Positions 1 through 64,000 of a stretch of DNA of 64,000 bases are shown piece by piece. The notes beneath the pieces were generated by a model. The model was not told the origin of the DNA. It was given only the letters and a program-made list of their open reading frames with translations, and made no database searches. The stretch lies in the NCBI GenBank assembly GCA_040357565.1, contig JBDODJ010000013.1; one strand, given 5' to 3'. Origin of the DNA: Cercozoa sp. M6MM (taxonomy: Eukaryota > Protista > Endomyxa: Ascetosporea). A program made the translations under genes and the position numbers. How positions within the stretch are numbered: the stretch's first letter is position 1; each line of letters starts with the position of its first letter.

Positions 1-181
1 CGGGCCTTACCCAGCCGCTGGTCGACGTACTCGACACCGCCCACGGCCAGAATGAGTCGCGAGAGCTCGGCACGGCCCTGAAACACTCGGACTTACTCAC
101 GGCAAAAAAGCGCGGAAGCACACACCAAGCGAAACTTAACAAACACACCTTGCCGTTGAAGTAGGTGAGAGTGAGCGGCAT
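1..181 (-). CDS. Glutathione S-transferase (sigma-like), 5' part only; runs off the window
   Basis: Exons 181-149 and 77-11 with GT-AG introns give MPLTLTYFNGK|GRAELSRLILAVGGVEYVDQRL. This matches the GST N-terminal pattern LxYFxxxGRAExxR with the catalytic Tyr. Confidence 0.85.
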   Translation of the reverse strand, partial: MPLTLTYFNGKVCLLSFAWCVLPRFFAVSKSECFRAVPSSRDSFWPWAVSSTSTSGWVRP

Positions 182-652
182 TGTGGCTGTAGTAGCGTCA
201 GTGCAAACAAACGCAACAAAAAGCGATGAAAGCAAAGAAAGAAATCGAGTGTGATGGGCGAATGGAATAGTGCGACCACTTTCTGATTCTGTGCTGAAAC
301 GACCGAAGGAGTGGAAGCTTCCAAAACAATCAAACGATCATCCCAGCCAACACGGGGCCGTTTTGGGATCAAATCATTGTGCGAGCAGCTGCTCATTTGT
401 TGGTGAAGTCGAACGGATAGCTTTTGGATTTTTTAAATCATGTAGCGCGGAGCCGAATAGTGCTCTGGCGGGCTTGGTCGAAATATCCTGTCGATTTTTT
501 AAATTTGGAGCCGTGCTTGGAGATTGTACGCAACATACGCTGCACTGGCAAAATCGATAAATAATCATGGCGGTGTATGTGTTCCATTCGTCCGGCCACC
601 GAAGGAAACTGGAAATAGTGAAGCCTGGGTAGATGGAAGTCCATGCATCCGT

Positions 653-3986
<3,334 letters not shown>

Positions 3987-4333
3987 TGCCTAGCAGAAAA
4001 ACAGAGAAGATAAAACATCGCACTCAACGCAGGCGTCTTCTTTTGCTCGATCATGCGCGATGAGTCGAAACATTGATTGGGTGCGCCCGAACAGATCAAC
4101 CGAGAACAAAAATGTGCTAGCACAATAGTAAAGGTACCTCCTTGGAATGTGCACCTACTCACGCCCCACACAATTAATATTGGGCGTAAAGCGAAACAAA
4201 CTGGGCGTTTTTTAAAGAACCTGCGTTTTTTAAGGAGGGTGACGTCTCATTATAGCCGGCAGCACCAGAACCTGCAAAACAACACAAATCGCCTTTTTGT
4301 GTTGTTTAACTGACGGATTGCAACTTCCAGAGC

Positions 4334-7300
4334 ATGCCCTCGCCCCCTGGTAGATTAGATTTGCATTTCCTTGCAGGACTTTCGATCGCTCGCAGCAGCA
4401 AAAATCGGAAACTGGCTTCTTTTTGCCCCAAGCCTAAAAAATCTTTTGTGTTATTGTTGTGCAAGCAGTGCGCCTTGATGCCTTCGCGCCCCCCATTCGT
4501 ATTCCCTCGACCGCACCGGTCGAGCAGCAAAAGAAACTAGAGCAGGTGATGTCGCCCACCTTCATGATGCGTGAGTCGGCGTCCAACATGGAGCGTAGCG
4601 TGGTTCAGCTTCGTGTTGTCATTTCGGCGCCTTCCCGTGAGTTGTTCTGGTCGAACGAGCCGCCACAGGAAGCAGGCGGATCGGGTGTTGTCGTTCTTCT
4701 CAATGAGTCAGTTTATGTCATGACCTTGTTACTCACTTTCTACGTGCTTTGTGTGTGCAGAAAGAAGTACATTCTCACGTGCGGCCACGTGATTGCCGAC
4801 GCACAGGTGATTACGCTGGCGCGCGACCAGGACAATGTTTCCGTTCCGCTTCGTCTTGTGTCGGTCTTTCACGAGGTACAGCTTGCACATTTCGTGACAT
4901 GAGCACTTCTTAGGAGTCGTCGTTGCTCCCCTGTAGGTCGATCTGGCGCTGCTGGAGCGCGTGCCGCAGAGTGAACTGAATCCCAACGATTTCGAAGTCG
5001 ATGACATCGCTGCTGTACCATCATTCTGTCTGCACCTTCAAAAACCGTATTTTACCCGAATTCAGGTGTGGGACGATCTCTCTTCTCTGGACCTGTACGA
5101 TCGCAACAAGGGTCTGCCCGTTCGCAGCGAGCAGGTCTCCGTCATTGGTTTCCCGATGGTGAGCTTTCTGTCTCGAGGCAGTTTCCTTGGTATGAGTGAC
5201 TAACCTGCCTGGTTGTCACAGGGCGGAACGTCGTTGTGCTTGACCCGTGGCGTCGTGTCGCGAGTGGAAATGACGCAAACCGCTCACTCGGGCAACTCGT
5301 CGCTCGCTGTGCAAGTGGACGCTGCCATTAACTTTGGCAACAGCGGTGCGGGACTTCGGTGTTTTTCATTGTTGTGTGTTTGTGTGATAACTGTGTCTTA
5401 CAGGTGGTGCTCTTATCAAGGACGGCAAGCTGCTTGGCATTGTTCACCAGGGCTTTGACCAGCTGCAGTCGCACGTAGCTTACTTTCGTGCATTGTTGGA
5501 GCTTGCTGTTTTTTTTTTTACTCATGTCTTTTTATTTCAGGGCGAAGCGATCGCGATGCCTGTGGTGACACACTTCCTGCGGCAATCGATGCGCCTCATG
5601 TCCGAATGTACTCACACTAGAGTGATACGCATATCCAGTGTTTAATAAATGCAAACTGTGTGTAGCTACGGAACGCCCGGTCAAGTGTCGCCTCGCCGTG
5701 TTGGGTGCCGCGCAGGCGCAGCCGCTTTTGGACGATCCGAAACTGCGCCGCTTCCTGCAGGTGCCGGCCTCGCACACTGGGTATAAAGAGCTACATCCTT
5801 CTCCTGTTGTCTGTCGACACATTTTGTGATACAGAGGTGTGTGGCTGCGTCGTGTCCCGCGTCAGCTGAAGTACGCGATGGATGGTATCGACACGTCAAT
5901 CAAATGTTGTGTGTGCTAATTTTCGTCTTTAAACAGGCGAGGTGAAGGATGACGATGTGCTCCTTTGCATCGATGGTCTGCCTGTCCGTGGTATAGTTGC
6001 ATTTGTGCATGTTCCGTTCATTCAAGATAGTCAAGTAATCGCAGGTGACGCTACTGTGGCTGTGCCCGAAATGGAGTCGCCCGTCTCGCTGAGTTACCTC
6101 TGCCAGCAGAAGTAAGTTATCCTTCTGCTTTTCTGTTTTCTACATTGCTTTGGACACTGTTGTGCAAAGGGAAGTGGGCGACACGATCGATGTTACGCTG
6201 TGGCGGCCGTCCGAGAAGCGTCTGATCGAAACGCAAATCGCGCTCGAAGATTCCACACGCATCTCGCCTGTGCGACCCTTCGAGTAGCATGCATTCTCAT
6301 TCTATTTTGTACAATCAATGCTTTATTCTGATGTTTCTGTTTCAGGTACGACACGCCGTCGTCGTGGCTACTGCTGGACGGCATGGTGTGCACGCGATTG
6401 ACGCTGCCGCTGTTGGAGGCGCTGCAGCGCGTGTCGGTATCATGGTTCTTTGCTTTGCTTTCGAAACAGGTATTACCTGAATGTTTGAAGGTGCGTCTCG
6501 CAAGCTTCCTCGAGGATCAGGTACACGCAATTCTCTCGTGTTCAACGCGGCTTTTTAATGTTGTATTCGTTGGAACAGAGTGGCGTGCAAAGCGCACTGC
6601 GTTCCATCCTGGCCAAAGAGCAAATGCCCGAGGGATACGAGTTGCACGAATTCCAGATCGTGGTATGTCCTCCGACATGTCCTCTGTGTTGTGTTGTATC
6701 TTATTTTCGGCGGTAGGTGGTCGCCGATGTTCTCCAAGATCATGCGAACCGCACCCTTTGTACTTTTTTCTTTCATACATCATCGACTGTTATCTTTACG
6801 TGTTTTGACCGTACTTTTTAGCGAACGCGACGGCACACGTGATGAAGAAGTTCGACGGCGTGCGCATTTTCAACCTGCGGCACCTCAAGCAGTTGGTGCG
6901 TTCGCCGTGTATTTCAACTGTTTTTATAAAATAAAACGAGAAACAGTATTTCTTGTAGATGGAAAACGCTACGAACCGCGCTTCGGAGAAGCCCGAACTT
7001 TCTCTTGTACGCTTCTTGTGTTGTTGTGACCACTCTGTCTGAGGAAAGTCAGTTGTTTTTCCGCAGGTTCGTGTTGACTTCACGGATGACACGTCGGTCG
7101 TTGTGGATGTCCTGGACGCTGCGCGTCGTCTGCCTGCTCTGATGACGCAGTACAGGTAGTTTAGACTTATCCCTCATACAGACAACTTTGTGTGTAGTGA
7201 ATGCCACATCTTTGTGCTGCAGAGTGCCGGCACCTCTGAGTCGTGACCTGATGAGCAAGGAGGTACTGTACATTGTTCAAGTGCCACCGAATCGTTGAAC

Positions 7301-7481
7301 TGGGATTGCATGCGTGGTGTTTTAGGAGAGCGCAATGTTCGAAGAAATGTACAAGGCGCAGCAGCGTATGATGTTCGGCGGTGGTGACTCGGACGACGAG
7401 GAAGCGCTGCTCGACTCTGGTGCCATCGTTTACGAGGACGTCGATGAGGACGCCGACAATGACGGTGGCATGCACTACTAA
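4334..7481 (+). CDS. Deg/HtrA serine protease with PDZ-like C-terminal region; many exons
   Basis: Spliced triad motifs ILTCGHV (His), VDLALL (Asp), AVQVDAAINFGNSGG (Ser); also VIGFPMGG and TRGVVSR. Acidic tail ends at TAA 7479-7481. Start at 4334 is inferred from an in-frame splice. Confidence 0.9.
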
Positions 7482-7504
7482 CAGATGAATGCCACCGTGC
7501 GGAA

Positions 7505-9144
7505 TCACCTGTTCCACTTGCGCTTGTTGGGCGCCGACAACGCGAACGGAATAATTCGGCTCTGTTTCTCTCTTTTTGCGTTAACTAACCTGACGTAACT
7601 AAGTACCGTACTGGCGTCGCTTCTAGCACGGTAGCGTAGCTGTTCCAAGAGTCCACGCCACGAGAGGTCGGCGGAACTGCGACCATCACAGCGAGTGGAA
7701 TGCCCTGCTGCCAACAAGGAGGCAACACTAGACAGACTACATCTACGCTAGCCAAACTGGCACGGAGTGAAGAAGCGCCGGCAGAAAGCGAGCCTGTTCG
7801 TACCGTCGCGTTCCTAGAACGTTCGTTGGACGTCTCACTGAATGAATTCGATTACAATTGTAAGTTTACACGTACTCGCGTAAGCTCAGTAATTGCATGG
7901 CATGTGTCCAGTCGTGAATAATACGGCCGTCTGTGTACGTACATGAACTGCAACTCGGTGCTGGTGGCCGACGGCGCTCGTGCCTACATGTACGCCAGTC
8001 AGTCAGGATTTCCTCCGGCACAAGTTTCCAGTTCCGTCATTGGCGTCGCCGAGTTCTCCAAGTTGTGACACAGGGATCTGTCGTAAACGCAAAGACATTT
8101 TAAACATCCGAGTGCACGTGGCGAGGACACGGTGCACGTACTGTAAATTACCCGCAACGCGTGTGCTATCAGGCGGCAAAAAACTGAGTCAGGGTGCAGC
8201 ATCTCATCAATGTCCAGCGCCGATTTGGTCCAGCATCACAGGCGACAAGTCGCGCAAGCAGAACGTGTCTGCATCGAGCCTGTAACACTTGACTTTACCT
8301 CATCGTTGTGGCCAAAGATACTAAATTCCTATACCAGATGCCTCCAAATATGTGCAGCCAAGTTTGACGGATGATATCAGAACGTTGTGCAGGCAGCACA
8401 CGCAGCAGTTGCGTCCACAATGATGCAGCATATTCTTCAGCTTGTTTAATTGAGGCAGCTGGGACACGTGCAGTGCATGTTTACAGTGGTTTGGGGTTTG
8501 TTGAGGTACCTGAATTCTCGTCCAAATACATGCCTGCCCAGTACCTGGTGATTTCCTGCAGTCACAAACGACTGGTTTCACATTGACACAGAGTGAGAGT
8601 GCAAATTAAAAGATCAATTTACCCTGAAAGCGGTGCCGGGATCGATGATCTGAAACTGCCTGCCGTGATGAAACGAGCACGTGCGAAGTAACAGAGGCAT
8701 GTAGATCGGCATTTCACCCTCCCAGTAGGTCCATACTGTTCGCTCTAGCACGTGTGCAGGTTGTTGCATGTGCTGGTGCACTCTGGGACGTGTCATACTT
8801 TGCAGCTACATACAAAGGAACATGACGTCGATGAAGAGCAGCCTTGGACTAAAATAAACTGAAAAAAGCACTCGCGGCACCTCGGATAATGACAAACGAT
8901 CGAATGCAAACGTCCCATTTTCAGTCGGCGCGAATGGATGAAACCCTGAGGGCGTCGCTGGTTCAAACCACTGACGCAGCAGCAGCAAGACCCCAACTGC
9001 CACCACCACGAATGCAAACCAACGCTGTTGTGGATCACGTACAGTTGGCAACCTTTGAACAAAAGAAATGAACTGAAACTGACTCGAAATCACCTGAACT
9101 TAGTTTAGCGTTTGGAGCTAAATTTACTTTTCAGCGCATGACAT
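7505..9144 (-). CDS. DxD-motif glycosyltransferase (GT32/capsular-synthesis-like), type II membrane protein
   Basis: N-terminal TM WFAFVVVAVGVLLLL, then TVWTYWEG and spliced RSDIIRQTWLHIFGGIW|LDAD, matching SDxxR..GGxWxDxD. Both ends tentative. Confidence 0.7.
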
Positions 9145-9784
9145 CTTGCAATGTCTTAATGTGCTTCGATCACGAGGCACTCTTCGACGCAAAATGCCTA
9201 ATACGACTCCGAACAGATTTCTGAATATCAAATACGGACCGAGAAAATACGGATTCGAAACGCCCAAACGGCTGTGTCATTTCTCAGTCTGTATCTGCCC
9301 CACTTGAGGTGCGAAAACACGGATTCGAGGTTGAAGGGTTTTCACAAGGGTCTCCACTTCATCACCCGAGGGCTGAACCTCGTCTCCTCCAGTACCCCCG
9401 GCAGCCGCGCCACATTATTTTTTTAAGACTGGATTTGAATTGGTTTTCTGCAGTTTCTGCTCGACAAGTACTTGAGCCCGGCCCTGAGTCGACATTAAGT
9501 GTTGCTGGCGTGTGTGCGTGCAACAGTTGTGAGTTTGAGAAGGCTTAGAGCTCGTGACGGGAGTCAAGGCAGCAGCTTTTTTTTGTCGTTGTTGGAAAAA
9601 CGGGAAAGCGCCCAGGGCTGCGACCAGCGACGTCTCCAGTGTCAGAAATAGCAGAGATAGCAGAGTGTCAGTGTCAGTGAAAGCCCAAAGTGCGACATGT
9701 CGTGGTTTCGCAAGAAGAGCCACAAGGAGAGTGCGACAAAGCTGTCCGTTCCCTCTCACACTGACTCTAACCAAGCAAGTGCAA

Positions 9785-11305
9785 ATGAGCCCTCTCCTGA
9801 CTGGGTCGTCGTGCAGGAGGCACCCAGGTCACTTTGCTCACAGCACGGGCACAGTTTTGCTTGATTTCGCTTGGTTTCGCGTTGTTTGCTTTGGATTCGC
9901 TTTGTTTTGGCTTTTCGCTTGCTTTCGCGTTATTTCGCTTTGTTTCGCTTGATTTCGCATTGTTTCGCTTGATTTCGCATTGTTTCGCTTGATTTCGCAT
10001 TGTTTCGCTTGATTTCGCATTGTTTCGCTTGATTTCGCATTGTTTCGCTTGAATGTGTTTGGTGTGACCGCGCAGTCGCGAGAAGCAGATCACGCAGCTG
10101 CTGCAGCAGTGTCAGGGCGTGCAGGCGGCCAATGCGCAGCGCACGTCGTTCGATGTGCCGCTGGCGGGACCGGCACAGCACTTGCGTTTCCAAGTCGTGC
10201 TGCCGCCGGGCTTTCCGCAAGAAGCGCCGCGCTTTGTGTTCGCGTCGGTGCGCGTGCAGCACGAACTCGTCGATTTGAGCGGTCACATTCAGCACCGGGT
10301 ATGGTCTCTTTTTGTCACCCCCCCCCCCCCTGCCCATATTCCCTATCCCATTACCCCCTACCCCATTACCTCCTACCCCATTACCCCCTACCCCATTACC
10401 TCCTACCCCATTACCCCCTACCCCATTACCCCCTTATCCCACCCACCAGGCATTGCAAAGCTGGACGGCACACACGTCGCTGGCGCAGTTGGTGAACGAG
10501 GTGCGCGCCGAGTTCGCGCAGAAGCCGCCGCAAGAGGTGGCACTGCAGGCACCGAGTGGCTACTACCGGCCCGTCCAACCTGTCCAACCAACTGGTCAGC
10601 CGACTGGTCAACAGACTGGTCAACCGACTGGTCAACCGGCTGGTCAGCAGCCTGTGCAACCGGAGGTGCAGCAGAAGAGACAGCACCACATCCCAGCGCC
10701 GCCAGTGCCACCGACGTTCGACGAACTGCAGGAGCTCTCGGTGTCGCGACTGCGCAAGGTGCTCACGGACGAGCGGCGCCTGGCCGACCTGTGCGCCGAA
10801 CTCGACGTGGTGCGACAACTCTACGTCGTACAGGCGGAGCTGTACGAGGCCGTCGGCGAGATCAGCACGGACACGCTTGAGAAACGCGAGCAACTCGACC
10901 AGGCACGTGCCGAGTACGACACCGCGCGCACGCACTTCGACGCCTCTGTTCAGCAGCGACAAGAGCTGCTGCAGCGCCACCGCGCCGTCGCCTCGCGCAC
11001 CTCGCCTGCCGCCATCGCCGCCGAACTCGACGCTGCTGTCGATGCTTCCGACGCACTCAGCGAGGAGCTTCTCGATGACTTCTTGGGTACTCCAGCTACA
11101 TGGCTTTGTAGACAACTCTGTTGACCTGCCCATGCACTGTCCCGTAGGCTCTGACGAAGGCAGTCTCACGGCCTTCCTCAAGCAGTACAAATCGCAGCGA
11201 GAGAAGCTGCACAACATGCAGATCATGCGCGAACGCATCGACGTGCAAACTTCGGCCGCCGGCGACGTCGTGCAGGCGCCCTACGCGAGTTTCGACATGC
11301 GCTAA
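9785..11305 (+). CDS. VPS37: ESCRT-I subunit VPS37-like (UEV-like N-terminus, Pro/Gln linker, Mod(r) domain)
   Basis: Exons ~9785-9804 (tentative), 10076-10298, 10451-11086, 11148-11305. Motifs: VVLPPGFPQEAP (UEV-like), PPVPPTFDELQELS, and SEELLDDFL..FLKQYKSQREKLH (Mod(r)-like). Confidence 0.75.
9941..10051. repeat. 20-bp tandem repeat (TGTTTCGCTTGATTTCGCAT) x~5.5 with degenerate upstream copies, intronic
   Basis: Directly visible; the unit is itself two related 10-mers. Confidence 0.95.
10345..10435. repeat. 15-bp C-rich tandem repeat (TTACCYCCTACCCCA) in a VPS37 intron
   Basis: Directly visible, about 6 copies, between the GT at 10299 and the AG at 10450. Confidence 0.95.
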
Positions 11306-11449
11306 GCCTCTCTGTCTCCTTGTTTCCTTGTTTCTATCTTACGTTGCGCACAATGACATACTGGCCAGCCAACAACCCTGAGAACCAAGTAACGCTCAAC
11401 AACTGTCAAAGGACAGCCAGCCTCCCAGCTGGTCACCAAGAGGTCCCCG

Positions 11450-13687
11450 ACATGTTTGTTTTGTTGAGGTTTTCGAGTGGAGGGACAGAAGAACCGACGT
11501 CGCCGACGAGCCTCTCTGCTTGTTGCCCGCAAGGACCGATCATGAAGTCGACTTCGTTGTCTGGGAAACGCCAGAAGAGGAGTTGGATGGTCCTACCGTA
11601 CCCTGAGCGGGTGGTAGGCCCGTACGACCGTGCTCTTGTTACCCACTCCAGATTAATGCAGAGGACCTACGCTACATACTGTAGTTGGTTTCTTATAACA
11701 ACTAAAGTTCGCCGCGTTCGATTGCGTCGATGCATCATGAGACTTTACTGTATCCGCGCGGAAGCAACCCTACAACTTACAAAAATCCTCAAGAGAGGTG
11801 TAAAAGATCTTGACGTGTGTTCGCTGGGAAGCCTTGAGCAAGCTTTTTGCAGCTGAACTCAAAGAAGGGCTCTCGCTCGACCAGAGGCTCTTCTTTTCTT
11901 GACTTCACGCCAACTCAATTTCCATCTAACGGGTGCCTTTCCCGTCCACCATCAGTGCTTTGCCGCCCAACTGAACCGTTGGGGTAACTCACTCTTCCAA
12001 ACTGACACTTGGCCACTCTCTCTCCAAGAACAGACTTTCTTACGTTCCTTAGTTTTTTTTTTGTATCACTGGCAAAGTGCCCTCAATTTACCAAGGCCTG
12101 ATCCCTATCTGAGAGGGCTGCGGTAACGTAACAGAAACCCTGAAAGAGGTGTTGAGGATGCCCGAGGTGTTTGAAAGGCCAGGTGTTCAGTTTCTATGTC
12201 GGAACGAAAGACGCCCAGCGGGGGAGCCCTTTCAACTGTATTAGTAAGGCGTCTCGTGCAGAATCGGGATGCCGCCTGCCAGTGCAAGTGGTTAAACTGC
12301 ATGTTCCTCGTGAATGGCGCGCCAGATTTTTGAGTATTTCTTGCGCAAATCGGCGTGCTGGAAAACCGGTTGATCATAACAGCTAGGAACAACCTCGGAC
12401 AGACCAGCGTAAAAAAACAGTACCTGTTTGTGCGCTGACGTTGCGCGAACGTCTTGACGTTCGGCGAGGCCGTACAGGAAGGTGCCTAAACGCACATAGT
12501 GTATCATATCCTGTCATGTTGAAGAAGAAAACAGACGTGTGAAGGTTACCCATGAGCACACGACGCTTATTGAAGAATCCATCCATCTTCTCGCGCAAGT
12601 CGCGTCGTTGCCACAGATAGGCGTTCTTTTTCACTTCGTATTTCTGTACAGAAGAACCGCGCGGATGCAAGAGTGAACACATCTGGATTGAAGTATTTGA
12701 CTTGATACCTCCTCTGCACGGGTCGCACTCTTGCTCGTGGCAATCACCTGCAAAGTCAAAAGAGTCTCGAAATATGTTGGGTTTGGAGCAATTTCTGTGT
12801 GAATTTGAAAGTGTCATACGCTGCCCTCGGCGATGCGCTGACCTTCGGCCGATCGACGCTTCTTGTCGCGTTTGAAGGCGGCACAGTCGAAGGCGCGCTT
12901 GCCTATGTTGAGTTTCAAGGTTGGCTAAGCTATGATGTATTCGAAGAGGAGAAGTACTCTTGGTGTAGCGCTTGTGCATGGCGCGAATCTGCTTGGCCTC
13001 CAGGTCGAGCGAGCCCAGCTTGGTCACGAATGCTACAGGAAGACAGGGACTACCATCCACATTTGGGACAAAGAGAGGGATGCAAGGGTACCCTTGTAGA
13101 AGACGTCGCGTTCGAACTTGTCCTCTTCGACGTTGCGAGCAATGTTGGCGCTGGCACGTGCGCAGATCTGTCCGACCGTCTCGCCGTTGATGGTGTCGGT
13201 GTCGGCACTGCTGCGTAACATCTCGCTCTCATCCTTCTCCTCGATGTCGGCGGCTTCGGCCGCTCCCGGAGCACCGGCTCGTTCTTCCTCGGGTGCCGGC
13301 GGTCGAGATGCAGCCTCGCGAGCGAGCTCAGCTGCCACACGTTCCTCTTCGGCCTGGACACATAAACCTCAGTCAAAAACAACCCAATAATAAGCTTAAG
13401 AAAATACCTCGGCCTCGTGGCGGAACGGTCCCTTAGAGGCATCGAACAACACGTTGGCGAACTTGCTATTAGCGTCGATGGCCTGGTGACGCACGTGGTA
13501 CAGGTTGCTGTGTTCAGAAGCATTCTGGAGTAACCCCTCACCACCAAAAAAGAAAAGCAGTCAAATTTTACCTGGCAGCCTTGTGCAGTTCCACCAGCTC
13601 GTCATGTGCCGCCTCGAATCGGCGCCAACGGCTCAGGAAGTCGCGCTTCTCGGGCTGCTTTGGCGCTTTGCTGCAGAGATTTCCCAT
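11450..13687 (-). CDS. Hypothetical protein with predicted N-myristoylation/palmitoylation motif (MGNLCSK)
   Basis: The first three exons splice in frame: MGNLCSKAPKQPEKRDFLSRWRRFEAAHDELVELHKAA|SNLYHVRHQ..RHEAE|AEEERVAAEL. The 3' end is uncertain. Confidence 0.6.
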
Positions 13688-14421
13688 TTCACAGTGTGTC
13701 TGAGTCTCTTCTCTGTGGGGCTTTCAAGATTTCTGGGAGCTTTCAAGTCTTTCTCTTGGCTGTCTGCGTTGACTTTTGCGGGTTTCCTGTCACAAAAACT
13801 GATACACTCGCACTCACAACGAACTCAAGGGACACAATAGAGCGGCACAAACTGAGTTTCGCGCTTTCACAACCACACACAAAGAATCTGTTGCTGCCTG
13901 CCGCAGGCAACACGAAACTCGGACTCGCGCAGCAGCAATTGTCCCGGCTGCGCTCATTTCCAGGGCATAAAACGTACCTTCAGACTCGCTGTAACGCAAC
14001 CTGCAATAACTTTGCGCAATTCGGCACCAGTGACAGTTTCCCTGGTCGTCAGTCCGACCTCAAACTCTGCTGCAGATGAGGTTGCCACGTGCACAAAGCC
14101 AAACTCCATCCCGAACGCTGCTGCACTGTTCATCTAAAATTACTGCACTGATCATTACAATCATAACCAACACGCGGCCAAGCACAGTAAAAACCCATAA
14201 GAAAGCGTGATCTTTATACAGAAAAGGAAACGGCGCTCATTTTTGTGTGAATCGCTTTTCACACCGTATTGGGTAGTGTTGTTCCTTGTGACTGCACGAC
14301 TTAGTACAAACTATTAATTGCGTGCACCAAAATCGGAACAGGTGCGCCAGGCATACCCAGAACTTGTTTTTATTGTGTGGTTTCTCGTGACTCGACCAAT
14401 CATCGGGTTTTTGTGCGCAGG

Positions 14422-17400
14422 ATGGTTAAGCGTCGTGCTTCCGGTGAGGCTGCGGGTGCGCCCGAGGCCAAGCGTGCTCGCACCAAGGTATTTTCATATT
14501 TTTCGCGTCGCGTGCAACCGATCGATCATTTTTTGGCGACGTCTGGATTTCCAGAGGTTTATGAAAGAGCTATCTTTCGTTGTTTTCCAGGGGTCGCATC
14601 ATGTGGCGGCCGTTGACGTGGGCGCTCTGCGCGCACGTTCCAAGTCGCAGGTGGAGACGGACGGTGGCAACCCGCCCGTTGACTCCTTCGACGTCGTGCC
14701 CGAGATCGTGACGGCACTGGCGGACACGGGCATCAAGACTCTGTTCCCGATTCAGCAGGTAACCTTGAGTTCAGTCCCCTCTGTTTAAATCCTCCTGACT
14801 GCAACTCACCCTTTAAACTTTTTAGCGCACGTTCGGCGCGATTCTGGGTGGCCGTGACGTGCTCGGCCGTGCCCACACGGGCAGTGGCAAGACGCTCGCG
14901 TTCTCGCTGCCAATCGTGGCCAAGATCGCCAAGTACGGCGGTACTTGCGAAATACTCAAAAAATTCGCAAAATTAAATTCATCGTTGTATGAGTTGCAGG
15001 CCGTCAGATGTCGATCGATGAGCTGCGCCGCTCGCGTGGCCGCAAGCCGCTCGTGATGTGTCTGTGCCCGGTGCGTGAGCTGGCGCAGCAGGTCGGCAAG
15101 GTGTTCGAGACCATGTGCTCTGGTAAGTGTCTCACTGGCATACTTTTTGGCATACTTTTTGACTTGTGGGGTTCCGACTTGACTATTTTGTTTGTTTGAA
15201 TAGCCGTTGGTCTGCGCGTGCTGTGCGTGTACGGCGGCACTGCGTACGACAGTCAGATCCGTGCTCTGCATCGCGGTGTCGATGTGGTCGTGGGCACGCC
15301 GGGTCGCGTGCAGGACCTCATGGAGAAGCAGCACCTGGACCTCTCACTCGTCGAGCATGTCGTGCTTGGTACCTGGGATACACTTTTGTGTGGAGTGTGT
15401 ATGCTGACATATAATGTCCGTGATGACTGTATTGTTTGGTGTGCGAACAGACGAGGCTGATGAGATGCTGAGCATTGGTTTCGAGGAGGCCGTGGAGAAC
15501 ATTGTGTCGGCATGCGGCACTGAGAACCACCAGGGCTTCACGCAGACGCTCCTGTTCTCGGCTACGGTGCCGACCTGGGTGGACAAGATGGTCACCAAGT
15601 ACATGCAGCCCGAGGGCGAGCGTATCACGCAGAAGGTAGACCTGATCTCCCTGTATCTGATATGCCTATATTTCCTTATCCTGGTCTGCAACAGGACCTC
15701 GAGGCCGACAAGGCCAAGGCTGCCGAGCAGCTGCAGGAGGACGCCAGTGAGGAGGAAGAGGACAACGAGGAGTCGTCGGACGACTCTGGCGACGACTCGG
15801 ACAGTGATGACTCTGACTCGGATGACTCTGATGACTCGGATGACTCGGATGAGGACGAGGACGAGGACGACGAGAAGAAGGACGACTCGGAAGACGGTGA
15901 GTACAAGTCGCTGCGCGAGCTGCAGCGCCTCTCGGTCGACCTGGTCGGCAACAAGCAGCGCCAGGCCTCGTCATCGGTGGAGCACATCTGCGTGTGCTGT
16001 CACTACGGTGAGCGACAGAAGGTGCTCGGCGACATCCTGCTGCTGCACGCGGCGCCCAACGAGAAGATCATCATCTTCTGTGAGACCAAGAAGGAGTGCA
16101 ACGAGCTCGTCGTCTCCAAGACGCTGCGTCAGGAGTGTCAGGTACTTGCCCCTCTCCCCCTTGCCCTTTTGTCTTTTTACTTTCCCCCCCCCCCCCCCCG
16201 TACAGGTGCTGCACGGCGACATCCCGCAGAAGCAGCGCGAGATCGTGACCAAGGGCTTCCGCGACGGTGCCTTCCAGTGCCTGATTGCCACCGATGTCGC
16301 CGCGCGTGGTCTTGACTTCCCGGACGTCAAGCTCGTCGTGCAGTGCAAGCCGCCCATGTCGTCCGAGACCTGTACCTCTCCTATCCATACATACATGCTT
16401 GCATACATGTACACATACATACGTATGTACATGTGTGTATGTTTATGTACTGCAGATGTGCACCGCTCTGGTCGTACGGGCCGTGCCGGACAGGTCGGCA
16501 AGAGCATTCTGTTTTTCACGCCGCGCGAGACGTACGACGTGGCGCGACTCGCCAAGCGCGCCAAGGTCGACTTCAAGCGCATCGGCTGTCCGCAACCGCG
16601 CGACCTGGTAGGCTTGTCTCTACTCCTTACCCCTTCCTCTTTACCCCTTCCTCTTTACCCCCTCCCCACCGCAGGTGCGTGCGACGGGCCACGATGCCGT
16701 GGAGGCCATCAAGGGCGTCGACACCAACATGGTCGACGACTTCCGCGATGCGGCGCAGCAGCTGCTGGAGAAGATGCCGGCTGACGACGCTGTGGCTGCT
16801 GCCATGGCTGCCATGGTACACCTCTATTTGTCCTGGTGTGTGCTCCGGTTGGACTAGTTTGACTCATCCTTGCACGGTATCCTTGTGTGGCACAGGCTGG
16901 CTACACGGCGCACTCGGAGCGACGCTCGCTGTTGAGTGGCACGCCGGGCTACGTGACCGTGATGGTGGCCGTGCCCAAGGAGGTGCGCTCGCTCGGTTAC
17001 TTCCGCTCGCTCATTCGCAACAACCTCGGCCATGAGTAAGACATGTTTTACCCTCCCCTTCTTTCTTACCCCTTTACCACCACCCTTTACCCTCCGTTAC
17101 ACACAGGTGCCTGGAGACGATGCGCGGCCTGTCGTACTGCGAGCCGCCAAGTGGCGAGGGTGCCGCTGCCGTCGCCGACATCAGCGAGCAGTTCGAGAAG
17201 ATTGTGCAAGACTTTGAGGGTACCTTGTGGTCCTGTGTGCTGCTTAACGAATGCTCAAGTGCATATGTACCACTGTGATTGCGCAGACCCCGAGACACAG
17301 ATCATGGTGCCGCAGGCTCTTCCCAAGATGGACCTGCCCGAGCCGAACATGAATGGCGGCAATGGCGGTGGCAACTGGGGCGGCAACCGTCGCGGCGGCT

Positions 17401-17749
17401 TCCGCGGGTAGGCCAGGCACCTCCCTTCCCCTCTCTGTCATGTATGTACCCTTTGTATGTCCATTTGTATTAAAAAACACAGTGGTCGCGGTGGCCGTGG
17501 TGGCTACGGCGGTCGCGGCGGTGGCTACGGCGGTCGCGGCGGTGGTGGTGGCTACGGCGGTCGCGGTGGCTACAACCGCAACGGTGGCGGCGGCTTCCGA
17601 AACGGCGGTGGACGAGGCCGTGGACGCGGTGGCTTCGGTGGTCGCGGTCGCGGGTACAGCCTCCTCTTTACCCCGCGTACTATCTAAAACTGTATTTTGC
17701 TGACAGTCGTGGCCGCGGTGGTGGTGGCTTCCGTCGCAACAACTACTAA
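14422..17749 (+). CDS. DEAD-box RNA helicase, DDX21/DDX50/RH7 type (GUCT-like region plus RGG tail)
   Basis: Motifs LFPIQ, AHTGSGKT, PVRELAQQV, GTPGR, LDEADEML, SAT, LHGD, ATDVAARGLD, HRSGRTGRAG and RSLLSG, then RGG repeats. Stop at 17747-17749. Confidence 0.95.
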
Positions 17750-18398
17750 CTTCGATTTATTTTCACCGGCGTCGTTCTTGCCAAGCGACGCCACCAGACT
17801 GAAAAATGACACCGACTCGACCCTGCACACCTTCGCACGTGTCCGTCGTGTCTGCCCTCATTGAACTTTCAAACCGTCCCATCTTTGATCTGATCGTCGC
17901 ACACAAATGACTCACGCTCATGTGCTGTCATGTGCAAAATTAACATAGTAGTACTTGTATTATTTTGCACGGGAGCGGGTGGCACTACTATGTCACGGCA
18001 TAGGTAACTACTACAGTTTCAGAACAAGCCGAAACTGCACTGAAAGAACGAACCTGACTTAAGGTCCAGGCGTAAGCGCATCGTAAAAAACGACGGGAAC
18101 GGAATCAATAATACACTAGCTGAGGAACAGTCGAGGAAGAGCGTGGCGAAAAAGCGTCTCACACGGGCCAAAATTCGTCCTGCTGCGGGATGCCTGCACG
18201 GCCAGACGTAGGTGTGTTATGCGTGTGCGTGTAAGTGTGTGCAATGTGAGTGTGTGCTGTGAGGTGTTACTGTAGACGAGCGAGTGCTTGCAAGGAAATT
18301 AAGGGTGCGTGGTCGAGGTGGCTATTGTGAGCGCACACACACACACACGCACACACACGCACACACGAGTGCAAGCCGTGTGAGCACGTGCGAGGCGT

Positions 18399-20073
18399 CT
18401 ACATGAAATCGTCGTCATCATCGGGAATGATGATGATCTCCCTGAGCGAGTTGAACACGTGCGCAATGTTCGACGTGTCCGTAGCGCACGTCACGTGCGG
18501 GTACAGTCGCCGGTTCGACCGGTTGCGCGCCGCGAACTGATCGCGAATGTAGCGCACACACGCTTCCTATCGGGTAAAAGGCAAGGGGTAGAGGCAAGGG
18601 CCAGGGGGGTAGGGGTTAAGCGTGGGGCAAGGGATAGAGGTAGCGAGGGTACGAAGGACTGCGGCCCCGTGTAGTTCGGGAAGCACGTAGTGAGCGGCTT
18701 CTTCTTGATCTTCTCCTCGAAAAGATCGCGCTTGTTGAGGAACAGAATCACCGGCGTCTTGAGGAACCAGCGCGAGTTCACCACCTGGGGGGGGGGGGGT
18801 AAAGGTATATATATATATATATATACATAAGCGAGGGTAGGGGTCACCTCGTCGAACAGCGCGAGCGACTCGTTGAGCCGGTTGGTGTTGGCGTCCTCAA
18901 ACATGACCTGGTCGTACTCGGAGATAGCGACGACGTAGATGATGCCCGTGACCTTTTCGTCAGGCTTCTGGCCCGTAGCCAGTTCCTCGAACACTCGTAG
19001 CCACTTCTTGCGCTCCGAGCGTTGGCCGCCCACGTCGCGCATCGAGAACTTCACGCCGTCAATGTCGAACTGCGTGCTCACGATACCCGTGGTACGCACA
19101 CGCGTGCGCAGCACGTCCTGCTCCGACGGCACGTAGCCGCCTTGCACCACCTCGCGCACCTGTCCATACCATAAGCATACATATATATATATATATATAT
19201 AATTTATACATATATATATATACGACTCCCCGTACCTTGTCCAGAAAGTAGGCCGCTGAGTCCGGCAACTGGAACTCTGCGCGTCGCTCGTACGCCTCGC
19301 GCACACCCTGAGATTCCCAGGGGGTATGAGGTACAGGGTAGGGTATGGGGGGGGGGGGGGGGAGGGGTACCTCATCGCGCCAGATGAGCTCGATGGCCGA
19401 CGCGAGTTCCTCGGAAAGTTCGCTGTCCTCGGCGTGCTGCTCGATGAGATCGGCGGCCTGTCGGAACTCGGCCGTCGTCGGTGTCACGATACCGAGTTTC
19501 TGGCAGCCACGCAGCAGGCCCACGGCCGCCTGGATCGTGTTCTCGCACACCGTGTCGAGGAACTCCTTGCGCGTCTCCAGCGGGAAACCCGTGCCGAACA
19601 GAGCCTTCATCTGCTTCAGCAACGTCGACTTGCCGGACTCACCAGCGCCCAGCACCTGCAAGAAAGTCACATACCACCCCCCCCCCCCCCCCCACTGTGC
19701 CAATAGTGTACCAATAGTGTGTGCACGTCCGCCTCCACCGACGGTCCGCGCGTCGTTGCGACTGGCGTGTCATCTTGGAGAGCGGCAGCCTTGGTGCCGG
19801 CTCGATCTGCAGCGCATACACCGGAAGTCACATCAGCATTTAAAAAAAAACCAACACCAATCCAGACAAAACAACAGAAATCTCTGGGTCGACCACGTGC
19901 GTCGCCCGCCACGTGGGCGCACACGCCCAGTGGCAGGCATGTACGTGATTGCACACAGATTTAAGACCCACTCACTCACACGGCACGCCACAACACTTAG
20001 ACCGCGAGAAAACAAAAAAGAAAAGACAACCGGGCGGTGACTTACCCTGGTTTGACGACATGCATGCGCCCAT
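18399..20073 (-). CDS. Heterotrimeric G-protein alpha subunit
   Basis: MGACMS acylation motif; G1 [10 protein letters not shown]2 RVRTTG, G3 DVGGQR, G4 NKRD, G5 TCAT. Seven exons with canonical junctions. Confidence 0.97.
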
Positions 20074-20340
20074 GTGTCGTGTTGGTCCTAATATGCGCAC
20101 TATGAACCCCGAAATGTAAACTTGTGTCAATTCGATCGCTTCGATTTCGTTGAGTATTTTTTTAATCTTTCCGGTAAACCGGACTCCGGGACCGGCACAG
20201 ACCTCTGACCTGGTCTCACGCAGCAGTTTCCGTGTGCACGATGCAGCTCAGGTACAAACACAATTTTGTATACAACGTATTCGGTTTAATAAAATAGATT
20301 TGTTGTTTTCAATCAGGGAACTGACAGAATTGGCGGCGGC

Positions 20341-21006
20341 TTGGCTCCAGTTGCCTCGCCTAGAAGGGTTTCTGACGAAGGTAGCACCCGTGCGCAGTTG
20401 ACGTGCCGTGCATGTCTGGTGTTGTACTGGCAGGTGACGATCCGCGTGGCACAACCTGGCAGGGTCTTGTTGCCAGCGACGTCACTTCGCCACACAGACA
20501 CCGTCGAGCCTGGCCAAGAGAATGGAGCAACGGTTGTGACCAGAACAGTGACAACTGAGGGCAACGGTGATGACGCTGTGCTATGGAGAGAAACGCTGCA
20601 TTTGACTGATCAGTCACTCGAAGTGCCAGCGCCAAGGCCTGGTTTGAACGAGCCCGACGACAGTTCAGAGCACGACCGAACTTTAACCACTTCGAACGTT
20701 GACGTATCAAACGCTCTCTCTTGTGTGACTCTCTCATTTTTCTGACACGCGTTGAGTGTGTAGGACTGTATTGCGCACATGCTATCGGCTTCCGTGTCAG
20801 TGGCTGTTCAACATGGTCACACAAACATGAAACTCTTCCGCGCGGACGTCAGGCACGCTCTCCCTGACGGCGAGGAAACGGTGTATGTCATGTGCAAGCG
20901 TGCTCCTCTTACCACACAACGCAAGGGTGAACTTGGTGTCAAGAGCGTCGCGATCTGTCATGGCAACCTGCACATCCTCGGCGAAGCACTGTTTGCGCCT
21001 ATGTAA
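20341..21006 (+). CDS. Hypothetical protein
   Basis: Two ORF segments (to ~20703 and 20764-21006) joinable by a GT-AG intron. No recognisable motif; start unknown. Confidence 0.3.
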
Positions 21007-21440
21007 TAACCTCAGGTGAACGGAAACTGAACGAATTAAACGCAAGCGGGACTCGAAGACACGACAATGTTCCGGTTCGCGTTATCGCAAGATGGGTCCG
21101 TCCGTCACGTCAGTCAGGTAAACGAATTAGCGTAGATGCCAGTGTACAGTACTAGTAGGTATACCTCCGTACTGTAACTAAGTCATCATTTTCGGGAAAA
21201 CAACCCTCTAGCACTATGGCGGGCCAATCACTTGATCAACTGTGCTCTGGCACTAACTTCTTATTTTCCATAAGGGTTTGCAATGAGTGCGAGCGCGTGC
21301 GCCGACGAGAAATTCAAACGCGGCGAACATTAAAGTCCGAAGGCGCACTGGCACCAGTACTCCCTGGTCGCTCGGCTTGCGTGGCCAGTTCTAAGGTAGT
21401 CGCGCGTGTGTTTGGGTGCCCAATGTGTAAGCGCTTCACA

Positions 21441-23228
21441 ATGACCGCGCTTTTGGGCCATCTAGTTGTCGTCTTGGGTTTGTTGAGTGCGGTTTCCGGC
21501 TCACAACATACCTCGGTATTTCTGCTTTTCGGTTCGGTTGTATTTGTAAACCGTTTCCTTAGCCCGAACTGCCCGATCGGCACAGTCAGACGGTGCAGGT
21601 GACGCTCACAATGGCACTCGGCGTGGATGTCAGCCCTGGGCTCGATTACACCTCGCCAATCCAGCAAGCGTTCAAAGGTACGTATATACGTCAAGATAAA
21701 TTTAGAGTAAATTTGCGAAACTGTTTGTTTGTGTGAATCCTAGAGTGGCAAACTCGACTCAGCCAGCTCTTGCTGACAGTTGAGTTGTCGCAGAGATCTC
21801 AAAGTGCACTGCAACTTCTCGCGTTGCACGCTCAACCGGAGCAAGTGAGACTGCAGGATCGCTACAGCGGAGCGCCGCATTCACTGACCTTGGCGATTCG
21901 CGTGCCGCCTCACCTGGGTCTGCTGGGGCAGCTGCCACACTACCACGCCAGCACTGTGATGCAGGAATTCTTCTTTGCCGCTCAGGTCCATCGCTGTTGT
22001 TTCCTTTCGACAGTTACTGTAATGGAGGTTGACATGAGTCTTTTATAGGCGAGTATAGCGACACCAGTGCTGTCATCCATGTTCGAACTTCGCGATCGTG
22101 TGGCGATTGTTCAGCTTCACTGCAAGTAAGTAACTGTGCGTACCGTACACAACGAAAGTATCACCTTCACATGAGACTGTACAGGGAACGTATGCTTGAA
22201 TTCAACACAAGTATTCACATTCACTCGCAGGGTTACGGGTATCGGTGTCTTTCTCATGCTGTGAGTTGAGTTGTTCTGTTTGATTCTTCTGTTTGATAGC
22301 ACGCTAATGCATTCACCGTACTTGCGCAAGTGCTTGCTTTGCCCGATGCAGCCGTGTCGATCGGAGAATTGCCCGTTCGCACACACTCCGACGGAACGTC
22401 GTGTGCCGCTGCCTCCAAGCGAATTTGGCACATTTCAGTGCTCCAACGTGAGCAGCGAGTGTCGACAGGGTTTTCACTGTCTTGGTCGGCACACCGATGA
22501 GTCACAAAGCCAGAATTTGCAACGTCGCATGCAAATCATTGCCAACTTTGTGCAACAAGGTCGCAGTCAGAGAGACGGTAATTTTCCAGAAATGTTCAGT
22601 CACCTTCCAGATTTGTTTTAAATTTACCTTTGTGCGCACTCCCTGGCAGATACAGCCATTTTGGCAGCACTGGATTGCATCAGAACGCTGAAGCTCACAG
22701 CTCTAACCGAAGGCACAACCGAGGATGGGCTAAAGGCATGCCAGTTGTATCAGCAAGCGGTGAGACCAGTTTTTCGCAGGTTTTCATATCCGAACTGATT
22801 GTTAAATCTTGAAGACTACAGCTCTGGCCAACATGGACATCTACTCGGAAACACTTCAGCGACTGAAAGGTTGTTACGCGAGAAGGTTTTCGGATGTCCC
22901 AGAGTTCGGGGGTACGCTGCGCCAGCAGACGTTTGCGTCCACAGCGGCACCCAATTCCGCGCAGCCACAGCAGCAACAACATCATCAACAACAACAACAG
23001 CAGCAACAACAGCAGCAACAACAACAGCATCAACAACAACAGCATCAACAACAACAGCAGCAACAACAACAAGCGGGAATCAACGAACTGCAGGCTCGAG
23101 TTGCCGCATTGGAAGACGATGTGCGTCGGTATGAGCAATACACGGAGGTGTTAGAGACGGCTGTGCAACGCGAGTATCACTGCACCGGAGAGGCGGTAGT
23201 GCCTCGTCGCCGTTGCTACAGCCAGTAA
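21441..23228 (+). CDS. CCCH zinc-finger protein with poly-Q tract and C-terminal coiled coil
   Basis: CPMQPCRSENCPFAH and CSNVSSECRQGFHCLGRH (CCCH spacing), a CAA/CAG tract, and INELQARVAALEDDV heptads. First exon tentative. Confidence 0.65.
22966..23072 (+). repeat. Coding CAA/CAG (poly-Gln with His) repeat
   Basis: Directly visible. Confidence 0.95.
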
Positions 23229-23990
23229 AGTAAATTTACCGTGACGAGAACGGTAGTTTTGTGAGCGAGAAAAACGTCGGTAAAATACACCAATTCAGCG
23301 ACACTTGGAGTTTCAATCACTGCTAGTAGCTAGCGCCATTCCTAGGTGTAGTCAAAAATGACCGGTAGGGTCTCCTTTCGGAGTCAGGAACTGACGCACG
23401 AATATTTTTATTCCAAATATGTTATCCGAGTCAGTTTTACGAGGCTGAAGGAGCTTCAACGGATTCAGTGTTGTCTTTTAATAAATTTAGAATCCGGGAC
23501 CCTGGCGCGGCTGCTGTACGAACGATTCAGTAGTCAAATCGAGGGGTTGACTGTACGGGCTTTCTCTGCTCAATAGAACTCTCTGACTTAAACTTGTCAC
23601 CCAGGTCGAGTGGCTTGCGCGCCCGCACGTGCAAGCGCAGCTGCGAGAGAACTGCGGAAATCGCCTTCGTTTGCCCGTTCATGCGCTGCCAGAAGACGGT
23701 CGCTGGCTCCTCAACCTGAATGTAAAGTCCGATTTAACACACAACAGACAACTGGAGAAAATTGATACCGTTGTTGTCTGGGCAGAGTGAGGTCGTCGCA
23801 GAGGAGATCGAGAAACTGGTCGCAAATGAAGTTCGCGTCGAGTTTCGAGATGAAGACTTCGAGCAGTCCGAAAGTGAAGGCAACGTCAGTGATGAAGAAA
23901 TCCCTCAATCGTAAACCACTACATAAAACTTACAGACCAGGCCTCAGTGGAAATGAGAAACTTATGTTTTTCAGGCAAGCCATCTCAGTA

Positions 23991-25773
23991 ATGTCGAACC
24001 CAGTGCAGCCTTCGGCACCTCCAGCTCCTCCTCCGGAGTACCAGGAGTACGTGCAGCAACAAGGACCACAGGTTACACAACCGTACCAGCAAGAGTACCA
24101 AGCGTCTCCAGTTCAGCAAACGCGAGTGATCGCGCAGTCTCCTGTCGACGTCGCTGGTATCCGTCATCAGGATTCGGCCATCTGGGTACAGCCGCTTTTG
24201 CTCCTAGAGGACTGGGTTAATAGGCCAGTAAATGAGAACGAACTCAACTCAGGGAAAGGCGATTGTCAGGATTCTCGGCACTGCAGCATGGACGGTGCTG
24301 GGAGCAATCATTCCGTTTTACTTCTTCCTTGCTGTAACACTGCAACTCTCACCGCCAGCACAAGAAGGCACACAGTAAATTTACAGTTATGCGTGCGTAA
24401 AGGTGGCACGCGCAAGCGCCGAACAGGGGTATCCGGTGGCAGTGGTTTCCGGCACCTCACCCATCTACGTGTTGCCGTTGTTGGTGTTCTTAATTTTTCG
24501 ATTCCGGCAACTCGGCACGCCGCGCGGTTCGACGCTGCACCTGTGGACTGTCGGAGCAACCTTTGGATACCTTGGGAGCCTCATTTTTGGCAGTGTTGCA
24601 GCAGGCTTCGCAGTGGCCTATCAACGACAGGAGAACTTTGTTCAGGTGTGTTCCTTCTCGAGCTGTTTTGTTTTAGCCATGAATCTGTCTTCTGTCAGGT
24701 GGGAGAGTTGGCGAAAGTAACGACAATTTTGCCACAGGAAGCACTGCAAGCACGCGGCTATCATTGTACCTACACTCACAAACTGAAGTTTGGTCGCTTT
24801 GTTTTCTTTCAGTTTACAGTTGATGCAATACAGTGACACTCCCAATGGACATCAATGTGGATCCAGCGAAGGCGGTTCGACTTGTGGGTTGAGCATTCTG
24901 GCCAAATGGACCAACAAATCTAGATTTACTCTGCAGATTCGAGAGAAATCAGGCACACAGTATCGAAACCACGTTTGCGTTGCGCCCATTATGCGAGTGC
25001 CTTTGACTTTAGACGAAACTGACTGTTTGACTGTGTATTCTGGCAACTGAACGCAGGCGCAAGAAGCGAGCACAAACTTCTTCATGGTGTACGACGGCAA
25101 CAACGACATCCAAGGACTGTGCAACAACACTGACACCGTAGCGCTTTCGTTTTGCGAGGCTTCAGTTGCTAAATTTACTGTACTGTGTTCATGAAACAGG
25201 ACAACTTGCGCAAACTGTTCCGACTGGCGATGGAAGAACGAAATGTTTTGGTACGGTAGCAAAACGCACTTCAACACCTTTTATGTGCCAAACCACTTGC
25301 AACTGACAGTCTCCGCCCTCGCGCGATTTCGTTAAATTCACTTTTCGTGACAAGGAGATTGCCGAACAGGCGGCTTTGCAGGTCCCAACCCATCCATACT
25401 CAGTGCTTGAAGGTGACTACCCGCACTGCAAATGTGCAGATCGCATCGAACCTTAATTTTTCGACGAGGACCCTCCCTACACTGTGAAATAAGTTTCTAC
25501 CTGCAGTTGTACGTGTGATATCTGTGGTGGGTGCGCATGTTGCAGTTGTACGGTCCAGACCCAGCGAAAAAGCAGCAAACCAGAAGCGAAATAATCAAGG
25601 TTCACAATATTCAGTAGTATCCGTAGCGTTCCCAGTGCTCGCACTGCAAATATCCACTGTACTGGACGCAGGGCATGCTAATTGGAGTCATGTGCTGGTG
25701 CCTCTTGGCTTTTTTCGGTGTCATGGCCTACGCGCAGCGAGCATACTCGCGCGGACGACTCACGACGACTTGA
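23991..25773 (+). CDS. Hypothetical multi-pass membrane protein with N-terminal PPxY motif
   Basis: MSNPVQPSAPPAPPPEY, followed by spliced hydrophobic segments (ILGTAAWTVLGAIIPFYFFLA, IYVLPLLVFLIF, LGSLIFGSVAAGFAVAY, GMLIGVMCWCLLAFFGVMAY). Confidence 0.6.
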
Positions 25774-25872
25774 TCTGACCTTTCATTGGCAACTGTGGCG
25801 GAACCGATATTGCAATTCGGTCAATAGCAGTTCATTTTTAGTTCATAACCAGCTAAGTTCAGTCCCGTTCAT

Positions 25873-27935
25873 TTAGTAACCTCCGACAGACTCAGCGTAG
25901 CTGTATCGATGCGTGTCGTCGTTGTACTTGCCCTTTCTAATGCCCGCCCCGGCCTGAGAGCAGGAGATATCGAGCGACATGTTGACAGGGTAAATTATAA
26001 GGGAAAGAACAGTACGTAGTTGTATGCATATGGGTGATGATGGGGACGGAATTTGACGTCAACTTTGTCCCAGAGAATGGCGTCAGTCTTTCGGCATAGA
26101 GGCACGATTTGACGACACTCGATGATGCGATTGCGGTCCCAGTCGGGTCCGTACTGCACGCAGCGACCAAAGAAGAGTGACTCTGCGAAGTATCCAGTCA
26201 ATATGATATTCGACCCTTAAAGTAAGAAACAAAGCTCTACCTTCGTCGACACGAAGGTGACAGTATTTCGGTAAATGCAGGGGCGCCTGGTCGCCAAATT
26301 CCACCACTGGCGGACACGTCATGGAGCCGAGTTCCACAACAATGGCATCCAACGCCACAATGGCCGGATTCGTTGCCTCCGAGTCCTGCAGACGAAAGTT
26401 GCCGATCGAGATACCGGTTAACAGCTGCTCCGTCACAGTGTCGCCACTCGCACTGAACAGCGCAAAGTCGATCGTCGGGTGGTTCATCAGAGCGAATGTG
26501 CTTTGGACGCAACGTGGTAAATTGATTGCACTTGTGGCGTCCAAAAAGTCGACTGCACAGTATCGAAACAATCTACAGTATCTTCTACTGAAGAAGAGTG
26601 CACTCGCATACCGAAATCGCCAAGGTCCAGTAGTCGCTTTTCGATGTCAATAATGTGCGGAACAAGACTATCGCAGCAGGTGCGCGGATCAGTGAGTCGG
26701 CGACACATGAGATCCGACAGTTTGAACGGACTCCAGATGGCGCCGGTACTGCGATTATGTTGAGTGACAAAAGACAGCACTCGATAAAGAAGCAAAGGCA
26801 GTTTACACACTGGATGAAGCAGCTTGGCACGTGAGTTCAATACTCGCCACTGAGACGGCTAGTTGCGTGTCGCCCAGCAGTGACATTTCCTCCTGTGTTT
26901 ACGGTTTTAGACAACTGACCTCCCCAAGTAAAAAGAAAAGTGAAAGAGGAACCTCTGATCGGAATTGTAGATCCTCGTACTCAGCATTTTCCAGCAAGTT
27001 GCGCGACTTGGGCGGAATCTCGACCCGCCAGTCGTCGCCGAGGTGACTACAGTCAACAGCGACCGAGTCGCCAACGTTGCGTTTCGTTCCGTCATTCGCG
27101 CGGCAGAATGCGTCAGTTTGCCCTCCAGTCATGTACTGTCGAATCCGAGTATTGAAAACCTCCTTAATCAAGTACCAGGTTTAGAGTACAGATGGAGGGG
27201 TCGTCGATGCACTGTTTGAGTACTTGGTAAAGTACTTTTCGTACTTTTCGCGTCGGTAAGCGTCGGTGTCGACGTCGTACGGAGTGTCAGGGAGGTTTCC
27301 ATACATCTGACTGTACTTGTCCTTCCGTGTGGTAGGTGTGTCTTTGTTGGTTGCGCTGTAGTAGTTGTTTATGGGACTATGGGTCGCCTGATTGGTCGGC
27401 TTGTTGCCATCGAAACTCTTGTACATTTCATTGTACTTGAATGTCTCCTTGTACACGTCTTTCTGTGAATACGAATGGCTTAGTGCAGATTGTCAAGCCA
27501 AACAAGTTTGAAATAGCGCTGTACCTTTTCAGGAGGTGTGTAGACTTGTTCAACCGAACGACGATAGTCGCTGTAAATGTCTTGGTAGTCGCTGCCCTGG
27601 CCGTTGGTCGGAGCGGATGTTTGTGTCTTTGTCGGGGTGGGACTCGGTGTTGGAACAGGTTTCTCCACTGGTACACCGTCAGGTGTCAGTGCACTAGAGG
27701 TGGTCTCCCGAGGCACACCGTCAACACTCTCGGCCGAACGTTTCTGGAACTCGTTGTTGCCATGTCCGTCGTTCGAGTTTTCGACCACTTCGATTCCGCC
27801 CTTGTGAGTGTTTTCCTCACCGGCACTGGACTCAGTTTCGCCTATTACTTCGATTCCTTGAGCAAGCACCGATGTCACCATTAGCGTATGCATGCACATG
27901 AGTGCCAGTAGCACCAATGTCGGCATCTGTCGCAT
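25873..27935 (-). CDS. Hypothetical secreted protein
   Basis: Signal-peptide-like MPTLVLLALMCMHTLMVTSVLA, a Pro/Thr linker, then Tyr-rich and Cys-containing exons. The last exon ends ..YSYAESVGGY*. Confidence 0.6.
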
Positions 27936-28411
27936 TGTTTCAGTGTGGTTTCAGTCGAGTCTCACCACAGCTGGGCACACGAGCTAGGACACTCAAGACT
28001 CTGGTACTGAGCACCGGAGTTTCGCCAAGTCGCACGAGTTTTTTGACTCGGTTTCGCCGCTTCAGATTTTTCGGTTTCGCGGGAACAGAATACAACATCA
28101 CGCAACCATTCAGTGCAAAAAACGTAACTTGCACTTTGATAAAGGCTATATTCGTGCTCAAGCATACAAGGTCTCACTAAAAAGCACGTGAGTGGCTCGA
28201 ACGCATTTTTAAAACTCTGTGCGCGAAGAAAGCTGCGTGTTAATTTTTGGAGATTGTCGGCAAAAGCAGAAAGCGGACAACAAATCTGTAGCCACGAAGA
28301 AAATGACTGCGTTACGTCAGATCTAAGCGGGCCACTTGTTTTTTGAGGTGTTTTATAGGCAGAGGTGCCGGGGCGCGCTGATTACCTGGATCTGCTAAAT
28401 TGCAATCAAAG

Positions 28412-31331
28412 ATGGCCGATGAGTTGGCCGTCTTCTTGCGCAACGCACAGGTAGTTTCTTCCCGGAGAAAAGAGTTGTTGAAGATGTGAAAGTACGTGCA
28501 GTGCGACGAAGCGCGCGACTGGTGCTTTGAGAATGGCGCCGAAGTGAAATTCACGGAGTTTCGTGCGATTTTCGCCCAAGCTGGCGTTGATGCGCTCTTG
28601 CATCTGTTGAGGTAAAAGGCTGAAGACTGTGTGTTGGGGGAGGCGAGTTTCAAAGTTTTCATGCTTGCAGACGGCTGAAGCGTGATATTGATCGAAATCG
28701 ACTGTCTCATGTGCCGCGTGCACTGTTGGCAGCTGTGCGTGAGTCTGTTGGCAGCGAGCCGAACGAGAACGATGCGCAGCTCGCGCAGCAGCTTGTGCTA
28801 GACGCTTGTGAAGGTTTCCTTCCTGGGACTTCATCCTACCATATCTGAGGTGTCTCTAGTTTTTGCCTTTCTTGTGCAGAGAAGCCGTGGCTGAGCGCGC
28901 GGAATCTCGCCGAGCTGATCGAGATTTTCGCGCTGCCTTTTGATGCCGAGAGTGAAGTGTTTGTGCGTGTGGTGCGAGCAACCAAGTCGCTGCTGCAGCA
29001 CGGTGCGATTGGCGATGCTGTCGACATGGTTCGGTGGATGCCGGACTCGCTGCTTCTTGAGATCACTCCTGAGGGTGCCAGCAATTTCTCAAATCGTTTG
29101 ACCCAGGTTCGGATGTGTCTGTGTTTTTTCAATTAGAGCTGGTGCGTCCTTGCATCAAGAAACGTCGTTTTTTGGACGGCCTGCTCGCCGTGTTGGGGGC
29201 CAAAGACGATCCGGTGGTCGAACAGCACTGCGATAGCTTCAGACGCGAGCTAATTCGACAGGCAGCTGATCGGTGCACCAAACTGATTGGTGCAATTGAA
29301 AAACACTATTCGTTGATATGGCTGCAGAAATGGCGGCAAGGATCCAACTTACGCTTTGAATCTCGTGACTCGTTTCGGCTTCAGTTTTGACTCGTTTCCG
29401 CGCGTTCTCTATTTGAAGGTATGCTCTTTTTGCGTTTTCAAATTGGTCAAAACCAAGTTCACCTTTGCAAACAGAGAAAGCAGCTGGTCTGGTGGACGAT
29501 TCGCGAAAACATTTTCGACGACTTTGCCGATCTCATCATTCCCGGTAATCAGCGTATTTTTTTTTTAGTTGTTTAAATTGATCTCGTCGGTCATGATCAA
29601 TAAACGCACTTGTTTGCAGAAGCACAATCTGACGAGAATTACAAATTGAGGTGGTATGCCTGCCAGCAAATGCAAAAGCGAGGTGCATTTCTTTGTTTTC
29701 TTTGTTAACAACGATTTCTTCCGTTTGTGCCTTCAAGTTAGGAATGGACATTGAGAAGTACCTGCTCCAGTACGACCTAGCCGACGATCCGTTTTTCGCT
29801 CGACGAACTCCGGTCGCTGATAAGAACAGTGTGAGCAACGAAAGCGACGGCGATGGCAGTGAAAGCACAACGACAACTGATGATAGCGATCCGTACTTGA
29901 CGATCGATGTGCCAATTCACGTTGTGGACGACTTTTCCTGTTAGTTGCGCACTTTTGTTTCTGCTTTCAAAACGATGCTTGTTCTTTTATAGCTGCGAAG
30001 AAACTGTCGAATGCACTTGCAAACGCGAGGATAGTCGGCATGGATGCTGAAAGAGTCAACGAGCAGTTGCTTCCTTTGGTTGGTTTATTTTCTCCGTCGC
30101 TCTGTTCTAATTATCTTTCACTTCGAGCTCTGTACAGTGCGAGCACAAGCAAGTCCTAAGTATGGATCTCAGCATGGCTTCGCAGTGGCTGCAGATTTCG
30201 ACCGAGACTGGTATTCGTTTATCCAGTTCGATTGCTTTGACTTTTGTATTTTTCTCTTTGTCAGAGTGCTTCCTGGTGGATTTGCCAAAGATTCGTTCGA
30301 CACATGTCGCAGTGTCGCACAATGGTTTCTTCTTGATGTCCCTTCTATTTTTGTTGCTGCCGATACATTGTTTCGACAGAATGTACGCTCGAGGACCTTG
30401 AGAATGAGCTCGATGACTTTGACAGGTACTCTGATTCGCTACAGTGTAACTTGACTGATGTATGCACCCTCGTGCAGTCTGTCCGATGTGGAGTCACAAG
30501 ATGACACTGACGTCACTGCCTTTAACGTGTTCGATACCGCTTTGTCCGATCTGTTTCAAAACGAAGCGATCACCAAGGCTGGCATGGACTTTGGCAATGA
30601 CTTGCGTGAACTCCTGTATGCCCGTTTATATCTGCATACTCCATTCGATTCATTCGTTACTGTTACTGTTGTTTTGTCATTTTTACAGGAAGGACATTCC
30701 AGAGCTGCTGTGTCTGAGGACTCCCGTTGTGAACTACTGCGAACTACTTTCTGTTTTGCAACGGTAGATTTGTTTATTGTCGGCTTGTGTTGTTTCTTAT
30801 TTCTTCTTACAGCTTGCCGAGGCGAAAGAAGATCAGTCAGGCGGACAAGTGAGTTTTTTTAATTGTTCTGTTGCGTGCTGTCCGGTTCGATTTGAATCAA
30901 TCTGATTCAGGTACAAGCCAAAAACTCGCGGCGATTTCGTGGCCAATTCTTCGCAGAATTTGGTCGCCCAGTCATCCACTGGCGGACTGAGTCACCTCGT
31001 CCACTGCTTCCTTGGCAAGCACCTCGACAAGCGCGAGCGAATGAGCAACTGGGTATGTTTACTTTAAATGTGTCTGATTTTCTTCATTACGTCATGTTTT
31101 CTTGCAGGCGTTGCGTCCGTTGCGACCGTCGCAGCAAGAGTACGCTGCGTTGGATGCGCTGTGCTGTGTCCAGATTGTGCAACGTCTTGCCTCGCAGGAG
31201 GTGAGAGCTTCTGTTCTTTCGTTAGTTTCTCCTCAATATTTGTTTTTTACATGTCGCGCATTGTGCAGCACAATTACAATGAGGTGTTGCCGCCTTTTGA
31301 AACGCTCTGCAGCGATTTATTTGCGACTTAA
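28412..31331 (+). CDS. DEDDy 3'-5' exonuclease, EXD3/Mut-7/Nibbler-like
   Basis: ExoI IVGMDAE (~30030-30050), ExoII KAGMDFGNDL, GLSHLVHCFLGKHLDKRERMSNW, and ExoIII RPLRPSQQEYAALDA, after a long helical N-terminus. Confidence 0.8.
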
Positions 31332-31413
31332 GTACGCGATTTATTGCGACGCGACCTTCGTTAACTAAGTCTTCGCTCCAGGCTGCAGCTGCTCTAGTGC
31401 GCAACCGGACAGA

Positions 31414-32900
31414 TTATTTCAGCAACTCAACGTGGTCGGCCGCCTCAATTCGCGTCGGAAAGGTTTCGAAGCGCTCGAATTTCCACTGGGAATCATCGTC
31501 GCTTCGAGAGAAGTGTGCCTTGACTAGAACTCCTGTAATGTCAACTTTCTTCATGGAAAGAAACCACAGCTTTCAAGTACGCTGCTTCCTGTACCGATAT
31601 CGTTTCGAAGTGCCGCGCCAGTGCGACTGTCAAAGTTGCGAGGATGCTGATCGTAGTCGTCCAGTAGGTCGCCTTGACCGAGCACTACGAGTCCTGAGCG
31701 CGCTGAATCTGATTTCGACTGCATCACGCGGATCGGCAGCACGTGGTGCGAACTTGTTCCGTGTATCTGCGACATCAATATACAAGTCTAGTTGCTCAGT
31801 AAATACTGTCTCTGAATGGCAAGGACGTACAACATCAGCTCCGGCATCAACGAGCATCTGTGACACTGGCATCATCACATTATCGATGAAGTGCCTGTCT
31901 TCGTGCCAGTTGGGACCCCTGAAAACCGTTCCGTTGAGCTGGAGCGATTTAATACAGCCCTGTTACTGTTAGTGTACCAATGCAAACAGACAACGAGAAT
32001 GTCGACCGTGCTGCGTACTTCTTGAATACGCGTTACCAGCCACGCAGCGCACTCTTTAGGTCTGGCATCGGTGTCGATCATTGCGCAACCGACCGGTGTT
32101 CCGGCACGTGCTTCCTGTCAGTAAGGTCGTTCTTTTCTGAATGAGTTGAACATGTTTACGTATACCCAGCCTTCCGGATGATCGGTGGCACCGAGGAATC
32201 CGATTCGTACACCGTTTCTTTCGACAACCTACTCTTACGGTACTAGGTGGGACAGTATGAAAGCTAAAGAGCAGCTTACCGAAACTGCGCGAGCTTCCGA
32301 CAGAGTTCGTCCGACTCCGCAGTGCTTGATGCCTGCTTGATCCAAGACACTCCTGGAGCACAAAAACCCAAGTGCTCCCTTCTGGGCATGTGCTGTGCGA
32401 AAACCCGGAGCTAAAACTTACAAAGTTTCGAGTGCACCTTCGTATCGGTAGTCCAGAACTGCTCCAATTATGTGGATTAACTTCTAAGCAGGGAAAGCGA
32501 ACCAGTTTTTCCAACTTGACTTACTGTGATTGTTGGCGAGGTTGACCGCACCTGTGTTTCGACAAGGATATTAATGCAAGCTAAGGGTCACATCTGAGGA
32601 AGACAGCCACATGAACTTCTTACCAACGTTAGCAATCTTGAGTGCGTCAACTCGGTGCGGAAGCATGCGGAAGTTGAACACTTTGTTCGGCCACGGAACA
32701 CTCTCATTCGTTATTGCTGTTTCCTGCAGCACGCAGCACAGCACCCTTTCAGAAAGCGACAGAGAAGGAACTTTCTACCAAGTTTAAAGCAAACAAGTCA
32801 CTGTCCTGAATCACCGGAAGCAGGTCTCCCCAGATCTGGAGCAAGTCAGAAAGCGAAGCAACAACGACTGTAAATTAAACAGAAAATGAAAGGTGTTGAC
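31414..32900 (-). CDS. Hypothetical multi-exon protein
   Basis: Series of short open segments bounded by GT-AG, ending ..DHVELLK*. No motif recognised; start unknown. Confidence 0.35.
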
Positions 32901-33498
32901 AAATAAATGAAAACTACGGCTGTGTTGTCGTGTTGGAACCACCGGCGCGAATGTTCGCGACCTAAACAGTTTAGAACTTCTCTTTAGATTTTGGATCATT
33001 GGCTAAAGTCGTCACCCAGCATGAAGTCGCCGCCAAGCAGGACGGAGAACCTTTTGCTGGTTTGCATTGAAATCTTCGCCACTTCGAACACTATCCGGGC
33101 TTTCTGCCAGCGATTTGGGCTCTCCAGCGATCTATGCAGATCTAAACTGCGTACTTTCGCCTGTTTTTCGATGCGGTACTGGTCGGTCCAGCCGAACTTG
33201 AATATCCGAACCTACACGTGTCGGGTCGAGTGGGTTTTGCGTTGACCCGACCCGAACCGCGACTACAGTCCCGTGCTGCGCTGTACTTGTAGCACCTGTC
33301 TCTGCCTTGCGCATGCGCAGAAGCTAAACAACGTCTTCAGAACTCAACTGGGACCGATGTCGACCGGATGGCATGATCACAAATTAAAATCAGGAAATTA
33401 AAATTCAACCATGCGTCGCAATATGTCGATATAAATCTCGCGTCCTCTCTGCACGTCTGGGAGAGTGACGCGTGTAAGTCTCACTGACTGACAGTGGT

Positions 33499-35458
33499 CT
33501 AGGCAGACAAATCGGCACGCTTCTGCAGCAGCTTGATCTCCGTTTCGGCCCTTGCGCGGTACTCACGACGCCAAGTCGCGAACTCTACAGAAGACATAGA
33601 ATATACTGGAGGCGGGAGGGGGAGGGGGGAGGGGTAGTGAAGACAAGGGTACCCGATGACTCCAGGAAGGTCTGCAGGAGGTTGGTGGTGACAAGTTTAC
33701 TAACTTCGGCGTGCACCTTGGCCAACTCGCGGAGACGCCGAATGCGCACTGAGCCGTCGCTTCTGCTGTTGGGCACAGGCGCGCCAGCTTCACCAAGCTC
33801 GGTGCTACACTCGGCGGCACTGGTGTCGCCACGCGTGGCACCGACGCCTTTGAAGAGTTTCACTACGGTGGAGCGCAAGTGGTCGCTCACATTGAGCATC
33901 TCGGAAGAGTTGCTGTGCAGGAAGCGGCGGTACAGCTCCACCAGGTCGGTGTCCTTGAGACCGTTGCGAGCCGCCATGCGATAGGTTACGAGGAACTCAA
34001 TGTTCTCACCACCTGGGTCATAAATTTACAAATAGAAATCACACAGGGTCAGAAGAAAGGCTAAAGTATAGATGCACAAACGTACTGTAGACATCGTGGG
34101 CCTGCTTGTGCAGCATGGCACGCAGGTCGGGGTTGTCAATCACACGCTCGAGCGACCAGGTACGTGCCGTCCACAGCAACTGAAGTACCTCGACACGTTT
34201 GTTCTCGGCAGCGGCAGCGAACACAATCACGAGCAGTCCAATCACCAGGGCACTGATGGCAATCACCAGTGCCGTGTTGATACTGTCCTGCACATCCTGA
34301 GTGACTTGAGCGACGTCGGCCACAATGCCATCGCGCAGAGGCACAACGTGTTCGAGCACCCTGTCGGCGTGCTCCTGCAGCTCGCCAACGAACAACTCGC
34401 GCGCCTCGGCCACGCTGCTGCTGTTGCCGCCGCCAGCCGTCTTATCAGCAATGGTAGCCAGTGTGTCCATGTAGGCATCGGCACTGTCGATCGTGCTCTG
34501 CGGCGGGTCCGACAGCTCGAGGATCTCGAGCCACGCCTCCTCGAATTGACCCAGTGTCACGCGCGACATCTCCGAGTACAGACCCCGGATGCCGTCTTCC
34601 TTGGCCGAGACTGCCCACACCCCGGTTGTAAACACTCAAAAGGACCTTCCTAGCGTATACAGTCAAGGTGCCACCTGTGAGCATAACGGCCGACCATGCC
34701 GACTCAAACACACTGGCCACCTTGTACGATCTCGTGGCAACCTGTACTTGAACATCAGCTGTGTGGATATCGTCCTCGGCACGCTCTGCTTGCACCCAGA
34801 ACAGCACCTACTCGATGTACATGTCAGATAAAAAACACACGCAGTGCATTCCACTCTATACAAAGGGTATGACATACCGTAGACGTCAGAAGCAGGAGCC
34901 AGCACAGCAGGAGCGACACGGAGACGACTCGTTCCTTCTGCTGCAGTGCACGACGCGAGCGACGCCGCCAGTCACCCTGACTCCGGGTGCCCGACTCTGT
35001 GCCGGTGCCAGTCCCTGTTGCTGGAGCACCGTTGCTCTCCAGGTCACTGCCTGTGCCCGTGCTACCGGCGCTGCCAGCGATCTGGAAGGCATCGCTCAGT
35101 CTGGAGCCTGCCATGTCGCTGCTACAGACATGGGGAGTAAGTTATCAGCATATAGTTGAATGGGAGGGGGGACCTCTCCATGCTGCTGGAGTCACTCAGG
35201 TGCGAGTCGGTCTCGTCGTCAGAATCGTCGTCGTCGGTGAAGAGGTCTTTTGGATGCACAGAATTTCGCGGTGACACGATCTTGACGCCGTCCAGCGCGA
35301 CTCGGTGCAGCAGTCGCTTGCGCGTCACTTTAATCGCGCGCTTGAGACGCAATTGTGCCGCGTTGACCATGCGTGTCGTGAGTAACGCCATCAACAGTGC
35401 GATACCGAGCTATAAAATGTATAGACTATTTGTATGTATAGGTATATGTATGCATGTG

Positions 35459-35500
<42 letters not shown>

Positions 35501-36567
35501 TGTGTGTGTGTGTGTCCACGGAAGTGCAAACTTACAACAACAACACCAGCAACACCCCATTTGACAGCGCGTTTGCGAACGTCGACACTCTCTTGTCGCA
35601 GTCGCGCGAGATCGTTTTTGTTGGCATCCTCGACCGCCACGAGCGATCCGGTCAGCACCGTGGTGTTGAAGTAGATGTCGTTGTCCTTCAAGCTGTTGTT
35701 GACCGACATGTACTTCTGCGCCTCGATCAGCAGTGTCTCGTTACCGCCGGCTTCGAACGCCATTTGCATTCCCTCCTACACACACACGCACTTTCAATCA
35801 GAGGGTTTTACAATTAAGAGGCCGGAGCACACAAGGCGAGTACCGCTTCCCACGGGATCTGTCGTCCCAAGAAGGGCACGTAGGTCGTCACGAATGCGTC
35901 GCGAGTCTCGGGTGCCAAGTCTTCCTGCGAGATGCGCTCCGAGTAGCCTTCGACGGCACGTAGAATATCGTCCCAAAAGCGCTGTCCCTGTACGCCAAGT
36001 CAAGGATCAGTTTTATAGAATAACGGGGAAGGAGTAAAAGGGAATGAAAGGAGGTAAACGTCGACACTACAGTACCTCGGAGACAGTGCCAGCATCGTCG
36101 TACTGCGTGAAGTCGTAGCGCATGCCGAGATCGCCCAATAAGGACGGGTCGAAGATCGTCGTGAAGGCCACCGAGATCTGCCACACGCGAGCCAGGCCAA
36201 GTTCCACAAAGTCAAAGGAAGAGTCCATCACTGCAGGCATGTTCTTGTGCACGAGGTCGCGCACGTCGATGCCGACGACGAGACTGCCGATCACGGTGAC
36301 GATGGAGGCCACCCACATGGCTCCCACCACGAGCTGTGCAACAACAACAATAGCAACAAATGCAAGAAAACAGCAAGAAAAACAACAAAGGTCGCAACTC
36401 ACGCGTTGCGTGCGCTGCGCGCGTTCGAAGCGAAGGTCGGCCTTGTCGAGCTGCAGGTCCTGCTCATCGTCACGAACCGTGGTCACGCCGGCCGTGTCGT
36501 TCCTGGTCAGTGCCGGCGGAGCAGCCGGATTCACCGAGAGTTCGATGGATTCCACTGGTTCTGCCAT
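33499..36567 (-). CDS. Membrane-anchored RGS protein with four predicted TM segments and two helical ectodomains
   Basis: RGS box SLERVIDNPDLRAML..ENIEFL..ELYRRFL..SEMLNVS..TFLESSEF. TMs: LVVGAMWVASIVTVIGSLVVGI, WGVAGVVV|LGIALLMALL, VVSVSLLLCWLLLLTST|VLFWV, ALVIAISALVIGLLVIVFAAA. Confidence 0.85.
35455..35514. repeat. (TG)n microsatellite in an RGS intron
   Basis: Directly visible. Confidence 0.95.
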
Positions 36568-37563
36568 CGATCTTCTCCTGGGTCAGCGGGTGGTGACGGG
36601 AAGGCTACTCCTTTGCGAAAGCTGGCCGAAGCAACAGTGCACTCAATCCGCCAGCCACTATCAGTCAGTCAAGCCAACACTGCAAGCCGCTACCGTTGCA
36701 CGCACGGTAACACAGGCACGCTTCGCGCGAACGAAAAATGACCGTTTTGGACGGGTGGCCGGCCGCAGTGCACCTTCATTTTGCATTGATCAGCGCGATC
36801 GATCACGTTTCAGCAGTTTAAGAGATCAAGGGTATCAGCAGACGTGCTTCCCCAGCCAGAAGCTGCGGTGGCTGACAAATCCGCAGTCAGTCAATGAGAC
36901 GATGATGCTGTCCCAACATCCATCAGCAGGTATCACGGCAGTCAGGCACCGTGCTCAATCGTTGCAGACCGTTCCAGCGAGTAGTTATCATCTTGGCTGT
37001 TCTCGAAACGCAGGTCACTCACTGCAGTGAAGCGAACGCACGTCATGCACCAGTTGTCTCTCACGGCCCACAGTACTCTCCCCTGTTTTGGCTTCAAAAG
37101 GAGGCGTGGGGTTGTTCGACACAATTGAAGTCGACTTGTACTGTACTGGTACTGTCTTGATACAGCACAGCTGACGTCAACGGGAAACAAATTGAAACCC
37201 ATCGCGTTCTATGTGGATTTTTGAAACCATCATTGATTGGTCAAGAATCATCGTGTCAGTGCTCTATAACGGAAAAGGTGCCTTTCTGTTCAAAGGCGCT
37301 TGTGTTGCACCAAAAGCAGTACGATTGCGTCGGGGGTTCGGGTGTATCGCAAACGAATGAAACGAAATCCTGAAACGGAAACTTTCACAACCAATCATTG
37401 ATCTTGAGTGATCTAGGTGACCACCCGACTGGAGTGGTCAAACGATTTGGCCGTTTCGACAAACCTCTTGCATAGGATGACATCAAAGATGCTTGTGCGG
37501 CATCTGTATCAACCTCTGTCCACACAACACAGAAGTCTAGGACGTCCCTTGCGCAGCGGCGTG
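36568..37563. promoter_or_regulatory. Putative bidirectional promoter between the RGS and GPCR genes
   Basis: Divergent start codons; oppositely oriented CCAAT-like boxes (TGATTGG 37234-37240, CCAATCA 37391-37397) and TGACGTCA at 37172-37179. Function is inferred. Confidence 0.35.
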
Positions 37564-40500
37564 ATGTTGTGCGTAGTCTTAGCTCTGTTGAGCTTCGTTC
37601 TGCCCAGCGTCTTGGCAGAAAAGAATTCGAGCTACATCCCTGACCAAGGGACAGTGAGCATCGCGCTCAACCAGCCTAGTTGTCTGCTGCAGTTCTTCTC
37701 GACAGGTCTCACGGCGAAGGTGCGTGTTTTGAGTGCAATGATCGTGGCCACACGGTTCCGGTCACGGTTGGTGGTCGCTTGGGATGTTGTTGTTGTGCGT
37801 TCTTAGGACCCAGACGCCGTCAATCATGCACCGTGTTCACCATGGGATGCGTATCCTACGATCCTGGGAGTCAGTACGATGGCTTTGATGGACATTAACG
37901 ACGAGACCCTGAATCCTAACTTCTTGCCGAATCACAATCTCACACTGCCGCGCTTCGACCCGAAAGGCATCGCGCTGGTTGCGGCCAAGGTATGTCTGGT
38001 CTCGACTGTTGCTTGTCAACAAGGTCTGCAGTTCAATCAATTTGCACAGGAGGCACTCCAGGTCGTCAACTACGTGAACCAGGCAGAGACTCTGGCTGCA
38101 GCCGGCCTGCGCAACGAGAGCGACCCGACGCAACCGCGTCCGATGGTCGGCGTTATTGGTACTTTGCCCTTCCTCCACCCTATCGTTTTACCCCCCCCCC
38201 AGGTCCCTCGTACGCCGACTCGACGTCGGCCTCGTCGCTGATCTACTCGGCGGCCGACCTGATGCAGGTGGCCCCGCTGGTACCGGCGGCCGACCTCAGT
38301 GACGCGAGCAAGTACCCGTACCTGCTGCGCATGCGGGGCTCGGAGCAGACCGGCGTCGTGGCTATTCTGGACCTGTGCCTGTCGGTCGGTTTCAAGCGCG
38401 TCGCCATCTTGCACTCGAACGATCTCTATGGTGACACTCTGACATATTTTTCCTGTCATCTGTATGCTGGTGTCTGATTGATGGTGCGCGAGCGCAGGCA
38501 ACTCGTTCCACTCGAGTCTGGACGATGCGATCAGTCAGCGCGGCGCCGTGGCGGAGGACTTTGAGGTGGGCTACAAGGCTGCTGTTCCTCTTTCGCGCTC
38601 CCTGTCCAAGAATAGCACCGAGTACGCTGACGCCGAGGAGCGCATGCGCGAACACATGCGGCAGATCGAAAAGGAACAGCTGCGCATCATCCTGCTGTAC
38701 ACGACGACGGGTGATGGTTCGTTCCTCTACGAAACTACCTTGTTGAGTGCCTGCTCGAGTACCCTTCCTCCGTGCAGACGACCTTTTGTACGATATTGTG
38801 GCCAAGGACGAGGCCAGTAGCGGCGAGTTCCAGGACTACTTCCGGTCCCACCAGCACCTAGTGGTGGCACCGCCCGAGTGGCCTGCCTTTGTGGTACGCC
38901 ATGACCTCCGCGCGGATGGGACAGAGGTGTCACGTTGCGGTTTGTGTGATTAGGGCATTGTGGGCAAGAAGCGACCGGCCACGCTGGCACTGACTCCGCC
39001 GTCGTACATGTACCTCAAGGACGACCCCTCGTTGCTGGAGGTTGAGCTGTGGTCGCGCCCGGGCCACCCGAAGCGCACAGCCTACCTGCGCTCGAAGACG
39101 GCGCTGCACGCGGCGCTGTCAGCGCCCGACGTGCCCTTTAGCATCCTGTCCACAGGCATTCACTTTGTCGCCGAGACGGCCTACGACTCGGTGGTCCTGT
39201 ACCCCTGCTCTTACCCTCTGCCTCCATCCTACCTTACTAACACTACTTCTTGGGACTGAGCAGGCTGGCGCTCACGTTTGACGAGCTGCTGGAGCGCAAC
39301 CGCACGGCCACGCCGGGCAGTGACGAGGCCATCAAGCTGGCCGCACTACTCAGCGATCGCGAACTGTTTGGACGCGCCATGCAAAAACACATCGGGCACC
39401 AGAAGTTCTCTGGACACTCGGGTACCTAATCTATATATGTATATGCATCTATATGTCTAGTTTATTTCCCCTGGACACAGGACCTGTGGAGTTTGACGCA
39501 CTGCTGGACCGGAAGCCAGCGTACGGAGTGGCGCGGTGGCAGGCCAACGCTTTTCTGACGGGCGATTTCCAGGTGATTGGCAGCTGGGACACTGACACGC
39601 ATACGATCGCCTTCAACACCAACGACGGTGGCGTGCTCGCGAGCGACGGCACCAACCAGGAAGACGTGGCACGCGCGCGCTCCTTTGTGCAAGTGGACTA
39701 CTCGGCCAATGCCGTGGCCGGACAGCCCGGCGACAACGGCTTTCTGCCGCAAGACGGTCCCGGCAAGGTCGAAACGCTCAATCAGGTCAAGATTCAGGCA
39801 CTCGGCATTGTGCTCGGGGTCATTGGCATTGTGTGCGCCGTCGGCGTGCTGGGTACGTTCTCTGGTCTTCTTAATATTATATATATACAATGATTGGTGT
39901 GCTGGTGGGAGCAGTGCATATCAACATGAAGCGCGAGCTGCGCTACGTCAAGATGGGCGCTCCGAACATTCAGTCGATCCAACTGCTGGGTCTGGTGTTT
40001 GCGTTCACGTCGTTGCTGTACGCGCATATGGACACGGAGCGTTTCAACGGCGATTCGGACAAGGCGGAGGGAATCTGTCGTGCCGTGTTCTGGACGGAGC
40101 AGCTCAGCTTTGCCATCGTGTTCGGCGCTCTGCTGGCCAAGGTGGCTTTGTTAAAAAAATATATATATAGATATATATATATCAAGCATATTGTTTGATT
40201 TAAGTTTTTATGTTTGTATGCTAGGCCCTGCGCATCTACGTGATTTTCACACGTAACGATTGGACAGTAGTGCGCTTGTCGGATAAGCACCTTGCCGCTG
40301 TGGTGGTTGCGATCACGTCGCTGGCTGGCATCATCATGCTCGTGTTTGACGCCGGCTACGACGCCATCTATCTGGAGCGCAAGCAGCTTTCGGTTGAGTA
40401 CAGTGACACGCTGGATGCCAACGTGTTCGAATTCACCGAGCGCTGCAAGATTCGGTATACACCTTGCCTCACATGCGATCTATTGTCTCTCAGCTAAATT

Positions 40501-41326
40501 TAATATCCCTCTCCCTATCCGCCTATCTATCTACCTATTAATTTCTATACAAATCTATAAATCTCTCTCAGTTTATATTCATCTAAGCTGCTTGATGTAG
40601 CGACGACTACGACGGCGTGTTCTACGCAGTGACGCTGGGCTTCCAGGGACTTCTCATGGTGGGCGGTCTGTGGCTCGCCAACGAGCTGCGCGGTGTGAGC
40701 ATCCCGGCGCTCAACGACTCTGCTGAAGTGTACCTCTGAACTTGAGCTTTTGTTGTGTACAAGTAGTATACTCCTAATCGTATGCTTATGTGTGTGTCGG
40801 ACTGTCTAGGCGTCAGACGATGGTGCTGGTGTTTGTTATTGCGCTGCTGACAAAGCCGACGCAGCTGCTGGTCGAGTCGGACGACCCGCGCTCGGTCTAC
40901 GTGCTGACGGTGCTGTCGACGTTTTTGCTGAACTTCTCGGCACTGGTGTACCTGTTCGCCGGACGCGTGGTGGCCGTGCTGCGCGGCGATCACGTCGTGC
41001 AGACGAGTTCGCTCGCGTCGATCGGCACGGGACACACCGGCACGAGCTATCTGAGTGGCCAGCGCGGCGACTCCAAGGGCTCCTCCACCGAGGAGGGCCG
41101 GAGCGGTGTCGTTGCGCACTCCGAGAAGAACGACCGCCATTCCTCCACGACGCGGTCAACTCACTGTGAGTTTTTTGCTTTCCGTTTTTGGCATTTCTCT
41201 GTTGTTTGAACTTATGCACTTTGTTTGCTTGCTGTAGCAACCTCTGCGGCGTCCTCGACGAGCGAGATTGCTGGTGTTGCCATGGCCACTCTGCCAGGAG
41301 AAACGTCTGCAGATTCTCACGTCTAA
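37564..41326 (+). CDS. Class C GPCR, GABA-B-like (Venus-flytrap/ANF-receptor domain plus 7tm_3)
   Basis: Signal peptide; VFT motifs ALMDIN..LPNHNL, VGVIGP, LSDASKYPYLLR, VAILHSNDLYG. 7TM motifs ICRAVFW..FAIVFGALLAK|ALRIYVIF and RGVSIPALNDS. No cysteine-rich domain is seen. Confidence 0.92.
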
Positions 41327-42169
41327 AATTTCCTTCCGCTCGGATCAAAACACTACTAAAACACGTGACTCCGGTGGACTCATTGCGCATGTCACCTTCT
41401 CGTCTGGGACCGACAATTTGAAGCGAAAGGACAATGTTTCGCCCGGTTTACACGCACTGTAAATATTAACTTACCTGTATGTTGCACCTCGACCCGAAGG
41501 AAACATGCGATGCACATGACATGCGTCGATGCTACGCCACGCACACTTGCACACTTGTCCGTAACAGAGATGCAAACGTACCTCAGTCGTAATTTATGTT
41601 ACTACTGTCGTGTACGTAAACTTAGCATGGAAACCAATTGCAACACAATGAGGTACTGACTGTATAGACGTAGATACAGTTGAAAGCTTGTCGTGGTTTC
41701 AATCCTGCCTGAAGACGGTGCCTTGGGGAAGAGTTGGATGGCCCACCGGCCACCTAACCTAAGCGGGCTGTAGAAAACTCGACCCAAGCTGGACGGGTCT
41801 GCACAGAACTCGACAAGGCGAGATACTGTTCAGCAGAAGCCGTACAGTAAGTTGAGGTGCATGCAGAAGTTACCCCCAGCAAAAACAAATCCCTCGGTCC
41901 CCCCATAGTTACCCATATTTTTCGCCCGCGCTGACGAATAGTTCGATGAGTACTTGACGGACTGATAATCGCAGTGCCGTCGCAATTGCGTCGAATGCCG
42001 TCAAACACAGTGGCAAACTTACGTTCTAAACGTATTTAACAAACTGAATTCGAACTGAAACAATGGCCGATCGCGAAAGTCCGCACCGAATGAAATCCCG
42101 ACTGCCGATCAGTTTAATGAAAGAGTTGTGCCTCGTCTGGAGGGTTCTTTGGTGCACGACCTCGCCGTG

Positions 42170-45100
42170 AAATGACGGTCACAATTACGACTGACACGAC
42201 GGCCACCAACATCAACTGCATGCAGGCTCCAACTCAGGCTGTACAAAAACACCCCAGTCTTTAAGTTTTTACTTGTTCCAGATAGACATGCAAAAGCCTA
42301 TTCAATTGAGTTGCGCAGCAAAACAACGTCGCTGCAGTGCTGTGCCCCTTGACGATCAATGGCGATCCTCTTGATCCTGGTGTTAGCTCTAGATACCAGC
42401 TGAACCTTAAACCGAACTAAACTTATATTGTCTTGACTGAGCGCTTCTGCAGACTTCACAATGGCACTCCTGCAGTGCGAAAGCATGGCGCAGCCGACAA
42501 TGCCGATGCTGGCGACACAAACGCTATGCCAAGACGGCGGTGACACGGTGACTTGACTGTATCAAAAGCAGCATTCCACAGTTTGTCCAGTTTAAATTTA
42601 CGTTGAGGTCATTGTCCAGTGTCAAGAGTTGCTCAGTGTGCTCGCAAGCAACATGTACCTGTTGTTCGCATGCACGAGTCCTCCTTTCAACGTCGTCGGT
42701 GCCACCATGACGGGCAATGCTCTTTGTATCGGACAAGCCCTTCAAGTCACTGACGTCTTGACATGTGTGCTTTCATTTTAGCTTTGTCCATGCTCTTTTG
42801 CTTTGGACAAAGATGAATCTCAGGCGTCGACAGCACAGGACAGTCAACGGTGATTGCTGCGTCAGGTGCTCTCAGTTTCAGTTTCATTCGGAGAGTGAGT
42901 ATAGTGTGATTTGTTGGAACAGCGACAGCAACGACAAACACGGGCACGACAATGACGACAACGACGACACCAGGTACGTATGCCAACGCCAAGCTCCTTC
43001 ACCTTTGTCTTCAGTTGCAGTTAAGAAAGTGTGAAAGTAGTTCCCGAGCGAAGAGTTTTGGTCACTGGAGACTCTAGTGCAACTGCAGTTTCGTGCACCA
43101 TGCCGATCATTGTAAGACACTTTAGAGAGCCAGTACCGTCATCTTGGTAGTTCATGTGAACTGTAGAGTGGCACTTCCCGTTTTATCTTATGCCCACTCA
43201 CGATCAACGGCGAAGCTCTTGATGTTGGTAGTCTGTATTTCCGCATAGTCGTTATCCTTTGGTACGTCTGAGCGATTAAACTTGCAGCTAGCACTCAGGC
43301 CACTGCTTTCTGTGCTGATATCTTTGAGCCCGATCCAGTGCCGGTCACAGAGACGTTCTGCGTTGATGGCACCTCAACTGTAAATTAGCTAAGCTGTTTG
43401 ACAGATTGTTTCGGGGCAGAGACTATTAAGGGTTCTTGCTGTAGTGCACTGAACTGCTGGCAGCATTGGCAACAACGCAGTACCAGGCGTTGGCGTGTCC
43501 GGGCGCGTCGAATTTCTTTGCGTCGGTCGCGGCAGGAGGAAACGTGTGTAAAGGTTTCAATGGCGTCTCAACCGACGCACTCTCGTGTAAGATTGACGTT
43601 GGACCTCATTTCTTGTTGAAAGGTGGGTCGAACTACCTGCTAGGCATGTGCAGGTGTCGATACTGGTGGCACATCAACTATCGCGAGTGTCGAAGAGGTC
43701 AGTGGTCCTCCTACGACAACAACTGCAACAACAACGATTGAAGCAACAACAACTGCAACAACAACTGCAAAAACAACAACTGGAACAACAACGACTGGAA
43801 CAACAACGACTGGAACAACTGGAACAGACGAAACTACGACAACTGGAACAACTGGAACAACAACTACAACTGGAACAACCGCAGCTACCACAATCCAAAC
43901 AACGGCAGTAACACCAGTAACAACTGCCTCAACGACAACACCGACAGCAACAACACCAGGTAATTTCCGAGTGTACTGTCAACTCGATACAAACATACAG
44001 AACAAACCGTCTTCTCAAGTTTGATGCTGCTTGCAGCACCAGCCCCAGTGCAGGTGCTCGTGACAGGCGATGCCTCGGCAAGCGACGTGTCGTGCACGAT
44101 GCCGATCCAGAGTGGTTCCACCCAACTGATCCTGTGTCCCACCGTGATCGACGGTGAGGCACTCGATGTTGGTACTCTCTCACTTACTGTGCCGTGACCG
44201 TTCTCTCTTTGGTGCGTAAGTCAGTTTAAATTGACACGGGAACACTGCAGTGGGAACGACGTCGTTTGCGGTCTGTACTGATCTCAACGACTTCGAAAGC
44301 GTCGCCGTGGCTGCTGCTGACACTTTCTGCACCGACGGCACCGTCACTGTACTGGCAGTCTACCCTGATCCTTGACTTGTCTAGTGAACTATTGCTACTG
44401 AGTAACCTGCAAAAATGGCAGTGCACGAGACTTTTGGAGACAGCGGCAACGACGCAGTTTCAGATTTTTGTGTGTCCCGGCAGCAACAACGAATTCATCT
44501 CCGTTGCTGAAAGTGCTTCGCCCCTTTACCCCTCCCTCATTACCCCCTCCCCCATTACCTCCTCTCCCATTACCCCTTTAAAGTCATTTTGCTCCCTTTC
44601 ATTCTTTACCTGCCCTCCCTCACATCTCATTTTTCTCAGCACTGGAGCCATGCCAAAGTGTCGGTGGGAAGTCGGCTGACGCAGTGTCTTGTACGTTCAG
44701 TGCTTTCAGTCCATTTGCACGGTGCCTTGTACTCAGAGTATGCATGTATACCAGGTGTCGACAACGCCGGGGTCACCACGATCGCTAGTGTCGTCAAATT
44801 TGTTGTCACGACGACAGCGAGCACCTCTGCGACTTCCACCACGACCGCGAGCACCTCTGCAACTTCCACCACGACTGCTGCATCAACGACATCAATGACG
44901 GTGATTGTGACTTCAACACCGTCATCTACACTGTCAACACCGTCACCGACATCACCGACACTATCGACACCGTCACCGACTCTGTCGCCTACAACGTCCC
45001 TCACTCCATCCCCTACACTGTCACCACTGACTCCGCGACCGATCGGCACGCGAGTGATTCCGCCGGGAGAAACGCCAGTGCCGACGGTCTCGCTACCGCC

Positions 45101-46458
45101 CGCCGTGGTGGTCGATGACACCAGCTGTCGTACCTCATCTAATGGCCTCGTTTGACTCAGTGACAATGATCACCACTGCAGGCTCGACACTGGACTACGG
45201 CTCGTGTCGCAAGGACAGGCGACTCGGCGTGTGTCTCGGTCGCGCGCAGTGCTACGGTTCGACTCTCTTCCTTGTCGGAAAGGTTGCCCTACTGTACAGG
45301 GTTTAAACAGTGGCATCGCAAGACGAACTGCTGCTGTTGGGCGTTGATGCCTCCGAAGTGACTCCTGCATTGAGTGATGGTGACACTGACAACTGCATCG
45401 ATATCGACGCCGACGTTTATGGCACTCTCAACTTGAGGTACAAGGACAGTAGAGTACCTGCAGTAAATTACTCTTGTACTGTACAAACAAGCAGGCAACA
45501 AACTGCAGTATCGCTGCTGTTGGATCAAGTGTCAAACGAAGTGCGCCGGTCGCTTCAGTCGGCCGATCCCGTCGTTCCTGTGTCGACGAGGTTTGTTTCA
45601 TACCCCTGCTGGGATACGCCAAACTTCCTTTAAACATACCACTAGCAGGAATGTGAGGGTGTTGCCGATCCTGCGCACGCAGGACAACGCGCTGTGTCGT
45701 CTCGGTCTGCTCCAGGACAGGCGTACTTTCTCTCTGTAGTGGCTCATGGTCGTAGACGGTTCGAGTGTAAATGTAGAGCAACTTTGGGTGGCTGCGATGC
45801 TCAAGAACAGTCAAAACAACGCCAGGGTAGTCTTCCAGGGCAGTTCAGCTGTATTCTCCGTTTTCTAAAGTTTCTCTTTCTAGGCACTGCAACGAGCGAT
45901 CCAGCAAAGCGATAATCAGCTTTTAACAGGACTCCTTATTCCGATCGATGCTTCTGTACATCAACTTCAGCTTAAATCGATATTGACTGAACGTGGGTCA
46001 TCTCAGAAAAATGATGTGCTCCGTGTGATCAGATTCTGCAAACCATGCAGCAGCGGGGAGTAGTCACTGTGCCACCGCCTGCGACGCCTGTTGCCACAGT
46101 TCTTGCGACGTTACCGCAAGCGTACCTTTATTTCTGTCACACAGGACATCTTTTGAGCTCATGCTGAAGAAACGCTGGGTGTTTCGCAGGAGCGATACCG
46201 ACTCTGACACCGAGCGAGCGGTCAGTTGCACACCTGCAGTTTCTAAACATATTTGGTGCTCTAAGTGTGCAGGTGATCACACTGGCTGCTGTGTTGGGTG
46301 TTCTGGTCTTGTTGTGCTTCCTGGTCACTGTCGCCGTGTACTACCTGTACCTGCGACGGCAGACTCGACCAAGCAACCGAAGGGCTGCCCCAACAGGCAC
46401 TGACACGAACCGCTACACGTATTACGCGAGTGTTTCTACGAGCACCGAGCGCGCCTAG
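42170..46458 (+). CDS. Mucin-like type I membrane/surface protein (Cys-containing domains, Thr/Pro-rich linkers)
   Basis: Thr-rich coding repeats at 43715-43955 and 44805-45030; TM VITLAAVLGVLVLLCFLVTVAVYYLYL then RR (46273-46360). Start uncertain; could be more than one gene. Confidence 0.55.
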
Positions 46459-46562
46459 TGTTTTCAGCTCCGTTGCGGATAGTACGAAACACGTCTCAAG
46501 TTAGGATTTCGGTTCAAACCAACAAGCATTTTCTTTTTCTCCAAAGTGGGCATCGATTCGGA

Positions 46563-48131
46563 TCAGTTAATGGCCGGGCATACGTAGCTTCCGGGGATGC
46601 TTGGATCTTCCATACAGACCTGGAACTCGTCGAGACCGACCGTGTCAGGCATGTCGCATTCATACTGAGAGCCTGGAGTAATGCACGCTTCACCCGCAGC
46701 AAAGAAAGCGCAAAGAGCTCCGGCAGGCACACCGCATGTGATAGGACCGAAACAGGTTTCGTCGTGCGAGCAGACCACTTGAAGATTTCTTTCGCGAACA
46801 AGTCGTCTCAAGTACGGCGTGAGCAGACACTGAGTTGAACTAGTGTTTGGACTAGCAGGACCGCATTGCCCAGAGGCGCACTCCGACGGCTCGGAACACG
46901 AATCCAGGTACCTTCGACGACACCGCAGGACACCGTTCGGGTTGGGAGGCGATTCGGTGTATCCTGAGTAAACGTGGAGAGTAATGTTTCTTTTACTGTA
47001 CTGTAACTTCGAGTGTGAGAGAAAGAAACCAGAGTTGGCACAGACCAAGTCGCCTGCACACGGGTCGTCGTCAAGGTAGTCGTAGTCTTCCAAATCGCAG
47101 ACTTCGTTGAGCGACAAACCTGCGGGCGCATCGCATTCGAACTGACCTATTGCCACAGATGTGCAGCTGCCCGACAGACACTTTGTGGCGTCGCCAGTGT
47201 TCCCGGTGCCTTCGGGCTCATTTCCGCAAAGTTGGCCGCGAGCTCCCAGACACTTTTCCGAGTCGGGCTCGCAAACCGCGCCGTTCGGACAATCCAAGCG
47301 AGACGAGCATCCTGTGGAACCGAGCGGCAAGACACAAGTGCCGGACTCTTCATCGCAAATGCGTCCTCCTACAAAGGCATTAAAAAGCAATCCAAGCACT
47401 CAAAGTTACTGTGTTGAAAAATGCGTGGCACGCAAAATCAGTATTTGTAATTACCTGTGCAATCCTCGTTCTGCGCGCAAGTAGAGAGGCAGATCGAGGT
47501 GCCGTCAGCGTCCACACAGAGAGCCCCGGATGCCGCATCGCACTCGAAGTCGCACAAACACGGAGCCCCTGTCGCCTTTGTACCATCTGGCGGACACGGG
47601 TCGGGTTGCGGTTCTACAAGCACTCCCAATTGTGTGCAAGAGCAGGACGCTGTGGTCATTGTAGTCGCAACTGTTGTTGCCGTCGCTGTCGTTGTCGTTG
47701 CTGTCGTTGTCGTTGTCGTTGTCGCTGTCGTTGTCGCTGTCGTTGTCGTTACTGTCGTTGTCGCTGTTGGTATCACGTCTCTCATGTGGTCAAGGCGGAA
47801 CTGCAGTTGCTTGATAACTCCCTTGATTTCGTCACCCGCATTGTTCAAGTTCTAAAATGTAGCGCACACAGCTTTACTAGCAGTAGTGTTTCTTGAAACA
47901 TATCATTGACATTGTACCCACATTGTTCTGTGTAAATCGTTCCGGATATTGGTGTTTTGCTCGGCCACTGAATGAAGACTTGGAGTATCCAAGCGCGCTT
48001 TTGCCACGAACGCGCCAAAAGCCAGTCCCAAGAGCCTCATCGGTATTTTCTACGGTGCAACCTTCCAGGTGGCCGGCTGCCTGAGACACGACGGTGAGTG
48101 ACGAACCCACCGCGTTTCGTGCGCAGTTCAA
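46563..48131 (-). CDS. Cysteine-rich extracellular protein with poly-Thr linker
   Basis: Repeated Cys modules (GAPCLCDFECDAASGALC, CSSRLDCPNGAVC, CSEPSECASGQC) and a poly-Thr tract at 47660-47770. Ends approximate. Confidence 0.6.
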
Positions 48132-48406
48132 GACTGTCCACGCACCGAACCTTTTCGCTTAGTAGACTGAACGCACTACAGTGCACTATCTAAACGAGCC
48201 GAACCAAACCGAACTGAACGTTAGCTGAGCCGAGTGAACACCTAGACGCACGAGATCTCGTCTGGTAGAAGCGCGGACCCAATCGAAACGAAATCAACAC
48301 CAAACGCAGCGCAGGCTCGGCAGTACGGTAACTGTGGCAGGCAGGAACCGAACGGTAGGTTTCCGTAGGCTAGTTTCACTACCATACAGTTCGGTTCGTG
48401 GGTGAG

Positions 48407-51683
<3,277 letters not shown>

Positions 51684-52014
51684 CGGTTTTCGTCTCTCAC
51701 GGTCGCAAACACAAATGCAATCTGCAAAAACGATAGAAACAATCAAAAACAACCTTCAAGAAACACAAATCCGACCACACCTCGATAGTGCAATAAACGG
51801 CGACACTGACTTAACAAACACTTCCACAGTGTAGTCAACACGCCCCTGCGTATCTCCAGCAGACTGTATATTTGATTCCAGCTGCTACCGGTCCGTTTAT
51901 CCACAAAAAATAAGAAATTTCCCACCTCGATTCTGTGCCGATTGAAGGCTTTATCAGTGATAGGGAGGCAAGTGTTGTGGTAGCACGTTTGTGCACTTAT
52001 TTTAAGCCTCGATA

Positions 52015-54214
52015 ATGTTGCGCAACTTATCGCTGCTGCGGCGGGGACGTCGCCTCTTCTCCGCAGACGTACTGAAGGTGCGTCGTTTGTTTCATCTGCG
52101 TTGTGCTGAACCGATTCGTGTGGCAGGAGCTTCAATGGCGCGGCGCGGTGCACCAGACCACCGGCGACGACACGGTTCGCGAGCTCCTACAACAGCCGGT
52201 ACCCTTGTGTTACGGGGGGGGGGGGGGGGGAGCCACCTACACATGTGGTTATTAGACTGCGTTTTATGCGGGTTTCGATCCCACGGCTCCGTCTCTGCAT
52301 GTTGGCAATCTTTTGGTTATGATCACAATGCTTCGACTGGCGAAAGGAGGCCTTAATCCTGTTGCTCTGCTGGGTATTGACTTTCTCGTATTTTGTTCTC
52401 TGCGTTGTTTCGACTGATCGCAGGTGGTGCCACCGGAATGATCGGTGACCCTAGTTTCCGCGACACCGAACGTGTTCTCATGTCGGGTAAATTTGCTTGG
52501 TGTAACTTGTCTTGAGGAGTGATACAAATAAACCTGGCACACAGACGATCAGGTCGTGCACAACAAACGCCGAATCGAGTCACAAATTCGCGCTTTTTTC
52601 CAGCGAAACGTGAATCTTTCTTTTCTTGCTAAATGAGTCCAAAAGCTCGCAAACTGTGCTGAGGCTTCCTGATCAGGGCACTGAAGTCCAAGTTGTTGAT
52701 AATCTTGAATGGTGCTCTTTTTCTCTAACTTCGCAATCCGCGCAGAAGTTCTTTGACTTGACATTTTTTAGGTACTCCGACATGACATCGCTCGAGTGGT
52801 TGCGCGACATTGCGATGCACATGCGTGTGCCGGTATGCTAATCTCGCTTAATTTTCTTTTTCTAGGTTCATCAAAAATCAAAAAATTTAAAATCTGGTTT
52901 AGACAATGCTGGCACGCGACTCTGTAGCGGCGCGTATGCGTGCCGAGAGCGGTGCACGTCTCTCACTGGGCGAACTGTGTTACCAGGCTCTGCAAGCACA
53001 CGATTTCGTGCGACTCTACAAGACTCGAGAGGTTCAGCTCCAACTCGGCGGAAGCGATCAGTGGGGCAACATCATCGCCGGCATCGATCTGGCACGTCGC
53101 AACGGGTACTGCAGGCACACTGTAGGCGCAAAATTGCCATGTTTGCAGTGAAAGCGAGGAAGAGGATAAACTGCACGGACTGACTGTTCCACTTTTGACG
53201 ACTTCGAGTGGCGAAAAGTTCGGCAAGTCAGCTGGCAATGCGGTTCGTCAACCCTCTTTTGTCTCTAAACTTCATTCAACTGGTGCACTTTGTGTTGTTC
53301 AGATCTTCCTGGACTCCTCGCCTTTTGCAATCTACCAATACTTTCGGTAAACACTGTTTAAGTTCTGCAGAATGTGCCACAATGGAACACGATTGTTTGA
53401 GCAGATCGCAGCCAGACGCGGATATTCCGCGTTTGCTGCGCTTATTCACTTTTTTGGACCAAGAAAGGTACAATTTTGACTAGGCACATGTGTGCTGTAG
53501 CTTTAGGACTCGTTGTTTTGACTGGTCAGAATCGAGGAACTTGAGACGGAACTGGCCGAGAATGCCGAAACCGGGCAAGTTCAGAGTCTCCTTGCGGCCG
53601 GTAGAGTTTTCGCGTTGTTTCCCGTGTGGTTTGGAGGGTCTAATTGGACTGAGAACAGAGGTGACTCGGCTCGTTTGCGGCGACGAAGGCGTCGAGGCAG
53701 CGCAAGCTGGAACAGCCGCATTGTTTGGCCGGGTACACCTTGTGCTTTCGTTGTGTGCTTGGTCTAGGTGGAACGATGGTTTGGTACAGGGCAAGCTCTC
53801 GGCACTTGATGCGCCGACCTTACGAGACGTGCTGCGTGGCGTCACTTCAACCACGGTACTGTTTGTCTGTTTGTACTTTACTTGGTCACCGGTCAGGTGG
53901 CATTACTAAAACTCTAGGTGTCGAAAGATAAACTTGAGCAAGGCGAGCTTTCACTCTCAGAAGCACTCGTGTCTGCTGGACTGGCGCCGTCGAAGAAGCA
54001 GGTGTCTCACTTGTATTTCCAACTGGACTCTATCAGTTTCAGTCAGCCGTGTTTCTTGCAGGCCAACAAAGCCATCGCCAACGGCAGCATCTACCTCAAC
54101 GACGACAGGGTCAGTGAGGCCACTCTGCGCCTGTCGTCCGAGCACCTGCTGGCCGACACCTGCGTGGTGCTGCGCAGCGGCAAGAAGCGACGCGCCGTTC
54201 TGCACGTTGAGTAG
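52015..54214 (+). CDS. YARS2: Tyrosyl-tRNA synthetase, bacterial/mitochondrial type
   Basis: Arg-rich presequence MLRNLSLLRRGRRLFS; YAGFDPTAPSLHVGN, GMIGDPS, QLGGSDQWGNI, KFGKS; S4-like C-terminus ..LRSGKK. Confidence 0.95.
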
Positions 54215-54415
54215 CCACTTTCGTTACAGTGCAGCACGTGCGCCATGGATCCACCCAAATCTAATCGAATTAAAGCAAGAGTCTATGTATAGCGAGCGTC
54301 GCGGCGGAGACGAGACGCGGTTTAAAAAAAAAGCAGAAGCCCAACTGAACGGCGGCAACGTGCGTACAAACAATCGAAGTGTTGGTCAGGGAAAGTGTGA
54401 CGTCCTGACGCACGC

Positions 54416-54676
54416 TTACATTACTGCACACAGGCACACACGTGTACAGACAGACATAGAGAGAGCGAGAGAAAGCGGACCATTGCAGCAACCGCCAGAG
54501 CCGAGCGGCTGCGTCCACTCGTTGTCGGCGCTGTTGAGCGGGTCGTTGCGCGAGCTCAGCGTCTTGATCAGTGCCGCCGCCGACTGCTCCGGGTCCTCGG
54601 CGCGGTCAAGCGCCGCCAGCTCCTCAGCGAGCGCGTCACGCTCGGCCTCGGCCATCGCAAGCTGTGCCTCTGACAT
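54416..54676 (-). CDS. Heterotrimeric G-protein gamma subunit-like (67 aa, CaaX)
   Basis: Exon 54676-54481, intron 54480-54424 (GT..CAG) and exon 54423-54416 give an N-terminal helix, DPL..N.W and a C-terminus ..GGCCNVM*. Confidence 0.8.
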   Translation of the reverse strand: MSEAQLAMAEAERDALAEELAALDRAEDPEQSAAALIKTLSSRNDPLNSADNEWTQPLGSGGCCNGPLSLALSMSVCTRVCLCAVM

Positions 54677-55099
54677 TGTGTGTTTGACTGTGTTGGAACT
54701 GTGGGGTTGTGTGACTGTGTCTCGCAGGTTCGACGTGTCGATCACAGCGAGGCAGATTCTTCTGCAACACACCAGCACGTAAACACACAGGCACACATGC
54801 ACGAAGCACAAAAAAAAACCAAACCACAAAACACCAATCAAAAAAGCAAGATGGACAAAAACCACGACAGACCAACACCGCACGCGCGGCACATGCAGTG
54901 ATGTGTCACAAACACAGTGGCGCCAACGAGGCACGCTGGTGCGGAAACAGGGAAAAATGCAGCACAGAGTCGCTGGAACATGATAGCAGTGCTGCTGCTC
55001 TAGTGCAAACTCACTGGAACTGTCAATAGCCCGAACAAAACGTTGGCAGCAGCTCGCTCGAGTTCAGGGGTCAGTTTCTCCAAGCGACCCAATGCCAAC

Positions 55100-56140
55100 G
55101 ACTGAAGTCCTAAATGGACAACCTTGGTCCAGATGAGCGCCGATCTACTATGGTGTCAAAAGATGATCAAAGCGAATTACTGTACGGTATACTGTACGTG
55201 CGCATGTGCGTGCACGTATGTGTGTACTTGTGAATAGCTTAATTTTACTTCTACATCGTGATCACTTTCGCGGTGGGTCCGACGCCCGTCATGAAAATCG
55301 AGATGACTAAATACGCGGCGAGATGTCCTGCACGCACTTGCACATGTGTTATCACCAGAGTGATTTCTGTGCTTCAGTTGCGAAAGAAACAAAGGCGAGT
55401 GTACTGTGAATATCTTGCAGCTGCTCTGTTTGGCGCATGAGAAAAGGCAGAGCGACCAGGTCACATGCCCAGTGCAGCAGCACACCACTGCACAAGGCCG
55501 CGCGTGCAAAGCAGTCGACTCCTTTGTTGCTGCAAACGTTTAAGATAACAGGAAACAACTCCGGTCGATGCTGTAGAAAGAGATCAACCAATGCCTGGTG
55601 TCGTAGTACAGAGTGTCAAACACGCCGTGCAACCTCCAGCCGTCCAGCACCAGCAGGACTGTGAACAGCGACACCAGCAGCAACACGTAAAAGCACGCGT
55701 GTACCGTGCACCACCTGCCACTGAGTCGTGTGTCTGTTGTAGCGAGCATACTCTGATACCGACCTGTCCTACCTGTAGTAAAAAGCAACTTCAGTTTTAC
55801 CTGCCTGGTAGCGCTTGTAAGCCAGCCACTGAAGACCCGTCCAACCCAAAAGCAGCGTCAAACTACACTTACACCAAGTGCAAGGTTGAACTGGAAGGAA
55901 ACCGTCCAGTCAGTTTTAATGTTATGGTACATGTATATCCGAAGTTTCGGCACGCTCTGGCGACTTGGAGGTTCCGAATCATCTTCGAACTAAATCGCGG
56001 AAACGGTGAGACACAGTGACAGCGGTACATGCACACTGTGACAAGGTGAAACCTACAGCAACACCGAAGGCTTCGAGCTCGTCTAGTACTTCATCATCCA
56101 CCAGAAGAGAGTTGTGTTTCCGGTAGCTCGATTCCATTTT
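55100..56140 (-). CDS. Hypothetical membrane protein
   Basis: Hydrophobic open segments (VLLLVSLFTVLLVLDGW, LLLGWTGLQWLAY) between plausible introns; model not resolved. Confidence 0.3.
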
Positions 56141-56345
56141 GCAGTGCGAGCTCGCTCCCGTTAGTATCACGCGATATCGGTATTAGTGCGCTCTTTGTCG
56201 AGCTTCGATTTTAGAATTCAGCCCGACCCCGTGAAACGCCGTGAACGGTAAATTCGACTTCCACGCGGATGTCAAAGATACACCGGTACTGACTACATTT
56301 TCCGTTCCAATAGCGAGTTCTTCGACCTTCTAGCATCTCGAGAGA

Positions 56346-57737
56346 TGGTGCTCCTGCGACATGCTCAAACATACCTACCTGTCCGTACCGGCGGAATTGG
56401 TACGTTGCTTTTATTCAGGGGTCGTGCTTTGCCAGTTGGAAGCCAGTGTAGCCGAGTTGACCGAGTACGACACAAAGCACACAAACTCCGAGGTTAACAC
56501 CAGCGCTGTCGCACCTGTTGTCATCGCTGGAGAGGAAAATGACATTGGGCGTCCAGGCAAGCCTCGGCGAGGACTGAGTCCCATGAGAACCACGAAAGTC
56601 GCAATGCTTGAGCGCGAAAAAGAGTTGCTCCAGTCGAAACTGCTTGGCAAGCGGAGTCTCCTGCGACGAATGACTCGGCAAGTCCGTCGAAACGCAAGTT
56701 TTTCGCCTTCGCCCTCGCCGGCAATTTCACCTTCTGCGTCGCTGCGTATGCTGTCTGGCACAGGCAAACTCGGTAGTTGCATGAACAATCTCAGTTAAAA
56801 CGGAACTTCTGACCTTGCTTACTGCTTGTTTAAACCCAGACGTGCTTCAACGCAAATCTGTTGCCGAACAAATGGCAGGACCATCGTTTCCGGCAGCATC
56901 TCCGTCGATGCTGAAAGCACCACAACCAATTCGACCGAGTAGCGCCTTTTCATTTGAAACAACCGACACTAATGAAAGTCAAGCGACACAAGAAGTACTT
57001 CAAACGTCTCAACAGGAGTCACGAAACTTAAAGGCACAGCGATGCCAAAGTGCGTTCGAACGGGCTCCTGTTGCGGTACACTAATTCCTTGTGCATGCAC
57101 TTCGTTTATCCGCACTGTGCTGACAACAGGAAAAGGCAGCTGCCTGCAGAGACGAAGAGGACCAAGAGTTTCTCAAAAGCTTCTTGAAGAAAACGCAGGC
57201 TCGCGTGAAAGCAGCGAAAGCGCAGCAGCGGCAAAAGGCGCGTGTGGAACGGCGAAAAGTGCAGCGTCTTGCTGAGAAGTGTAAAGCCTCTTCTTTCGTC
57301 GTTCTGTCGTGTGTTGTCAAGGCGGTACTATTGCCATATGCCTTCTCTTCCATAGGCATTCGAGACGACCGACGCATGAACAGAGTGCGAACGCAGCACG
57401 CGCGGCGCGACGGCATTCTCAAGTCGAGTTTGGTAAGCAATTCTCCGCCAGTTTAACAGACTGAGGTGGGATGCCTGGACAGCTCAAGAGGTACACACGG
57501 AACTTTGAGCAACAAGAGCGAGCTCGCCAAATACTCGCGAATTCGGCAAGTATTGAAACGAAGCAAGCACGGCCCTTCGTGCCGCGACCGGCGCATTTGC
57601 GCCTTCATCCACAAGAAAGCGCCCGAAGCGAATCGCGTCGCGTAGCATCACCTCGTCGTCCAGCGAAGGCAAAGACAGTCAGCTACCGCGCTCAAATCGA
57701 AAAAGCCACCCTCATCGACGCGCACATGGTAATTTAA
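56346..57737 (+). CDS. Hypothetical basic, low-complexity/coiled-coil protein
   Basis: Consecutive plus-strand ORF segments rich in R/S/P separated by GT-AG introns. Confidence 0.4.
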
Positions 57738-58399
57738 TCTACGTCAAGACCATCATTGTATTTGTTGTGATGTTCGTTTCAGAAAAAACGCGTGCTGCAG
57801 CACGTGCGAGCCAAACAAGCAAAGCACGACAGAAAGACTGCTCGCCTCGTTGCTCACGCCCGGACGTTTGTTCCAGCGGGGTGACAATACATCGGCACTG
57901 CTCTTGCTGTTGTTTACCTGTGTTTCTGGCTCGTTCACTGACGGAGATGTTTCTCAAATACCATTCGGCGGAAATGTCCGCTGCCCGTCTGCCGTTTTTA
58001 GTTAGCCTAGCACTGCTTTCTTAATACAGCAACAGACTGCGCTTGACGCTGCAAGTATGACATGCCGGCCTCGCATGATGTACATGTTTCGCCACGATCG
58101 TTTGACCTCAATAGGGATCGCCACGAGACGGAATAAAACGGGCCCGGATATTCGATTGCGCGATTCGAAAAAGAGCCACCGCGGGCCATCACGTCAGTTA
58201 GGTCAATAACGATTAAGCACAGTCGTCAGTGTCGACGCAACGACACAGGCAGGCACAAACAAGTGCCTAGCGCGAATACGCGACAGACCAGGCGGCAGCA
58301 GAGTTCGTGTTCGCGTACTACATGCTGTTGCCTGTGAAGAGCGAGAAAGCTTAAGACCCAATCACGAAGTAACAATTACACAGACCTGCAGTTGTCGAC

Positions 58400-61300
58400 A
58401 TGAATTGCACTGCGGGTAGAAACGCATGGGTCGTCCGCGAGCAATCGAGCGCGGCGGAATATGGTCGCCAATCAGCCGACCTCCTTTCTTGCCTGCAAAA
58501 CATGCCTTGGTTCAACACAGACACAGACACAGACACAGACACAGACACCAAATTAGAGGCTTTACCGCAATGGTGGCAACCACGTCGATGCAAAATAGTT
58601 TGCAAGAATACTCTTGTTTTGCCAGACACTGCAAAGCGATTTATTGTAGCTGACTTACAACAAATCACCGACGAGAAATCCTACAGAAATTGTGTCCGTT
58701 TCCAACTGACGTCGGAACCGACCATTCTCTTCTGCAAAAGCACATATACTCGAACCGAGCGCTGCAGTCAAACCGACAATAACAAGTACATACCGTCCGA
58801 AAGCGCCTTCTTTGAACAAATCCGACGGCAGAAACTTCGAAAGCTTAAATTTGGCGCCTTGTGCCACAAACAAAGTGGCCAGTGAGACCTTTCACAAACA
58901 CCATCCTGGTGCACAACAGAGGCATACACCTGTCATCATCCGAATTCTACCAGGATTGTGTCGAATAACGAGGCGTGCAAGTAGCTGTTACTTAAGCCCT
59001 CAGCGTCAACAGCCTTACTGCTTTTATGTAGGAAGACAGAAAACACCACGTTGGCATTCAACGCGGACAAGACGAACAAGGCCGTTCCGAACCTGCAATG
59101 CAAAAGCAAAGGCATAACAACTTCAGAGCCTTCAAACACAAGAGCAAACAAACCAAGTGCCAAGAAACGGAGTTGCGCTCGAGATTCGACAAAAAGCTGC
59201 TAAACGAGCTCCGAGAAAGAGAGAAACGTGTTGAAACAACGCAGCGAGCAAATATGCTTCTGCCAACCTCTGTGCAACACCAGAAAAATACGAGGGACAC
59301 CCAGATGGACCCCAGGTGGACAAGAGTCAAGTCACGGTTACCGGTAAGTGGTCAGCGGTGGGACACAAGGTGAAATAGGCACGTGAGACCTCCTCCTTTA
59401 GCAGCGCCCAGAATCGAACGGGGTCACTTGAAAGGAGTATCCGCGCGGATGTGGAGAAACGTTCCATCACGTCGCGAATCCGCATGTGCGGTACTTGGGC
59501 AGCAAAACTTCGATACCGACGCAAGTCGCTCCACCATTGTGACCAGGCGCTTTGTGACACTTGAAGTGAGTCTATCTGCGAAAACCCGAGTCGGGGGCAA
59601 CACCGATGACAGAAGAGTTGAAAAGCGTACCACATGGCGGTGCCAATCTGCAATCATGTGCACCCACAGGAAAACTTGCAGCAGCACATTAACGCGCACG
59701 CCCACAAAAAGCAATGCAGTCTCTTGTTGTTGGCGGTTCTGTGTTCTGGATCTTGATCCGGTAAATGGTAATCAACGCAGAAGCATGCACAAGGTTCTGA
59801 TCAATCGAAGAATGATTAAACACTTGTCGGCTTGCTCATTATTTGCTGCGTTGCAGGGTGCCTGTTCGTGCTTAGTACACAGAGAGCGCGGATATTGGGC
59901 TCCTACTTCGGGAGCACGCGATCGCGTTGTTATTGGGTTCAAGTTGAGCAATGACAACCGACCTGACGCAGCATTCGAAACTCGCACGATTCTTCAAGAG
60001 CGAATCACCACTCAAGCGATTTCAGTGTCTCGGTGCATTTCTCACGGTAATCAGTCAAATGTCGGATTTGACATTGATGCTTTTGAGCAAAGATACCGGC
60101 AGTATGAATTAACTAAGCTGTGAGTTTGTTTTTTAGTCATGTACCGAAAGCCAACGTGAGCAGCTGATGCAGCGACACTTTTCGCCAGTTTACTTGGTAC
60201 AATCAGCACTGCAGAAAAGAATTTTGCGTTCAGTTCACACTGTCGTCCTTCGCAGGTGATTCAAGAAACGCTGTTCAAACTGCCTTCGCTAGTGGGCAAG
60301 AGTGTGACTTCAAGGTACCAAAAGGAGAAGCTCATTTTAGTGTACCTTCAGACAGCGTTGTGAACAGACTGAACACTCTATCATCGACTCATCGCCGTCA
60401 GCTGGCGCAACTTGCTTCTAGCATCTCTGGAATCGGTAGATTTACTTCTCGCATTTATCCGAGTTTATTGTTACACTCGTCTATTGACAGTCATCATGGA
60501 CGAACCCGACGAACAGATGCATCTGACGGCAGCAGCGTTGTTGGACACACTATATCTGCTGTGTGCACACATCTCGCACATTGTACGTTGCAGCTTTGCT
60601 TGTTTTGGAACCCTGTTGATTGAATTCTCGCGCAGTTGAAACGAAAGTGGCAACTCTCCTCGCTCACTCAGTAAGTTGAGTTGTTAGAAGTAACCTTTTC
60701 AGCCAAACTAACTGAGTCTTTTGTGTGTTAGTCTACTACGAGGCGTGCTGCAGATGCAGGTGCCTGCTGTGTTGCGACAGCGTGCCGTTCTCGTGCTGTG
60801 TCTGTTGCTGGATGTACCAACATTAATAAGTACGACGATACGAAACATATGAACAAACACTGCAGGCACTACCGGACGACAAAACATTGTTGCATGTGTT
60901 CCATCACGTTTTTTGCGCTGCGGCGGCCGAACTCTGTGAGGATCACGATGCCTACTTGAAGGTGTGACAAAACATTGTTTAAATGCAACAGATTATGAGA
61001 AAAATAATTGCAGCACGGTGCCGAAGTGTTTGAAGAACGCGCTGCTCACTCGCTGACCTTTCTTCATCGCACCGAGAATGCTGATGGTATAGCAACCTCT
61101 GACTGAAAACATATGTTTCAAGCGCACCGGTGTTGCAGACAAGGAAGGCTCGAAACACGTGCTGCACACGATGCTGCAATGTGCGCACCATCACACGCAG
61201 TTGCTGTGCCGCGTGGTACCGTCGCTGTTCAAAACGGCAGCTTCACTGTCGCTGTTCGTGCGCTGGTCGCAGGAGTACCTGTCCCGAGGTGCTTCCCTTT

Positions 61301-64000
61301 CTTCTCCCCAACAAAGAATTTACTTGAGCTATCACTTGAGCTTTCGCTCGAGTTTTCTGTTGAGCTTTAACTTTTTGCTTTCACCTTGAGTTTAAACTTG
61401 AACTTTCGTTTGAAAAGGCAACAAAATGGACGGTCCGATGGGCCTACTGCGGCAGCAGGCACTTGAGCACGCTCTCAGTATGACCTACGTGTCCAAGTCG
61501 AAAGTGTCCGCGCGGACAGCGACGACTCGAGCCAACGAAACTGCTGCCGTCACACACTGCCTGTCACTCGCATTGCAAGGTACGAGAAACGCTGCTTTAA
61601 TCAAAACGAAAGGCTTGTTACACAGCTGTGCAACGGAGCGTGCGCGATCCGCAGCTGTGGCCGCTGCACCGCGAGTTTGCCGAAGAAGAGTCCGGCAACA
61701 TTGTCGGAGTCTTTGAGGAACGTTCGCGGAACGTTCGCGCTTTCGTCGTGTCGCAGGTCACGAGCGCACTGTTCGCCACACCGCTCAAGTCGACGATCGC
61801 GCAGCGCAACTACGACACTGTCTGTTCACTTTTTATTTTATTTCACCAAAACAAGTTTGTTTGCTCGAACAACCTTGTTTGCACGAACGTTGGTCCATTT
61901 TATTAATTAATTTCTACTGTAGGTACTGGACATCGTGGCTTTAGTTATTCGGCAACACCACGAACTGGTATAGTCTTGTTGAGTTGGGAACCAAAATCTT
62001 GAGTAGGAGCATTTTTTGGTATTTTCCCGTGTGTTCAGGAATGGACGTCATTGTTCGTATCGCTTCTGAACGCGAGCACCTTCCTGCAAAGTGTGCATTT
62101 GGTATCTCTTTGCCTAAACTATGCTTGTGTTGATTTCACTACTTTGAATGAAACAGGAGAACAAATGTTTCGTGGAGCAACGCTTGTTGCGAGTGCACCT
62201 GATCACGCTTCATGTGTACCTGCGGCTGCGTCTGTTGCACCAACAAGACAAAACTGACAGGTTAGCTGTCGTTTTTCCAAACAATCACTGCTTTCCTTTA
62301 CTCTTTTTTGCTTTCTGAAGTGAGAGCGAAGTGAGCACCATGCGCACTGCTTTGAGCGACAAAGGTGGCAGCTTTCTCACTTAGGCAGTTTTATTATTTC
62401 GTTTCTCTTGAGTCAGTTTTTTTTTTTTTTTGAAAATGCCAACAGTAAACCGATCAAGCACGGACACGGCGTTCCTGTCGCACTTTTTCGAGGCGTGGCA
62501 CTTTGCTTTCGATGCCGGTGAGATTTAAAACACTTGAAACCACTTTTTATTTGATCGGTGGCAGCGTTTCTCCCAACATGATTTGTTGTTTTAAATACAG
62601 CTTCGGCAAAGCTACTGAGTATACTGGGCGATGCTGACGGTACTGAAGAGTCAAATTACTCTCAGTTCAGACTGTTGTGATCGATGTGTGTGTTTCTTTT
62701 GCTTGTAGCCACCGATGAAACAAGCAGTTCCGAGTTGCCATCGCACGAGTTTTTGCGCTTCGTTGCGCGCGTACATTTTATCCCTTTCTTATCCCCCCGA
62801 TGTTTATCCCTTCGTTTATCCCCCTTCTCGTGTTTTGCAGTTGACGCGTCAGGAGGCGTGTCAGATCGCGTATGATCTTTTGGCGTTACTGGACGAGGCG
62901 TGGCTACAGCACGCGCACCTGTGGCTACACAGACTGGCTACAACACTGTCCGGACGGTACCCTGTTCAGTCCAAATGTACCGAGCAACTGGACCTTGTTT
63001 TTTGTTGTTGCAGCTACTTTGGCGCACTGTTTTTTGTGAGCGAAATGAAAAAAGCCAAGTTGCAGCAGCAACAGGACACTGTTGCGGTACTTTACCCCCC
63101 CTGTTTCCCCCTATCCTCCTATCCCTATCCTCCTATCCCTATCCTCCTACCCCTATCCTCCTACCCTTATCCTCCTACCTCCTTGCCCCCTGACCCCCAG
63201 AAGCAAGGCTGGAAGTGGCCGTGCGAAGGCTGGCCGTTCGGACCGCCGGCGTGCCAGCGAAACCTGCCGCAGCTGCAGACGCTGTGGAGAATGTTCGGCC
63301 GCGTGCTGGTGGCGTGTAGCCGACTGACGACGCAACTGCTGCCGCGCGAACGCGATGGCGTGCGACACACGCTGCCGCGACACGACGACGATTTTTGGCA
63401 GGTGTCACTGCTGGCTTGAGCCTTCTCTTTCGCTTGAGCTGTCTCTTTCGCTTGAGCTGTCGCTTGAGCTTTCGCTTTCGCTTTAACTTTGGGTTTGCTT
63501 TAGCTTCGCTTTAGCTTTAGCTTGAGCTTGAGCTTTCGCTTGGTTTTGCTTTAACTTTGGTTTTGCTTTAACTTTGGTTTTGCTTTAGCTTTAACTTTGG
63601 TTTTGCTTTGGCTTTGGTTTGCATTAGCTTTGGCTTTGAGTTTTGCTTTCGCTTTTCTTTGGCTTTTGCTTCAGTTGCTTTTCGTGGTTTGGCTTTGTTT
63701 CAAATGTTTCGCTTTGCTTGAGCTTTGTGTTTTGCTTGAGTTTTGTGTTTTGCTTGAGCTTTGTGTTTTGCTTGAGCTTTGTGTTTTGCTTGAGCTTTGT
63801 GTTTTTGAAGAATAAGTCGCATGTTTTAGCTTTTATATTTCTGAAAGTTTAAGTTTCTCTTTTGCTTGTAGTGTGTGTTGTTTATTTTTGATGTGGTTGT
63901 GTGCTGTCAGATGGCGAATTCGAGTGCGAATGTGGTGGATGAAGAGCGAAATCCGACACTGCGTGTGTGTGACATTGCGTTCAAATTGTATCTCCTCTTT
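58400..64000 (+). CDS. Large hypothetical multi-exon protein (Leu-rich helical, possibly ARM/HEAT-like); runs off the window
   Basis: Many short exons with canonical junctions (e.g. 62841-62957, 63201-63401). No diagnostic motif; start uncertain. Confidence 0.45.
63415..63805. repeat. Compound T/G-rich intronic satellite, including 18-bp TTTGCTTGAGCTTTGTGT x5 (63713-63802)
   Basis: Directly visible inside a ~510-nt intron (63402-63910). Confidence 0.9.

Follow-up and report, generated by a model that had tools for sequence, protein, structure and literature searches.

It has been proposed that G-protein signalling in plants and in many protists receives its main input from receptor-type RGS proteins; their seven-transmembrane (7TM) scaffold, whose ligands are debated, is to our knowledge the only receptor-RGS scaffold that has been studied. 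In AtRGS1, the Naegleria and Trichomonas proteins and the fungal MoRgs7, the chain passes from a polytopic membrane domain directly into an RGS domain at the cytosolic C-terminus, and the presumed logic is that of a receptor switching G-alpha off. These 7TM-RGS receptor-GAPs are established in plants and are also known from Naegleria, from Trichomonas, from fungi and from elsewhere (PMC3971589, PMC3386157, PMC9283941); the organisms that have them possess G-alpha subunits which are numerous or self-activating (PMC3386157, PMC9283941, PMC6405168, PMC3971589). RGS-TM fusions in general have been reported in most eukaryotic lineages (PMC3971589).

Another membrane plan is common to the four-helix-bundle (4HB) chemoreceptors and histidine kinases, such as Tar/Tsr, MCP2201, PcaY_PP, Vc1313, NarQ and TorS, in which a long up-down bundle stands between two transmembrane helices (TMs), the first and last bundle helices are continuous with these TMs, and the output domain comes right after the second. 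The SNX-RGS proteins (SNX13, SNX14, SNX19 and SNX25) carry two N-terminal TMs and no ectodomain, together with PXA, PX, PXC and RGS-homology domains. The gene described here, MHM6MM_001070, lies in a window (the whole stretch of DNA that was analysed) of 64,000 nucleotides from Cercozoa sp. M6MM, a marine fish-gill amoeba placed in Apofilosa, Rhizaria (PMC11069148), and now named Lemnamoeba sinaloensis (PMC13746701). Judging from its sequence, the most likely function of the product would be that of a membrane receptor-type GAP for G-alpha.

Gene structure, paralogs and membrane layout

MHM6MM_001070 is a real gene, and it encodes a four-pass membrane protein. It occupies positions 33499..36567 of the minus strand as a single gene of 10 exons and 9 introns (52-126 nt, all GT-AG), with a CDS of 2391 nt and a product of 796 aa. 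The gene model was built by joining open segments of the three minus-strand frames at GT-AG boundaries, and its translation is 100% identical to the deposited NCBI protein P0006 / MHM6MM_001070, labelled "hypothetical protein", from an annotation made by funannotate with transcriptome reads used in training, which backs the model no more than indirectly. The exons are stop-free and one frame is kept across all introns; splicing of eight of the nine is obligatory because they break the frame or contain a stop. The parts of the gene and its product are the following.

33499..36567, minus strand: whole CDS in 10 exons (36567-36403, 36333-36076, 35987-35844, 35775-35536, 35409-35174, 35121-34878, 34807-34675, 34610-34086, 34012-33653 and 33584-33499, stop included)
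36403..36567, minus strand: N-terminal tail, residues 1-55, hydrophilic and predicted cytosolic, without signal peptide, low pLDDT
36268..36333, minus strand: TM1, residues 56-77, by hydropathy, starting with the first codon of exon 2
35557..36267, minus strand: loop 1, residues 78-262, across introns 2 and 3, predicted extracytosolic and all-helical, free of Cys
35368..35556, minus strand: TM2, residues 263-283, interrupted by intron 4
34929..35367, minus strand: linker, residues 284-412, predicted cytosolic, disordered (pLDDT 24-35)
34793..34928, minus strand: TM3, residues 413-434, by hydropathy, interrupted by intron 6
34279..34792, minus strand: loop 2, residues 435-584, across intron 7, a predicted up-down four-helix bundle
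34210..34278, minus strand: TM4, residues 585-607, by hydropathy
34135..34209, minus strand: TM4-RGS junction, residues 608-632, ENKR...QL.W.ARTWSLERVID
33565..34161, minus strand: RGS domain, residues ~624-775, across introns 8 and 9
33729-33851, minus strand: low-complexity insert of ~40 aa in the RGS domain, residues 703-743, before helix 7
33891..33893, minus strand: codon of N689 (EMLNVS), the RGS4 Asn128 equivalent, invariant in 4/4 paralogs
33666..33686, minus strand: TNLLQTF, residues 758-764, in place of K162-D163-S164-Y165-R166-R167-F168 of RGS4

Six-frame searches of the 23.6-Mb M6MM assembly with exons 2, 8 and 9 revealed three further loci with the same part order, on C373, on C110 and as one gene divided between C611 and C284, so that the genome holds four paralogs in all; since these copies share an identical layout, MHM6MM_001070 is no chance ORF. 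The deposited paralog proteins, P0001 (608 aa, partial), P0002 (786 aa, complete) and the two fragments P0003 and P0007, align collinearly at 50-62% identity. The sole intron of MHM6MM_001070 that is open in frame is intron 1 (69 nt); the paralogs carry an intron at the matching site just before TM1, of unrelated sequence and other lengths, and that of the C110 copy has an in-frame stop. Intron 4, inside TM2, contains a (GT)n microsatellite.

Beyond L. sinaloensis, exhaustive phmmer searches with exon 8 against 1.84 billion representatives returned two low-complexity false matches (P0004 and P0005) and no relative, and word-seeded single-sequence and profile searches found none in 5.8 billion clusters; all true matches were M6MM proteins. 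The four-pass RGS family is known from L. sinaloensis alone, which means that it is without detectable relative in present data, because Rhizaria are thinly sampled. In the same genome, G-alpha genes occupy ~20 loci and canonical RGS genes at least 15. A GABA-B-like GPCR gene stands head to head with MHM6MM_001070 and was considered as a functional partner, a role that is not supported; its paralogs, on C94, C26 and C3, are none of them beside the RGS paralogs, so the adjacency shows no conserved pairing, within the limit that short contigs set on this test.

Four Kyte-Doolittle 19-residue peaks of 2.3-3.1 were found at residues 57-75, 263-281, 413-431 and 587-605, and the four hydrophobic segments also appear as helices in both structure models. 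Clusters of basic residues precede TM1 and TM3 and follow TM2 and TM4, and these charge flanks fit an N-in, loops-out and RGS-in arrangement; on this ground the product is predicted to have a cytosolic N-terminus, both loops outside (at the cell surface or in the lumen), and a cytosolic linker and RGS domain. In the linker, a basic stretch is followed by an acidic run, then by a segment rich in Ser, Gly and Thr, and finally by another basic stretch just ahead of TM3. The original prediction had the order of parts right (TM1-loop-TM2-linker-TM3-loop-TM4-RGS) and also the start of the RGS box, ~18-20 residues past TM4, whereas its loops of ~165 and ~140 aa measure 185 and 150 aa. It had further described helical, Cys-free loops with the sites NET, NNS, NTT and NSS, and this description held: both loops are predicted all-helical, no Cys lies in 78-262 or 435-584 (the only two of the protein being C421 in TM3 and C717 in the RGS insert), and all four sequons (NET201, NNS215, NTT226 and NSS536) fall in the loops. 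These sequons carry no weight for topology, because across the paralogs NxS/T density in the loops is no higher than in the cytosolic parts.

The RGS domain and its putative G-alpha contact residues

The Pfam RGS family (PF00615) scores 14.1 bits (E 0.062) on MHM6MM_001070 and 22.9, 20.6 and 20.1 bits (E 1.2e-4 to 8.9e-4) on the paralogs, below the 23.9-bit gathering threshold in every case; exon by exon, Pfam gave a faint RGS match (E 0.15) and no match in the loops. Among PDB sequences, HMMER profiles of the whole family returned no match and the exon 9 profile returned chance PDCD5 matches only, and a 386-aa read-through ORF of the C373 locus, in-frame introns included, had no RGS match in Pfam or the PDB. 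Profile-profile comparison by hhalign was made against six canonical RGS exons from the M6MM genome, a comparator that itself matches human RGS1/2/4/10 at E 3.5e-9 to 1.9e-5. The family C-terminus aligned to it with a probability of 97.8% (E 1.1e-12) over 116 columns (3-125 of 130), and the two N-terminal modules, serving as controls, gave 0.1-0.2%. The neighbours of an ESM Atlas model of residues 612-796 are all RGS (TM 0.58-0.63 by query, 0.75 by RGS13), in agreement with an all-helical RGS fold. RGS homology can be taken as settled because of this profile-profile result over the whole domain together with the RGS-only structural neighbours, and on these comparisons and models the C-terminus is a divergent but true RGS domain; the RGS box of the original prediction is thus borne out, although the Pfam score lies below threshold.

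The residues that contact G-alpha were mapped by chained alignments, from the family to canonical M6MM RGS and from there to human RGS. We take S85, E87, N88, N128, D163, S164 and R167 of RGS4 to be the contacts with the G-alpha switches in the RGS4-Gi-alpha1 structure, and their counterparts are these.

RGS4 S85: S649 (C in two paralogs), kept
RGS4 E87: E651, invariant in four paralogs
RGS4 N88: N652, invariant in four paralogs
RGS4 N128: N689, invariant in four paralogs
RGS4 D163: N759, replaced
RGS4 S164: L760, replaced
RGS4 R167: T763, replaced

Both motifs singled out from the sequence are present as described, EMLNVS with the retained Asn128 equivalent in all four paralogs, and NLLQTF at the position of a DSYxRF motif that has diverged alike in all of them. 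Since the alpha7-alpha8 contact motif D163/S164/R167 reads N-L-..-T, the RGS box might have a changed GAP activity or none. In RGS2, an active GAP selective for Gq, the positions of S85 and D163 are taken by Cys and Asn, and by this example such divergence need not abolish activity.

The neighbouring G-alpha (P0008) has canonical switch I and II sequences. Complex prediction of the RGS box with this G-alpha reached 0.41 against 0.00 for the best control, a weak pass (values up to 0.60 being weak); among reference pairs, 51 of 78 solved complexes reached the mark, as did 2 of 108 mismatched ones. The runs agreed in at least 86% of contacts at a partner pLDDT of 74-76, and the RGS part, poor in the full-length AF2 model, was likewise at 74-76 in these runs. 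The pass may reflect the predictor's memory of solved RGS-G-alpha complexes and is not taken to prove binding.

Structure and conservation of the loops

The full-length AF2 model, built from a 4-sequence alignment, is poor (pLDDT 51.5, pTM 0.31). Its best part is loop 2 (pLDDT 62-84, moderate confidence), modelled as helices 398-475, 479-506, 511-534 and 537-623, of which the first is continuous with TM3 and the fourth runs through TM4 into the junction. Loop 1 was modelled as 5-6 helices at pLDDT 38-66. The TM-4HB-TM layout that had been proposed for both modules hence stands for loop 2, as a predicted bundle continuous with TM3 and TM4, and loop 1 is predicted to be helical, at low confidence; at least one ectodomain, loop 2, is in these models a chemoreceptor-like TM-4HB-TM module.

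The best Foldseek matches of loop 2 in the PDB are ligand-binding domains of the chemoreceptor MCP2201 (E 0.077, TMt 0.75, rmsd 2.9 over ~140 columns), followed by Tsr, Tar, KinB, Adeh_2942 and PcaY, with cytochrome c' and talin also among the matches; none reached E 0.001, and the scores against sensor 4HB domains are tied with those of unrelated four-helix bundles and do not rise above generic background. For loop 1, bacterial 4HB sensor domains are among the best structural matches of a low-confidence model, and Foldseek of the module 1 model gave nothing usable. Even with E cut-offs as loose as 1-5, Pfam gave no match to 4HB_MCP_1, TarH or CHASE3 for the exons, the whole protein or the paralogs, and no kinship of the loops with bacterial sensors was found by sequence. 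The suggested likeness to these sensor families is therefore retained to the extent that sensor domains occur among the structural matches of loop 2, at a level not above background and with no Pfam match.

The two modules had also been read as a duplicated sensor. The present comparisons do not show such a duplication: hhalign aligned module 1 with module 2 collinearly but at a probability of 3.5% (E 0.012), and Smith-Waterman scores, set against those of 500 shuffles, had z values between -0.7 and 3.1. A GGN-x-[ST]..EA[QR] motif, collinear in both modules, is suggestive only.

Conservation, measured by region as pairwise identity among the four paralogs only, is highest in the TM4-RGS junction, residues 608-632 (80-88%), followed by TM3 (68-81%) and the RGS core (55-78%); loop 1 stands at 52%, helices 2-4 of loop 2 at 34-54%, and the acidic/Ser-Gly linker, the least conserved part, at 33-49%. 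Variable outward domains joined to a near-invariant connector form the pattern expected of paralogous receptors that would receive different inputs and share one transmission mechanism, a reading that is weaker than it sounds with four sequences.

Proposed function and relation to known systems

We favour a receptor-type GAP, in which sensor ectodomains would control a membrane-held RGS box acting on G-alpha, and give this reading a probability of about 0.5. Held at the membrane, the RGS box would activate the GTPase of at least one of the ~20 L. sinaloensis G-alpha subunits, and the ectodomains would act as sensor modules, of which loop 2 at least is predicted to be a long four-helix bundle running into TM3 and TM4. 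A conformational change may then be relayed by TM4 and by the 25-residue juxtamembrane junction, which is nearly invariant, and affect how accessible or active the RGS box is; phosphorylation of the acidic/Ser-rich linker might provide further control. The logic would be that of the plant and protist 7TM-RGS receptor-GAPs, placed on a different, chemoreceptor-like membrane scaffold.

A fuller version of this proposal would make the protein a receptor-GAP class on the bacterial chemoreceptor plan, with two TM-4HB-TM modules forming an intramolecular pseudo-dimer, and a ligand-driven piston or rotation of TM4 acting through the invariant juxtamembrane helix on the RGS box to gate G-alpha deactivation; the scaffold could be convergent, or could descend from a bacterial sensor domain so old that its sequence is no longer recognisable. 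In all these particulars together the version is doubtful.

Other accounts have to be weighed against the receptor-type GAP. It has been considered, as a tentative and somewhat unlikely alternative, that the RGS box is constitutively tethered, the TMs only holding a GAP near lipid-anchored G-alpha and the loops being structural, oligomerising or cell-surface elements with no ligand sensing. TM-RGS fusions with varied TM numbers and no known ligands are spread over most eukaryotic lineages (PMC3971589), and the generic nature of the loop 2 bundle matches, the failure to find homology to any sensor family and the unenriched loop sequons are all compatible with such an anchor; however, two ectodomains, of 335 aa together, have stayed helical and Cys-free across four paralogs at ~50% identity, and the near-invariant TM4-RGS junction exceeds the needs of a simple anchor. 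It seems improbable, although not to the same degree as an annotation error, that the RGS-like box no longer acts on G-alpha and instead provides scaffolding or binds other partners, like the corresponding domains of Axin, GRKs and SNX-RGS, with the protein engaged in trafficking, adhesion or another process. Many RGS-homology domains are without GAP activity (PMC3971589), and sub-threshold Pfam scores, replacement of the D163, S164 and R167 equivalents, a 40-aa insert inside the domain and the weakness of the complex prediction all point in that direction. Set against this loss of GAP function are the equivalents of E87, N88 and N128, the residues most critical for RGS4 GAP action, which are invariant in the four paralogs, as well as the canonical switches I and II of the neighbouring G-alpha and the example of RGS2, active with Asn and Cys at the D163 and S85 positions.

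That the gene model is an annotation artefact, whether a 2-TM or 4-TM gene fused by prediction to an adjacent RGS gene, or a pseudogene, is highly improbable. The poor conservation of the disordered linker 284-412 would suit such a fusion, but TM4 and the RGS start are both carried by exon 8, the collinear layout is repeated at three other loci, and the GT-AG introns, single frame and stop-free exons speak for one intact gene.

Should the receptor-type GAP be correct, it would offer a second, unrelated scaffold and imply that "receptor-GAP" signalling was invented more than once. In the candidate scaffold, large, soluble-looking helical ectodomains are joined to the RGS box by a short and strongly conserved connector. 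A four-pass RGS system would be easier to dissect, because 4HB domains can be used in isolation to screen for ligands and the RGS box lends itself to GAP assays. The four-pass RGS family also enlarges what is already a very extensive set of G-alpha and RGS proteins in L. sinaloensis. This significance is bounded by a family known from one species and by evidence that is all computational.

Compared with the 7TM-RGS proteins, MHM6MM_001070 has by hydropathy four TMs and not seven, and two large helical extracytosolic domains where those receptors have short loops; the membrane parts are unrelated in sequence, and the family is limited to one species. From the bacterial 4HB sensors it differs in the lack of a HAMP domain, in having RGS as output and in carrying two modules per chain in place of a homodimer; identity in structural alignments is ~5-13%, and no sequence similarity was found. 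With the SNX-RGS proteins it shares the condition of a eukaryotic RGS-homology protein anchored by N-terminal TMs, and PXA, PX and PXC gave no Pfam match in MHM6MM_001070 or its paralogs. A DUF4395-RGS cluster of Cercozoa in the ESM Atlas, known by an automatic label only, is likewise a fusion of a membrane domain with RGS, and its RGS model superposes on residues 618-789 of MHM6MM_001070 (TM 0.61); its N-terminal membrane domain, PF14340, was not detected in MHM6MM_001070 by Pfam. The view that this architecture lies outside the characterised families agrees with the literature searched, in which no earlier description of a 4-TM RGS protein with a double helical ectodomain was found, prior mention in surveys of odd RGS architectures being possible. 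Taken together, the MHM6MM_001070 family is a new N-terminal build on the known theme of receptor-type and membrane RGS proteins.

G-protein toolkit of the genome and neighbours of the RGS gene

For a genome of 23.6 Mb, the M6MM assembly (G000) has a very large G-protein toolkit. Searched as a whole, it gave about 20 separate contig loci that match G-alpha; the loci that pass the Pfam RGS threshold number at least 15. The window with the four-pass membrane RGS gene also holds a G-alpha gene and a GPCR gene; the GPCR gene is arranged head to head with the RGS gene and has at least three paralogs elsewhere in the assembly:

Window 18399-20073: G-alpha, 363 aa (protein P0008)
Window 37564-41326: GABA-B-like GPCR
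Contig C94, 23843-24247: GABA-B-like GPCR paralog
Contig C26, 12185-12580: GABA-B-like GPCR paralog
Contig C3, 302595-303001: GABA-B-like GPCR paralog

None of these GPCR paralogs is found on the G000 contigs that bear RGS paralogs. The neighbouring G-alpha carries canonical switch sequences, RTRVRTTGI for switch I and [12 protein letters not shown] for switch II. An insertion of about 10 aa directly follows switch II, and the C-terminus is acidic ([12 protein letters not shown]).

Intron 4 and the RGS paralogs

Intron 4 of the RGS gene, which splits the second hydrophobic helix (TM2), holds a long microsatellite:

Window 35455-35516: (GT)n/(CA)n microsatellite

This agrees with the remark that simple-sequence repeats are unusually abundant in the M6MM genome (PMC13746701). 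In the paralog on contig C373 the counterparts of introns 8 and 9 keep the reading frame open. As a result, a read-through ORF crosses both, and each adds an insert of about 22-25 aa to its product; when this product was searched against Pfam and PDB, the RGS domain was missed. The fourth paralog is divided between two short contigs, and its deposited form consists of two partial proteins, P0007 (258 aa, N-terminal) and P0003 (305 aa, C-terminal):

Contig C373, L006:1057-2217, minus strand: read-through ORF, 386 aa
Contigs C611 (6403-7435) and C284 (473-721): fourth RGS paralog

False relatives and a possible further RGS fusion

Database matches to exon 8, which encodes TM4 and the start of the RGS domain, included two repetitive proteins, P0004 (1438 aa, E 1e-18) and P0005 (1167 aa, E 9e-4). 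Both were rejected as relatives, since exon 8 matched only their alanine/lysine-rich or tandem-repeat stretches. Separately, the ESM Atlas holds a cluster labelled DUF4395/RGS (399 aa), for which Cercozoa are the commonest source, and which points to a further fusion of a membrane domain with RGS in this group.
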